This document shows positions 1 to 64,000 of a stretch of 64,000 nt of DNA, in pieces. The first letter of the stretch is position 1, and each line of letters begins with the position of its first letter. A program made the translations under genes and the position numbers. This DNA comes from an uncultured Gemmatimonadales bacterium (GTDB lineage Bacteria; Gemmatimonadota; Gemmatimonadetes; Longimicrobiales; RSA9), in the NCBI GenBank assembly GCA_963708135.1, contig OY970192.1:5152001-5216000 (forward strand), read 5' to 3'. The notes under the pieces are model-generated. The model was given only the letters and a program-made list of their open reading frames with translations, was not told the origin of the DNA and made no database searches.

Positions 1-2277
1 CCGCAAACGCATGACGTCCGCCCGAAGGCCCATCTCTAGCCCGCGGTTGGCGACCTCGCCGATGTTGCGGAACTGTGAGCCCGGGAAGCCGAGCGATGGC
101 GTGACCGGAACCTCCACGATCGCGTCCTTCGTCTTTTTCGTGTAGTACGTGAGCTCGAGCCCGACGCGCTCGTCGAAGCCCGTCGCATCGAAGCCGGCTT
201 CGAACTCCTCGCCGACTTCGGGCTTCAGGTCCGGGTTTCCGATGTTGTCCGGCGTCAGCGTGGGCGTCCCGTTCGCGCCCGAGGACGGCGCGTAGATACG
301 CAGCGCCGCGAACGCGTCCGGCTGATGACCGGCCTTGCCCCACGCCGCGCGGAGCTTGAGCGAGTTCAACACCGGCAGGGACGAGAGGAACGGCTCGTCC
401 GTCAGTACCCAGCTCCCGCTCAGCTTGGGATAGACGACGAAGTCGAAGTTCTTGCCGAAGGCGCTGTTGTCGTCGCCGCGCACGGCACCGGTCAGGAAGA
501 GGCGATTCTTCCAGGCGAGCTGCTCCTGCACGTAGGTGCCGACCGTCTTGTTCTCCAGGAACGACTCCGTCCCGCTCCGGATCGCGCCCGAGGTGACCGT
601 CTCGAGCGCGCGAACCGGGAACGTGCTGCCGGTCGCGGTCTCAGTGTTCACCTGCTTCTTGTAGTACTGGAGCCCGACGGCGGTCTCGAACGTCAGATCG
701 CGGCTCACGGGTGCCGTCGCCACGGCGGCGTAGTCGATACTGCTTAGATTCTCCCGGTAGTCCTGGATGCTGGCCGAGCCCGTCCGGCTCGCGCCCACCG
801 TCTCGCTCAGCCTGGACAGTTGGGAGAGCCGCTGCGTCGTCAGGTCCGTGCCGACCGTCAGGCGATGCGAGAACCACGAGAACGGCTGGTACTTGACGGT
901 GCCGGTGAGGATTCCTCGCGCCAGGTCCTCGTAGCCCTCGTAGTCGTTTTCGTAGCGCTCCGGCGGGCCCGTCAGGTAGCCGCGCGTCGGACCGTTGACC
1001 CCGCCCGCTCGCCCCAGGCCCGGCTCGCACCCCGGCGACGGACACGCCCACAGGATCGTCACCGAGATCGGCTGCGCCGCGCCCGCCGAGCGATACCGGC
1101 TCTTGATGTAGGACAGCCCGACGTTCACCGACACCCGCTCGTCCGGCGTGTACGTCAGGTTCGCCTGACTCGTCAGCCGGTTCTTCCAGTTGTAGTCGAC
1201 CGGACCCTCGTCCCGGTCCCAGCCCCCGGCGAAGAAATACGTCGCCGGCCCCGACCCGCCGCTCACGTTCCCCGAGTACTCCCGCGGATGCCCCGTCCGG
1301 AACCACGGGCCGTACGAGATCGTGTCGCCCGGATACTCGCCGGTCACGCGGTCGCTCCGCAGCGCGTTGAAGGCGACGATGTTCCCCGCCGAGTTCCGGT
1401 AGTAGACGTCACCCCAGAGCTTCTCCGGGTCAGGCAGCCAGTTCGCGCCTTCCTTCGCCATGAATTTCCACACCGGCGCGCCCGTGCTCCCCCGCTTCGT
1501 GATGATGTTGATCACCCCGTTGGACGCTTCCGTGCCGTACAGCGTGGCCGCCGCAGGGCCCTTGATGATCTCGATCGACTCGATGTTGCCCGGATCGATG
1601 TCGTTCATGCGCGACGGCGGCGAGCGCGAATCCACGCCCGGACCGTTGGTCGCCGTGTTGCTCACCCGTACGCCGTCGATGTAGAGCAGCGGCTCCGACC
1701 GTAGCGACAGGCTGTTCGCGCCCCGGATCCTGATGTTCGCGCTCGAACCGATGTCGCCGCCCCCCGACAGCACCGCCACACCGGAGACCGTGCTCAGCAA
1801 CTGGTGCACGTTCGGCGGCGGCGCGAGCGCCACGGTCTTCTCCACGTCCACCGTCCCCACCGCGTTGCCGAGGGACCGCTTGAGCTGCTGCTGCGGCGTC
1901 CCCGTCACGACGATCGCGTTCAGGGTCGTCGCGCTCTCGGTCATCTCCAGCACCAGGTCCGTCCGTCCGACCTGGACCGTCTGCGCCAGGTCCCGGTACC
2001 CGATCATCACCACCCGTAGCGATACCGTCGCGCCGCTCAAGTCCGGGATCAGAAAGCGCCCCCGGTTGTCAGTCAGGGCCCCGCGCTGCCCCAGCACGAC
2101 CTGCGCGCCCACGAGCGGTCGGCGCGTCACCGACTCCACCACGACCCCGCCGACCGCCCCCTGCTGCTGCTGCGCCGCCAGCCGCGATGAGCCCGGTACG
2201 AGCCCCACTAGCCCCGCGGTAAGCGTGATCCAGCCGCGAAACCGCGCGATCCCGTTCGGTCTCGATACGGATGCCAT
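1..2277 (-). CDS. SusC/RagA-family TonB-dependent outer membrane receptor (3' end runs off the window)
   Basis: Absent from the ORF track because it has no stop in the window. Manual translation from ATG 2277 (RBS AGGAGG upstream) gives a signal peptide, a carboxypeptidase-regulatory-like N-domain, the plug motifs IRIRGANS, EPLLYIDG and IESIEIIKGPAAATLYGTEASNGVINIITKRG, and the barrel motifs RGDDNSAFG and GNPDLKPE. Confidence 0.92.
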   Translation of the reverse strand, partial: MASVSRPNGIARFRGWITLTAGLVGLVPGSSRLAAQQQQGAVGGVVVESVTRRPLVGAQVVLGQRGALTDNRGRFLIPDLSGATVSLRVVMIGYRDLAQTVQVGRTDLVLEMTESATTLNAIVVTGTPQQQLKRSLGNAVGTVDVEKTVALAPPPNVHQLLSTVSGVAVLSGGGDIGSSANIRIRGANSLSLRSEPLLYIDGVRVSNTATNGPGVDSRSPPSRMNDIDPGNIESIEIIKGPAAATLYGTEASNGVINIITKRGSTGAPVWKFMAKEGANWLPDPEKLWGDVYYRNSAGNIVAFNALRSDRVTGEYPGDTISYGPWFRTGHPREYSGNVSGGSGPATYFFAGGWDRDEGPVDYNWKNRLTSQANLTYTPDERVSVNVGLSYIKSRYRSAGAAQPISVTILWACPSPGCEPGLGRAGGVNGPTRGYLTGPPERYENDYEGYEDLARGILTGTVKYQPFSWFSHRLTVGTDLTTQRLSQLSRLSETVGASRTGSASIQDYRENLSSIDYAAVATAPVSRDLTFETAVGLQYYKKQVNTETATGSTFPVRALETVTSGAIRSGTESFLENKTVGTYVQEQLAWKNRLFLTGAVRGDDNSAFGKNFDFVVYPKLSGSWVLTDEPFLSSLPVLNSLKLRAAWGKAGHQPDAFAALRIYAPSSGANGTPTLTPDNIGNPDLKPEVGEEFEAGFDATGFDERVGLELTYYTKKTKDAIVEVPVTPSLGFPGSQFRNIGEVANRGLEMGLRADVMRLR

Positions 2278-2450
2278 ATCCACCTCCTGGTTGTGAAGGA
2301 CGCGGGTGGTGCTGGCCCGGAAGACCGCTGGTCCGGGTCGGGGCAGAGGTGCGCCTGCCCCGGGGGTCGGGGCGGGTGCCGGTAGTGAGCGGCGGTGCGC
2401 GGCGGGGGCCGGCAGTTTTCCGCCAATTTGGTTCACGTTTTTGTAATGAT

Positions 2451-2462
2451 TTGTGTATACAG
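2451..2462. promoter_or_regulatory. Candidate GntR/HutC-type operator (TTGTGTATACAG) in an AT-rich promoter region upstream of susC
   Basis: Near-palindrome TGTATACA inside an AT-rich patch (2415-2480) upstream of the receptor gene. Confidence 0.3.
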
Positions 2463-2549
2463 AGTGCCACGAAGTGAATGAGGACGCAAGGGTGTTGTCC
2501 GGGGAGGGCCGGCGGGAGGGCTGCCGCGCGCTCCCGCCGGTGCGGCCGC

Positions 2550-3938
2550 CTACGGCCGCCAGACGCCGATCCCCTTCTCGTAGCGGATCACGGTGCCGAG
2601 CGGCGCCGACAGCTCGGCAAGCCGCTCGATGATCTTCCGGCCCGTGGCGGCGTCCGCCAGGCGCGGCGTCCCCCGCTGCGAGCGCGGCCGCTTCTGCTCC
2701 AGGTCGATCGGATACAGCTTCAGCTCGACGAGACTCTTGCCCTGGAACGTCGGCACGGCCACGACGCTCTCGTACCAGATGGGGCTGGACGGAAAGCCGC
2801 TGGTGCCATTGCGGAAGCGGGCGTCATAGAGGTCCTTCGCCAGCGTCGTCGCGGGCAGGTCGAAGCCCTCGTAGTTGTCGGAGGGCATCGGGTCGATCGT
2901 CTCGTTCTGGAAGACGAAGTTCCCCAGACTGTAAAAGATGGGGCGACCCTTGTAGATCTCGATTCCGCGCAGCTGGTGGGGTCCGTGGATCACGTAGGCG
3001 ACGGCGCCCGCGTCGATGCACGCGTGCGCCCACTGGCGCATCCACTCGTCGGGCACCGTCGCGTCGTTGCCAGGCTCGTGCGAATGGCTGGTCACAAGCA
3101 CGAAGTCGGCCTGATCTGCGGCGTTGCGCACCTCGCGCAGGATGCGCGCGGTATCAGCGGTCTCCAGCGTCTGAACGAGCGTGTCCGCCGCGCCGGGGTA
3201 GACATTGGCCCCCAGCAGACGAACCGCGCCGCCATCTCTCGTCGGCGCCCGGCCGCCGAGCGACGGCGCCATCTCCACGAGCCGCGCGAACGTGGACGGC
3301 CTGGCCTCGTAACGCCTTTGCACGCGCAGCGCGTTGAGGCCGGGGCGCCCCGGCACTTCCGGGCGCGCGGCGCCGGCGCGGGACATGTTCGTGAACGTCG
3401 TCGCCAGACCGATGAGCGCGATCCGCCCCTTCGTCGTGTCGAGGTATCCGGGGCGGCTCGCCCAGCCCAGGTTCTCGCCAGTGCCGGCGTGCACGATGCC
3501 CAACTGGTCCAGCAGCCGGTCCGTCGCGCGCATCCCCGCCACGCCGTAATCGGTCGTGTGGTTATTCGCACGGTTGAACATGTCGAACCCCATTGCCTTC
3601 AGGTCCGCCGCGGCCTCCGGCGGCCCGTGCTCCCAATTGCCCCCGTTCTCGACCTCGGGCCAGCCGTCGAACGCCTCCAGCCGGAACAGCGAGATCTCGA
3701 GGTTGAGCATCGCCGCGTCCGCGTCCCGGATCACCTTCGTCATTGCCGCGAACGCGGGATCGCCGGCGTTGTCGAACTGCGCGATGCGCCTCGTGATGAT
3801 GGCATCGCCGGCGGCGGCCAGGCTCCAGCGCACTGCCGGACCGGGCACCGTCGGCTGCTGCGCCTGCAGGCCGGCCGCGGGCGCGAGCACCATCGTGCAC
3901 ACGAGCGATGCGGCGACGTACAGCCAGCGCTTCGACAT
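2550..3938 (-). CDS. CapA/PgsA-family metallophosphoesterase (exported)
   Basis: Signal peptide plus motifs AAGD, NLE, ANNHTTDYG, HAGTG, SHSHE and HGPHQLRGIEIYKGRPIFYSLGNF, typical of the CapA family. Confidence 0.88.
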   Translation of the reverse strand: MSKRWLYVAASLVCTMVLAPAAGLQAQQPTVPGPAVRWSLAAAGDAIITRRIAQFDNAGDPAFAAMTKVIRDADAAMLNLEISLFRLEAFDGWPEVENGGNWEHGPPEAAADLKAMGFDMFNRANNHTTDYGVAGMRATDRLLDQLGIVHAGTGENLGWASRPGYLDTTKGRIALIGLATTFTNMSRAGAARPEVPGRPGLNALRVQRRYEARPSTFARLVEMAPSLGGRAPTRDGGAVRLLGANVYPGAADTLVQTLETADTARILREVRNAADQADFVLVTSHSHEPGNDATVPDEWMRQWAHACIDAGAVAYVIHGPHQLRGIEIYKGRPIFYSLGNFVFQNETIDPMPSDNYEGFDLPATTLAKDLYDARFRNGTSGFPSSPIWYESVVAVPTFQGKSLVELKLYPIDLEQKRPRSQRGTPRLADAATGRKIIERLAELSAPLGTVIRYEKGIGVWRP

Positions 3939-4150
3939 GAGACCTCGCGGGATGAGGTGCGTGGGTCACTTGTGACCCGAGCCGCGCCCAGGGATCCGAC
4001 GGCGGCGGAAGAGCCATGACTCCGGTGCAGGATGCGCCCAAGATACTCTCGGGCGGCCATCGCGCCATAACGACGTATCCGCGCCGTGCGGCTGCCCGAC
4101 GGCGCCGCCGCGCATCCGGTGGGCCGCCTCGCATCCGTCCCGCGCGCTGC

Positions 4151-4300
4151 ACCTGCCGGGCGGCGCTCCGGCGGGGAGGCCCTCTCCGGCCCTGCGGAAC
4201 GCTCGGCCCTCCCCCGGCCCGGCCCCGCCGCCGGCCACCCCCCTGCCTCGCGGACGGCAGTCCTCGGGCCTGCGAGGGCCTCGCCACCTGCGCGATCGTT
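4151..4300. repeat. Dispersed hairpin element, family H1, copy 1
   Basis: CTGCCGGGCGGCGCTCCGG(C/T)GGGGAGGCCCTCTCCGGCCCTGCGGAAC...CAGTCCTCGG...GAGGGCCTC(G/C)CCACCTGCGCGATCGT recurs at 6553-6690 and, truncated, at 25351-25403. Confidence 0.8.
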
Positions 4301-4530
4301 CGGCGGCCGGCGGAGGAGCGCGGCCGATGGCGTCGGTGCGCGGGCTGGCGCCGGCAAGGGCGCGAGGCCCGCCAGGCCGGCGGGGCGAATCGTCGTCGGC
4401 CCGGGGTCCTGCGTCCGTGCTCCGGGGCGCCGGCCTGGCGAGGGTCCGGCCGGAGAGGGAAGCGCCGGGCCGAGATCTCCCACTCTTGCCGGCCCTTCGC
4501 CACCGGCGTCTGGCTTCCGCCGCCAGGCGC

Positions 4531-5217
4531 TCAACGAAGCAGCCCGCACGCCACCGGCAGGGTCATGTACGCCGGCACGCCGGGCAGGGAGGCGACGCTG
4601 GCGGGGAGCGGCGTGTCCTCGGCCACGCCCTGGATGACGATGCTCCGGGTGGAGAGGTCGAGACGGCCGTTCGGGGGCAGGCGGGTGGTGCGAGGCGTGG
4701 ACGTGGTGCTGTCGGGGCGCTCGAGGTCGAGCAGCAGGTTCTCGGACGCGCCGGTGCGGCGGTAGTGCAGGGTGCCGTCGGCGAGGGCGAGGGGCTGGAC
4801 GGCGGAGCCGGCGAGCTGCGACTCGATGTCGCCATCCAGCGGGATGAGGGCGAGGCCGAAGGAGCGGAGCCCCTCCAGGATGTCGATGTAGCCGTCGCCG
4901 TTGGCGTCGTCGGCGGCGGTGGGGCAGCGGCCGAACGCGCGGATCTGAATGGGGTGCGGCCCGGGCGAGAGCCCCGCCGCATCGACGGCGGCGGAGAACG
5001 TGCCCGCGTCGATCGTGAAGGTGGCGGTGCCGGAGGCGGCGCGCGGCCCCGTCGCCTTCGGGTTCAGCGGCCGGAGCGTGGCGGTGTGGACGGCGGTCGC
5101 GGCGCAGCCTGCGGCGGCGAGCGCGAGGGCCAGGAGCGCGCACGTGAAGGCGACGCGGCCCCTCCGGCCTCCGACCCGCGTCTCCCCTATCCGGCCCGCC
5201 GCCGTCGCGCTCTCCAT
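4531..5217 (-). CDS. Hypothetical lipoprotein resembling Cu/Zn-SOD-fold proteins, with metal-binding His residues apparently lost
   Basis: C-terminal part of ORF 4531..6618 from ATG 5217. Lipobox-like LAAAGC, CPTAADDANGDGYIDILEG, LDLSTRSIVIQGV and terminal LPVACG. Confidence 0.6.
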   Translation of the reverse strand: MESATAAGRIGETRVGGRRGRVAFTCALLALALAAAGCAATAVHTATLRPLNPKATGPRAASGTATFTIDAGTFSAAVDAAGLSPGPHPIQIRAFGRCPTAADDANGDGYIDILEGLRSFGLALIPLDGDIESQLAGSAVQPLALADGTLHYRRTGASENLLLDLERPDSTTSTPRTTRLPPNGRLDLSTRSIVIQGVAEDTPLPASVASLPGVPAYMTLPVACGLLR

Positions 5218-6194
5218 TGCCGCTCCTCCGCCACCGGTTCCGCCGCCCCGCCCTCCTCGCATTCGGCGCCCGCCAGGGGGCCGCGCGGCTTGCGCGTCGA
5301 GGGGGAGGTGGTGATGAGCACCACCGCGGCGAGGATGACGGCACCGGCAAGGAGCATGCGCGCGGTGAGCGGCTCGCCGGCCAGCGCCCAGCCGAGCAGC
5401 ACGGCAATGACGGGGTTCACGTACGCGTAGGTGGCCACGCGCGTGGGCGCCACGTGGGCGAGCAGCCAGACGTAGGCGGTGAAGCCGATGAGCGAGCCGA
5501 AGACGACGAGGTAGCCGACCGCGAGCAGCGACGCGCCCGACACCCGCGCCGGCTGCAGCTGCCACAGCTCGCCCGAGACCGCCGCGGCCACGAGCGAGAG
5601 CACGCCCCCCGCCACCATCTCCATCGCGGTGCCGAGCAGCGCGGGGCGGGGCAGCGGCGCGCGCCGGCTGTAGATCGAGCCCGCCGCCCAGCACATCGAG
5701 CCGAGCACCAGGATCAGCGCGCCGAACCGGTCGATCCCGCCGCCGCCGAAGGAGCCGGGACCCACGAGCAGGCCGATCCCCGCGAGCCCCGCCGCGAGGC
5801 CCAGGATCACCCGCCCGCCCGGCCGGCCGCCGCCGCCCCAGACCGCATCGATCACGGTCATCCAGACGGGCACCGTGGCCACGATCAGCGCCGCGACGCC
5901 GCTCGGCACCACCCGCTCCGCGTGGGTCACCGCGCCGTTGCCGCACACGAGCAGCAGCCCGCCGATGATCGCCGCCGAGCGCCAGTGCACGACGCGCGGC
6001 CGCGGCGCCCCGCGCAGCCGCACGACGACGTACAGGATCCCGCCCGCCACGAGGTAGCGCCCCGCCACGAGCACGAACGGCGGCAGCGTGGCGATGCCGA
6101 TGCGCATCGCCAGGTAGGTCGAGCCCCAGATCAGGTAGATCGCCGCGAACGCGAGGGCGACGTGCCACGCGCGCGGTTCGCTGGTGTCGGTCAT
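5187..6194 (-). CDS. EamA/DMT-family transporter (YedA-like)
   Basis: MTDTSEP start at 6194. Motifs IYLIWGSTYLAMR, YLVVFGSLIGFTAYVWLL and TYAYVNPVIAVLLG, with about 10 hydrophobic segments. Confidence 0.92.
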   Translation of the reverse strand: MTDTSEPRAWHVALAFAAIYLIWGSTYLAMRIGIATLPPFVLVAGRYLVAGGILYVVVRLRGAPRPRVVHWRSAAIIGGLLLVCGNGAVTHAERVVPSGVAALIVATVPVWMTVIDAVWGGGGRPGGRVILGLAAGLAGIGLLVGPGSFGGGGIDRFGALILVLGSMCWAAGSIYSRRAPLPRPALLGTAMEMVAGGVLSLVAAAVSGELWQLQPARVSGASLLAVGYLVVFGSLIGFTAYVWLLAHVAPTRVATYAYVNPVIAVLLGWALAGEPLTARMLLAGAVILAAVVLITTSPSTRKPRGPLAGAECEEGGAAEPVAEERQWRARRRRAG

Positions 6195-6270
6195 GTCGGT
6201 CGAACGTCTCCGTAAACCTGGCCGTCCTGCGCGGTTGTCCCGTGCGATCCGGCGGCCTCGCCTCGCACCA

Positions 6271-6690
6271 GCCGGGCCGACTCGCGTCGCTCGCGCGCCG
6301 CGGCTGCCGGGCGGCGTTCCGCGGGGCCGTTCCGCGTCGCTCGCGCGCGGCGGCTGCCGGGCGGCGTCCAGCCGGGCCGACTCGCGTCGCTCGCGCGCCG
6401 CGGCTGCCGGGCGGCGTTCCGCGGGGCCGTTCCGCGTCGCTCGCGCGCGGCGGCTGCCGGGCGGCGTCCAGCCGGGCCGACTCGCGTTGCTCGCGCGCCG
6501 CGGCTGCCGGGCGGCGTTCCGCGGGGCCGTTCCGCGTCGCTCGCGCGCGGCGGCTGCCGGGCGGCGCTCCGGTGGGGAGGCCCTCTCCGGCCCTGCGGAA
6601 CTCGCGGCTCCGCCGCATCCGCCCGACCCCGCCGCCGCTCGGACAGTCCTCGGTCCTCCGAGGGCCTCCCCACCTGCGCGATCGTCCGTG
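6271..6690. repeat. Three 100-bp tandem units (each two ~50-bp subunits) running into hairpin element H1 copy 2
   Basis: Units start at 6271, 6371 and 6471 and are near identical. A perfect 15-bp inverted repeat follows: GGTGGGGAGGCCCTC (6571-6585) and GAGGGCCTCCCCACC (6660-6674). Confidence 0.9.
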
Positions 6691-6754
6691 GGTTGGACCC
6701 GAGCAGCACCCGCGGACGGCCGGTCACGTGCGGTTTCGTCGAGTCGGCGCTGCC

Positions 6755-7117
6755 GCACCGAATCGCAAACGGCCGCTCGGCGGCCGGGACCTCCCGGCGG
6801 TTGTGTGCGCCTGGCGCACCGAATCGCCAACGGCCGCTCAATGGGCGCGACGTCCCGGCGGTTGTGTGCGCCTGGCGCACCGAATCGCCAACGGCGGCTC
6901 GACGGCCGGGACGACTCGGCGGTTGGATGCGCCTGGCGCACCGAATCGCCAATGGCCGCTCAATGGGCGCGACGTCCCGGCGGTTGTGTGCGCCTGGGGC
7001 ATCGAATCGCCAACGGCGGCTCGACGGCCGGGACGTCCCGGCGGTTGTGTGCGCCTGGCGCACCGAATCGCCAACGGCCGCTCAATGGGCGCGACGTCCC
7101 GGCGGTTGTGTGCGCCT
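6755..7117. repeat. Six-copy 61-bp tandem array of imperfect palindromes with alternating A/B cores
   Basis: GAATCG recurs at 6760, 6821, 6882, 6943, 7004 and 7065. Arms are GCGCACCGAATCGCC and GGCGGTTGTGTGCGC. Confidence 0.9.
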
Positions 7118-7384
7118 GTCATCGGCAGCGCCGCCCGGGCCGCCTGCCAGCCGGGGCAGACCGAATCCCGCCCCTCGCCCGGCGGTTCCGGACGGCTGCG
7201 GAAGATACGCACGCACGCTTCACCCGCGAGACCCCGCGGCGCCCCGACGCCGCGCCGTTGCCGTACAGGCCGCCCGCAGCGCGTCCGTTGACGGTGCCCG
7301 TGCCCGACCGGTCGGTTCGGCAGCCGGAGAGCCCCCCGCGCGAGCACGGGAACGTCGTCGCCCCGCGTCCCCGCGTCGGGTGGG

Positions 7385-7795
7385 GGGCCAGGTGGGCCCG
7401 GGGAGGGTGGTCCGGGGGAGGGCGGGCCCGGCAGGGCGGGTCCCGGCCAGCGTGGGCCCGGGGCAGGGTGGTCCGGGGCAGGGCGGGTCCCGGCCAGCGT
7501 GGGCCCGGGGCAGGGTGGTCCGGGGGAGGGCGGGTCCGCGCCAGGGTGGGCCCGGGGAGGGTGGTCCGGGGGAGGGCGGGCCCGGCAGGGCGGGTCCCGG
7601 CCAGCGTGGGCCCGGGGCAGGGTGGCCCGGGGCAGGGCGGGTCCCGGCCAGGGTGGGCCCGGCCAGGGTGGTCCGGGGCGGGGCGGGTCCCGGCCAGGGT
7701 GGGCCCGGCCAGGGTGGTCCGGGGCGGGGCGGGTCCGGCCAGGGTGGGCCCGAGGAGGGTGGTCCGGGCGAGGGCGGGTCCGGGGCAGGTTGGAG
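7385..7795 (+). repeat. G-rich tandem repeat of 15-16-bp units (GGGTGGGCCCGGGGCA-like)
   Basis: About 25 degenerate units with strong G strand bias. Confidence 0.85.
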
Positions 7796-7993
7796 GGCGG
7801 CCCGGGCGAAGTCGAGCGTCTCCGGCCGCTCGCGCAGGAACGCGCGGTAGTCGTCGGAGCCGGGGCCGTTTCCCTCGGGATCGGGGCCGGGCGGAGGGTG
7901 CGCCGGGGGCAGGCTGGCGGGGCAGCCACGCAGGGTAGCCCGGGGCGGGTAGGGTCCACTAGCTTGCGCGCGAACCTCAACGAGGGCGAGCCG

Positions 7994-9064
7994 ATGGAGC
8001 TGAGCTACGAGCCGCTCGACCTGCCGACGGCGCACGAGTTCGTGATCGCGCGGGAGGGGGCCAGGCGGCGGCGGAACGTGATCGTGCGGCTGCGCGATGA
8101 CGACGGGGTCGAGGGCTGGGGCGAGGCGCCCGCGACGCCGTTCTACGGCGAGACGGCGGACACCGTCATGACGGTCATGCCGGTGCTCGAGGCGGCGCTG
8201 CGCGGCGCGGCGGACGGGGACCTGTGGGCGATCGGGCGGATCGAGGCGGCGCTGGTGGGCGCGGTCGGCGACGCCGGCCCCGAGGTGGCGGCGGGCGGCG
8301 GCTTTCCGGCGCACCCGGCGGCGCGCGTCGCACTGTCCATGGCGCTGCACGACCTGCTGGGGCGGCGGGTGGGCGCGCCGCTCTGGCGGCTGTGGGGGCT
8401 GGACCCGGGCGCGGCGCCGCCCTCCTCGTTCACGATCGGGCTGGACGAGCCCGAGGCGATGCGGCAGAAGGTGCGCGAGGCGGCGGGCTTCCCGATCCTC
8501 AAGGTGAAGCTCGGCACGGAACGCGACGAGGCGCTCCTCGCCCTCGTCCGCGACGAGGCCCCCGACGCCGTGATCCGCGTGGACGCGAACACCGGCTGGT
8601 CGGTCGAGCGCGGCCTCGCCATGCTGCCGGTGCTGGAGGAGTACGGGGTGGAGCTGGTCGAGCAGCCGCTTCCCGCCGGCGAGGTCGAGGGGGTACGTCG
8701 CCTGAGAGAGAAGGCGACGATGCCGCTCATCGCGGACGAGTCGTGCCGGGTGGCCGCGGACGTGCCGCGGCTTGCCGGCGCGTACGACGGCGTGAACATC
8801 AAGCTGGCCAAGTGCGGCTCGCTGCGGGAGGCGCTGCGGATCGTGGCGGTGGCGCGCGCGCACGACATGAGGGTGATGCTCGGCTGCATGGTGGAGACGA
8901 GCATCGCGATCGCCGCGGCCGTGCAGCTCGCGCCACTCGTGGACTACGTGGACCTGGACGGCGCGCTGCTGCTGGCCGAGGACCCGTTCCAGGGGCCGGG
9001 GGTGAAGCCGGACGGGACGCTGCGGTTCAACGGCGAGGCGGGGCTGGGGGCGGAGCCGGCCTGA
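7994..9064 (+). CDS. Dipeptide epimerase (L-Ala-D/L-Glu epimerase, enolase superfamily)
   Basis: Motifs GWGEAP, KVKLG, RVDANTGW, EQP, IADES, NIKLAKCG, MLGCMVET and DLDG. Confidence 0.92.
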   Translation: MELSYEPLDLPTAHEFVIAREGARRRRNVIVRLRDDDGVEGWGEAPATPFYGETADTVMTVMPVLEAALRGAADGDLWAIGRIEAALVGAVGDAGPEVAAGGGFPAHPAARVALSMALHDLLGRRVGAPLWRLWGLDPGAAPPSSFTIGLDEPEAMRQKVREAAGFPILKVKLGTERDEALLALVRDEAPDAVIRVDANTGWSVERGLAMLPVLEEYGVELVEQPLPAGEVEGVRRLREKATMPLIADESCRVAADVPRLAGAYDGVNIKLAKCGSLREALRIVAVARAHDMRVMLGCMVETSIAIAAAVQLAPLVDYVDLDGALLLAEDPFQGPGVKPDGTLRFNGEAGLGAEPA

Positions 9065-9100
9065 CGGCCGTTCGGCCCCGTGGCCCCTTTCCCCTTCCGG

Positions 9101-10603
9101 TCATGGCGTCCGCTGGCCCTCGATGTCCCGGCCGTTCTGGTGCAGCACGAGCGAGGTCACGGCGCCGCTCGCATCGCGGCGGAACTCGAGGGTGGCATCC
9201 ACGACCTTGTAGAAGAAGCGGTCGCCGCCCTCGGCGAAGATGGGGAGCGCGCCCTGGCCGGTGATCTGCGCGCTCAGGCGGTCGTCGGCGCGGGCGATGG
9301 TGAGGGCCACGCCGGGCGCCAGCTGGTAGCGGCCGACGTAGGCGTCGAGCTGGGTGGGCGTGAGTTGCACGACGGTGTGGCGCGCCGGCGGCGGCGGCGG
9401 CACGAGGGGGATCGTCGCGTCGAGCAGGTGCAGCCCGATGTCGTCGGCGCCGGTGGCACTGTTCGAGAGCATGATCACCCCGACCCGGCGGCCGGGCTGG
9501 TAGCCGACGAAGGCGTGGTAGCCTCCGGTCTCGCCGTTGTGCCAGACGACACGCACTCCGTCGTCGCCGTCGCGGACCATCCAGACGAGGCCGATGCGCG
9601 TGGCCGGCACCGGGGTCGGGCGCCGGGGCAGGCGCGCCATGGCGAGATCGCGCGCGACGGGCGCCATGGTGTCGGCCGCCAGTGCGGCCTCGAGGTAGCG
9701 AAGCATGTCGTGGGCGGTCGAGCGCAGGCCGCCCGCGGCGGCCAGGGTCGCCATGTCCCAGTTGGCGACGGTGTCGCCCGCGGCGTTGTGGCCGGGCGCG
9801 AGGCGGGCGCGCTCACCGGAGGTCAGCGTGATGCGCGTGTCCTTCATGCCGAGCGGCCCCGCGATGCGCGCCCGCACGAGCGCCTCGTAGCTCGTGTCCG
9901 CACGGCGCGCCAGGGCCAGCCCGAGGAGCCCCACGCCGAGGTTGGAGTACTCGTACTGCGCGCCGGGGTCGCGCGGCAGCGTGTACCCGTCCAGGAAGCG
10001 GTAGAGGTCGGCCACCGTGTAGCCCCCGTACGGATCCTCGACGTCGGCCGGCCGCAAGTTGGTCGGCAGCCGCGGCAGCCCCGACGACTGGGTGGCCAGG
10101 TCGAGCAGCGTGATGGCCCTGCCGTCCTTCTGCGGCACCCGCACGCTATCCGGCAGCAGCGCCGCCACCGGCTGGTCCAGCCGCACCTCCCCGCGCCGCA
10201 CCATGTCCGCCAGCAGCGTCGCGGTGAACGTCTTGGTCACGGAGCCGATCTCGAAGACGGTGCCCGCGTCGGGCGCGGGCGTGCCGGGGCCGTCCAGCGT
10301 GCCGGCGGAGAGGAAGCGGGCGCCGTTCGCGTCCACCACGCCCGCCACGATGCCGGCGCCGGACAGGAGCTTCACGCGCGCGTCGAGCAGCCGCTGGATC
10401 ACGGAGTCCGGCGGCAGTGCCGACGGGCCCGCGGGCGGCGCGGCGCGGGTCGCGCCCGCCGGTGCGTGGGCGGCCGCCGTGCTGCCGTCCTCCGCCGGCC
10501 GCGTCTGCTGTGCCGCGAGGCGCGCCGCGCCGGCGGCGGTGAGGGCGAGGAGCGCGGCGGTCGCGGCCGTCGTCGCCTGGCGAATGAGAGTCGTGGTCGG
10601 CAT
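9101..10603 (-). CDS. Serine hydrolase (class C beta-lactamase/peptidase family) with C-terminal DUF3471-like domain
   Basis: Signal peptide, FEIGSVTK (SxxK), YSN, WHNGETGG, and C-terminal LDAYVGRY. Confidence 0.88.
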   Translation of the reverse strand: MPTTTLIRQATTAATAALLALTAAGAARLAAQQTRPAEDGSTAAAHAPAGATRAAPPAGPSALPPDSVIQRLLDARVKLLSGAGIVAGVVDANGARFLSAGTLDGPGTPAPDAGTVFEIGSVTKTFTATLLADMVRRGEVRLDQPVAALLPDSVRVPQKDGRAITLLDLATQSSGLPRLPTNLRPADVEDPYGGYTVADLYRFLDGYTLPRDPGAQYEYSNLGVGLLGLALARRADTSYEALVRARIAGPLGMKDTRITLTSGERARLAPGHNAAGDTVANWDMATLAAAGGLRSTAHDMLRYLEAALAADTMAPVARDLAMARLPRRPTPVPATRIGLVWMVRDGDDGVRVVWHNGETGGYHAFVGYQPGRRVGVIMLSNSATGADDIGLHLLDATIPLVPPPPPARHTVVQLTPTQLDAYVGRYQLAPGVALTIARADDRLSAQITGQGALPIFAEGGDRFFYKVVDATLEFRRDASGAVTSLVLHQNGRDIEGQRTP

Positions 10604-10639
10604 CGTTGGCTCCGTTTCATGCGGCGGCGCGCGGCCGCG

Positions 10640-11221
10640 TCAGTCTTCAAGGTCGGCGATCATGCGGTCGAGCTCGGCCTCGCGCGGCCTCAGCTCGCGG
10701 GCGACGACCGCATGGTTGAGCGCGTAGATCCCGGCCGAGAGCAGGGCCACGACGACCGCATAGCCGAGGGTGGCCCACGAGCGGCCGGCCAGCCCCGCGA
10801 CAACCAGCACGCAGCCCACGGCGAGCGGCGCGATGTACCAGAAGAGCACCGTCTCGAGGAGGCGGGCCTGCGCGTGAACCCGTCGCCGCTCCGCCCGAAG
10901 CGCCTCCGCCAGCGCGCAATCCGGGCCCGGGGCGGCGAGCCGGCGGGCGCGGGTCAGCATCCCGGCGATCAGGGCGCTGCCCGCGATCACCAGCAGCACC
11001 CCGACCCGGGCGAGCCACGGCCCGACGACCAGCACGGGCGAGAGAAGCACGATGGCGACGCCGGCGGCCGCCATCTCGCGCCAGTCCCGGCGGCGAATGG
11101 TCCGCTCGAACGCCGCCGAGCGGTCCAGCACCAGCGCGAGCAGCTCCGCGTCCGACATGCGCCGCCCCTCGGGCTCGCGGCCCCCCGCGGCCCATGCGGC
11201 CCGACTCTCTCCCAGCGTCAT
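10640..11221 (-). CDS. Four-TM membrane protein, putative anti-sigma partner
   Basis: Overlaps the ECF sigma stop (ATGA). Four hydrophobic segments and a WYIAP motif. Confidence 0.7.
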   Translation of the reverse strand: MTLGESRAAWAAGGREPEGRRMSDAELLALVLDRSAAFERTIRRRDWREMAAAGVAIVLLSPVLVVGPWLARVGVLLVIAGSALIAGMLTRARRLAAPGPDCALAEALRAERRRVHAQARLLETVLFWYIAPLAVGCVLVVAGLAGRSWATLGYAVVVALLSAGIYALNHAVVARELRPREAELDRMIADLED

Positions 11222-11751
11222 GCGTCCTCCTCGGCCAGCCAGCCGCCCATGCGGCGGCGGATCCGGTGCAGCTTCACGCCCACGTTGCTCTCGCTGATCC
11301 CCAGCACCTCGGCCATCTCGCGGTAGCTGCGCTCGTCCAGGTACAGCATCACGAGCGCCCGGTCCGCCGGGCTGAGCCGGGCAATGGCGGCGTAGAGGCG
11401 CTCCAGCCGCTCGGCCGCCTCGAGTCGCTCGTCCGGCCGCGGCCCTCCGTCCGCTACCGCCCCGTGCGGCGGCGGCTCCCCCGACGGCGGCCCGGGGCGG
11501 GCGCCGCGCCGGCGCGCGTGCGTCAGCCCCGTGTTCAACGCGACGCGGTACAGCCAGGTGCCCGGCGAGGCACGCCCGTCGAAGGAGTCCAGCGAGCGCC
11601 AGAGCTGCACCAGGATGTCCTGGTACAGGTCCTCCTCCGTGCCGGAGCTCCGGCCATAGACGCGGCAGATCCTGCGCAGCCGCGCGTCGTTCTCGCGGAT
11701 CAGCGCCAGGAAACGGGCCTGCCGGGTCGGGTCGGGCGTCGTGTCGCTCAT
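11218..11751 (-). CDS. ECF RNA polymerase sigma factor
   Basis: EDLYQDILVQLW, TWLYRVALN, and region 4 SYREMAEVLGISESNVGVKLHR. Confidence 0.93.
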   Translation of the reverse strand: MSDTTPDPTRQARFLALIRENDARLRRICRVYGRSSGTEEDLYQDILVQLWRSLDSFDGRASPGTWLYRVALNTGLTHARRRGARPGPPSGEPPPHGAVADGGPRPDERLEAAERLERLYAAIARLSPADRALVMLYLDERSYREMAEVLGISESNVGVKLHRIRRRMGGWLAEEDA

Positions 11752-11906
11752 CAATGGGTTCGTTGCGCGAGGCGGGGGATCCTTACAGTCGGCGAGCGGG
11801 TGAGCGGGCGAGCGGGTGAAGGGGGCGACTCCGGGTTGCCTTCGTTTTCGCCCTCCGGGGCCAGGCCTCGCGCCCGTGCCGGCGCCGCGCGGGGCGCGAG
11901 GACCCG

Positions 11907-12416
11907 CTACGCTTCCCGCTTGCGGCCGAAAACGTTCCGCAGCAGCAGGCCGGCCAGCATGGCGTAGACGAGCACGGCGATGCCGATGAGCAGGTAGGGC
12001 ATGACGCTGTGATGGCGCAGCAGGAAGGCACGCTCGGCGGCGGCGGGGTCCACCCAGGCCGTCACGCTGGCGCCAGGCTTGTAGCCGGCGAGCACGGCCT
12101 CGGCCCAGCTGCGCGTGCCGGCCTCGTCCGTCGGCGTCACGCGCGAGCCGGTGTAGCGCGTCCCGGCGACGTCGTAGCCGAACACCACCCGTGGCACGTA
12201 CCGCTCCGCGGCCCCCGCGGCCCCCGCGGCCCCCGCGGCCCCTCGCGGCACGAGCGCGGTGGCCAGAACGCGGGCGGCGACGGGCTGGAACGTCGCATAC
12301 CGGTGCTCGGACGCGAGCACGCGCCGGCCGGCGGAGATCATGAGCGCCGGAAGCACGAGGAACGGGATCGTCATCGCGACGGCAATGGCGCGGCGAAGTG
12401 GTCCTCGGGAGGGCAT
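11907..12416 (-). CDS. DUF3592-like membrane protein
   Basis: N- and C-terminal TM helices flank YVPRVVFGYDVAGTRY and YKPGASVTAWVDP. Start MPSRGP at 12416. Confidence 0.7.
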   Translation of the reverse strand: MPSRGPLRRAIAVAMTIPFLVLPALMISAGRRVLASEHRYATFQPVAARVLATALVPRGAAGAAGAAGAAERYVPRVVFGYDVAGTRYTGSRVTPTDEAGTRSWAEAVLAGYKPGASVTAWVDPAAAERAFLLRHHSVMPYLLIGIAVLVYAMLAGLLLRNVFGRKREA

Positions 12417-12549
12417 CGGGTCAGGAGTCTTCCGTTGATCGTGAGTGGGAGCGTGGGAGATGTGGGAGACCCCGGGCCGGTCCCCCGCGCCCGTTTCGTT
12501 CCCGGCCTCGCGCCCCGCCTGCCGCCGCGCCGGGGTCACCGGCGTCGGG

Positions 12550-12672
12550 ACGGTGCCCGGTGCGCCCGGTGCCCGGCGCGTCCGGCGCGTCCGGCGCGTC
12601 CGGATCGGCCGCTGCGTCCGGTGCGTCCGGTGCGTCCGGTGCGTCCGGTGCGTCCGGTGCGTCCGGATCGGC
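12550..12672. repeat. 9-bp tandem repeat (CCGGTGCGT/CCGGCGCGT)
   Basis: Directly visible tandem copies. Confidence 0.85.
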
Positions 12673-12774
12673 CCTGAATCGTCGCCGCGCCCGGCGGCGC
12701 AACGGGTGCCGCGCGGCCGGCCGCATCCCCCACTCCCCCACTCTCCCACTCGGGGCCCGCGGGGTGAGGAGAGG

Positions 12775-13227
12775 CTACAGCGCCGCCAGCACCTGCTCGG
12801 CGTGCTCCTGCGGCTTGACCTTCGGGAACACCTTCGCGATGCGGCCGTCCTCGTCGATCACGAAGGTCGTGCGCTCGTTGCCCCGGTACTTCTTGCCGAA
12901 CATCGACTTCTGCTTCCACACGCCGTACGCCTCCGCGACATGATGGTCGGTGTCGGCGAGGAGCGTGAAGGGGAGATCGAACTTGTCGCGGAACTTCGTG
13001 TGCGACTTCGGCGCGTCCGGGCTCACGCCCAGCACCACCGCCCCCTTCTGCTCGAACTCGCGGAAATGATTGCGGATGCCGCACGCCTGGATCGTGCACC
13101 CCGGCGTGTTGTCCTTCGGATAGAAGTAGAGCACCACCTTCTTCCCGCGCAGATCCGCGAGCTTCACCATGTTGCCGTCCTGGTCCGGCAGCGCGAAATC
13201 CGGCGCCTTCTCGTTCTCCTCGAGCAT
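12775..13227 (-). CDS. bcp: Thioredoxin-dependent peroxiredoxin Bcp/PrxQ
   Basis: APDFALPDQDG, VLYFYPKDNTPGCTIQAC and ERTTFVID. Start MLEENE at 13227. Confidence 0.95.
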   Translation of the reverse strand: MLEENEKAPDFALPDQDGNMVKLADLRGKKVVLYFYPKDNTPGCTIQACGIRNHFREFEQKGAVVLGVSPDAPKSHTKFRDKFDLPFTLLADTDHHVAEAYGVWKQKSMFGKKYRGNERTTFVIDEDGRIAKVFPKVKPQEHAEQVLAAL

Positions 13228-13289
13228 TCTCTCTCCTCCGTTGCGGGGGGCCGAAATCTGAATGTAGGCGCCTCGCTCCGAGGGGCAAC

Positions 13290-13492
13290 GGGCCGTCCGG
13301 CTTCTGGGAACGGGCGTCCGGCTTCGAGGGAACGGGGTGTCCGGCTTCGACGGAACGGGGGATCCGGCTCCGAGGGAACGGGGTGTCCGGCTTCGACGGA
13401 ACGGGGGATCCGGCTCGGATGGAACGGGGGATCCGGCTTCGACGGAACGGGGGATCCGGCTCGGATGGAACGGGGGATCCGTCCGGCGGAAC
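13290..13492. repeat. ~23-bp tandem repeat (GGAACGGGGGATCCGGCTTCGAC), about 8 copies
   Basis: GGAACG recurs every 22-23 bp upstream of bcp. Confidence 0.88.
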
Positions 13493-13759
13493 GCGCGATC
13501 CAGCTGCAATGAAAGGGGGAATCCCCCCGACGCGAGCGCACCTGCCCCGGCCGGGAAGAGCCGGATTCGGATTCGGATTCCGCTGCGCTGGATTCGGATC
13601 CCGCTGCGCTGGATTCGGCTTCGTTGAACGGGGGCGGGAGTAACGGAGCGTGGTGGCCTGTCCGGCGTCGCTCAACCCGAGTGAGCGGCTTTCTGCCGGA
13701 GCCGCGAGCACCAGTATCGTGGGCGGCGCGGTGCGGGAAGGCGATTCGTGATCGGGTGC

Positions 13760-14081
13760 CGCGGTGAACTCCCCACCCGTCCCCCGGCGCGGAGACGGTT
13801 GGGGAGTTGACCGCGCTATTCGTTGTCAACTCCCCAAGGGCCACAGGTGCACGGGAACGATTGGGGACTTTGCCGCGCTATTCGCAGTCAAGTCCCCAAA
13901 CCTCGATTCCACGACCAATGCGTGGGGACTTTCCTGCCCTCGCGCCTCCCCTCGCCGGACCGACGCATTGGCGCGGACGGCGCGCGGCCGAGGACGCCCG
14001 CGTCCGCCTTCCGCCGTTCAACGAATCCGCAACCAGGGGGGCAGCGGCGGAATCCGAATCTGGCGGTTCCCGGCACTGGCC
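13760..14081 (+). repeat. Dispersed triple-hairpin element (family H2) copy A with adjacent GGATTC/GTTGAACGG module
   Basis: Core 13760-13936 has three ACTCCCCA/AGTCCCCA...TGGGGAGT/TGGGGACT stems at a 61-62-bp period. Reverse-oriented homologues lie at 30889-31065 and 47124-47301. Confidence 0.88.
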
Positions 14082-14314
14082 CGGGCGCCCGGGCGATGCC
14101 GCCAGGGCAACCGGGGGCTGCGGGGCGGCGCTGGCGCGCCTACCTTCGTCGCGGGCCGGAGCCGGAGCCGGAGCCGGAGCCGGGCCGGGGCCGGAGCCGG
14201 GGCCGGGGCCGGAGCCGGGCCCCCGCCCAGGCCCCGGGCCGGGGCCGCAGCGCCGCGGCGACGTGCGCAACGGGAGGGAGCCGTGCCCGAGAGGGCACTT
14301 TCCTGGATCCGAGG

Positions 14315-14989
14315 ATGCCGGAAGCGATCGAGCTTTTTCGCGAGCGGTTTCAAGAGGCACGTGCCGAGCTGTTTTGCCGATTGCTCGCCCCGAGGCCTGG
14401 GCTGCGCATCCTCGACCTCGGTGGCAACCGGGGCCAGCTGTCGCGACGCATCATGGAGCGAGTCTCCGTTGATGTGACGGTCGCGGACATTCTCGACCTC
14501 GCTGACGTGTTCGTCGAAGGTGGGATCGAGTTCGTTCTGCTGTCACCGGAAGCCCACCTGCCGTTCGAGGCGGCCGAATTCGACATTGTGCTCTGCAACT
14601 CCGTCATCGAGCACGTAACGCTGCCCAAGCCAGCATGCAGGCGCCGCGACATCTCGAATCGCGACTGGCTGAGCCGCGCCCGCGCCGCGCAGCGCGCGTT
14701 TGCCGCGGAGATCCGCCGGGTCGGACGCGGTTACTTCGTCCAGACGCCCCATGTGTCGTTTCCGCTCGACTTGCATCTCGGCCTGCCATTCAGCCACTGG
14801 CTCCCACACCGCGCCGGCCTCGAGCTCACGCGTGTGACCGATCGGTTCTGGATCCGCAAGTCCGGCGACTTCGACTGGCAGCTGGTCCCGCCCCGGCTGA
14901 TGCGAGAATTCTTTCCCGAGGCGAGCCTGCACGTCGAGCGGTGGCTCGGCTTGCCGAAATCACTCGTGGCCTACAAGCGAGCTCGGTAG
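14315..14989 (+). CDS. Class I SAM-dependent methyltransferase
   Basis: RILDLGGN, LPFEAAEFDIVLCNSVIEHV and EIRRVGRGYFVQTP. Start at ATG 14315 is uncertain. Confidence 0.82.
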   Translation: MPEAIELFRERFQEARAELFCRLLAPRPGLRILDLGGNRGQLSRRIMERVSVDVTVADILDLADVFVEGGIEFVLLSPEAHLPFEAAEFDIVLCNSVIEHVTLPKPACRRRDISNRDWLSRARAAQRAFAAEIRRVGRGYFVQTPHVSFPLDLHLGLPFSHWLPHRAGLELTRVTDRFWIRKSGDFDWQLVPPRLMREFFPEASLHVERWLGLPKSLVAYKRAR

Positions 14990-15081
14990 CTGCAGCCCGC
15001 GCGGAACTTCGTCGCGCGACTCGCGGGCTCGGCCGCCAGGCTATCCGCGGCACGCAGGCAGGCAACGCGCGAGGAGATCGG

Positions 15082-15252
15082 CGGGCATCTCGGCCCGGCG
15101 AGCACCTTGGCCCGGCGAGCATCTCGGCCCCGGCGAGCATCTCGGCCCCAGCGAGCACCTCTGGCCCGGCGAGCACCTCGGCCCCGGCGAGCAGCTCGGC
15201 CCGGCGGGCATCTCGGCGAGCACCTCGGCCCCGACCTCGGCCCGGCGAGCGT
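15082..15252. repeat. 17-18-bp tandem repeat (CGGCCCCGGCGAGCACCT)
   Basis: About 9 degenerate copies. Confidence 0.85.
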
Positions 15253-15341
15253 CGAGGCTGCGAGCGCGCGACGCGGCGCCTAACTTGTTCGGGCGCCGTG
15301 CGGGGCGACGCGGCGCGCGTACCTGCGAACGGAGGACCGAC

Positions 15342-15956
15342 GTGCCGGACAGAGCACTCCTCATCGTGGACGTGCAGAACGACTTCTGCCCCGGCGGCGC
15401 GCTGGGGGTGCGCGCTGGCGACGAGATCGTGCCGGTGCTGAACCGGTACGCGGAGCGCTTCCACGACGCGGAGCTGCCCGTGATCGCGTCGCGGGACTGG
15501 CACCCCGCGCGAACGACGCACTTCAAGGCGTGGGGCGGCCCGTGGCCGCCGCACTGCGTGGCCGGCACGCCGGGCGCCGCCTTCCATCCCGACCTGCGCC
15601 TGCCGGAGCACACGATCGTCGTCTCGAAGGGGACGGACCCGGAGGCGCACGGCTACTCGGCGTTCGACGCGAGGACGCCCGGGGGCGAGGGCGTCGCCGC
15701 GCTGCTCGATGGCTTGGGGGTCCGCACCATCTACATGGGCGGGCTGGCCACGGACTACTGCGTGCTGAATACGGTTCTGGACGCGCGCCGCCACGGCCTC
15801 GACGCGGTGATACTGCTGGACGCGGTGCGGGGGATCGATGTCGAGAAGGGCGACGTCGCGCGCGCGCTCGACCGCATGCTGCGCGCGGGCGCCCGTACCG
15901 CCACGCTCGAAACGATCGGCGAGGAGCTCGGCCCGGGCGCGGAGGTCGGAGGCTAG
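15342..15956 (+). CDS. pncA: Nicotinamidase/pyrazinamidase
   Basis: VDVQNDFCPGG, RDWHP, WPPHCV, KG, YSAF and GLATDYCV. GTG start after GGAGG. Confidence 0.93.
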   Translation: MPDRALLIVDVQNDFCPGGALGVRAGDEIVPVLNRYAERFHDAELPVIASRDWHPARTTHFKAWGGPWPPHCVAGTPGAAFHPDLRLPEHTIVVSKGTDPEAHGYSAFDARTPGGEGVAALLDGLGVRTIYMGGLATDYCVLNTVLDARRHGLDAVILLDAVRGIDVEKGDVARALDRMLRAGARTATLETIGEELGPGAEVGG

Positions 15957-16024
15957 GCCAGGAGGGGGACGCGCACTCCATCGGAGCAGGTTGCGCCGCT
16001 TGAATGCGCCTTCTCTCGCGACAG

Positions 16025-16732
16025 CTAGCGGCGCTTCGCCGGCCTGAGGCCGAGCACGCCGTTCAGCCAGCGGACCAGCGGCAGCATGGCGGCGAAATCG
16101 GCCTCGAGGGTGGCGGGCAGGTCGTCGCCTATGGCTTCGGCGGCATCCAGCTCCCGGCCGAGGATGAAGGAGCGGTGGCGCAGCCAGTGGGCGGCCGGAT
16201 GGTCGGGGTCGAAGCCGCGCGGGGTGCGCTTGAGCATGTCCTCGTCGCTGAGGGCGCCGAAGCGGCGCTTCACGTCCGGGGCCGTGACGATCCGCTCGAA
16301 GGCCTCCGGCTTCTCGGCGATGGCCTCGCGGAAGCGGTCGAGCGCGGGCCGCGGCGGCCTCCACATGCCGCCGCCCAGGAACGACTCGCGGGGCGAGAGG
16401 TGGAAGTAGAAGCCGGCGCCGCCGCCGACGGCCGACTGACCGACGTTGTGGGCGCCGTCGCGGTGGAAGAACCAGCACGCGACGTGGGTCTTGTAGGGCG
16501 ACTTGTCCTTCGAGAAGCGGATGTCGCGGTAGATGCGGAAGGGCGAGCGCTTCACGTCGCCGATGATCTCGGGCGCGAACCTCGCCAGGCGCGCGTCCAT
16601 CTCCTCGACGAGCTCTCGCATCGGCCGGCGGATGGAGTCCTCGTAGCGCTGGCGGTTGGCCTCGAACCAGGGCTTCTCGTTGTTGCGGGCGAGCGCCCGG
16701 AGGAAGGTCAGGGACGCGGAGGAGAAGGGCAT
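16025..16732 (-). CDS. DUF2461 (TIGR02453) family protein
   Basis: FLRALARNNEKPWFEANR, FRIYRDIRFSKDKSPYK and LKRTPRGFD. Confidence 0.9.
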   Translation of the reverse strand: MPFSSASLTFLRALARNNEKPWFEANRQRYEDSIRRPMRELVEEMDARLARFAPEIIGDVKRSPFRIYRDIRFSKDKSPYKTHVACWFFHRDGAHNVGQSAVGGGAGFYFHLSPRESFLGGGMWRPPRPALDRFREAIAEKPEAFERIVTAPDVKRRFGALSDEDMLKRTPRGFDPDHPAAHWLRHRSFILGRELDAAEAIGDDLPATLEADFAAMLPLVRWLNGVLGLRPAKRR

Positions 16733-16770
16733 TGGCTTCCGTAGGTGGAGCGGCGGCGCCCCGCCGGTGG

Positions 16771-18048
16771 TCAGGGGCTCTCGGGCGCGCCGATCGCGCC
16801 GAGGAAGAGGATGCTGCCGCTCAGGCGCTCGCGGATGGCGACGAGGAACGGCCGGTCCACGGTGAAGCGGACGCGCTGCGGCACGCTCGTGACGCCCATG
16901 CCGACGGAGGTGGTGGCGGCGGCCTCGGTCCCCTCCTCGTCGACCTTCACCCAGGTCTTCTGCTTCACGATGCTGATGTAGAGCCCTCCGGCGGCGGACA
17001 TGCCGGTGAAGTCGGCGCGATCGGGGGAGAAGGCGGTCGCCATGCCGAGGTCCTGCAGCGGCTGGTTCAGGACGGCCTCGTAATCCAGCCGGAGCCGCGG
17101 CATGGAGAGGTCGAGGTCGGCCGTGTGCAGGGCGCCGATCCAGCCGTCCCATCGTGTCGCGTCCAGCGCGGCCACGAGGTCGGCCAGCCGGGTCCCCTCG
17201 GGCGGCAGCACGAGGTCCATCACATAGGCGCCACGGGAGTACGGCAGCTCCACGCCGGTCGTGCCGTCGGCCGCCTGGAAGTACGACCCATCGCCGCTGC
17301 GGTGCATCATCTTCACCGTGAGGGTGGCACCGGCGTCGGTGGAGAAGGGCGCGTCGCGCGTCTCGGCCGGATCGAATCGGTCGCGCCAGGAGCCCTTGAA
17401 GTAGACGGCGTCGATCAGGAACATGACCATGGACGGGTCGATCGGGGCGTCCACGATGCCGTCGATCCTGCCGTCCGTGCTCTGCTTCACCCAGTCGTTG
17501 ATGGTGGCCGCCGCCTGCGGGCTGTTGAAGTCGAGGGCGGTGACCCGCGCGTCGAAGTAGGTCTGCACGGTGTCGAAGAAGGCGCGCTCGAACGGGAAGC
17601 CCTGGCGGGTCCAGACCGAGTTGGCCACGCGCACGTCCACGCCGTCGTCGAGGCCGGCGAGCAGGCCGAGCAGGGAGCGGTAGGCGTGGTTCGCGTCCGC
17701 GAGCGAGCCGGCGCCGAACCCGAGCGTCGCGCGCATGCCGTCCAGCGTCTCGCCGCGCGCGCCGTTCATGGCCATGCCGAGCGCCATGGAGGCGCTGAGC
17801 GGCGAGAGGAAGACGTTCGCGGCGGTATCCCCCCGCGCCGTCTCGCGCAGCAGCCCGAAGGCGAAGCCGTTGCTTCCGGTGATGACCTGCTGCTCGGCAG
17901 CCGTGAGCGCGCGCGGCAGGGAGGTGAGCGGCTCGGGCTGCGTCTCCGAGCGCGGTCCCGTGAAGAGGTCGCACGCCCCGAGTAGCGTGGCGAGCGCCAG
18001 CAGCGGAAGGCCGGCGGGAAAGCGGAGGAAGGGACGGCGGTTCTGCAT
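16771..18048 (-). CDS. Serpin (serine protease inhibitor), predicted lipoprotein
   Basis: Lipobox LLGAC, NVFLSPLS, INDWVKQSTDGRI, AVYFKGSW, hinge VDEEGTEAAATT and DRPFL. Confidence 0.93.
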   Translation of the reverse strand: MQNRRPFLRFPAGLPLLALATLLGACDLFTGPRSETQPEPLTSLPRALTAAEQQVITGSNGFAFGLLRETARGDTAANVFLSPLSASMALGMAMNGARGETLDGMRATLGFGAGSLADANHAYRSLLGLLAGLDDGVDVRVANSVWTRQGFPFERAFFDTVQTYFDARVTALDFNSPQAAATINDWVKQSTDGRIDGIVDAPIDPSMVMFLIDAVYFKGSWRDRFDPAETRDAPFSTDAGATLTVKMMHRSGDGSYFQAADGTTGVELPYSRGAYVMDLVLPPEGTRLADLVAALDATRWDGWIGALHTADLDLSMPRLRLDYEAVLNQPLQDLGMATAFSPDRADFTGMSAAGGLYISIVKQKTWVKVDEEGTEAAATTSVGMGVTSVPQRVRFTVDRPFLVAIRERLSGSILFLGAIGAPESP

Positions 18049-18280
18049 GCGACGCCTCCGTGCACGCCCCGGCGGCGCTCGCGCGCGCCGGCTGTCGGCG
18101 CGCCGCGGCGTCCGGGGCCCGGGATCCAGACTCCGGTGTAACCCTAGCGCGCCGCGCCCCTCCGGGTCAACGGAGGGGACCGCGCGGACCGCGCGCGCCC
18201 GGAGCTGAATCCGCGGCTGCCGGCGGAACGTAGGGAAGGGAGTCCGCCGGCGCGCGGCGGGCGTCAAGCCGAGGAGTGGA

Positions 18281-19891
18281 ATGGAGATCCTGCTGGAGAC
18301 CCGGGCCGCGGATGCCCCCGTGGAGGCGGCGCGGCCCGGCCTGGCGCTGAAGCCGCTGCTGGCCGTCGCCGCGGTCATCACGGCGGCGCACCTGGCGGTC
18401 AACCTGTTCGGGCCGTACGTGCTGCACCGGGACGCGCTGCTCTACCTGGCCATGGGGGAGCACCTGCGCCTGTGGAGCATGGACTTCCCGCCGTTCATCG
18501 CGCTCCTGGCCCGGGCGACCCGTTTTCTGCTCGGCGACTCCACGGCCGCGATCCGTGCGGGCCCGATGCTCGCCCACGGCCTCCTCATCCTCCTCGCCGG
18601 TGTCCTCGCCCGCGAGTTCGGCGGCGGCCGCTTCGCGCAGCTGCTGGCCGCGGTGGGCGTCGCGCTGGCGCCCATCTTCCTGCGCCCTGGCAGTCTCTTC
18701 CAGCCCGTCGTGTTCGACCAGCTGTGGTGGACGCTCGCGCTGCTCTCGCTGGCCCGCATCGGGCGGAGCGCCGTGGCTCGAGGCGACGCCGGCGATCCGC
18801 TGGCCTGGGTCGGCCTCGGCCTCGCCGGCGGGCTCGGGCTCCTCACCAAGTTCAGCATCGGCTTCATCGCCGTCGGCATCCTCGTGGGGCTCCTCGTCTC
18901 GCCGCAGCGCCGGGCGCTGCTCACCCGCTGGCCGTGGGAGGCCGCGCTGCTGGCGCTCCTGATCGGCCTGCCGAGCGTGGTCGGGCAGGTGCGCCTCGGC
19001 TTCCCGGTGGTGGGGCAGCTCGGCGACCTGCGGGCGAGCCAGCTCTCCTACGTCGGCTACCTCGACTTCATCTCCGGGCAGGTGCTCTACCTCGGGCCGC
19101 TGGCCATCCTGGCCGTGCTCGGCTTCGCCCGCCTCGCCGCCAGCCGCCGCTACCTCGTGGTGGCGGTCGCCTGCGCCGCCACCTTCCTCCTGCTCATGGC
19201 GCTCCACGGCAAGCCGTACTACGTGGCGCCGATCTACCCCGCGCTCACCGCCGCCGGCGCCGCCGCCCTCGAGTTGTGGACCGCGCCGCTGCACGCCCGC
19301 GCGGCCGGACGCGCCGCCAGCGCGGTGGTGCGGGGGCTGATCCTGGCGCTGGTGCTCCTGTTCGGGGCCGCGACGCTGCCGCTGGGGCTGCCCCTGCTGC
19401 CGCCCGCTCCCATGGCCGCGTACGCCCACCGGCTCGGCGTCGAGGCCGCCGTCCGGACGAACCAGCGCGTCGCGCTCACGCTGCCGCAGGACTATGCCGA
19501 CATGCTCGGCTGGCCCGAGCAGGCCGCCGCCGTCGCGCGCGTCTACCGCGCGCTGCCGCCCGACAAGCGCGCCCAGGCCGTGCTCATCGGCGAGAACTAC
19601 GGCGAGGCGGGCGCGATCGACTTCTACGGCCGGCGCTGGACGCTGCCGCCCGCCATCGCGACCGTGGGCTCGTACTGGTTCTTCGGTCCGGGGGAGAAGC
19701 CCGGCAACGTGGCCGTGATACTCGGCGCCGACACGACGGAGCTGAAGCAGTACTTCCGCGTGGTCCGCCCGGTCTTCATCGTGCGGAACCCCTGGGGCGT
19801 CCCGGAGGAGCGCGAGGTGGTGGTCGCCGTCGCCGAGGAGCCGTACCGCACGCTCCAGCAGCTCTGGCCGGGGTTCGCGGGGCGGAACTGA
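18281..19891 (+). CDS. Glycosyltransferase family 39 (ArnT/PMT-like) integral membrane protein
   Basis: HRDALLYLA, DFPP, GLGLLTKF, KPYY and NYGEAGAID, with many TM helices. Confidence 0.85.
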   Translation: MEILLETRAADAPVEAARPGLALKPLLAVAAVITAAHLAVNLFGPYVLHRDALLYLAMGEHLRLWSMDFPPFIALLARATRFLLGDSTAAIRAGPMLAHGLLILLAGVLAREFGGGRFAQLLAAVGVALAPIFLRPGSLFQPVVFDQLWWTLALLSLARIGRSAVARGDAGDPLAWVGLGLAGGLGLLTKFSIGFIAVGILVGLLVSPQRRALLTRWPWEAALLALLIGLPSVVGQVRLGFPVVGQLGDLRASQLSYVGYLDFISGQVLYLGPLAILAVLGFARLAASRRYLVVAVACAATFLLLMALHGKPYYVAPIYPALTAAGAAALELWTAPLHARAAGRAASAVVRGLILALVLLFGAATLPLGLPLLPPAPMAAYAHRLGVEAAVRTNQRVALTLPQDYADMLGWPEQAAAVARVYRALPPDKRAQAVLIGENYGEAGAIDFYGRRWTLPPAIATVGSYWFFGPGEKPGNVAVILGADTTELKQYFRVVRPVFIVRNPWGVPEEREVVVAVAEEPYRTLQQLWPGFAGRN

Positions 19892-19975
19892 AGGAGTCGG
19901 AATCACGGGCGGCGGCCGGTCTCGCGCGCAGCCGCGGCCGCCCGGGCGAGCGCCCGGGCGGTGCGGCCTCTTCGC

Positions 19976-21319
19976 TCACCCGCCCCTGTGCCTCCCCATG
20001 AGCAGCCGGCGCAGCCCGGCGGGCATGGGTGGGCGGCTGGCGGCGTGGGAAGCCATGCTCGCGCTGGCCGGGCCCACGGCCGACGTCGCGCTCGCGACGG
20101 ACGCCGACACGCCGGCGCGCGTGGCATGCGGCGTGGCCAGGAAGGCATGGGCCTCCCCCGTGTTCATGTCCACCGCCAACCCCGCGATCTGCCCCGACTG
20201 GTTGAGCCCGAGCGGCAGGATGATGTAGAGCGAGGAGCCGGCGGGGAGCAGCGAGTTCAGGTCCGTGAAGACGCCGTCCCGCCAGATGTAGCCCCGGCAC
20301 GCCCCGAAGGCGACGTCGCAGGAGGAGCCGACCATCTGCCCGCGATCGTTGGCGTAGAAGGGCGTGTTCTGGGCGTCGGCGGGGTCGGAGCTCATCAGCC
20401 CCAGATCCTGCATCCCCGTTGCGCGGGTCCAGCGGAACGGGTGGATCGACCCGTCGGCATAGCCCGCGGCGCCGAACACCTCACCGTGGTTGTTGATGGT
20501 GGCGGCGAAGCCGGCGTTGGGGTCGCCCAGGTCGCCGAGGCGTATGGGAGTGCCCCGATCCCACATCACCGCGTGCGCGCCGAACCCCGTGCCGCCGAAG
20601 CCCGTGTTCGAGCACAGCCCGGAGGTACCGACCACCTGGCCGCTGTCGTTGTTCCGCGCGGCCATGGCCACCTCGTCGCCGGGCAGCGGCGGCAGGACCC
20701 GCGCCTGTCCGTTCTCCCAGGCGACGGCCTGGAAGTGGCTCCTCTGCGGTGCCAGGCAGGTGGCGTCCAGGACGCCGTCGTCCGCCACGCCCACGATCTG
20801 GCCGCCGTTGTTGGAGGTCAGGGCCGCGGAGTTGATGCCCCCCAGTCCCGGCAGGGTCTGGACCACACCGTTGCGCCACACGCCGGCGCGGCACACCAGC
20901 CCGGTGCCGAAGCCGCAGAAGTTCTCGTCGAGCAGGTCCGCCTGTCCGGTCTCGCCGAGAATCGGCCGCTCGGGGGCCCCGGTGGTCCCGCCGGCCTCCG
21001 TGTTGAGAGGCGCGTTCGGCCCGCCGAAGGTGCCCAGGTCGTGCATGGAGCCGCCGTACCACAGGAACGGATGCTGGTACTCGCCCGGAATCGTCGCCGC
21101 GCCCGCGACGATGCCCGCGTCGCTGACGTCGAACGCGATGCTGAACGATCCTCCGAGCGTGCCGAGGTCGGCGATGCTGTAGCCGGAGGGAGCCATCGAA
21201 GCCGATGGCCCGAGTAGCGCTCGCGCCGGATCGGCGGTCGGCGAGTCGGAGCAGGATGCGGCGGTGGCCGCGGCGGCGGCCATGGTCGCGATCAGCAGGC
21301 GCTTCCAGGTGAATCGCAT
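19976..21319 (-). CDS. Extracellular HAF-repeat protein (probable lipoprotein)
   Basis: Start MRFTWK at 21319. Repeated DLGTLGG, HPFLW, NNxGQIVG and HAF motifs. Confidence 0.85.
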
Positions 21320-21565
21320 GTGGAGCCTCCCATCCGAGGTTGCGGGCCGAGCCCGGGTCGTTCGTGTAGAGGCATACGCGCAGGACCGTCGCCGATCCTG
21401 ACATCGGAGCGCTTGTGCGGCGGCGGCGCCGGAGGTATTCCGAAGGGCGTGGGCGGCCTCGGCACCCGCGCGGCCGGAGGCGGGGACGCTGGCGTGAGGC
21501 GCACCCCGCGTCGCCTGGCGGGTAGAACGCGGCGGAGGACGACACGGCGGAGACGAGCGAGGCGG

Positions 21566-22780
21566 ATGAGCGAGAGACGGCGGACGGCGACGGTCGATGT
21601 GGGCGGCGTGCGGGTGGGGAGCTGCCATCCGATCGTCGTGCAGTCGATGACGAACACGGACACGGCGGACCCGGAGGCGACGGCGCGGCAGGTGGCGGAG
21701 CTGGCGCTCGCGGGGAGCGAGCTGGTGCGCGTGACCGTGAACACGGACGAGGCGGCGGCGGCCGTGCCGGAGATGGCCGCGCGGCTCGAGGAGGCGGGGG
21801 TGGGCGTGCCGGTCATCGGCGACTTCCACTACAACGGCCACCTGCTGCTCGCGCGCCACCCGGAGACCGCGAAGGCGCTCGCCAAGTACCGCATCAACCC
21901 CGGCAACGTGGGCGCGAAGCGGCACGACGAGAACTTCCGCACGATCGTCCGGGTCGCCATCGCCAACGGCAAGCCGGTGCGCATCGGCGTGAACTGGGGC
22001 TCGCTGGACCAGCAGCTGCTGACGGAGCTCATGGACGAGAACGCCCGGCGCGCGGAGCCGCTGGATGCCAAGGATGTGATGATCGAGGCGATGGTCCAGA
22101 GCGCGCTGCGCTCCGCCGAGCTGGCGGAGGAGACCGGGCTCGGCCACGACCGCATCATCCTGTCGGCCAAGGTCTCCGGCGTGCAGGACCTGATCCGCGT
22201 CTACCGCGAGCTGGCCGCGCGCTGCGACTACCCGCTGCACCTGGGGCTGACGGAAGCGGGGATGGGGACGAAGGGCGTCGTCGCCTCGGCGGCCGCGCTC
22301 GGCGTGCTGCTCCAGGAGGGGATCGGCGACACGATCCGCGTCTCCCTCACGCCGCGGCCCGGCGGCGCGCGCACGGAGGAGGTGCGCGTCGCGCAGCAGA
22401 TCCTGCAATCGATGGAGCTGCGCTCCTTCAACCCGCAGGTCACCTCCTGCCCCGGCTGCGGCCGCACGACGAGCACGTTCTTCCAGCAGATGGCCGAGGA
22501 CATCCAGGGCTACATCCAGGAGAAGATGCCCGCCTGGCGCCTGGCGCACCCGGGGGTGGAGGAGCTCAAGGTGGCGGTGATGGGGTGCGTGGTGAACGGC
22601 CCCGGCGAGTCGAAGCACGCCAACATCGGCATCTCGCTGCCCGGCACCTTCGAGGAGCCCAAGGCGCCCGTCTACATCGACGGCGCGCTCTTCACGACCC
22701 TTCGAGGCGACGCCCTCGTCGCGCAGTTCCTCGCCCTCCTCGACTCCTACGTCGCCGAGCGCTACCCGGCGATGGCGTAG
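21566..22780 (+). CDS. ispG: 4-hydroxy-3-methylbut-2-en-1-yl diphosphate synthase
   Basis: [48 protein letters not shown] and [10 protein letters not shown]. Confidence 0.97.
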
Positions 22781-22821
22781 GCGACCGGGGGGCGCCTCCA
22801 CCCCGCCGGCGCGCCTTGCCC

Positions 22822-22956
22822 TCACCGGCGCGACTCGACCTCGCCGGCGCGACTCGCCTCAACCGCGCGACTCGACCTCGCCGGCGCGCCTCGACCTCGC
22901 CGGCGCGACTCGCCTCAACCGACTCGACCTCAACCGCGCGACTCGACCTCACCGGC
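22822..22956. repeat. Degenerate CGCGACTCGACCTCGCCGG tandem repeat downstream of ispG
   Basis: Visible 14-19-bp units. Confidence 0.75.
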
Positions 22957-23318
22957 GTGCCTCCTCTCTCGCAGAGGCGCGGAGGGAGCCGGAGCCGCGG
23001 AGAAGCCGGACGGGGCGGGCCGCGGGCGTGCCGCGGCTGCCAGGCGCAACAACGACCCGGTGATGTGTTTTTCTTCCGGCTCCCGAAGCTGTCCGGCGCG
23101 CGACCGCCTTCCACCGCGATGAAAACAAATAAAGGGCGCCGCCCCGCGACGAGAGGGGCCACGCCCGGGATGCCGCGGCCGGCGGCACCTCCGCGGCTCC
23201 GCGCAAGCTCCGCGACTCTGTGAGAAAGAAGGGCGCGGGTAGGCCGAGGTACGCCCGGGGGCGAGAATAGAAGCGCGCTGGCAGGCCGCAGGTACGTCCG
23301 TGGGTCCCCGGCGGTCTC

Positions 23319-24263
23319 CTACTCCGAGCCCACCTCGTAGCGCCCGCTCGCCATCGCCTGGACGGACGGCAGGCGATGCGTGCTCTCGAACGCGTCGTAC
23401 CCCTGCTTGAGGTTGCGCCAGAAGGCGAGAAGGGCGGGGCGGTCCGGGAACGCGCGCGCGAGCTGCGCCATTGAGGCGTCGTCGAGCCGCGTCGGGTAGA
23501 TGTCGATCGGCACCTCGCCCTGCCCGAGCGCCCGCTCCTGCGCCACCAGCCAGTAGAGCTCCTTGATCGCATCGTTCGTGAGCGGCAGGCAGCCCGCCGT
23601 GCGGCAGCCGCCGTGCACGTAGATGTCGCCGCCCGGCGCCCCGTCGGCCCGGCCCAGGTCGGCCGCGTTCGGGTAGTCGAGGCGCAGCGAAAGGAAATAG
23701 TGGCTGTTCGGGTTGAGCTCCGTGATGTGGTAGAAGCCCTCCGGCACCTGCTCGTCGCCGCGCCGAAGCTTCGGCCCGAGGCGGCCCGCGCCGAGCGTGC
23801 AGATCCGGTACGTCCTGAGCAGAACGTAGCGCGCGCTGCCCGGCTCCCTCACCCACGCCTCCAGCTCCCGCTCCCGCTTGAACGCCCGCAGCAGGAGCGG
23901 CCCAGACAGGTACGGCAGCCCGCGCGCGGCGAAGGCCGCCCGCAGCGGCGCGTCCTTCTCCACGAAGGCCTCCCGCACGCGCTCGTTCGCGATCTCGGAG
24001 GCCAGCAGCACCCGTGACGGGCCGGGCAGGGGCGAGGTGAGCGCGGCGGGGGCCGAGACGGCGGCGAGCGCGGCGTCGCCGTAGACGGTTCCGTGCGCTC
24101 CGGGGGCGCGATGGCGCGCGGCCGGGAGCGCGAGGCGCGCGACGATGCGCTGGAACGCTTCATCCCGGGGGTGGGGCGTGAGCGCGGTGCAGCCGAGCAC
24201 GGAAATCGCACCCAGGGGCGCGATCCGCCGGGCGAGGCGCCGGACGCGAGACGCGGGGGCCAT
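23319..24263 (-). CDS. L,D-transpeptidase-family protein (YafK/DpaA-like)
   Basis: RAFKRERELEAW, GPKLRRGDEQVPEGFY, LDYPN, IYVHGGCRTAGC and FWRNLKQGYDAF. Confidence 0.88.
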   Translation of the reverse strand: MAPASRVRRLARRIAPLGAISVLGCTALTPHPRDEAFQRIVARLALPAARHRAPGAHGTVYGDAALAAVSAPAALTSPLPGPSRVLLASEIANERVREAFVEKDAPLRAAFAARGLPYLSGPLLLRAFKRERELEAWVREPGSARYVLLRTYRICTLGAGRLGPKLRRGDEQVPEGFYHITELNPNSHYFLSLRLDYPNAADLGRADGAPGGDIYVHGGCRTAGCLPLTNDAIKELYWLVAQERALGQGEVPIDIYPTRLDDASMAQLARAFPDRPALLAFWRNLKQGYDAFESTHRLPSVQAMASGRYEVGSE

Positions 24264-24359
24264 GCTCCTCCTCGAGCGGCCAGCTGATCTGTATGAATGG
24301 ATTGCGAACGGGAGGAAGGTAACTCAAACTGGAGGAAAGCTGAAGAGGAACGGTCCCGC

Positions 24360-25175
24360 ATGAGAAGCTACACCCCGGAGACTCTGCTGGACGCGCTGCG
24401 CGCGCGCGGCGCGACGCGCCTGCGGCGGGTCGTGGTGCGGGAGAACCGGACCCGCCTGCTGTCGCTCTCCCGCGACCGTCGCACGCTGAACGCGCACGTG
24501 TGCTTTCTGGGCGCGACGCCGCGGGTCGTGGAGGCGCTGGCGACGTTCGCCGCCGCCGGCGCGCGCACGGAGGAGCACCACCAGGCGGTGGCGCGGCTGC
24601 GCGCCTGGCCCGGCGCGGTCGACGGGCTCAGGAAGGCGCGGCGGAAGGCGGCGCGCGCGGCGGCGCGGAAGGTGGCTCGTCGCCCGGCGGGTGCATCGGT
24701 GCTCGCGCTGCCGACTGGCCCATCCTGCGGCACGCCTCTGCAGCGGGAGTTCCTGCGGCGGCTGTACGACCGGCTGAACGCGACGCGGTTCCGCGGCGCG
24801 CTGCCGGCGGTCCACCTTCGCCTGAGCCCGCGCATGTCCCGGCGCTACGGACACGTGCGCTACGACGAGCGGGGTGGCCGCCGGCGCATCGTGGAGCTGG
24901 CGCTCAACGTGGACCTGCTGATGGAGGGCAACGAGCCGGAGCTGGTGGACACGATGCTGCACGAGATGGCGCACGTGGAGGCGTGGCTGCGGCATGGCGA
25001 GAAGGGCCACGGCGAGATCTGGCAGCGCATCTCCGAGCGGGTCGGCGCCGACACCACCGCCTCGAGCTCGCGCCGTATCCGCCTGCGCCGCCGCGGCACC
25101 CCGCCTCCCGAGGACATCCCGCTCCTGCTGGATGCGACGACCCGCCGCGCCGTCGCCGCGCGGACCGGGAGGTAG
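24360..25175 (+). CDS. SprT-like zinc metalloprotease domain protein
   Basis: YDRLNATRFRGALP and TMLHEMAH...HG. Confidence 0.82.
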   Translation: MRSYTPETLLDALRARGATRLRRVVVRENRTRLLSLSRDRRTLNAHVCFLGATPRVVEALATFAAAGARTEEHHQAVARLRAWPGAVDGLRKARRKAARAAARKVARRPAGASVLALPTGPSCGTPLQREFLRRLYDRLNATRFRGALPAVHLRLSPRMSRRYGHVRYDERGGRRRIVELALNVDLLMEGNEPELVDTMLHEMAHVEAWLRHGEKGHGEIWQRISERVGADTTASSSRRIRLRRRGTPPPEDIPLLLDATTRRAVAARTGR

Positions 25176-25269
25176 TTTTTCCCCGCCGCCCCGCTGCCCC
25201 GGAGTGGGAGAGTGGGGGAGTGGGAGACCGGGCGACGATCGCGGCGGCCGACCGTGCGCCGGCCGAACG

Positions 25270-25403
25270 GCGGCCCCGGCGCTCCTCGCCGGCCTCACCT
25301 GCCGGGCGGCGCTCCGGCTGCGCGGCGGCCCCGGCGCTCCTCGCCGGCCTCACCTGCCGGGCGGCGCTCCGGCGGGGAGGCCCTCTCCGGCCCTGCGGAA
25401 CTC
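25270..25403. repeat. H1 element left end duplicated (55-bp period) plus truncated copy 3
   Basis: GCGGCCCCGGCGCTCCTCGCCGGCCTCACCTGCCGGGCGGCGCTCCGGC at 25270 and 25325, followed by GGGGAGGCCCTCTCCGGCCCTGCGGAAC. Confidence 0.8.
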
Positions 25404-25484
25404 GTGAAAGTCGGAGCGCATCGCCGTTCGCATCCCGCATCCCGCATCCCGCATCCCGGCCCCGAGCCCCGAGCCCCGAGCCCG

Positions 25485-26128
25485 TCAGCTCCTCTGCGCC
25501 AGCTCCACCACCACCGTCCTGACGCCATCGACGACGAACTGGGTGCCCATGACCATCACGAGCAGTCCCATCAGGCGGGTGAGCACGTTGAGGCCCGTCT
25601 GGCCGAGCCGCTGCAGCAGGGCGGGCGAGACCATGAGGATGAGCCAGCTCGCGATCATGCTGAGCACGATGGCGACGTAGACGAGCGCCTCGTCCAGCGC
25701 CCCTCGACTCTGGCTGATCAGGGTGATGACCGTGCTGATCGCGCCCGGCCCGACGAGCGAGGGCAAGCCGAGGGGGATGATGCCGACGTCACCCCGTGCC
25801 GCGCTCTCGACCTCTTCCTCCTCCGTCATCTTCCCCTCGAGCGCCGCGCCTGCAGCATGTCCCATCCGATGCCGAACAGGATGATGCCGCCCGCGATCTG
25901 GAAGGCATAGGTCGTGATGCCGAACAGGCGCAGGATCCAGGAGCCCAGGGCGGCGAACGCGAGGAGCACGATGAGCCCCGTGGCGATGGCGCGCCGCAGC
26001 GTCGCCGCGCGGTGCCGGGCGTCGTATTCCGCCGTGAGGGCCACGTAGAGCGGGGCGGAGTTGACGGGGTTGATGATGGCCACGAGCGAGGAGAACGTGA
26101 GCAGGAGGAACCCGCCATGCGTGCTCAC
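25485..26128 (-). pseudogene. marC: MarC-family membrane protein with a single-base frameshift (pseudogene or sequence error)
   Basis: The N-half (SLVAIINP...FQIAGGIILF...MLQARRSR) stops at 25826. The C-half (KMTEEEE...IIPLGLPSLVGPGAIS...TRLMGLL) is in another frame. Confidence 0.85.
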
Positions 26129-26889
26129 AGCAGCTCCTCCTGCACCCACGTGCCGCCGGCGCCCGCGCCGCCCCCCGGCTCGTCGCCGCCCCCTTCCGGC
26201 GTCCCGTCGCGAGGCGGCCCGTACGCCTCGGCCGCGACGAAGCACTCGGGCGCGTCGTTGGCGGGCGCGTTGACGAGGGTCGAGACGGCGTAGGCCTCGA
26301 GGTCGGCGCCGGCGTAGGGGCGGAGCAGCGCCTGGAGCTCGTCCGGCGTGGCGGCCCGGTCCAGCCAGCGGGCGCGCGCGTCGGGGGGCAGCACGGCGGG
26401 CATGCGGTCGTGGATGTCGCGGATGCCCGGCGCCGCGTCGGTGGTCACGATCGCGCAGGTGAGCAGCGGGGCCGCGTCGCCTGCGTGCCAGCGCTCGTAG
26501 AGGCCGGCGAAGGCGAAGGGGCGCTCGCCGTGCAGGCGCAGCCGCATGGGCGTCCGGCGGCGGCCCTCCTTCATCCACTCGTACCAGCCGTCGGCGGGGA
26601 CGAGGCAGCGGCCGCGGGCGAACGCGCGCCGGAACGCGGGCTTGGTGGCGAGGGTCTCGGCGCGTGCGTTGATCATGCGGTTGCCGATGGCGGGATCCTT
26701 CGCCCAGCGCGGCACCAGCCCCCAGCGCGCCATGCGCAGCCGCGCCACCGCCTCGCCCCGAAGCAGCACAGCGACATCCTGCGTGGGTGCGATGTTCCAG
26801 CGGGGCCGCAGGTCGAACGGCGGCTCCGTCGGGCCGAACTCGTCGAAGAGTCCGGCCTGCGGCGTCGCGAGGGAGAATCGTCCGCACAT
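26125..26889 (-). CDS. SOS response-associated peptidase (SRAP/YedK/HMCES, abasic-site protection)
   Basis: N-terminal [37 protein letters not shown] and IHDRMP. Confidence 0.95.
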
Positions 26890-26961
26890 GGTCGGTTGGT
26901 CTTTGCGTCGAGGTGAACCGGGGCGAGAAGCTAGAAGGGCGCGCTGGGTCGCGGCAAGGGC

Positions 26962-27116
26962 GGAACGGCGGGACTGCGAACGGCGGGACTGCGAACGGCG
27001 GGACTGCGAACGGCGGGACTGCGAACGGCGGGACTGCGAACGGCGAAACGGCGGACTGCGGGTGGGGGTGAAGCGGGTGAGGGTGAGGGTGAGGACGGGG
27101 GTGGGGGCACTGCGGG
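26962..27116. repeat. 15-bp tandem repeat (GCGAACGGCGGGACT) plus left arm of a 63-bp inverted repeat
   Basis: About 6 tandem units. The arm at 27054-27116 is complementary to 27806-27868. Confidence 0.88.
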
Positions 27117-27335
27117 GGGAGAGGCGGGTGGGGGCTGACTTCGGGTGGGGGGGCTTGCTCTGTTCGGGGCAGCGTCTGGGTGCGGGCTCGTTCAGCCCGT
27201 TCGGACGAGCGGCCACGTTGATTGCTCCTGCGACCTCGTCGGGGCGCTCGGTGGCCGGCGCGAGGAAGTGCGCCCGCTGCGCAACTGACGCATCGGGCCA
27301 TTCCGTTGCCCCGCGGGGTGTGGTTGGTTGGGAGC

Positions 27336-27692
27336 ATGGGACCCGAGAAGATCCGGATGTGGCGGGCGGCGGAGACGCTGCTGGAGGAGATCGACCGAAT
27401 GGCCGAGCAGGTGACGGCGCTGGCGCCGAACGCCGCGGACCATCTGGAGCGCTCGGCAGAGTCGGCTCTCTTCAACATCGCGGAGGGCGCGGGCTCGTTC
27501 AGGCCCGGCACCAAGGTTTCCGCGTACGAGGTCGCGAAGAAGGAGGCCAACGAGGTGCGTGCGGTCCTGCGCCGGCTGGTGATCAAGCGCGTCCTGACGA
27601 ATGCCGACATTGCCCGCGCCTACAACCTCGCCGGCGCGCTCGTCGGCATGCTGACCCGCGCGATCATCTCCGTCTCCCGCCGCCAGCCATAG
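27336..27692 (+). CDS. Four-helix-bundle protein (23S rRNA IVP / Avd-like family)
   Basis: 118 aa helical protein with [17 protein letters not shown]...[10 protein letters not shown], matching the family pattern Q.rRAa.S...NIAEG...A.gs..E. Confidence 0.85.
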
Positions 27693-27902
27693 CCCCTCAC
27701 CCCGCCAACCCCCACCCGCCGTTCCCGCGGTCAACCCCCACCCGCCGTTCCCGCGGTCAACCCCCACCCGCCGTTCCCGCGGTCAACCCCCCACCCGCAG
27801 TCCCGCCCGCAGTGCCCTCACCCCCGCCCCCGCCCTCACCCTCGCCCGCTTCACCCCCACCCGCAGTCCCGCGGTCAACCCCCCACCCGCAGTCCCCGCG
27901 GT
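27693..27902. repeat. C-rich tandem repeats (CCCGCCGTTCCCGCGGTCAACCCCCA) plus right arm of the 63-bp inverted repeat
   Basis: 26-27-bp tandem units. Arm at 27806-27868. Confidence 0.88.
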
Positions 27903-27979
27903 TGGCTGGCGCCTGCACCGCCGTCGATTGCATACTAGACCCCCGAGTCAACCTCCGTTCCCCGAGCCCACACGATCCC

Positions 27980-29263
27980 ATGCGCACGCTCCTGCTGCTG
28001 ACGGCCGCCGCGGCGCTCGCCGCCGCACCCCGCCCGCTGGCCGCGCAGGCGGCTCGTGCCGACAGCGTCTTCCTGCTGCGCCCGGCGCGCGTGTTCGACG
28101 GTACGACGCCGGCGCCGCACGAGGGGTGGGCGGTGCTCGTGCACGGGGACCGCATCGAGGCGGCGGGGCCGGCGGCGTCGGTACGCGCGCCGCGCGGCGC
28201 GAAGGTGATCGAGCTGCCGGGCGCGACGCTGCTGCCGGGGCTGATCGAGGCGCACTCGCACATGCTGCTGCACCCGTACGACGAGGTGCCATGGAACGAC
28301 CAGGTGCTCTTCGAGCCGCTGGGCGAGCGGACGGCTCGGGGCGTGAACCACCTGCGCGCCACGCTCATGGCGGGCTTCACGACCATTCGGGACCTGGGCA
28401 CGGAGGGCGCCGGCTACGCCGACGTCGGCCTCAAGTCGGCCGTCGAGAAGGGGGTGATCCCCGGGCCGCGCATGTTCGTGGTGACGCGGGCCATCGTCGC
28501 CAGGGGCAGCTACGGCGTGAAGGGCGCGCCGGAGTGGGACCTGCCGCTCGGCGCGGAGGAGGCGGCGGGGCTGGACGGCATCACCGCCGCGGTGCGGCAC
28601 CAGATCGGCAAGGGCGCGGACTGGGTCAAGATCTACGGCGACTACTACTGGGGCCCGCACCACGAGGCGGAGCCGACCTTCACGGAGGAGGAGCTGCAGA
28701 AGGCGGTGGAGGTGGCGCACAGCGCTGGCCGGCCGGTGGCGGTCCACACCGTGACGCCGGAGGGGATGCGGCGGGCGGCGCTCGCGAACGTCAACACGAT
28801 CGAGCACGGCGACGAGGGCACGCCGGAGATCTTCCGGCTCATGAAGGAGCACGGCGTCGCCTTCATCCCGACGCTCGCCGCGACCTACTCGATCTCGCGC
28901 TACCACGGCTGGCGGCCGGGCGTGGACCCCGAGCCGCCGGGCGTCAAGCGGAAGCGGCAGATGTTCCGGTACGCGCTGGACAGCGGCGTGAGGATCGGCA
29001 GCGGCAGCGACGTGGGCGTCTTCACGCACGGGAAGAACGCGCTCGAGCTGGAGCTCATGGTGGACTATGGCATGACGCCCGCGCAGGCGCTCACGGCCGC
29101 GACCGCCACCGACGCGGACATCCTCGGCCTGGATGCGGGCCGCGTCCAGCCGGGGAAGCTCGCGGACCTCGTCGCCGTGGCGGGCGATCCGACGGAGGAC
29201 ATCAAGGCGCTGGAGAGCGTCCGGTTCGTCATGAAGGACGGCGTCGTCTACCGCCAGCCGTGA
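27980..29263 (+). CDS. Exported metal-dependent amidohydrolase (Xaa-Pro dipeptidase-like)
   Basis: Signal peptide, [40 protein letters not shown] and PGKLADLV. Confidence 0.9.
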
Positions 29264-29406
29264 GCCGCGGCGCGGTTCTCGAAGGCAGCCGGCGCAGCGC
29301 GGGCGCCGCCGGGAAGGGGGATCCTGGGAATCGCCGCGCAGGTACCATGCGGGACAGGGCGGGCCGCCGCGCTGTGGCGGTCCCGGGGCCGAGGACAGGA
29401 GAGCGC

Positions 29407-30594
29407 ATGGACACGCAGGTCATGGCCTGGCGGGCGGAGACGCCCGCGGCGGCGGCGGGGCTGATCCACCTGAACAACGCGGGCGCGGCGCTCATGCCGA
29501 CGCCCGTACTGGACGCGATCACGGAGCACCTGAAGCGCGAGGTCGCGCACGGCGGCTACGAGGCGGCGGAGGCAGCGGCCTCCGAGATCGAGGTCGCCTA
29601 CACGGCGCTCGGGAGGCTGCTCTCGGCCGAGCCGCGCAACATCGCGATCATGGAGAACTCGACCGCCGCGTTCGCGCAGGCGCTCTCCGCCTTCGACCTG
29701 CGCCGCGGCGACGTGATCGTCACCAGCCGAAACGACTACATCTCCAACCAGCTCATGTACCTCTCGCTGGCGAGGCGCGCCGGGGTGGAGTTCGTCCGCG
29801 CCGAGGACCTGCCCGAGGGCGGCATCGATCCGCAGGCGGTGAGGGAGATCCTGCGCCGCCGCCGGCCGACGCTCGTGGCCGTGACGTGGGTGCCGACCAA
29901 CTCCGGCCTCGTCCAGCCCGTCGAGGCGGTGGGCCGCGTCTGCGAGGACGCGGGCGTGCCGTACCTGATCGACGCCTGCCAGGCGGCGGGCCAGATCCCG
30001 ATCGATGTGGCCGCCCTGCGCTGCGACTTCCTCTCCGCCACCGCCCGCAAGTTCCTGCGTGGGCCGCGCGGCATCGGCTTCCTGTACGTAGCCGACCGCG
30101 TGCTCGACAGCGGCGCGCACCCGCTCTACCTCGATATGCGCGGCGCGCGCTGGACCGACGAGAACACCTTCCAGCTCGCCGAGTCGGCGCACCGCTTCGA
30201 GAACTGGGAGTTCTCCTACGCGCTCGTCCTCGGCCTCGCCGAGGCCGTGCTCTATGCGCTCGAGGTCGGCGTCGAGGAGGGCGGCCGGCGCGCCCGCGAG
30301 CTGGCCGCCTACGCGCGCCGCCGACTGGAGGAGATCGAGGGACTGCGCGTCCTCGACCGCGGGCCCGAGCTGTGCGCCATCGTCACCGTCGAGGTCGCCG
30401 GAGTCGCCGCCGAGACCGCCGTCGCCCGCCTGCGCGAGTGGGGCATCAACACCAGCGCCACCCTGCGCGAGTATGCCGTGCTCGACATGGCGGACAAGCA
30501 CGCGGACTCCGCCGTCCGCCTCTCGCCCCACTACTACAACACCGCCGCCGAGATCGACAGCGCCGTGGCCGCGCTGCAGTCGCTGCTGGAGTAG
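29407..30594 (+). CDS. Class V PLP-dependent aminotransferase (cysteine desulfurase/lyase-like)
   Basis: HLNNAGAA, DACQAAGQ, SATARKFLRGPRG and RLSPHYYN. Confidence 0.9.
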   Translation: MDTQVMAWRAETPAAAAGLIHLNNAGAALMPTPVLDAITEHLKREVAHGGYEAAEAAASEIEVAYTALGRLLSAEPRNIAIMENSTAAFAQALSAFDLRRGDVIVTSRNDYISNQLMYLSLARRAGVEFVRAEDLPEGGIDPQAVREILRRRRPTLVAVTWVPTNSGLVQPVEAVGRVCEDAGVPYLIDACQAAGQIPIDVAALRCDFLSATARKFLRGPRGIGFLYVADRVLDSGAHPLYLDMRGARWTDENTFQLAESAHRFENWEFSYALVLGLAEAVLYALEVGVEEGGRRARELAAYARRRLEEIEGLRVLDRGPELCAIVTVEVAGVAAETAVARLREWGINTSATLREYAVLDMADKHADSAVRLSPHYYNTAAEIDSAVAALQSLLE

Positions 30595-30626
30595 CGGATC
30601 GGCGGGGCCCGCTGTCGCGGCGCCTC

Positions 30627-31065
30627 AGCCAGTGCCGGGAACGGCCGGATTCGGATTCCAGGGCCCGCGCCCCTGGATTCGGATTCGGATGGGTTGAACG
30701 GCGGGCGGCGGACCCGGCCCTGCTCGGACGCGCGCCGTGCGCGCCGACGCATCGAGGCCGCGAGGGGAGGACCATCCACACCGGGATGCGGGGTGTGGGA
30801 TGCGGGTTGCGGGAGGCGGGATGGGGATGGCGGGATGGCGGGATGGCGGGATATGCGGGATGCGGGATGGCGGCGGGCCCGGGAGGGTAGGAAAGTCCCC
30901 ACGCGTCGGCCGTGGAAACGGCGGTTGGGGACTTGACTGCGAATAGCGCGGCAAAGTCCCCAATCGTTCCAGTCGAGCTCCGACCCGTGGGGAGTTGACG
31001 ACGAATAGCGCGGTCAACTCCCCAACCGGTTCTGCGCCGGGGCACGCGTGGGGAGTTCACCGCGG
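30627..31065 (-). repeat. H2 element copy B (module 30627-30770, GCGGGAT(G) simple repeats, triple-hairpin core 30889-31065)
   Basis: Reverse complement aligns by eye with 13760-14081. Confidence 0.85.
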
Positions 31066-31183
31066 CCGCCACCATCACGAAGGAGGTATTGAATGTCGAT
31101 TCGAGGACGTCGAAGCCGTTCCCGGCGATGAGGGGTTGCGCGCGGCCCTGATCTGCCTCCCCATGGGGTGAGACCCCGCCGCG

Positions 31184-31314
31184 TGTCCGTTTCCGGGACG
31201 GAGCGTTCGCGACCGTGCATGCGGAAGCGCGCTGGAGGTTTCCGTCGAATCGTCGCAAGCGCTTATGCGCCTTGTCGATACGGTTCCAGTACGTCGCCTG
31301 GCACCGCTCTTCCC
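31184..31314 (+). promoter_or_regulatory. Candidate enhancer (TGTCCG-N4-CGGGAC) and sigma-54-like promoter (TGGCAC-N5-TTCC) upstream of tolC
   Basis: The same arrangement recurs upstream of the hlyD gene and the 41696 permease. Confidence 0.4.
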
Positions 31315-31359
31315 TTGCTCCGTCCCCGGCACCACGACCGGATCCCGAGGAGAGAGCGG

Positions 31360-32967
31360 ATGTATACGGTTCCCGATCGGCGGCGGAGCGCCGCCTCCTG
31401 GCTGACCTTCCTGCTGGGCGGCGCCCTGGCGGCGTCGCCGGCGCTCGCGCAGCGGCCTACCCCGGCGGCCGCCGACAGCGCCGCGCCGGCCGCCGCGCCG
31501 GCCGCCGCGCCGGCCGCCACGCCCGCGGCGGGCGACAGCGCGGCGCGGGCGACGCTCTCGCTCGAGGACGCGCTCGTGCTGGCGCGAAGGAACAATCCGA
31601 CGCTGCAGATCGCGCGCGACCGCGAAGTGGACGCGGACTGGGCGGTCCGCGAAGCCTACGCGCAGCTGCTGCCGTCGGCGGACGTGTCCACCGGGTTCCA
31701 ATACCAGGCCTCGGGGACGCCGCAGTTCGGCATCATCTCGGGCGCGGACCTGGGCCTCTCGCGCACGCCGGCGTACTACTTCTCGAGCTACAACCTGTCG
31801 CTCGGCTACACGCTCAGCGGCACCCGCCTCTTCGCGCCGAAGCAGCAGCGGGCGAATCAGCGGGCGGTCGAGGCGGACGTGGGGGTGGCGGAGTTCCAGC
31901 TCGTGAGCGACGTGACGCGCCAGTACATGACGGTGCTGCGGGCGCAGGATGGCGTGACGCTGTCGAAGCAGCAGCTCGACGAGGCGCGGGACAACTACAC
32001 GGTGGCGAAGGCCCGGCTGGATGCGGGCGGCGCGACCCGGATCGAGGTGCAGCAGGCGGAGGTGGCCCGGGGCAAGGCGCAGGTGACGCTGCTCCAGGCG
32101 GAGAACACGCTGCGGGCGGAGCGGCTGCGCCTGGGGCAGCAGCTCGGCACGCCGCTGCCGGCCGATGTCGAGCTGGTGAGCACCTTCCCGGTGGTGGAGC
32201 TGCCGTACACCGAGGCGCAGCTCCTGGAGCGGGCGCTCTCGCGCCACCCGGCGCTGCGTGCGGCGGAGGCGCGCCGGAGCGCCGCCGGCGCGGCGGCCGC
32301 GGCGGCCAAGACCGCATACCTGCCGACCGTGCGGATGGGCGTTTCCTGGTACGGCAACACCCGGCAGGCGGCGGACGAGCAGTTCGTGCTGGCGCAGGCG
32401 CGCTCGCGCGCGCTGGGAAGCATCGACCAGTGCGAGCTCATGAACCAGATCTCGGCGGGGCTCTCGACGCCCCTGCCGGACCGGCCCACGGACTGCAATC
32501 AGTTCGCCCTCACGCCGGCCGACGAGGAGCAGATCGTGGCGGGCAACCGTCAGTTCCCGTTCCACTTCTCGACGCAGCCGCTGGTCGCCCAGCTGACGGT
32601 CTCGCTGCCCGTCTTCGGTGGCCTCAGCCGCGAGCGGCAGATGGAGACGGCCCGGGCGGCGGAGCACGAGGCGGGCGAGCAGGTGCGGGCCGAGGAGCTC
32701 CAGCTCCGCACCGACGTCGCCGCCGCGTACGGCACCCTCGAGACGGCGCGCCAGAGCGTCGCCATCCAGAAGACGAGCCGGGACGTCGCGGACGAGCAGC
32801 TCAAGCTCGAGCGCCAGCGCTACGCCGTGGGCGGCTCGAGCTTCCTCCAGCTCCAGCAGGCGCAGACGGTCAAGGTCACCGCCGACCGGGATTACCTGGA
32901 CGCGGTCTATGCCTACCATCAGGCGCTCGCGGACCTGGAGAATGCCGTGGGCGAGCGGTTGAGGTAG
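31360..32967 (+). CDS. TolC-family outer membrane efflux protein
   Basis: Signal peptide, LSLEDALVLARRNNP, two OEP repeats, and RYAVGGSSFLQL. Confidence 0.9.
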   Translation: MYTVPDRRRSAASWLTFLLGGALAASPALAQRPTPAAADSAAPAAAPAAAPAATPAAGDSAARATLSLEDALVLARRNNPTLQIARDREVDADWAVREAYAQLLPSADVSTGFQYQASGTPQFGIISGADLGLSRTPAYYFSSYNLSLGYTLSGTRLFAPKQQRANQRAVEADVGVAEFQLVSDVTRQYMTVLRAQDGVTLSKQQLDEARDNYTVAKARLDAGGATRIEVQQAEVARGKAQVTLLQAENTLRAERLRLGQQLGTPLPADVELVSTFPVVELPYTEAQLLERALSRHPALRAAEARRSAAGAAAAAAKTAYLPTVRMGVSWYGNTRQAADEQFVLAQARSRALGSIDQCELMNQISAGLSTPLPDRPTDCNQFALTPADEEQIVAGNRQFPFHFSTQPLVAQLTVSLPVFGGLSRERQMETARAAEHEAGEQVRAEELQLRTDVAAAYGTLETARQSVAIQKTSRDVADEQLKLERQRYAVGGSSFLQLQQAQTVKVTADRDYLDAVYAYHQALADLENAVGERLR

Positions 32968-32971
32968 GATC

Positions 32972-33230
32972 GGAGAGCGGGGGAGTGGGGGAGTGGGGGA
33001 GTGGGGGAGTGGGGGAGTGGGGGAGTGGGGGAGTGGGGGAGTGGGCGGCGTTCGTCGCGGCCGCGGGTGCGCGGGCCACGCCGGCTTCGCGGCGGCCGCG
33101 GGTGCGCGGGCCACGGCGGCTTCGCGGCGACCGCGGGTGCGCCGGCGCGCGCCGGGATCGGCGCCGCGCCCGGAAAACGCGCGCGCCGTGAGCCCGGCCG
33201 CATCTCCCACTCCCCCGCTCCCCCACTCTG
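32972..33230. repeat. GGGGGAGT octamer tract, 36-bp repeats and an inverted CCCCCACT tract
   Basis: About 8 octamers at 32978-33045 and an inverted tract at 33201-33229. Related tracts at 12722-12752, 25200-25228 and 41369-41395. Confidence 0.85.
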
Positions 33231-33238
33231 GCCGTTCC

Positions 33239-33364
33239 TGTCCGGGCGCGGGAACCGGGATCCCGTCAGCGGACACCGGGGCGCGGGGGTGTGGCAGGGC
33301 GAGGGCTGAAAGGTGTTGTGGCGGAAAGAGTTACGGGCGGTCTATGGCTGGCACGTCGCTTTCA
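33239..33364 (+). promoter_or_regulatory. Tandem enhancer-like sites (33239, 33260) and sigma-54-like promoter TGGCAC-GTCGC-TTTCA
   Basis: The -24 box is perfect and the -12 box is variant (TTTC for TTGC). The two sites are 21 bp apart. Confidence 0.5.
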
Positions 33365-33413
33365 TTGTCGTAAGTGACACTCCGACACGATCGAGACGGG
33401 ACGAAGAGGCACC

Positions 33414-34661
33414 ATGGTCGATATAGCGCGCGCACCGCGGAAGAAGCGCAAACCCTGGATCTACGGCGGCATCGGCGTCGCGCTGGTGGCGATCACGACG
33501 GTGGCGCTGGCGCGGCTGAAGCCGGCGGCGCCGACGGTTGATGCGGGCACGCTCTGGCGCGACACGGTGAAGCAGGGGACGATGCTGCGGGAGGTGCGCG
33601 GGCCGGGCACGCTCGTGCCGGAGCAGATCCGCTGGATCAGCGCGCTCACGCCGGGCCGGGTCGAGCAGATCCTGAAGCAGCCGGGGCAGCCGGTGGAGGC
33701 GAACACGGTGCTGCTGGAGCTGAGCAATCCGGACGTGCAGCTGCAGCTGCTGGATTCGGAGCGGCAGCTCTCGGCGGCGCAGGCGGACCTGGTGAACCTG
33801 CGCTCGTCGCTCGAGCAGGGGCGGCTGAACCAGGAAGGGACCGTGGCGACGGTGCAGACGCAGATGAACGATGCGCAGCGGACGCTCAAGGTGGACGAGC
33901 AGCTCGCGGCGCAGAAGCTGGTGTCGGACAACGACCTGAGCCATGCGCGGGAGAGCGCGGCCGAGCTCGAGCAGCGTTACCGGCTGGAGAAGCAGCGGCT
34001 GGAGGTGCAGACGGCGGCGATGAAGCAGCAGCTGGCGGTGCAGGAGAGTCAGATCAAGCGGCTGGAGGCGATCGTCCAGTTCCGGCGCAGCGAGATCGAG
34101 GGCATGAACATCCGGGCGGGCGGCGACGGCGTCCTGCAGGAGCTGCCGCTGCAGGTGGGCCAGTGGGTGACCTCGGGGACCACGCTGGCCAAGGTGGTGC
34201 AGCCGGGCAAGCTCAAGGCGGTGCTGCGGATCCCGGAGACGCAGGCGAAGGACGTGGTGCTCGGGCAGGAGGCGTCCATCGACACGCGAAACGGTCTGAT
34301 CCCCGGCCACGTAAGGAGGATCGACCCGGCGGCGCTGAACGGGACGGTGGGGGTGGACGTGTCGCTGGAAGGCGATCTGCCGAAGGGCGCACGGCCGGAC
34401 CTGAGCGTGGACGGCACGATCGAGATCGAGCGGCTGAAGAACGTGCTGTACGTGGGCCGGCCGGCGTACGGCCAGGCGGAGAGCACGGTGGGCCTGTTCA
34501 AGGTGACGAACGGTGGTGACGAGGCCGTGCGGGTGAACGTGAAGCTGGGCCGGGCGTCGGTGAACACGATCGAGGTGCTCGGCGGGCTGAACAAGGGTGA
34601 CGTCGTCATTCTGTCCGACATGTCGGCGTGGGATGCCGTGGACCGCGTGCGCCTGAAGTAG
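33414..34661 (+). CDS. Efflux periplasmic adaptor subunit (HlyD/MacA family)
   Basis: N-terminal TM, VRGPGTLVPE, a coiled coil, ARPDLSVDGTI and GLNKGDVVILSD. Confidence 0.92.
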   Translation: MVDIARAPRKKRKPWIYGGIGVALVAITTVALARLKPAAPTVDAGTLWRDTVKQGTMLREVRGPGTLVPEQIRWISALTPGRVEQILKQPGQPVEANTVLLELSNPDVQLQLLDSERQLSAAQADLVNLRSSLEQGRLNQEGTVATVQTQMNDAQRTLKVDEQLAAQKLVSDNDLSHARESAAELEQRYRLEKQRLEVQTAAMKQQLAVQESQIKRLEAIVQFRRSEIEGMNIRAGGDGVLQELPLQVGQWVTSGTTLAKVVQPGKLKAVLRIPETQAKDVVLGQEASIDTRNGLIPGHVRRIDPAALNGTVGVDVSLEGDLPKGARPDLSVDGTIEIERLKNVLYVGRPAYGQAESTVGLFKVTNGGDEAVRVNVKLGRASVNTIEVLGGLNKGDVVILSDMSAWDAVDRVRLK

Positions 34662-34691
34662 GCGGATCCCCAACACGATCAGGAGGCCTGA

Positions 34692-35441
34692 ATGGAGCAA
34701 GCGATGGAGCCCCTCATCCGGCTGGACGCGGTGAGCAAGATCTTCTTCACCGATGAGGTGGAGACGCACGCGCTGGCCAGCATCCACCTGGAGATCAACA
34801 ACGGCGAGTACATCGCCATCGCGGGCCCGTCGGGCTGCGGCAAGACGACGCTGCTCTCGATCCTGGGGCTGCTCGACTCGCCGACGGAGGGCGTCTACAC
34901 GCTGGACGGCAAGCCGGTCTCGGGGCTCTCCTCCTCCGACCGGGCGCGCATCCGCAACCGGGAGATCGGCTTCATCTTCCAGGCCTTCAACCTGATCGGC
35001 GACCTCACGGTGTACGAGAACGTCGAGCTGCCGCTCACCTATCGCGGCATGTCCTCCGGCGAGCGGAAGGAGCGTGTGCAGGCGGCCCTCGAGCGGGTGG
35101 GCATGTCGCACCGCATGAAGCACTATCCGTCCCAGCTCTCCGGCGGCCAGCAGCAGCGCGTGGCGGTGGCCCGCGCCATCGTCGGCAAGCCGCTCATCCT
35201 GCTCGCGGACGAGCCGACGGGGAACCTCGACTCGCGCAACGGCGAGGCCGTGATGGACCTCATGCGCGAGCTACACCGCGACGGCGCGACGATCTGCATG
35301 GTCACGCACGACCCCCGCTACGCGCGCTACGCCGACCGCACGCTCCACCTCTTCGACGGCCAGGTGGTGAAGGACGAGAAGAGCACAGACGCGCACGCGG
35401 TGGAGGAGCTCGAGGAGAGCGGGTTCGAGCTGGGCGACTAG
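34692..35441 (+). CDS. ABC transporter ATP-binding protein (MacB/LolD type)
   Basis: GPSGCGKTT, LSGGQQQRV, LLADEPTGNLD and VTHD. Confidence 0.96.
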   Translation: MEQAMEPLIRLDAVSKIFFTDEVETHALASIHLEINNGEYIAIAGPSGCGKTTLLSILGLLDSPTEGVYTLDGKPVSGLSSSDRARIRNREIGFIFQAFNLIGDLTVYENVELPLTYRGMSSGERKERVQAALERVGMSHRMKHYPSQLSGGQQQRVAVARAIVGKPLILLADEPTGNLDSRNGEAVMDLMRELHRDGATICMVTHDPRYARYADRTLHLFDGQVVKDEKSTDAHAVEELEESGFELGD

Positions 35442-35454
35442 AGGCCGGCTCGCC

Positions 35455-37863
35455 ATGGACACACTGGTTCGGGACCTCCGCTACGCGCTGCGCGCGGTGC
35501 GGCGCAATCCGGGCTTCGCCGCGATCGCGGTGCTGACGCTCGCCCTCGGCATCGGCGCCAACAGCGCCATTTTCAGCGTTCTGGACGCCGTGCTCCTCCG
35601 CCCGCTACCGTACCACGAGGCGGACCGGCTGGTGACGATCGGATCGAACGTCGCGCAGGGCGGGCCCGTGGATGCGGCCATGGCGGTCTCGTATCCGGAC
35701 TATCAGGACATCGGGAAGCTCACCGATGCCGTCTCCGGCATCGCCGCGTATTCCAGCGACCGCTACAACCTCACCAACGTCGACGAGCCGCGTGAGGCGG
35801 AGGTGACGCGGACGACCGCGGATCTGTTCTCGGTGCTCGGCGTCTCGCCGGTCATCGGGCGCGCCTTCGGCCCGGGCGAGAGGCACGATCGCGTCGCGGT
35901 GATCTCCCATGCACTCTGGATCGCGAACTTCGGCGGCGACAGGAGCGCGCTTGGGCGCACCATCTCGCTCGACGACACCAGCTTCACCATCGTGGGCGTG
36001 ATGCCGGCGGGGTTCGCGTTCCCGGACGCGAGCACGGACGCCTGGATCCCGATCGGTTTCGCCCTGGCGGATCCCGCGTTGGCGGAGCTGCGCATGTACC
36101 GCGGGTTCTCGACGGTCGCGCGCCTCGCGCCGGACGCTTCGCTCGACAAGCTGCGCGCAGACCTCGATCTCCTTGCCAGACGGATCACGGTTTCGGGGCA
36201 GCAGACCTCGAAGTTCGGGAGCGGTGAGAAGCTCGTGGCGACTCTGCTACGCGATCAGATCGTGGGCGACGCGCGGCAGCCGCTCCTGATTCTCTTCGGC
36301 GCGGTGGCGCTGGTGCTGCTCATCGCCTGCGTCAACGCGGCGAACCTCCTCGTGGCCCGCGCGAACGCCCGCGAGAAGGAGTTCGCGGTGCGGCGCGCCA
36401 TCGGCGCCGGCCGCTGGACGATCGTGCGCCAGCTCCTGGTCGAGAGCGTCCTCCTCGCGCTGGGCGCCGCCGCGGTCGGGCTCGTGCTCGCGGCGGCGGG
36501 GCTCCAGCTCCTCGCCGCGCAGCTGCCGCACGGGTACGTGGTGGGCATCGATCGCACCGTGCTCGGCTTCACGCTTCTCCTCGCGGTGGCGACGGGTCTG
36601 GGCTTCGGCATCGTGCCCGCGCTGCGGGCCTCGGCTCCCGCGCTGGAGCAGTCGCTGCGCGACAGCGCGGGCGCCAGCGTGGGCCGTCAGCGGCGCCGCG
36701 CGCGCGACGTGCTCGTCGTCAGCGAGGTGGCGCTGGCGCTGGTGCTGCTCGTGGGCTCGGGGCTCCTCGTCCGCAGCTTCATCAGCGTGAACGCCGTCAA
36801 TGCCGGATTCGACCCGCAGGGGGTTCTCGCGGCGCGGATCCGTCTCACGCCCGCCAGGTACTCCACGGCGAGCCAGAAGCGCACGTTCTTCGACGATCTC
36901 GTCCAGCGGCTCCGGACCCAGCCGGGCGTCAGCGCGATCACCTTCGCCGACGGGCTGCCGCTCGCCGGCGTCCCCATGGTCGGGATGAATCCCCGGCCGA
37001 TCAGGCCCGACGACCCCGACCAGTTCCTCCAGATCGCCGCGGTGAGCGTAGGCCCTGACTTCTTCTCGACCATGCACATCCCCGTTCTGCAGGGGCGCGC
37101 GATCACCGCGGATGACCGCGAGGACTCGAAGCCGGTCTGCGTGGTGAGCCAGGCGCTCGCGCGCCGGCTCTGGCCGCACGAGAACCCGATCGGCCAGGGC
37201 GGGATGGGACGACGGGGCGACGCCACCGTCGTGGGCGTCGTGGGCGACGTGCGCAGCGAATCGCTCGAGCGCGAGGGGAGTCCCGCCGTCTACGTCCCGC
37301 TCGTGCAGTCGCGGAGCAGGAACTACGACGAGATGTGGGTCGTCGTGCGCTCGGCGCATCCGCTGCGCATCGTCCCCGAGGTGCGGCAGGCGGTACGCGC
37401 CGTTGACGCCGCCCAGCCGATCGCGGAGATCACGACCTACGATGCGCTCATTCAGCAGCGCTACGCGAGCCTCAGGCTCATCACGGCCCTCATCACGCTG
37501 TTCGCGGGGCTCGCGCTCGTGCTCGCCGTGATCGGGATCGCCGGTGTGACCGCGTACGCGGTCTCGCAGCGTACACGCGAGCTGGGAATTCGCATCGCGG
37601 TGGGCGCAAGCGCCAACGACGTGCTCGGCCTCCTGCTCGGCGAGACCGTGGTACTGGTCGGAATCGGCCTTGCGATCGGACTCAGCGCGGCGTTCGGCGT
37701 GACGCGCACGCTGCGCTCGCTGCTCTTTGGGGTGACGAGCACCGACCTCGTGACGTTCGGGGGTGCGGCCGTCGCGCTCGGAGTGGTAAGTTTGGTGGCC
37801 ACCTGGGTTCCGGCCCGCAGGGCGGCGCGGGTGGATCCAGTGGAGGCGCTGCGGAGTGAGTAG
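35455..37863 (+). CDS. ADOP-type duplicated ABC permease (MacB/FtsX)
   Basis: DLRYALR...[36 protein letters not shown] and ARVDPVEALRSE. Confidence 0.93.
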   Translation: MDTLVRDLRYALRAVRRNPGFAAIAVLTLALGIGANSAIFSVLDAVLLRPLPYHEADRLVTIGSNVAQGGPVDAAMAVSYPDYQDIGKLTDAVSGIAAYSSDRYNLTNVDEPREAEVTRTTADLFSVLGVSPVIGRAFGPGERHDRVAVISHALWIANFGGDRSALGRTISLDDTSFTIVGVMPAGFAFPDASTDAWIPIGFALADPALAELRMYRGFSTVARLAPDASLDKLRADLDLLARRITVSGQQTSKFGSGEKLVATLLRDQIVGDARQPLLILFGAVALVLLIACVNAANLLVARANAREKEFAVRRAIGAGRWTIVRQLLVESVLLALGAAAVGLVLAAAGLQLLAAQLPHGYVVGIDRTVLGFTLLLAVATGLGFGIVPALRASAPALEQSLRDSAGASVGRQRRRARDVLVVSEVALALVLLVGSGLLVRSFISVNAVNAGFDPQGVLAARIRLTPARYSTASQKRTFFDDLVQRLRTQPGVSAITFADGLPLAGVPMVGMNPRPIRPDDPDQFLQIAAVSVGPDFFSTMHIPVLQGRAITADDREDSKPVCVVSQALARRLWPHENPIGQGGMGRRGDATVVGVVGDVRSESLEREGSPAVYVPLVQSRSRNYDEMWVVVRSAHPLRIVPEVRQAVRAVDAAQPIAEITTYDALIQQRYASLRLITALITLFAGLALVLAVIGIAGVTAYAVSQRTRELGIRIAVGASANDVLGLLLGETVVLVGIGLAIGLSAAFGVTRTLRSLLFGVTSTDLVTFGGAAVALGVVSLVATWVPARRAARVDPVEALRSE

Positions 37864-37944
37864 CGCCCGCTGGAGCACGCGGCCGCGATCGCGCTCTGGT
37901 GGTCGGGCGGACTTGACGAATGACGAGCGATTGAAGGAGCATCG

Positions 37945-38676
<732 letters not shown>

Positions 38677-38730
38677 TCGGCTCGGGATCGCTTACCGCGA
38701 CGCCATCCCGAACATCCCGAACCCGGTTTC

Positions 38731-39957
38731 CTATCCCCCATCCCCCAGCACCAGCTCCCGATAGCTTCGATACCCGCCTGCACGCATCCGCTCGAGGAAG
38801 CGCCGGATCGGCTGCACGAGCTGGGTGCTGGCGTGGCCGGGCACGGCGTCCGCCGGGCCGGCCCGGAAGGGGTGGAACCAGCTGCGGATGATGACGCTCG
38901 CCGGGGCGAGGGGCAGTGTTGCGACGTTCGCGGCGAAGCGGTCGAAGCTGCCCTCGCGCATCAGGTAGAACTCGACGTTGGACGTGTAGAAGGCGGACAC
39001 GGCCACGTGCTCGGCACGGGCCTCGTCGCCGATGGCGCGCAGGGCGTGCGGCCCGGCGAGGTCGCCGACGACGGGAATGATGCGGCCGCGCCCCTCCAGC
39101 TGCTTCACGAACCGGAAGTCCTCCTCGCCGACGAGGTAGCTCGCGCGGTGCCCGGCGCGGTCGCGCTCGAGCAGCAGCTGCCGGTACGTCGGGTCGTAGG
39201 AGCGCGGCGCCTGGCCGAGCGTGGAGAAGCGCAGCGCCGGGCCGGCGGCGATGAAGGTGTCGTGGAAGCGGTCGATGGTGGCGGTGTCCTCGGCGGACAG
39301 CGGCACGCCGAAGCGGCGGAGCGCCGCGTGGACGGCGGCGCGCGCGGCGGCGACGCGGCGGGGGTCGGGCGGCGTCGCGTCCACATAGTCGAGCAGGCGG
39401 ACCAGCCCCGCCTCGCCCGCCGGGACGCGGAAGGCGGGCCGCGGTCGGCCGAACATGAGCGAGAGGTAGTCGGCGCGGTCGCGCGAGAGCTCGAAGAGCG
39501 CCTTCAGCCACAGCTGCTCGAGGAGGTTGTCGCGGCGGATGTCGATGATGAAGGCCGCGCGCGGCCGGATGCGGGCAATGTAGGAGAAGTTCTGGTCCGG
39601 GCCGACCCCGATGTACGCGCCGCCGTGCACTCCGAGCGCGCGCAGGCGGTCGAGCGCCTGCAGGTAGGAGGCCTCGTTGGAGATGAGGTTGTCGGTGTCG
39701 AAGTAGCCGCCCGGCTCGGAAAGGCGCGCGACCAGCGCGGCGAAGCTCTCGTGCTGGGCGCTCGCGGCGTGCGGACCGGTGCCGAGGAGCGGCGCCGCGA
39801 CGCCGTCCCAGGCACGCGGAGGCCGCGGGTCCGCACCCGTGAGCGGGACCGCGGCCGCGACGAGCAGGACGAGCGAGAAGAGGTGGCGGCGGGCCGCGGC
39901 CGCGACAGGGCGGGCCGTGGCGGCGGGACAGGGGTGGCGCACCGGGGCGTCGCGCAC
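38731..39957 (-). CDS. Conserved exported hypothetical protein (GVGPDQNFSY motif)
   Basis: Signal-like N-terminus, LSEPGGYFDTDNLISNE, GAYIGVGPDQNFSYIA and FYTSNVEFYL. Confidence 0.75.
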   Translation of the reverse strand: MRDAPVRHPCPAATARPVAAAARRHLFSLVLLVAAAVPLTGADPRPPRAWDGVAAPLLGTGPHAASAQHESFAALVARLSEPGGYFDTDNLISNEASYLQALDRLRALGVHGGAYIGVGPDQNFSYIARIRPRAAFIIDIRRDNLLEQLWLKALFELSRDRADYLSLMFGRPRPAFRVPAGEAGLVRLLDYVDATPPDPRRVAAARAAVHAALRRFGVPLSAEDTATIDRFHDTFIAAGPALRFSTLGQAPRSYDPTYRQLLLERDRAGHRASYLVGEEDFRFVKQLEGRGRIIPVVGDLAGPHALRAIGDEARAEHVAVSAFYTSNVEFYLMREGSFDRFAANVATLPLAPASVIIRSWFHPFRAGPADAVPGHASTQLVQPIRRFLERMRAGGYRSYRELVLGDGG

Positions 39958-39975
39958 GGGCGCTCGTGCTCCCCT

Positions 39976-41298
39976 CTATGCCCCGGCGGAGCCGGCGGCG
40001 AAGGAGGCCAGCCGGCGCAATGCCCGCGTCCGCTCGGCGTCGCCCATCTTCGCGCGGGCGACGGTCTCGCGCAGCCACTCCACCGTGTGGTCGTAGACGG
40101 GGCGGTCCACCGGGTAGGGGTGCCCGTCCTTGCCGCCGTGCGCGAAGCTGAAGCGCGCCGGATCCCGTACGCTGGCGGGCGTGCCGTGGACGAGCTCCGC
40201 GAGCAGGGCGAGCGCGCGCACGGACCGGGCGCCGATCCCGGGCACCGCCAGCACCGCCTCGAAGTCCGCGGGCGCCGCCTCGTACGTCCGCACCAGGATG
40301 CTCTCCAGCCGCTTCGGGTCCAGGTCCTCCCGGATGTCCACCGGATGCCGCGCCGGCATGCGCAGGCGGGCGGGCTCGCCGGCCTCCACCAGGAGTCGGG
40401 GCGGGCGCCGGGCAACCCCGCCGCCGTCCCCGGCATCAAAGAGCCCGAGCTGCGCGCCCGCGTCTCCGTTCGCTCGTGCTCCTGCGCCTGGGTTTGCGCC
40501 TGCGCCTGCGCTTACCCTTGCCCTTGCGCTTGCCCTTGCGCTTGCGCCTGCGCTTACCCTTGCGCTTGCGCTTGCCCTTGCGCTTGCGCCCCCCCCGATC
40601 TTGCGCGCCTCCCGCGCGACGCGCCCCGGCTCCTCGCGCGCGAGCTCGGCGATGGCCGCGCGGGCGCCGGCGGACTCGTGGGCGACGAGGTTGAGGATGG
40701 CGCCGTCGCGGGAATCGGAGGCGATGGCGGCGTGCGGCTCGTCGGTGAAGTCGCGGGCCTGCTCGCCGAGCCAGTGGTAGCGGCGGGCGGCGGCGTCGCC
40801 ATCGCGCATCCCCTGCTGGATGACGGCCCAGCGGCCGGCGGCGGTGTGCAGGAAGGTGTGGTGGTAGATGCCGAAGCCGTCCTGCACGGCCGCGCTGTCC
40901 ACCTTGGCAGTGATGCGGCTGGTGTAGGCGAGGCGGGCGGGGTCGAGGCCGAGGGCGGAGGCGTTGCGCTCGAGCTCGCCGGGCGTGTGGCGGGAGGCGC
41001 GTCCCTTCCCGCCGGTGACCCAGAGGCCGAGGTCGGTCTCGCGGCCGGCGAGCCCGGTCTTGAGCGCGCCGCAGACGACGGTGGTCACGCCGCTGGAGTG
41101 CCAGTCGAAGCCGAGCACGCAGCCGAAGGCCTGGAACCAGAACGGGTCGGAGAGGCGGCGCAGCACCTCGTCGGGGCCGTGCTCGAGGACGATCACCTCG
41201 ATCACGGCCGGGGCGAGGCGCGCCATGCGCTCGAACAGCCAGCGCGGCGCGCGACCGCCGTGCAGCGGCAGGTTGGCGATTCCGGTGCGGCGGGCCAT
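39976..41298 (-). CDS. DUF763 family protein with a low-complexity insertion
   Basis: LPLHGGRAPRWL, LSDPFWFQAFGCVLGFDWHSSG, AKVDSAAVQDG, HhH-like PGIGA and FSFAHGGKDGHPYPVD. Confidence 0.9.
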   Translation of the reverse strand: MARRTGIANLPLHGGRAPRWLFERMARLAPAVIEVIVLEHGPDEVLRRLSDPFWFQAFGCVLGFDWHSSGVTTVVCGALKTGLAGRETDLGLWVTGGKGRASRHTPGELERNASALGLDPARLAYTSRITAKVDSAAVQDGFGIYHHTFLHTAAGRWAVIQQGMRDGDAAARRYHWLGEQARDFTDEPHAAIASDSRDGAILNLVAHESAGARAAIAELAREEPGRVAREARKIGGGASARASASARVSAGASARASARARVSAGAGANPGAGARANGDAGAQLGLFDAGDGGGVARRPPRLLVEAGEPARLRMPARHPVDIREDLDPKRLESILVRTYEAAPADFEAVLAVPGIGARSVRALALLAELVHGTPASVRDPARFSFAHGGKDGHPYPVDRPVYDHTVEWLRETVARAKMGDAERTRALRRLASFAAGSAGA

Positions 41299-41493
41299 GG
41301 TGTTGTAAGGTACACCGGGTCGTGGCGGTTGTCTCGTGGGGCAGGGCGGGCGGTCTGCGCCTGCTGGCGGAGAGTGGGGGAGCGGGGGAGTGGGCGACGC
41401 TCGCGGCGGCCGGGGACTCGCGGGCTACCATGCTGCCGTGCGCGTCAGGCTCCATCGTCGGCGGTGCGCCGCTCCGGCGGCGGGGCGGCGCAC

Positions 41494-41622
41494 TGCGCGG
41501 ACGTGGGATCGGGCGTCCCGGGGGTGGACAGGGCGAGCGCGCGGGAGCGGCGGCGGCATCGTCGCATGCGATGTGGCGACTTATGCTTACGGGCCGGACG
41601 GCGTGATGGAACGGGGCTTTCG
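41494..41622 (+). promoter_or_regulatory. Candidate enhancer (GTCCCG-N4-TGGACA) and sigma-54-like promoter TGGAAC-GGGGC-TTTCG
   Basis: Parallels the motifs at 33239-33364. Confidence 0.4.
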
Positions 41623-41695
41623 TTTGACGCGCGGCAGCGGCAGGACGTGGGCCGATGTCCGGGCGTGGCATCGATCACCGTAACCAAGAGGACAC

Positions 41696-44155
41696 ATGGA
41701 CGCGCTGCGGCAGGACATCCGCTATGCGCTTCGGGGGCTGCGCGGGAGCCCCGGCTTTGCGCTGCTGGCCGTGGTGACGCTGGCGCTCGGCATCGGCGCG
41801 AACACGGCGATCTTCAGCGCGGTCGACGCCGTGCTGCTGGCGGCGCTGCCCTATCCCCAGCCGGACCGGCTCGTGCGGGTGTACGCGGCGTCGGGCAGGA
41901 ACCCACCCGGCACGCTGTCGGGGCCGCAGTTCCTGGCGGTCCAGCGGCAGGTCCACGGCTTCGCGGCGGTGGCGGCCAGCTCGGGCGTGTCGGCGACGCT
42001 GACCGGGAGCGGCGCGGCCGAGCGGCTGGAGGGGGAGGTGGTCTCGGCCAGCTACTTCGAGGTGCTGGGTGTGGCACCGCTTCTCGGCCGCACCTTCGGC
42101 CGGGCCACGGCGGGGGCGGGCGAGGAGCGGCAGGTGGTGCTGTCGTGGCAGCTGTGGCGGACGCGGTTCGGCGGCGAGGCGGGCATCGTCGGCCGAACCC
42201 TCACGCTGAACGGGCAGGCGTACACCGCGGTGGGCGTGATGCCGCGGGGGTTCGAGGGCATGCGCCCGGACGACCAGCTGTGGACGCTGGCGCGGACGGA
42301 CGTTCCGGACTCGCCGTTCACCGGGCAGGGCGCCGACCCGGAGCACGCCTGGGGCGCGCGCTACCTGGATGTGCTGGGGCGGCTGCGGCCCGACGCCAGC
42401 ACGGCCGCGGTGGCGGGGCAGCTGGACGCCCTGGCGCGGCGGCTGAGCGCGAGCCATCCCGACACCGATGCGGGCGAGAGGTTCGTCCCGCGCGACTGGC
42501 ACGATGACCTGGTGGGCGACAGCCGCCGGCCGCTCATGCTGCTGCTCGCGGCCGTGGGCGCGGTGCTGCTGATCGCGTGCGCCAACATCGCCAACCTGCT
42601 GCTCACGCGCGGTGCGGCGCGCCAGCGCGAGGTCACGATCCGGATGGCGCTCGGCGCACCGCGCAGCCGGATCGCGCGGCAGTTCCTCACGGAGAGCGTG
42701 ATCCTGGGGCTGACCGGTGGCGCTGGCGGGCTGGCGCTGGCCTACGCCACGCTGGGTCCGCTCAAGCGGCTGGCGCCGGGGCAGGGAGGGGCGGGGCTGC
42801 GCCTCGAGCATGCCACGATCGACGTGCGCGTTCTGCTCTTCGCGCTCGGTGCCGCGCTGCTGGCCGGCCTGGCGGCGGGCGTGGTGCCGGCGGTGAGCGC
42901 GGCCGCCGCGAACCCGAGCAGCAGGCTGCGCGAGGGCGGGCGCGGCACGACCGAAGGCGCGGCGCGGCACCGGCTGCGCGCTCTCCTCGTGACGGCGGAG
43001 GTCGCGCTGTCCCTGGTGCTGCTCGTCTCCGCGGGGCTGCTCATCCGGAGCTTCGCGCGGCTGACCGCGACCGACCCCGGCTTCGAGAGCGCGCGCGTCG
43101 CGGCCATATCCCTGCCGCTGCCGCAGAACCGGTACGACGGCGCGCGCGTGGGCGAGCTGTACGGGCAGCTGCTCGAGCGCGTCCGCGCGCTTCCGGGCGT
43201 GAGCGCCGCGGGCGCCGCCTTCCCGCTGCCGCTCACGGGGAAGGGCGCATCGGCGGGGTTCGTGGTCGAGGGACGCCCGGCGCCGGACCCCGAGGAGGGG
43301 CAGCATGCGGGGCTCGTCTGGGCGACGCCTGGCTACTTCGAGGCGCTGCGCATCCCGGTGCGCGCGGGACGCGCGCTCGAGCGGCGCGACGCGCCGAATG
43401 CCGCGCCCGCCGTCGTCGTGAACGAGGCGCTGGCGCGGCGCTACTGGCCGGGAGAGGACGCGGTGGGGCGGCGGGTGAAGCTGGCCGACGACCCGGCGGA
43501 CACCACGTCGCCGTGGCTGACCGTGGTCGGCGTGGTGGGGGACGTCCGGCCGGCCGGGCTGGATGTGCCGCCCGCCCCCGAGCTCTACATCCCGCTCTCG
43601 CAGAACAGCTGGCCGTTCATGGCGCTCGTCGTCCGCACGGCGGCCGGCGATCCGCTGAAGCTCGTCCCCGCGATCCGGCGCGAGGTGGCGGCGCTCGATC
43701 CCAACCTGCCGCTGGGCCGGGCGCAGGCGCTGGAGACCGTGGTGGATCGCTCGGTGGCGCAGCCGCGCTTCCGCACGCTGCTGCTCTCCGTCTTCGCCTT
43801 CCTCGCGCTGCTGCTGGCGGGCATCGGCATCTACGGCGTGGTCTCGTTCGGCGTGACGCAGCGGCTGCACGAGATCGGCGTGCGCATGGCGCTCGGCGCC
43901 ACGCCCGGCCGGGTCCTGCGGCTGGTGGTCCGGCAGGGGCTCGCCCCGGTGGTGCTGGGCCTCGCGGTCGGCCTGGCGGGCGCGCTCGCGGCCGCCCGCC
44001 TGCTGGCCGGACTGCTCTACCAGGTGGGTGCCTGGGATCCGGCCACCTTCCTGCTCGTGCCGCTGGCGCTGCTCGCTGTGGCGACGCTGGCCGTGTGGCT
44101 GCCGGCGCGCCGCGCGACACGCGTGGACCCCGGCCTCGCCCTGCGCGCGGAGTGA
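41696..44155 (+). CDS. ADOP-type duplicated ABC permease
   Basis: [29 protein letters not shown] and [11 protein letters not shown]. Confidence 0.93.
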
Positions 44156-44217
44156 CCGGCTCGGACGGATGGCGCCCGGCGCGCGCCGGCGCGCGGCTCC
44201 CCTCAAACGTGGATACC

Positions 44218-47031
44218 ATGGACACCCTGTACCGCGATCTCCGCTACGCCGTCCGCACCCTGGTGCGGAGCCCCGTCTTCGCCCTGGTGGCGATCCTCAC
44301 GCTCGCGCTCGGTATCGGCGCGAACACGGCCATCTTCAGCGTGGTGGACGCGCTGCTGCTCCGGCCGCTGCCGTACCCGCATCCGGAGCAACTGGTCACG
44401 GTGCAGGAGGGCGTGGCCGAGCGCCACATGTTCATGAGCATGGCGTACGCGGACGTGCAGGAGCTGCGGGCGGATACGCGCGTGTTCAGCCGGGTGGCCG
44501 CCTACGAGCAGGAACGCTACAACCTCACGGCCCCCGGCGAGCCGCGGGAGGTGAGGGCGCTGCTCGCCACGCCCGGCCTCTTCCCACTCCTCGGCGTCCG
44601 CCCGCAGCTCGGGCGAGGCTTCGCCAGGGACGAGGAACGGGCGCACGTGGCCGTGCTGAGCCACCGGCTGTGGGTCCAGGCCTACGCATCCGATCCCGGC
44701 GTCATCGGCCGCAGCGTGAGCCTCGACGACGTGCCCTACACCATCGTCGGCGTCATGGCCGCGGACTTCTCCTTCCCCACGGATGACGTCGAGCTCTGGC
44801 TGCCGATCGGCGGGGCGTTCGCCGCCGATCCCCAGGTCGAGACCAACCGCGGCTACCACGCCTTCAACACGGTCGCGCGCCTGCGGCCGGGCGTCACGCT
44901 GGAGAGCTCCCGTGCGGCGCTCGAGGTGCTGTCGAGGCGCCTGAACGCCGAGCAGGGCGGCCCCCGGGGGGCGGCGATGGCCGGGTATGCCACCGGCCGC
45001 GCCACGGCGGCCAGTGGCGCCGCCGGGCCGACGAGGTCCGAGGCTCCCGCTGGCGCCGGCGCACCCGTTCCCGGCGCCGGCGCGCCCGGCCCCGGGGCCG
45101 CGGCCCGCCCCAACGCCGCGTCGCGGGCCGGCGCCGCGCGGCCCGCGACGCGGGTGGGAGCGCCTGCCAATACCGGCCCGGGAGCCGGCGCTGCCCGCCC
45201 GGGACCCGGCGCTGCCGGCCCGGGACCCGGCGCCGCCGGCGCCGGGGCTGGCGGCCGGCGCGAGCTGCGCGTCCAGATGGGCGGCGGCGGGAAGGCCGGC
45301 GGTGGGAAGCTGGGCGGCATGCCGGCGCTCACCGGGCCGCCCGAGATGCACCTGGCGGCCACGCCCCTGCGCGACCTTGCCATAGGCGACGTCCGCGACC
45401 AGCTGCTCCTGCTCTTCGCCGCCGTCGCGCTCGTGCTGCTCATCGCCTGCGCAAATGCCGCCGGACTGCTCGTGGCCCGGGCCAACGCGCGCCGCCACGA
45501 GATCGCCATCCGGCGAGCAATGGGCGCGAGCCGGGGCCGAGTCGCGCGGCAGCTCCTGACCGAGAGCGTGCTGCTCGCGCTGGCGGGCGGCGCGGGCGGG
45601 CTGCTGCTCGCGCGCTGGGGGCTCCGCGCCGTGCTGGCGCTCTGGCCCAGCACGCTGCCCCACGTCGAGCATGCCGGCGTCGATGCGCGCGTGCTCGCCT
45701 TCACGTTCGGCCTCTCGCTGGCGACGGGCGTGCTCTTCGGGCTGCTTCCGGCACTGCGCGCCTCTTCGCCGGAGATGGAGGAGGCGCTGAAGGAGGAGTC
45801 CCGCACGGGAACGGCGGGGCGGCGTCGCCTGCGGGCGCAGTCGACGCTGGTCGTGGCCGAGACCGCGCTCGCCCTGGTGCTGCTCGTCTCCGCCGGCCTG
45901 CTCGTCCACAGCTTCGTGCGCCTCAGCGAGGTGAAGACCGGCTTCGATGCCGAGAACGTCCTCGCCGCACGCATCCGGCTGACCCCGGCCCGCTACAGCA
46001 CCACGGCCGCCGCGGGCCAGTTCTTCGATGCCCTCGTGCAGCGCATGCGCGCCAACCCTGCCGTGGAGGCGGCCGCCGTCTCGCGCATGCTTCCGCTCAG
46101 CGGCCGCATGATGATGATGGGCATGCCGGCGTCGCGGCTGAATCCGAGCTCCACGGAGCCGTTCGTGGCGGTCGGCGCGGACTTCGTCTCGCCAGGCTAC
46201 TTCCGCACGCTCGGCATCCCGCTGCTGCGCGGGCGTGCCTTCACGCAGGCGGACGTTGACACCGTCGGCGGGGCCGTGGTCATCAACAAGGCCATGGCCG
46301 AGCGCATCTGGCCCGGCGAGGACCCCGTCGGCCGGACGATCCCGCTGGGTGGCCGGCCGGGCGAGGCGGGGCGGGACGTGCCGATCGTCGGCATTGTCGG
46401 CAACACGCACACCGTCTCGCTCGAGCGGGACGTGGGGCCCGAGCTCTACCGCTCCGACACGCCGGCCGCCGTGCACGGCCCCGACGGCGGCGGCGAGGCG
46501 TGGCTCGTGGTGCGAGCGCGCCAGCACCCGCTCGCGCTCGTGCCCGCCATCCGTGCCGCCGTCGCCCAGCTCGACCCGCAGCAGCCGGTGGCCGAGGTGG
46601 TCGGGCTCCAGCAGCTCGTGGTCCGCTCGACCGCCGGGCAGCGCTTCAGCACCACGCTCGTGGCCGCCTTCGCCGCCCTCGCCCTGGTTCTCGCCATCGT
46701 CGGGCTCTACGGGCTCACCGCCTACGCCGTCGCGCAGCGCACGCGCGAGCTCGGCATCCGCTACGCCCTGGGCGCCCGGAAAGGCGACGTCCTGCGCATG
46801 CTCCTCGGCGAAGGCCTCGCGCTCACCGGCCTCGGCATCGCCCTCGGGCTCGTCCTCTCCCTCGGCGTGGGCCGCCTGCTCTCCGGCATGCTCTTCGGCA
46901 TCGGTGCGACGGATCCGATCACCTTCGCTGCGACCGCGCTCCTGCTCGCCGCCGCCGCGCTTCTCGCCGTCTGGCTGCCCGCCCGCCGCGCGGCGAAGGT
47001 CGAGCCGATGGTGGCGCTCAGGGCGGAGTGA
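44218..47031 (+). CDS. ADOP-type duplicated ABC permease with a ~130-aa Ala/Gly/Pro-rich insertion
   Basis: Start [10 protein letters not shown] at 44218. Same motifs as the paralogues. Insertion at about 44953-45342. Confidence 0.92.
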
Positions 47032-47123
47032 GCTCGGGGAACAGCGGGGGAACGCCGGTCGGACGGGGCGGCGCCGAATCCGTTGCGCGCCGCCCGCACC
47101 GACACGTCGGGCCCGCGCGAGCA

Positions 47124-47445
47124 CAGGAAAGTCCCCACGGGTCGGCCGTGGAATCGACGTTTGGGGACTTGACTGCGAATAGCGCGGCAAAGTCCCCAAA
47201 CGTTCCCATGGAGCTGCGGCCCGTGGGGAGTTGACAACGAATAGCGCGGTCAACTCCCCAACCGTCTCCGCGCCGGGGTACGCGTGGGGAGTTGACCGCG
47301 GCCGCACGCAAGGGCCGGCGCACGCGGCGGTTCGCCGACGACGGCGGCGGCACCCGCCGCACGCAAGGGCCGGCGCACGCAGCGGTTCGCCGACGACGGC
47401 GGCGGCACCCGCCGAACGCAGGGGCCGGCGTACGCAGCGGTCGCG
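47124..47445 (-). repeat. H2 triple-hairpin copy C (47124-47301) followed by a 55-bp tandem repeat
   Basis: Core matches copies A and B. 55-bp units start at 47301, 47356 and 47411. Confidence 0.88.
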
Positions 47446-47524
47446 GCCGGCATTGGGGGCGGCCGCGGGGCGTGGGACGCGCAGCGGAACTACGGGCGGG
47501 CGGAACGGCGGGCGCGGGTGGCGT

Positions 47525-48079
47525 TCAGGCGGCGAGGCGCTGGTCGATTGCGGCGAGGCGGTCGTTCACGAGGCGGAAGCGCTGGTGCATGTCCGCGGAG
47601 AGTCCATCGAAGCGGCCGTTGAGAGCGACCAGCTCGTTCTCGATCGTCTCGAGGCGCTCGCCCAGAAGCATCACGGATCCACGGAGCTCCGCGACCGCCG
47701 GCTCCAGCCGGTTGCCGAGGTCCATAACGCCCTGGGTGATCCGACCCTCCAGTTGCTGGAGACGCATCTCGACCGTGGAGAAACGATCTGCCACTTCGCG
47801 AAATCCGTCATTGATGCGCGCCTCGAGCCGCTCCGCGCGGGCATCGGCGGCGACGAACTGTCCGGCCACCCTGGCGGATCCGTCGTCCATCTCGCCGCGG
47901 AGCCTGGCGAACCCGTCGTGCATCTCGCCGCGGAGCCTGGCGAACCCGTCGTCCATCTCGCCGCGGAGCCTGGCGAATCCGTCGGCCATCTCGCCGCGGA
48001 GCTTCCCCTCGAGGCGCTCGAAATGGCGAACCAGAAGCGCCATCAGCTCGTCGAACCTGGCCTCGATCTCGGCGTCCAT
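47525..48079 (-). CDS. Hypothetical coiled-coil protein with 11-aa repeats (LRGEMxDGFAR)
   Basis: Start MDAEIE at 48079. Four 33-bp tandem units. Confidence 0.7.
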   Translation of the reverse strand: MDAEIEARFDELMALLVRHFERLEGKLRGEMADGFARLRGEMDDGFARLRGEMHDGFARLRGEMDDGSARVAGQFVAADARAERLEARINDGFREVADRFSTVEMRLQQLEGRITQGVMDLGNRLEPAVAELRGSVMLLGERLETIENELVALNGRFDGLSADMHQRFRLVNDRLAAIDQRLAA

Positions 48080-48377
48080 GGAGCCGTGGGCTGGGGGAGA
48101 ACGGGCGGACCGGCGGACGGAGTACCCGGCTGGGTTGGCGTCGTCCGGACCATGATACCACGGCGGCCGGGGCGCGGCCATGGCGGGATCGGCCGCGGGC
48201 TGGAGGTCCACAGCCGGGCGTGCCCGGCGGGTCCTGATCTCGTTGTGCCGGAGCCACTTGCCGCGCGCTCCGGGCGCCGGTGCCGCTTCCGGCGGCCGCC
48301 GGTTGGTGTCATATTGCGATCGCCCGGGCGGCTGCATCCCGGCTCGCGACCCCCTGATCCCTGAGCCCCTGAGCCCG

Positions 48378-51378
<3,001 letters not shown>

Positions 51379-51530
51379 AGCCGCAGCGCGCCGTACACCC
51401 GACGGGCTGTCAGGGGAATGCTGCTCCCGAGCCGATCTCCGAGGGAGGACATTGCCGCCGGCGCCCTATCGCAAGCCGACGCACCCTTGCCGGGATCCCG
51501 TGCCAGCCCCACCGCCCGTGCCCGCGACGC

Positions 51531-52358
51531 TCACAGATCCCGCATCCGGAACCCCCACCACGTGATCCCCACGATGGCGGCGATGTAGCCGGCGCTCAGG
51601 GCGAGGAGCAGCGGCGTGGGCATGAGCTCGGGCGGGGGGCGGTGGTTCTTCACGGCGTTCGCGATCGCGTCCTGCAACAGGGTGGGGTCCCACTGGATGC
51701 GCGCGGCCACGGCCTGGAAGACCTGCACGGGCAGGTAGCGGATCACTCCGGGGGCGCCGAGGGCGGCGATGGCGAAGCCGACGAGCCGCTCGGCGATGCC
51801 GATGTAGAGGAGGGCGAGGGCCATGCCGGCGCCGGTGCTGCGCGCCGCGAAGGCGAAGAACAGGGCGATGCTCGCCATGCCCATCATGGACAGCAGCACG
51901 CCGCCGGCGAGGCGCGCGTCCGTCGCCCGGAGCAGCGCGCCGGGCGCCGTGCCGGCAGGCGTGCCGAGGCCGGCGAAGACGGTGCCGAGCAGCGCGGCGA
52001 CGAGGAAGAAGACGGCGATGAGCGGCAGCGTGGCGAGCAGCTTGGCGCGGAAGTACTCGGCCTTCGAGAGCCCGTCGATGACGTTCTGCCTGGCGGTGCG
52101 CCAGGAGAACTCGGCGGCGAAGAGCAGCACGATCATCACGGGGACGAAGAACATGGAGATGTCGCCCGCCTGACCCAGGATGGTGGGCCACGCGCCCGGC
52201 AGCGCGAAGGGGTGGGTGGTGGGACGGACGGTGTGCTGGTGCCAGCGGCCGCCGAAGTCGAGGCCGAGCAGGAGAGAGTAGACGGCGAGGACGGCCCAGA
52301 ACGCCGTGCGCTTGCGGGTCTTCAGCAGCTCGATCCGGAGCAGCGTCGTGGCGCTCAT
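51531..52358 (-). CDS. ABC-2 type transporter permease
   Basis: ELLKTRKR, EFSWRTARQNVIDGLS, six TM helices and terminal RDL. Confidence 0.85.
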   Translation of the reverse strand: MSATTLLRIELLKTRKRTAFWAVLAVYSLLLGLDFGGRWHQHTVRPTTHPFALPGAWPTILGQAGDISMFFVPVMIVLLFAAEFSWRTARQNVIDGLSKAEYFRAKLLATLPLIAVFFLVAALLGTVFAGLGTPAGTAPGALLRATDARLAGGVLLSMMGMASIALFFAFAARSTGAGMALALLYIGIAERLVGFAIAALGAPGVIRYLPVQVFQAVAARIQWDPTLLQDAIANAVKNHRPPPELMPTPLLLALSAGYIAAIVGITWWGFRMRDL

Positions 52359-53269
52359 ACCGCCACCTCCGCCAGCCGGGCGTCGCCTTCGGTGGTCAGC
52401 TCCATGAACACGTCCTCCAGGCTCTGGCGGCGGGGGGCCAGGCAGGAGACGGCCACGCCGCGCTCGACCAGCCAGCGGTTCAGCTCCGCGGCGTCGCCAT
52501 CACCGATCGCGGCGACGACGGCGTCGTCCACCCGCTCGACCCTGCCCACCGCCGGGTACGCGGCGGCCGCGCCTTCGAGCGCGTCGAGGTCGGGCCCGCG
52601 CAGCACGACCGAGGTGCCCGCGCCGACGATGTCGGCCAGGCCGCCCTGCGCGAGCAGCCGGCCGCGCTTGATGATCGCCACGTGGGTGCACATCCGCTCG
52701 ACTTCCCAGAGCAGGTGGCTGGACACGAAGATCGTCTTGCCCAGCGCGGCCAGCCGGCCGACCAGCTCCCGGATCTCGCGCATCCCCTCCGGGTCCAGCC
52801 CGTTGGCCGGCTCGTCCAGGATGATGAGGCGGGGATCGCCGAGCGTGGCGGCCGCGATCGCCAGCCGCTGCTTCATCCCGAGCGAGTAGGTCTTGAACGC
52901 GCTGCGGCGCCGGCCGCCGAGGCCCACCAGCTCCAGCGAGCGGTCGATGCGGTCCGGCGCCACGCCCTTGATGTGGGCCACCACCCGCAGGTTGTCATAG
53001 CCGCTCAGGCAGGGGTAGAAGTTCGGCTGCTCGAGCGTGGCGCCGACGCGGCGCCGCCCCGCGTGCAGGTCCTCGGAGCCGAACAGCCGGATGCGCCCGG
53101 CCGTCCGGTTGATGATGCCGAGCAGCATCCCGATCGTGGTGGTCTTGCCGCTGCCGTTCGGGCCGAGGAAGCCGAACACCTGCCCCTCCTCGACGGACAG
53201 GGAGATGCCGTCCACCGCCTTGAGGGGGCCGTACCGCTTGGCCAGCCGCTCCGTGCCGATGACCTCCAT
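52355..53269 (-). CDS. ABC transporter ATP-binding protein
   Basis: GPNGSGKTT, YSLGMKQRL, LDEPANGLD and SSHLL. Confidence 0.95.
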   Translation of the reverse strand: MEVIGTERLAKRYGPLKAVDGISLSVEEGQVFGFLGPNGSGKTTTIGMLLGIINRTAGRIRLFGSEDLHAGRRRVGATLEQPNFYPCLSGYDNLRVVAHIKGVAPDRIDRSLELVGLGGRRRSAFKTYSLGMKQRLAIAAATLGDPRLIILDEPANGLDPEGMREIRELVGRLAALGKTIFVSSHLLWEVERMCTHVAIIKRGRLLAQGGLADIVGAGTSVVLRGPDLDALEGAAAAYPAVGRVERVDDAVVAAIGDGDAAELNRWLVERGVAVSCLAPRRQSLEDVFMELTTEGDARLAEVAV

Positions 53270-53356
53270 CAGCGCTCCAGGCTTCGAGGGAAGGGAACCG
53301 CTCCGGTGCCCGCGTCCACTACGGCGCGGAGTGATCAGGGTTTCGGCGCGAAGGCC

Positions 53357-54100
53357 TCAGCGCCGCCCGACGCGGAGCGCGAGCGGCCAGCGCACGGTGC
53401 GCGCCGTGTCCTCGGCGCCCCAGGCCGCGGCGAGCCTCCGGCGGAACGCCTCGTGGGCCGCGCCCCCACCCGCCCGCTCGAGTGCGCGCACGCCGGACCA
53501 CGTGCCGATGTAGCCGACGAGCTCCGCGAGCACCCAGTCGACACGGATCTCGAGCGCCGGGGCGACCATCTCCGCGAACGGAAAGGGCAGGGAGCGGTAG
53601 CCCTCGTCCACGTGCCGCCGCTCCGGCGGCCAGTGGCGCCCGAGCACATCCGTGTAGAAGCGCCCGATGACGCCATCCACGTCCGGGCCCACCCGCATCC
53701 GGCCGTAGGCGACGAGGGCGACCACCGCTCCCGCGCGCGCCACGCGCCGAACCTCGCCGTAGTAGCGCTCGAGGTCGAACCAGTGCGCGGCCTGCGCCGC
53801 CGCCGCGAGATCGGCCGCCCCGTCCGGCAGCCCGCTCGCGTCCGCTGGTGCCAGGCGGTACTCGACGCGTGGGTGCGCCGCGGCGCGCTCGAGCTGCGCT
53901 GCGCTCGCGTCCGTCGCCACGACGCGCCGGAAGCGGCCGGCCAGCACGGCCGAGAGCTGGCCGGAGCCGCAGCCCGCGTCCCAGGCGAGCGCGTGGCCAG
54001 GGGCGAGATCGGCGAGGAAGTCGGCGAGCGCGGGCGGGTAGGAGGGACGGTACGTCGCGTAGCGCGCCGCGGCCTGGGAGAAGTGGTCCTTGAAGTCCAT
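53357..54100 (-). CDS. Class I SAM-dependent methyltransferase
   Basis: MDFKDHFS...YRPSYP, AWDAGCGSGQ and AQAAHWFD. Confidence 0.9.
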   Translation of the reverse strand: MDFKDHFSQAAARYATYRPSYPPALADFLADLAPGHALAWDAGCGSGQLSAVLAGRFRRVVATDASAAQLERAAAHPRVEYRLAPADASGLPDGAADLAAAAQAAHWFDLERYYGEVRRVARAGAVVALVAYGRMRVGPDVDGVIGRFYTDVLGRHWPPERRHVDEGYRSLPFPFAEMVAPALEIRVDWVLAELVGYIGTWSGVRALERAGGGAAHEAFRRRLAAAWGAEDTARTVRWPLALRVGRR

Positions 54101-54177
54101 CCGGAGCCTGTCTTCCCGACGCGAGCCGCCCCCGTGGATGGGTGTCCACGGGGGCGGGGTCGCGTCCGCGCCACGGG

Positions 54178-55395
54178 TCAGCGCAGGTTGGGGTTCGACG
54201 CCACCTCGTTGGCGCTGATCGGGATGCAGCTGTCGCGCCCGCTGAGGAAGTCGTTGTGCGCCGGCCCGGTCTCCTGGTACCAGCGGCGCAGGTCGTAGAA
54301 GCGGCGGTTCTCGAGCCACAGCACCGCGCCGCGCTCCCGCTGCAGGTCCTGCCAGGCGGTGGCCAGGTCGCCGGCGGGCAGCGCCGCCAGCCCGTAGGCC
54401 GCGCGCTCCTGGTTCATGAGGCCGTACGCCCCGTTCACGTCCTGGTTCCGCAGCGCCGCCTCCGCCCGGATGAGCAGCATCTCCGTGCCCTTCGAGAGCG
54501 GGATGTTGGCGTCCAGCGTCGCGTACTTCTGCTGCCGGAAGAACGGCGTCTTGCCGTCCTGCCCCGTCTGCAGCTTGCCGCCCGAGGTCAGCACCGTGTC
54601 CCACGGCACGCGCGGATCGGCGTCGCTGTTCCCCGCCCACTGCGTGTTGTAGACCGTGTACTCCCGGCGCGTCTGCGTCTCGTAGGCCAGCCCGTTGTTC
54701 TCGCGGCTGGTGTTGAGGGAGAAGATCGCATCGTACTCGAAGCTCGTGGGCACCTGCTGCGCGTCGGCCGCGGCGGCAGCCCAGTCGCCGAGGTCGGCGC
54801 GGATGGAGGCGCGGCCGGCGAGCGCGGCGTTCGTCAGCGTCGCATCCCCCTGCGCCTGCGCCAGCGCGAGCGCCTGCGTGAACGCGGAGTCCGCGCGCTG
54901 GAAGTGGACCGTGTAGGCTTGCGCCGCCCCGCCGTCGATGACCGCGGCGCAGACGTTCTCGCCCAGCAGGCGGTTGGCGTAGCCCATGTAGAGGTAGGCG
55001 CGCGGGGCCAGCGAGCTGGCGGCGAAGCCGGCGCCGAGCACCTCCCGCAGCCGCTGGATCCCGGTCTCGGCCACCCAGCGGGCGCGGTGCATGTCCGCCC
55101 AGTCGCCGTTCACGTTCTCGGGCGGGATGATGCCGCGGTAGTAGTAGCCCTCGTTGGCGTAGTTGCCGGCGTGGGCGAGCTCGTCCGACATGACCGTGCT
55201 CGACTGCGCCAGGTCGCTCATGGCGACGGAGAGGTCCGCCGACATCCCGGTCACGAGCCCCGGCATCGCGCTCGCCGTGCTCAGCGCATCGTCCGGCAGC
55301 GGGCCGGGGTTGGTCACCGTCAGGTCGCAGGCCGCGAGCCCCAGCGCCGCGGCGAGCAGCAGAGCTCCGCGGAGCCGCATCGTTCGATTCATCAT
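54178..55395 (-). CDS. RagB/SusD-family lipoprotein
   Basis: Lipobox LAAC, EMLLIRAEA and ERGAVLWLENRRFYDLRR. Lies directly downstream of susC. Confidence 0.9.
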   Translation of the reverse strand: MMNRTMRLRGALLLAAALGLAACDLTVTNPGPLPDDALSTASAMPGLVTGMSADLSVAMSDLAQSSTVMSDELAHAGNYANEGYYYRGIIPPENVNGDWADMHRARWVAETGIQRLREVLGAGFAASSLAPRAYLYMGYANRLLGENVCAAVIDGGAAQAYTVHFQRADSAFTQALALAQAQGDATLTNAALAGRASIRADLGDWAAAAADAQQVPTSFEYDAIFSLNTSRENNGLAYETQTRREYTVYNTQWAGNSDADPRVPWDTVLTSGGKLQTGQDGKTPFFRQQKYATLDANIPLSKGTEMLLIRAEAALRNQDVNGAYGLMNQERAAYGLAALPAGDLATAWQDLQRERGAVLWLENRRFYDLRRWYQETGPAHNDFLSGRDSCIPISANEVASNPNLR

Positions 55396-55411
55396 GGTCC
55401 GTTCTCCGCGG

Positions 55412-58348
55412 TCAGAAGTTCAGGCGCAGCGTGGCCAGGAACGTGGCCGGCGTCGGCAGCACGTAGTAGTCGCGGCGTGAGAAGCTGCCGTCCCGGAAAT
55501 CGGCGACCTCCGGGTCGGTGCCGCTGTACTTCGTGCTCGTGAGCAGGTTGCGCCCGGCCACGGTCAGCGTGGCTCCGTGCGCGCCCGGGACGAGCCCCTC
55601 CGGGATCTGGTAGCTCAGCGAGACGCTGCGCAGCTTGAAGAAGTTGGTCGGCTCGACCCACAGCGCGTAGTCGCGTACGCCGCTGGTCAGCGTGCAGCGG
55701 GCGCGGTCGAGCGCGTTCGTCCCGTCCAGGGCGCTCGGGTCGGTCTTGGACGCGCGGATCGCCGCCTGCGCGGCGTAGCACGGCTGCCACTCGGACTTGT
55801 ACGCGTTCTGGTAGGCGAGCGCGTTCAGCAGGTGCCCGCCCAGCTGCCACTCGCCCATGGCGTCGAAGGTCAGCCGCTTCATGAGCGTCAGGGTCGTGGA
55901 CGGCGCGATGATCTTCGTGGGGTACGCCGCGCCGATGTAGGCGTTCTCCTCGAACTGCGGGTCCGCGAGCTCGGTCGGGTTCGTGACCTTGCGGCCGAAG
56001 TAGGAGGGCACCGCGTAGCCCTCCTGGACGTAGGTCCGCGAGAGCGAGTTGACGGTGATCACCTGCCCGCCCAGGTCGCCCGCCTTGCTGTTGATCGTCG
56101 ACAGGTTCAGGCGCGCCGACCAGTCCAGGCTCTCGCGCCGCAGCAGCCCCACGTCCAGGCGCAGCTCGATGCCGTTGTTGAAGAGCTGCCCCACGTTCTC
56201 GAGCTGCCGGTTGGAGAAGCCCTGCGAGGGCGGGTAGACCACCGGCACCAGCGCGTCGAAGGTGTGCTGCCGGTAGTAGGTGAAGTCCACGCCCAGCCGC
56301 CCCTGCAGGGCGCTGCCCTCGAAGCCGAGCTCCGTCTCGCGCGTGCGCTCCGGGCCGAGGTCGGCATTGCCGATCTGGTCGGGCGTGAAGCCCGGCTGGC
56401 CGTTGTCGCCGGCCACCGGCAGCCAGGTCCGCACCGCGTCGAACGCGCCCGGCGCCTTGCCCGACTCGCCGATGGCGCCGCGCAGCTTGAAGCTCTCGAC
56501 CGGCTTCGGCCACCAGGCGTAGTCGGAGAGCACGTACGAGGCGCTCACCTTCGGGTACGGCTGCAGCCCGAAGCTCTGCCCGAACGAGCTGTTGCCGTCC
56601 ACGCGCAGCCCGCCCGTCACGAACAGCCGGTCCCGCAGCGCCACCGTCTCCTGCAGGAAGAAGCCCGCATTCACGACGCGCAGGTCCTCCGAGTTCGTCA
56701 CGTCGCGGCGCGCGGCCGAGGTCAGCGTCGGCGCGCCCGGCCCGGAGAAGTCCGCCGCGTCCACCGAGGTGGCCTGCGTGCGGCTGTCGAAGATCTGCCC
56801 GCCCCAGGACGAGGTGGACGCCAGCCCGAACAGCTCCGCGTGGAAGGAGCCCGCGTAGTCGGCGGAGAGCAGCGTCCGCTTCCAGCCATCCCACCACATC
56901 TCGCCCAGCGGGACGCGCAGGAAGCCGAACGGGTCGAGCGTCTGGTTGTCCAGGTTGTTGTAGTCGAAGCCCACGTTCAGCTTGTTGCTGAACCTGGAAT
57001 TGGGCGTGTAATTCACGAGCAGCCCGGTCACGTAGTGGTCCGCCTTCGTCGTGGCGTCCGTCGTGAAGATCTCGGAGTTGTGCACGCACACCATCTCCGG
57101 ATCACTGCAGCCGCCCGCCTTGAAGTTGCCGTCCGGCCCGCGCGAGACGTTCAGCAGGAAGCCGCTGCCGTTGTTGCCATCCTGGATCCACTGCGTGTTG
57201 CGCCGCGTGTAGGCCGTGTTCAGCCCGAGCTGCAGCGCCCTGGTCGGCCGGAACGAGAAGTTGCCGCGGAACCCGCCGTCGGCGCTGCCGCCGTTGCCCA
57301 CCACGCCGCGGCTGTCCCCGTAGTTGCCCGACATGTAGTAGGTCACGTCGCCCGCGCCGCCGCGCACCGACAGCCCGTAGCGCTGCACCGCCCCGTGCTT
57401 CAGCCAGCTCCCGCTGGACGGGCAGGTCGGATCCTCGAAGCGCGTGCCGTCCCCGATCACCAGGTTCGGCCCGCTGCACTCGTTCACGAACAGCCCCGTC
57501 GGATCGCTCGACGGCCCGACGTGCCCCATCCGGTTGAAGCCCTCCGAGACCTCCGCGTTCCAGCGCGGCTCCCCCGTCACACCGCTCTTCGTGAAGATCT
57601 GGATGATCCCGCCCGACGCCTCCGTGCCGTACAGCGTCGTGGCCGCCGGCCCCTTCACGATCTCGATCCGCTCGATGTCCTCGGGCGAGATGTCGTTCAG
57701 CGGCATGTCCGCCTGCCGCGCCGCGATGCTCGTCGGCGCGTGCCCGTTGTAGATGCGGATGCCGTCCACGTACACGATCGGATCGTTGCCCTGGCTGATG
57801 CTGTTGTTGCCGCGCAGCCGGATGCTCCCGCCCGCCCCCGGCTGACCCGAGTTCTGCAGCACCGTCACCCCCACCGAGCGGCCGGCCAGGATGTCCTGCG
57901 GCGTCGCCACCGGCGCCCGCGAGATCTCCGCCGCCCCGATCGCCGAGACGCTGTTGCCGATCTCCCGCTTGCGCGTCTCCCCCGTGGCCGTGACCACCAG
58001 CTCGTTCAGCGCCACCGCCGTCTGCGCGAGCTCGAAGTCCGCCGTGGCCGACGCGCCCGCCGTCACCGTCACCTGCTGCTCCGCCGGACCGTAGCCCAGC
58101 ATCGTCACGCGCACCGTGGCCGCACCGGCCGCGACGTCGGGGATCACATACGCCCCGTTCGCGTCCGCCAGCGCGCCGCGGCCCGTGCCGACGACCGCCA
58201 CCTGCGCCCCGGACAATGGCCGGGTCGTCGCGGCATCCTTGATGGTGCCGCGGATCGTGCCCCGCTGCTGCGCGCCGAGTCCCGCCGGCATCGCGGCGAG
58301 CGCGACGAGCAGCACGACGGCGGCCCCCATGGCCGTCCTGCCTCGCAT
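55412..58348 (-). CDS. SusC/RagA-family TonB-dependent receptor
   Basis: IRLRGNNS, DIERIEIVKGPAATTLYGTEASGGIIQIFTK, GNADLGPE and terminal F. Start at 58348 after AGGAGG. Confidence 0.94.
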   Translation of the reverse strand: MRGRTAMGAAVVLLVALAAMPAGLGAQQRGTIRGTIKDAATTRPLSGAQVAVVGTGRGALADANGAYVIPDVAAGAATVRVTMLGYGPAEQQVTVTAGASATADFELAQTAVALNELVVTATGETRKREIGNSVSAIGAAEISRAPVATPQDILAGRSVGVTVLQNSGQPGAGGSIRLRGNNSISQGNDPIVYVDGIRIYNGHAPTSIAARQADMPLNDISPEDIERIEIVKGPAATTLYGTEASGGIIQIFTKSGVTGEPRWNAEVSEGFNRMGHVGPSSDPTGLFVNECSGPNLVIGDGTRFEDPTCPSSGSWLKHGAVQRYGLSVRGGAGDVTYYMSGNYGDSRGVVGNGGSADGGFRGNFSFRPTRALQLGLNTAYTRRNTQWIQDGNNGSGFLLNVSRGPDGNFKAGGCSDPEMVCVHNSEIFTTDATTKADHYVTGLLVNYTPNSRFSNKLNVGFDYNNLDNQTLDPFGFLRVPLGEMWWDGWKRTLLSADYAGSFHAELFGLASTSSWGGQIFDSRTQATSVDAADFSGPGAPTLTSAARRDVTNSEDLRVVNAGFFLQETVALRDRLFVTGGLRVDGNSSFGQSFGLQPYPKVSASYVLSDYAWWPKPVESFKLRGAIGESGKAPGAFDAVRTWLPVAGDNGQPGFTPDQIGNADLGPERTRETELGFEGSALQGRLGVDFTYYRQHTFDALVPVVYPPSQGFSNRQLENVGQLFNNGIELRLDVGLLRRESLDWSARLNLSTINSKAGDLGGQVITVNSLSRTYVQEGYAVPSYFGRKVTNPTELADPQFEENAYIGAAYPTKIIAPSTTLTLMKRLTFDAMGEWQLGGHLLNALAYQNAYKSEWQPCYAAQAAIRASKTDPSALDGTNALDRARCTLTSGVRDYALWVEPTNFFKLRSVSLSYQIPEGLVPGAHGATLTVAGRNLLTSTKYSGTDPEVADFRDGSFSRRDYYVLPTPATFLATLRLNF

Positions 58349-59021
58349 AGTCCGCCTCCTGGAAAGTCGATCGAGCCCCGCTTCGGGTGCGTTCTGGAAT
58401 ACGTTGCTGGATACCTTCTGCCGCCGGTGAGACGGGAGAACGGCCCCGATCGGGCACGGCGGCCACCGGTGTTCGCGCGTGCGACCGGTACCGCCGCCAT
58501 GCGGGCCAGCCCGCCCGAGTATGAAACGAGATCCAGTCAACGCGCGCGCGCGACCGGCGGCAATGCCGATCGCGCGGGGGGCGCTGTGGGGGAGTTCACC
58601 ACACGGGCGGCGAACGCGGCGGTCGCTCCAGTGTACGACGTTGGCGCCGTTGGTGGGGGCGGGTCCGACACCTCGCGGTGCGGAATTCCGGACAGGATTT
58701 CCTCCGCTGCCCTACATGCGGCGGCGGGCGCGCACCGTTGATTGGCGAGACCGGAAGGCGAGACGAGTGTTGGCCTGCCTGGGAAGCGCTGCCGCGCTGG
58801 ACCCGGCTTGCTTCCGGGCGGTACCTCCTCGACACGGGTGGGTGGGTGGACCGAGATCGTGACAGCTCTGTTGCGCCGCAGGGTGGCGCCACCTTCCCGC
58901 GACTCCTCTCGCGGGCCGGGACGTTCCCGGTCCCGCACTCCCGCCGGGCGGATCGGTCCCGGCCCGCGAGCCTGCAGCCGGGCGCGCGGCTCTTCGTCTC
59001 CACATTGTTCGGAGGTGCACC

Positions 59022-60437
59022 ATGCGGGACGCGTCTCGTGGCCGTGCCGGCCGCGCCGTAGCGGTCGGGTTCCTTCTGTTGCTGAGCGCGTCGCCGACGC
59101 TGGCGGCCGGCCGGCGGGGCGGCGGGCTGTGGATGGGTGGGCGGAGGGTGGCGCTGTCCGCGGCAACGCGGGCGCTGCCGATTCCGAGCTTCTCGCGTCA
59201 GACGAAGCTCGCGTGCAACGTTTGCCACACCGCGTTCCTTCAGCTCACGCCGTTCGGCCGGCTGTTCAAGCTGAATGGCTACACGATGACGGGGATCGAG
59301 AAGGTGACGGCGGGGAAGGGAGCCGCGGGTGCGGGCCTGTCGCTCGACCTGATTCCCCCCGTCTCGGTAATGGTACAGGCGTCGTTGACCCACGTATCGG
59401 ACGCGCCGCCGGGCACGGAGAACGACCAGGCGGAGTTCCCCGACCAGATGAGCCTGTTCGTGGGCGAGGCGATCACGCCGCGCATCGGCACGTTCCTGCA
59501 GTTCACCTACGCGGGACCGGACGGCTCCTTCGGCTGGGACAACGCGGACATCCGCTTCGCCAACCACGCGAGTATCGGCGGCCGCCCGATCATCTACGGC
59601 GTGACGCTGAACAACAACCCCTCTGTCCAGGACGTGTGGAACAGCACGCCGGCGTGGAGCTGGCCCTTTGCGGGCTCGAGCGTAGCGCCCGGCCCGGCGG
59701 CGGCCACGGCCGTCGAGGGCGACCTGGCGCAGCGCGTGGCGGGGCTCGGCGGCTACATCTTCTGGAACAACCTGCTCTACGCCGAGCTGACCGGCTACCG
59801 CTCGGCGCCGCAGGGGGGGCCCCATCCCGCGGATGAGACGGCGGAGCAGACCATCGAGGGGGTGAGCCCGTACTGGCGGGTGGCGCTCTCGCACGACATG
59901 CAGACGCAGTCGATCGAGGTCGGCACGTTCGGGCTGTCAACGCGCGAGTACCCCTCCGGCATCACGGGGCTGACCAACGGCTACACCGATATCGGGCTCG
60001 ACGGGCAGTATCAGTACTTCTTCGCCAACTCCAACATCACCGCGCACGGCAGCTACATCCGCGAGAAGCAGAACCTGAACGCCGGCTTCCAGTCGGGTGA
60101 TGCGGCCAACAACGACGACGTGCTGCACAGCTTCAAGGCGGATGCCGAGCTGGTCCTGCAATCCGGTATCGCGCCCGGGCTCGGCTTCTTCGCCACCTCC
60201 GGGGGCGCCGACCCGGGCCTGTACCCGGAAGGCGAGGTGGACGGCAGCCTCACGCACAAGCCGAACAGCAGCGGCTTCATTGCCGAGCTGGACGTGAACC
60301 CCTGGCTGAACACTCGCCTCACCGCGCAGTATGTGCTCTACAGCAAGTTCAACGGCGCGAGCACCAACTACGACGGCGCCGGGCGCAACGCGTCCGACAA
60401 CAACACGCTGTACCTGCTGGCCTGGCTGGTCTTCTGA
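59022..60437 (+). CDS. Cyc2-like fused monoheme cytochrome c / outer membrane beta-barrel
   Basis: Signal peptide, then IPSFSRQTKLACNVCHTAFLQLTPFGRLFKLNGY (CXXCH at 59214-59228), a beta-strand-rich body and C-terminal YLLAWLVF. Confidence 0.85.
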   Translation: MRDASRGRAGRAVAVGFLLLLSASPTLAAGRRGGGLWMGGRRVALSAATRALPIPSFSRQTKLACNVCHTAFLQLTPFGRLFKLNGYTMTGIEKVTAGKGAAGAGLSLDLIPPVSVMVQASLTHVSDAPPGTENDQAEFPDQMSLFVGEAITPRIGTFLQFTYAGPDGSFGWDNADIRFANHASIGGRPIIYGVTLNNNPSVQDVWNSTPAWSWPFAGSSVAPGPAAATAVEGDLAQRVAGLGGYIFWNNLLYAELTGYRSAPQGGPHPADETAEQTIEGVSPYWRVALSHDMQTQSIEVGTFGLSTREYPSGITGLTNGYTDIGLDGQYQYFFANSNITAHGSYIREKQNLNAGFQSGDAANNDDVLHSFKADAELVLQSGIAPGLGFFATSGGADPGLYPEGEVDGSLTHKPNSSGFIAELDVNPWLNTRLTAQYVLYSKFNGASTNYDGAGRNASDNNTLYLLAWLVF

Positions 60438-60480
60438 TCCGCCGGGCGTGAACAGGAGGGCAACGACTCTCACTGGAGGT

Positions 60481-60945
60481 ATGATGCGCATCATGCACGC
60501 TCTCGCGAGGACCGGCCTCATCGCCGCGGCGGTCCTGCTCCCGGCCGGCCTGGCCCGGCCCGCACAGGCGACACCGGCGGCCTCCGCCCCGCGCGGCGCC
60601 CGGCCTGCCGTGCCGCAGGACACCGGGCAGGCCGCGGCGCCCTGTCCGGAGATCACCAAGGACCTCGTCGGCCAGGGCAAGAAGCTCTTCACCGGCTCCG
60701 GCAACTGCTTCACCTGCCACGGCGCCAACGCGAAGGGGACGCCGCTCGCCCCGGACCTCACGGACAAGACCTGGCTCCAGATCGACGGCAGCTATCCCGC
60801 CATCGTGAAGCTGATCCACACCGGCGTGCCGCAGCCCAAGGAGCACCCCGCGCCGATGCCGGCGATGGGCGGCGCGCAGCTGAGCGAATCCCAGATCTGT
60901 GCCGTGGGAGCGTACGTCTTCTCCCTCACGCACCCGATCTCCTGA
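60481..60945 (+). CDS. Periplasmic monoheme c-type cytochrome
   Basis: Signal peptide, GKKLF...CFTCHG...APDL, and candidate axial Met in MPAMGG. Confidence 0.88.
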   Translation: MMRIMHALARTGLIAAAVLLPAGLARPAQATPAASAPRGARPAVPQDTGQAAAPCPEITKDLVGQGKKLFTGSGNCFTCHGANAKGTPLAPDLTDKTWLQIDGSYPAIVKLIHTGVPQPKEHPAPMPAMGGAQLSESQICAVGAYVFSLTHPIS

Positions 60946-61166
60946 CGGCCCTCTGCCGCCGGCGGGTGTGCCCCGCCGGCGGCCCCACGGCGCCGCTCCT
61001 GTCCACGTCCGGGGAAGGCGCCTACATTGACCTCCTCCCGGAAACTCATCCGGTGTCAATGCCGCGCGGCCCCTGAGGGGGGCGCGCGGAACCGGCCGGG
61101 CCCCCCGTCGCATTCTTCCTAGGATTCAGCCGCGGCCCGGCGAGGGCCACGGGAAAGGTCGGCGCG

Positions 61167-62357
61167 TTGGGCAAGCTCGTGGTCCTCATGATCACGGCGT
61201 TCGTGGACATGGTGGGGCTCCTCGCGGTGCTCCCCCTGTTGCCCTTCTACGCCCTGAAGTTCGGCGCCAACGGGCTGGTGATCGGGCTGCTGGTCTCGTC
61301 CTTCGCGATCGCGCAGCTCATCGCGGCGCCGTTCTGGGGCCGCGTCTCCGACCGCTACGGCCGCCGGCCGGCGCTGCTGATCGGGCTGGGCGCCTCGACC
61401 ATCGCCTACGTCGTCTTCGGCTTCGCCGACTCGATCTGGCTGCTCTTCATCTCGCGGCTGGTGCAGGGCGCCGGCGGCGGGACCGTGAGCGTGATCCAGG
61501 CCTACGTCGCAGATGCGACGCAGCCGCGCGACCGGGCCAAGGCGCTCGGCTGGCTCTCCGCCGCGACCAACCTCGGCGTCACGATCGGTCCCGTCATCGG
61601 CTCGCTCACGCATTCCTGGGGCGATGCCGCGCCGGGCCTGTTCGCGGCCGGCCTGTGCCTCGTCAACATGGGCTTCGCCGCGCGCTTCCTCACGGAGACC
61701 CACACGGGCACGGAGCGGCAGCCCGGCGTGCGCGTGGGCACCTCCCGCGAGGCGGTGATCCGGGTGGTGACCCACTCCGCCGAGCCAGCGCCCCGGCTCA
61801 TCTGGATCTACTCGATCACCATGGGCGCCTTCCAGGCGATGACGGCCGTGCTCGCCCTCTTCCTCGCCGCCCGCTACGGCGTGGACGAGCGGAACATCGG
61901 CTACTTCTTCATGTACGTGGGCGCGATCAGCGTGGTCACGCGCGCCTTCGTCCTCGGCCGCATGGTCAACTGGCTGGGCGAGGCGCGCCTGTCGCGCGTG
62001 GGGCTCGTCACGCTCGCCGCCGGGCTCGCCACCATGCCGCTCACGCACAGCTACGCCACCCTCGCCGTCAGCGTCGCGCTGGTCCCGGTCGGCACCGCCT
62101 TCACCTTCCCGTGCGTGACCGCGCTGCTCTCGAAGGTGATCGGCAGCCACGAGCGTGGCCTCTACCTGGGCGTCCAGCAGACTTTCGGCGGGATGGCCCG
62201 GGTGCTCGGGCCGCTCTGGGCCGGCTTCGCCTGGGACCATCTCGGCATCGGCTGGCCGTTCTGGACCTCCGCCGCGCTCGTGCTCGGCGTGATCTTCCTC
62301 GGCCTCGACATGGAGCGCTACACCGAGCCGGAGGCCGGCACCGTTCCGGCGGACTGA
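61167..62357 (+). CDS. MFS transporter (TetA/DHA1-like)
   Basis: Motif A WGRVSDRYGRRP, about 12 TM helices, TTG start. Confidence 0.9.
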   Translation: MGKLVVLMITAFVDMVGLLAVLPLLPFYALKFGANGLVIGLLVSSFAIAQLIAAPFWGRVSDRYGRRPALLIGLGASTIAYVVFGFADSIWLLFISRLVQGAGGGTVSVIQAYVADATQPRDRAKALGWLSAATNLGVTIGPVIGSLTHSWGDAAPGLFAAGLCLVNMGFAARFLTETHTGTERQPGVRVGTSREAVIRVVTHSAEPAPRLIWIYSITMGAFQAMTAVLALFLAARYGVDERNIGYFFMYVGAISVVTRAFVLGRMVNWLGEARLSRVGLVTLAAGLATMPLTHSYATLAVSVALVPVGTAFTFPCVTALLSKVIGSHERGLYLGVQQTFGGMARVLGPLWAGFAWDHLGIGWPFWTSAALVLGVIFLGLDMERYTEPEAGTVPAD

Positions 62358-62430
62358 GGCAGGCGACGCAGCCCGCGCCGCCGCGTCGCCTGCCGCACCC
62401 GCAGGGCACCCTCACGTTACCGGAGCCGCC

Positions 62431-62973
62431 ATGGATGGGACCCGCCTGGGCGAGGCCTTCCTCGCCGACGTGCTCGCCACGTTCGAGCGCCAGAAGGAGC
62501 GCGCCGACCGCGCCCTCGCGCAGCTCGGCGAGGACGAGCTGTTCCTCGCGCCCGATCCGGAGGCCAACAGCGTGGCCGTGCTGATGCAGCACCTGGCCGG
62601 CAACATGCGCTCGCGCTACACCGGCTACCTCACGACCGACGGCGAGAAGCCCGACCGCAACCGCGACGCCGAGTTCGTGGTCGCGCCCGGCACCACGCCG
62701 GCGGCGCTCCAGGAGCGCTGGGAGGAGGCGTGGGCGCTGCAGGACGCAACGATCGGGGCCCTGTGCGCCGCCGACCTCGAGGCGACGGTCCACTACCGCG
62801 GCCGCGCCGAGACGGTGCTCCAGTCGCTGCTGAAGCAGCTCGACCATGCCGCGCTGCACGTCGGCCAGATCATCTACCTCGCCCGCCACATCCGCGGCTC
62901 GGCGTGGAAGACGCTGACGATCGAGCGCGGGAAGACGAGGGAGTACCACGACAGGATCGGCTACCGGCCGTAG
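62431..62973 (+). CDS. DUF1572/DinB-family protein
   Basis: NSVAVLMQHLAGNMRSR, DGEKPDRNRDAEF and HAALHVGQI. Confidence 0.88.
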   Translation: MDGTRLGEAFLADVLATFERQKERADRALAQLGEDELFLAPDPEANSVAVLMQHLAGNMRSRYTGYLTTDGEKPDRNRDAEFVVAPGTTPAALQERWEEAWALQDATIGALCAADLEATVHYRGRAETVLQSLLKQLDHAALHVGQIIYLARHIRGSAWKTLTIERGKTREYHDRIGYRP

Positions 62974-64000
62974 GGCGGGCCCGTGCCGGGACCGCCCGGT
63001 GCGATCCGCAGCTCCGGGCCGCCGCGGGCGGCGCGCAGGCGCTCCTCGGCGAGGCGGTCGGCGGCGACGTCGGTGGTGATCCCCTCGGCGGCGGCGGTGT
63101 CCAGGAGGCGGAGCACGGTGTCGTGGATGCCGCGCACCTTCTCGAGCGTGCGCTCGCTCGCCCAGCCGACCACCTCGCGGCAGCCGTTGATGACGCCGCC
63201 CGCGTTGGCGATATAGTCGGGGATGTAGAGGATGCCGCGCTCGGTGAGAGCGCGGCCGTCGCCCGGCCCGAGCAGCTGGTTGTTGGCCGCGCCGGCCACG
63301 ATCTCGACGCGCAGGCGCGGGATGCTCCTCTCGTTCAGCACGCCGCCCAGCGCGCACGGGGCGAAGACGTCGGCGCTCTGGTCCAGGATCTCGCTGGTCG
63401 GCACCACCCGCGCGTCGTGGTCGGCCGCGAGCCGCGCCGCCTTGGCGCCGTCCACATCGCTCACGATCAGCCGGGCGCCCGCCGCGGCGAGCAGCCGGCA
63501 CAGCGCCGTCCCGACGTGGCCGCACCCCTGCACGGCGACGGTGCGGCCGGCGAGGGAGCCGTTTCCCCAACGCCACTGCGCCGCGGCTTCCATCGCGCGG
63601 AACACGCCGAGCGCCGTGTACGGCGAGGGGTCGCCGGAGAGGCCCGGCAGCCCGGCGACGTGCAATGTCGCCTCGCGCACGACCTGCATGTCCGCGGGTC
63701 CCGTTCCCACGTCCTCGCCGGTGATGTAGGTGCCACCCAGCCGCTCGATGAAGCGGCCATGCGCGCGCAGCACCTCGCGCCGGTCGGCGCCCGGCTCCGG
63801 CTCGAGGATCACCGACTTGCCGCCGCCGAGAGGGATATCCGCCGCAGCGTTCTTGTAGGTCATCCCGCGCGCCAGCCGCAGCGCGTCCGTGATGGCGTCC
63901 TCCTCCGTCTCGTAGCGCCAGAAGCGCGTGCCGCCCACCGCCGGCCCGAGCGTCGTCGAGTGGATGGCGATGACGCCACGGTACCCCGCGGCGGGGTCCT
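62961..64000 (-). CDS. Leu/Phe/Val dehydrogenase (5' end outside the window)
   Basis: IAIHSTTLGPAVGGTR, GMTYKNA, GGGKSV, EDVG, GDPSPYTA, VQGCGHVG, GAANNQL and PDYIANAGG. Confidence 0.93.
   Translation of the reverse strand, partial: DPAAGYRGVIAIHSTTLGPAVGGTRFWRYETEEDAITDALRLARGMTYKNAAADIPLGGGKSVILEPEPGADRREVLRAHGRFIERLGGTYITGEDVGTGPADMQVVREATLHVAGLPGLSGDPSPYTALGVFRAMEAAAQWRWGNGSLAGRTVAVQGCGHVGTALCRLLAAAGARLIVSDVDGAKAARLAADHDARVVPTSEILDQSADVFAPCALGGVLNERSIPRLRVEIVAGAANNQLLGPGDGRALTERGILYIPDYIANAGGVINGCREVVGWASERTLEKVRGIHDTVLRLLDTAAAEGITTDVAADRLAEERLRAARGGPELRIAPGGPGTGPPYGR

Follow-up and report, generated by a model that had tools for sequence, protein, structure and literature searches.

We have identified a compact two-gene unit on the plus strand of the window (the whole 64,000-nucleotide stretch of DNA that was analysed), in which the gene of a putative fused cytochrome-porin, P0001, is followed after a gap of 43 bp by the gene of a cytochrome c, P0002. 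The genes and features of the locus are the following.

54178-55395, minus strand: SusD_RagB gene, by domain assignment.
55412-58540, minus strand: SusC-like gene (CarboxypepD_reg, Plug and TonB_dep_Rec), by domain composition.
58541..59021: divergent intergenic region of 481 bp, from the SusC-like gene (minus strand) to the cytochrome-porin gene (plus strand).
59011-59015: GGAGG upstream of P0001, 6 nt from the ATG, by direct reading of the sequence.
59022..60437, plus strand: P0001 gene for a 471-aa putative fused monohaem cytochrome-porin, stop codon counted in.
59022..59108, plus strand: signal-peptide-like N-terminus of P0001, residues 1 to ~29, from the translation read by eye.
59184..59285, plus strand: putative haem-binding segment P55-T88 of P0001, PSFSRQT-KLA-CNVCH-TAF-LQL-TPFGRLFKLNGYT.
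59361..60434, plus strand: predicted 16-strand β-barrel of P0001, residues 114-471, from the AlphaFold2 model.
60475-60479, plus strand: GGAGG upstream of P0002, by sequence reading.
60481..60945, plus strand: P0002 gene for a 154-aa predicted exported monohaem class-I cytochrome c, by Pfam match and sequence reading.
60955..60983, plus strand: perfect 12-bp, GC-rich hairpin without a T-run, 10 nt past the P0002 stop codon.

The first-pass annotation had described a 471-aa exported protein with a Cyc2-like N-terminal motif, a CXXCH and a C-terminal Phe, about 45 bp upstream of an exported monohaem cytochrome with CFTCH, MPAMG and two extra cysteines, the module being divergent from a SusC/SusD pair. 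All of this is borne out by the sequence, with 43 bp between the two genes and a 481-bp spacer towards the minus-strand pair. For P0002, the ATG codons at 60481, 60484 and 60493 are all possible starts and were preferred over the mechanical ORF start at 60331. The hairpin at 60955..60983 is the likely transcript end of the two-gene unit: the region 60940-61000 folds at -39.2 kcal/mol (z -3.53), a stability equalled by two of 200 shuffled sequences, and a scan for T-run terminators did not detect the hairpin. Another terminator-like match, at 59047-59068, was rejected, being located inside the coding region in a scan with one match found versus 0.9 expected by chance. A scan for sigma-70-type promoters yielded 0 sites, including none in the divergent region. 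The two GGAGG sites, the 43-bp gap and the terminal hairpin make a single operon the best explanation of the arrangement of P0001 and P0002, as read from the sequence.

The N-terminus of P0001 has a basic start and a hydrophobic core, with a putative cleavage site judged by eye to be MRDASRGRAGRAVAVGFLLLLSASPTLA/A (TLA/A); this extended N-terminus is common to P0003, a homologue with 80% identity. The translation of P55-Y87 reads ALPIPSFSRQTKLACNVCHTAFLQLTPFGRLFKLNGY and comprises the sole CXXCH of the protein (C65-N-V-C68-H69), while the C-terminal end, LLAWLVF, closes with Phe as the last residue. At 471 aa, the protein is above the length of at least 365 aa set for Cyc2 (Keffer et al. 2021, PMC8406198). 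Compared with the published motif (AX)PXFAR[Q/K][T/Y], the heptad PSFSRQT carries S58 for A and agrees in the other 6 of 7 positions and in register; the three-residue spacing from motif to cysteine equals that of a motif-perfect homologue from Ralstonia. The PXL expected four residues past the CXXCH is absent, as the sequence runs H69-TAF-L73-Q-L75. The replacement of the PxL proline by L73 had gone unnoticed in the first-pass annotation, which gave PSFxRQT-CXXCH-PxL as part of the pattern that characterises Cyc2.

These deviations are to be seen against the relatives of P0001. All 119 nearest homologues have one CXXCH, preceded at a distance of three residues by the relaxed motif P.[FY].R[QK][TY], and the family-invariant columns include P55, S56, R59, Q60, T61, C65, C68, H69, F78, G79, R80, K83 and Y87. 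At the PXL position, PQL occurs in 113 of the 119 and LxL in six. Excerpts of PMC8406198 state that the PXL proline helps to stabilise the haem and that PXL occurs in many other cytochromes too, so this element is supportive of Cyc2 rather than unique to it. The leucine in place of a near-invariant proline might mark a gene remnant in decay or without redox function, such as an ordinary porin that lost its working haem site together with this residue, and in the six other sampled genomes of the host's own taxonomic family the P0001 gene was not found. We consider such decay very improbable. The P0001 frame is intact and retains CXXCH and the remaining invariant columns, and P0003 is of full length despite the same leucine at position 73; furthermore, the partner gene P0002 is intact and has its own ribosome-binding site.

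Structure prediction, which the first-pass annotation had proposed as a check, returned a β-barrel. The AlphaFold2 model of P0001 (mean pLDDT 70.2, pTM 0.70) has 16 strands of at least nine residues within residues 114-471, and its haem segment is weak, residues 22-56 and 58-62 having pLDDT values below 50. In Foldseek searches of the PDB the top matches of the model were 16-strand porins (Omp32, OmpU and OmpC), with OprO (4rjw) at rank 39; E-values ranged from 7e-9 to 4e-7 and TM scores, normalised to the target, from 0.50 to 0.63, at 8-14% identity. In the ESM Atlas, Porin_O_P was found on 20% of the members of the nearest cluster with a Pfam family. Searches of Pfam, NCBIfam and the PDB with the P0001 sequence gave no relevant match. 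The general and phosphate-selective porins (Omp32, OmpU, OmpC, OprO) are thus alike in barrel fold but have no haem segment, whereas P0001 has a putative one.

The P0001 family comprises 2498 clusters (50% identity) at E≤0.001, and the ORF is not a product of chance, because thousands of homologues keep its frame. The closest named sequences are plasmid or megaplasmid proteins of Ralstonia solanacearum, Caballeronia, Paraburkholderia, Acidiphilium cryptum (pACRY03) and Methylocystis, annotated as ‘cytochrome C’ or hypothetical. In the plasmid search, all 15 matches covered at least 80% of the query (87-91%) at 31-41% identity, with E-values from 1e-49 to 3e-83. The Ralstonia megaplasmid protein is 40% identical to P0001 (E 2e-103) and reads AVPAFARQT-GMA-CMACH-VSF-PEL. 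These proteobacterial proteins share with P0001 the barrel motifs NNNPTVxDVWN, PYWR and NYDGxGRNAxDNNT and the C-terminal F; unlike P0001, they have the exact AxPxFARQT and the PxL proline and reside on mobile or secondary replicons. The literature searched held no functional characterisation of these plasmid-borne homologues. Excerpts of PMC8406198 and PMC10654088 name the Ralstonia, Burkholderiales and Acidiphilium groups as holders of Cyc2 homologues, a correspondence with the P0001 matches by group only. Two other Gemmatimonadota lineages (L087 and L089), of the PAFARKY/PAFARRY type, match P0001 over the N-terminal ~150 residues alone, at 25% identity, and because the match is limited to the N-terminus P0001 is not close to this motif type. 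Architecture, motif, full-length homology to motif-perfect named relatives and the predicted 16-strand barrel support the assignment of P0001 as a putative Cyc2-type fused cytochrome-porin. Its link to the characterised Cyc2 oxidases, beside which we set it by description, runs via motif, fold and literature; function has been verified in just a few Cyc2 proteins, as the relevant part of PMC8406198 has it.

The barrel of the P0001 family deserves special attention, as it is 47-60% identical between phyla, and the porin part of Cyc2 is described in PMC8406198, in the portion concerned, as weakly conserved. This stronger conservation, observed at the sequence level, may reflect a different constraint or a different substrate. 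The A-to-S change marks the subclade: FAR occupies the three positions in 13 of the 119 nearest homologues versus 81 of 132 representatives of the wider family that have a CXXCH, and the strict PXFAR motif is found in 13/119 versus 75/132. Together with hosts that are mostly heterotrophs and not known iron oxidisers, these features would fit a Cyc2-type conduit with a donor other than Fe(II), such as Mn(II), humic or quinone compounds in reduced form, or sulfur or arsenic species, the conserved-barrel lineage then being a functionally separate branch. There is no positive evidence for any alternative substrate, and the cytochrome c, cupredoxin and HiPIP neighbours described below are of the kinds found in iron-oxidation operons (the rus operon, in excerpts of PMC10654088); we hold another donor to be a minor possibility.

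P0002 has a CFTCH (C76-H80), two candidates for the distal methionine (M126 and M129, in PAPMPAMGG) and the extra cysteines C55 and C140. It scores 40.7 bits against Pfam PF00034 (Cytochrom_C; cut-off 21.3) and 35.6 bits against PF13442 (cut-off 27). By these scores, its CXXCH and its candidate methionines, P0002 is a class I monohaem cytochrome c. A C55-C140 disulfide may form, a suggestion with two sequences behind it. A match to NCBIfam NF033864 (cytochrome 579) was rejected: at 28 bits (E 1.6e-6) it is far under the cut-off of 280 and limited to residues 41-87, and for both reasons P0002 is not a cytochrome 579. The prediction of a complex of P0001 (50-471), P0002 (55-154) and two haems gave scores of 0.02 and 0.01 versus a mark of 0.32, which speaks neither for nor against binding.

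Synteny in relatives, likewise proposed at the outset as a check, revealed recurring redox carriers. We scored 77 related loci with HMMs built from neighbour clusters, naming families via Pfam and taking distances from envelope coordinates; gene calls, rough at high-GC loci, were used solely to find recurring neighbour families. A small cytochrome c gene was located within 700 bp in 39 of the 77 loci and a cupredoxin gene in nine, giving 48/77 with either. Short-distance counts of the ‘cytb’ HMM were left out, as this HMM also matches small cytochromes c via a fused c-type domain. In eight loci a Rieske gene occurs within 3 kb, next to one that encodes a fusion of cytochrome b with a dihaem cytochrome c. 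The available DNA around 21 of the 77 loci, several of which are on short contigs, showed no member of the five carrier families. On annotated proteobacterial plasmids, a c-type cytochrome gene is located directly downstream of the homologue, and in Caballeronia a HiPIP gene precedes it. The recurrence of such neighbours supports a role as electron conduit.

Another observation concerns the lineage with PSF(S/T)RQT, which is distributed in soil and sediment Gemmatimonadota and in Bacteroidota/Ignavibacteria, often beside cupredoxins or a Rieske/cytochrome b-c complex.

The host is a soil member of Gemmatimonadota with a complete genome of 5.45 Mb in a single contig, where the module is present in one copy. 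This genome has three strong matches to COX1, one to FixO (cbb3-type oxidase) and two to cytochrome b. The carbon-fixation search, which covered RuBisCO alone, gave 0 matches to its large subunit, in agreement with the heterotroph-like genome suggested earlier. A search of sequencing runs for the module returned no RNA holder and, for DNA, a single holder that comes from a soil metagenome.

The direction of electron flow has to be weighed against these data. Electrons might run outward: quinol would pass them through Rieske/cytochrome b to periplasmic cytochrome c, and from there they would reach the porin haem and an extracellular acceptor, e.g., Mn oxides, humic quinones or Fe(III) in soluble or chelated form. 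The eight loci with a Rieske gene and the adjoining cytochrome b-dihaem cytochrome c fusion would suit such a route, as would the many carriers of the P0001 family among MAGs labelled Bacteroidales, Ignavibacteria, Lentimicrobiaceae and Aminicenantes. Many members of Bacteroidales, Ignavibacteria and Aminicenantes are anaerobes, and aerobic Fe(II) oxidation would hardly suit such carriers. To our knowledge, however, all characterised members of the Cyc2 family are oxidases, which counts against an outward route, as do the three haem-copper oxidases of the host and the position of its Rieske/cytochrome b genes (~1.30-1.31 Mb), far from the module at 5.21 Mb. The potential of Cyc2PV-1, given in an excerpt of PMC8406198 as +208 mV, is likewise high for an outward reductase. 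In favour of the outward route, an excerpt of PMC11316326 notes that annotation cannot separate oxidation from reduction. Altogether, outward flow seems unlikely.

Returning to the inward route, P0001 would be exported, bind one haem covalently at C65-x-x-C68-H69 and insert into the membrane as a barrel of 16 strands; its haem segment would sit at the periplasmic mouth or within it. P0002 would be soluble in the periplasm and shuttle electrons between the P0001 haem and the respiratory chain, here represented by the cytochrome b complexes and three haem-copper oxidases, one of them of the cbb3 type. By analogy with characterised Cyc2, dissolved Fe(II) would most likely be oxidised at the cell surface and its electrons passed inward to an oxidase. 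With RuBisCO absent, this would provide extra energy, or serve to confine Fe(II) oxidation to the outside of the cell, rather than feed autotrophic growth. The compact two-gene electron conduit proposed in the first-pass annotation thus gains support from architecture, motif, homology, predicted barrel and recurring carrier neighbours. A Cyc2-family outer-membrane conduit working with periplasmic carriers is highly probable. Judged by analogy, the chances that Fe(II) is the physiological donor are a little short of even, and the whole explanation, that of an operon for a Cyc2-type outer-membrane conduit with P0002 as carrier and Fe(II) oxidation as the likeliest process, is in our view somewhat better than an even bet.

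Genes for Cyc2 are widely used as a metagenomic marker of microbial iron oxidation. Most holders of the P0001 lineage are heterotrophs, where a role in iron oxidation is putative, and a complete genome in which the single-copy module comes with a defined cytochrome partner, and in which the terminal oxidases are known, offers a clean case on which to judge whether iron oxidation in Gemmatimonadota can rightly be claimed from markers. With a strict PXFAR filter, 106 of the 119 close relatives of P0001 would be lost, and published trees may for this reason under-represent the lineage. The PSF(S/T)RQT lineage might even be a distinct, under-counted heterotroph conduit instead of another iron oxidase, with a partner other than dissolved Fe(II) or with outward flow, a reading that we consider rather doubtful. 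The basic finding of a Cyc2-type module in Gemmatimonadota is not new: Cyc2 homologues in heterotrophic members are already on record in the parts of PMC9769843, PMC11316326, PMC10367259 and PMC13055281 concerned with them, whereas the text of PMC12442345 mentions neither Gemmatimonadota nor heterotrophs.

One of the closest known systems, compared by description, is Cyc2/Cyc1/rusticyanin (excerpts of PMC8406198, PMC10654088 and PMC13741234). Its Cyc2 is like P0001 in having a signal peptide, one N-terminal CXXCH, the context PxF(A/S)RQT...CxxCH...(P)xL...FGR and a fused 16-strand porin, at ~440-490 aa, and, as in the window, a c-type cytochrome gene is located directly downstream. Differences are the S for A and the lost PxL proline of P0001, the dihaem c4 nature of Cyc1 versus the one haem of P0002, the lack of rusticyanin and cox genes in the operon of the window, and a host that is neutral-soil, heterotroph-like and devoid of RuBisCO. 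The same fused monohaem architecture and motif logic are found, again by description (excerpts of PMC8406198 and PMC7029218), in Cyc2PV-1 of Mariprofundus ferrooxydans and in the Cluster 1 Cyc2 of neutrophilic iron oxidisers. In Leptospirillum, Cyt572, a Cluster 3 Cyc2 homologue, and Cyt579 form a pair, the first a cytochrome-porin of the outer membrane and the second a soluble cytochrome of the periplasm, similar to that proposed for P0001 and P0002. MtrAB, MtoAB and PioAB also use a barrel to transfer electrons across the outer membrane, as proposed for P0001, but each of these complexes consists of two proteins, a decahaem cytochrome threading a 26-strand barrel (an excerpt of PMC10654088), whereas P0001 would have one haem fused to a predicted 16-strand barrel.

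P0001, a 471-aa fused monohaem cytochrome-porin, and P0002, the 154-aa monohaem cytochrome c encoded directly downstream, are best read as a Cyc2-type conduit, Cyc2 being the fused cytochrome-porin Fe(II) oxidase. The gene unit comprises the following features:

59022-60437, + strand: cytochrome-porin gene (P0001), intact ORF, 471 aa
60481-60945, + strand: cytochrome c gene (P0002), 154 aa; alternative start ATG 60484 or 60493
60955-60983: perfect 12-bp GC hairpin without T-run, 10 nt past the P0002 stop codon

The two-gene module described in the first-pass annotation was borne out by the reading of the ORFs, the motif segment, the CXXCH and the C-terminal F. The P0001 N-terminus is basic, then hydrophobic, ending in TLA/A; a linker of ~25 residues leads to the haem segment P55-SFSRQT-KLA-C65NVCH69-TAF-L73QL-TPFGRLFKLNGY87, with the single CXXCH of the protein (C65NVCH69), and the C-terminal end reads ...YLLAWLVF. 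GGAGG lies 6 nt 5' of the P0001 ATG and a second GGAGG precedes P0002, across a gap of 43 bp; the mechanical ORF for P0002 begins 150 nt too early (60331-60480), overlapping the end of the porin gene. The N-terminus of P0002 is signal-like; the protein contains C76FTCH80, PAPMPAMGG and two more cysteines (55 and 140), and belongs to Pfam Cytochrom_C (40.7 bits, cut-off 21.3), with Cytochrome_CBB3 also matched. Both extra cysteines recur in the 62%-identical neighbour of the porin gene at the related locus L005 and are missing from the other 12 aligned sequences; the C55-C140 disulfide proposed in the first-pass annotation is suggested at most. Folding of 60940-61000, around the hairpin, gave -39.2 kcal/mol (z -3.53). 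Upstream of P0001, the other strand encodes a SusC-like TonB-dependent receptor and a SusD_RagB protein, and P0002 is followed by genes for an MFS transporter, a DinB-like protein and an ELFV dehydrogenase. Elsewhere in the window, G+C is 0.75-0.79 at 4001-10000 vs about 0.70-0.74 in the rest.

The P0001 sequence matched nothing in Pfam, NCBIfam or PDB. In its treatment of Cyc2, a 2026 review relies on models and porin templates only (PMC13741234), in agreement with the blank PDB searches. The beta-barrel, whose prediction the first-pass annotation had called for, emerged from an AlphaFold2 model (mean pLDDT 70.2, pTM 0.70) built on A1, an alignment of P0001 with relatives (20 sequences, mean column identity 60%, long invariant blocks): 16 long strands span residues 114-470, with low confidence in the signal peptide, haem segment and first linker. 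The top Foldseek PDB matches were 16-strand porins (Omp32, Omp-Pst2, OmpU, OmpC and OmpF; E from 7e-9, target-normalised TM 0.50-0.63, identity 8-14%), and OprO (4rjw) ranked 39th.

Keffer et al. (PMC8406198) delimit Cyc2 by five features: a signal peptide, a single CXXCH, an upstream motif (AX)PXFAR[Q/K][T/Y] claimed to be exclusive to Cyc2, PXL four residues past CXXCH, and a minimum length of 365 aa that includes a fused 16-strand porin like OprO/OprP. P0001 agrees in CXXCH, length and porin; in the upstream motif a single residue differs from the literal pattern (S58, where A is expected), and the proline of PXL is replaced by L73. The loss of this proline leaves a small chance that the haem site is impaired, against which stand the intact state of everything else in P0001 and the same change in its closest relative. 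Each of the 119 nearest homologues has a single CXXCH with the relaxed motif in matching register, with FAR in 13, FSR in 78 and FTR in 22, and PxL in 113 and LxL in 6; among 150 wider representatives 132 have CXXCH, the others being mostly fragments, and 75 of these 132 carry the strict motif. Because of these counts P0001 is, on sequence grounds, assigned to an A-to-S subclade of a family whose wider members bear the Cyc2 signature in its exact form. Filtering on the strict motif would drop most of the P0001 lineage.

The family is large. Of 8000 candidates in a word-indexed search, 4840 clusters scored E<=0.001 (best identity 80%); when 50%-identity representatives were searched exhaustively, 2498 reached E<=0.001 and 423 reached E<=1e-30. 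Scanning of species genomes confirmed at least 601 loci with a homologue, of which 77 were kept for comparison; by record titles, 44 have a Gemmatimonadota label (Longimicrobiales counted with them), 26 are Bacteroidota-type (Bacteroidales, Ignavibacteria, Lentimicrobiaceae, Prolixibacteraceae and similar), four bear other phylum labels and three are unclassified. Whole-barrel identity to P0001 is 47-60% across the phyla of the kept loci. Two cytochrome-porin copies lie within a few kb in L008, L020, L021 and L048, and a separate small cytochrome c gene often accompanies each copy.

Plasmid homologues provide the best named evidence for P0001 as a putative Cyc2: all 15 matches in the plasmid collection cover at least 80% of P0001 at 31-41% identity, in Ralstonia solanacearum, Caballeronia, Paraburkholderia, Acidiphilium cryptum (pACRY03), Methylocystis and others. 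The Ralstonia homologue (AVPAFARQT-GMA-CMACH-VSF-PEL) and P0001 align over their entire lengths (40% identity, E 2e-103). Ralstonia and Burkholderia are named as heavily sampled genera of the Cyc2 data set (PMC8406198), and a similarity network joins Acidithiobacillus Cyc2 to a dense homologue cluster of Burkholderiales, Hyphomicrobiales and Acidiphilium (PMC10654088), groups that may include the plasmid proteins; the apparent link of P0001 to characterised Cyc2 oxidases is indirect. L082 (CP084173.1), a plasmid filed under Acidithiobacillus ferrooxidans, shares with L079 (NC_009469.1, pACRY03) a block of U32 peptidases, SCP2, transposase, cytochrome-porin and c-type cytochrome; the two fall in the same replicon cluster with identical match statistics. 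Either these co-inhabitants of acid mines share a plasmid, or the record is mis-assigned.

Redox-carrier neighbours are the strongest evidence here for P0001 as a redox conduit rather than a plain porin. Flanking ORFs of the 77 loci were clustered, and recurrent clusters were named by Pfam and made into HMMs, with matches counted by envelope coordinates. Synteny in relatives, a check proposed in the first-pass annotation, fits a conduit: at most 700 bp from the porin gene, 39 loci have a small monohaem cytochrome c and nine a plastocyanin/azurin-type cupredoxin, so that 48 of the 77 have one or the other. Within 3 kb, a CytoC_RC-like dihaem protein occurs in four loci and a Rieske protein, adjoining cytochrome b fused to dihaem cytochrome c, in eight; none of these carrier families was found in 21 of the 77, several of them on 2-4 kb contigs. 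Cytochromes adjoining Gemmatimonadota porin genes group with P0002 in a single family (25-62% identity). Downstream of the porin homologue, the annotated plasmids of Acidiphilium and Caballeronia carry a single c-type cytochrome gene and that of Methylocystis carries three, and a HiPIP gene lies upstream of the Caballeronia homologue; cytochrome c, cupredoxin and HiPIP kinds are among the companions described for cyc2 in acidophile iron-oxidation operons such as the rus operon (PMC10654088). In L020, L028, L055, L058, L060, L061 and L069 (Bacteroidota, Ignavibacteria or Aminicenantes labels) the module adjoins a Rieske gene and a ~650-aa cytochrome b-dihaem cytochrome c fusion, often with an M13 peptidase gene directly upstream.

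As a Cyc2-type conduit, P0001 would hold its haem at the mouth of the 16-strand pore and swap electrons with the periplasmic monohaem cytochrome. Analogy makes oxidation of dissolved Fe(II) the likely reaction, with electrons passing on to an oxidase. Outward electron transfer through the same conduit and a non-iron donor are both kept alive by the Rieske/cytochrome b neighbours in related loci, by homologues in lineages whose labels are those of typically anaerobic groups and by the unusually conserved barrel.

The host genome (G000; 5.45 Mb, single contig, 97.65% complete) has one copy of the cytochrome-porin gene. It contains two cytochrome b genes and three strong COX1 matches, one of which adjoins a FixO gene about 200 kb from the module, a pair that indicates a cbb3-type oxidase; periplasmic cytochrome c thus has a route to oxygen. 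The search for carbon fixation covered the RuBisCO large subunit, which was not found in G000, and Calvin-cycle autotrophy is therefore absent. Fe(II) oxidation by the Cyc2-type conduit would, by analogy, give a heterotroph extra energy or protection.

Matches to P0001 at E<=1e-10 occur in 57 of 301 genomes of the phylum sample (one of them, G157, unpublished), concentrated in two other families of the class (34/125 and 17/69). Within the window's own family, the six further genomes in the sample all gave no match, and the gene was found in 1/47 (a weak, N-terminal match) and 0/4 genomes of two other sampled families of the order. This patchy spread could reflect lateral acquisition. The sample also holds weak, N-terminus-only matches (E about 1e-11). 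Of the six fetched (L084-L089), five hold frames of 369-490 aa, one of these frames running off its contig; their motifs are PAFSRQT, PAFARQT, PSFTRQT, PAFARKY or PAFARRY, each three residues ahead of CXXCH, and for one of them the alignment with P0001 is confined to residues 43-203 (25% identity). These matches share only the N-terminal cytochrome segment with P0001, and show the P0001 lineage to be one among several putative Cyc2-type lineages in the phylum.

A conserved cytochrome segment with a divergent barrel, as in these N-terminal matches, is what has been described for the Cyc2 superfamily. Cyc2 homologues have been reported from putatively heterotrophic Gemmatimonadota MAGs (PMC9769843, PMC11316326, PMC10367259, PMC13055281), in each case by annotation alone, and our literature search found no functional test of them for the phylum. 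With such homologues already known, the present finding is sound but ordinary; to those reports it adds, modestly, that the genome is complete and the partner defined, together with synteny counts and the point on strict filtering.
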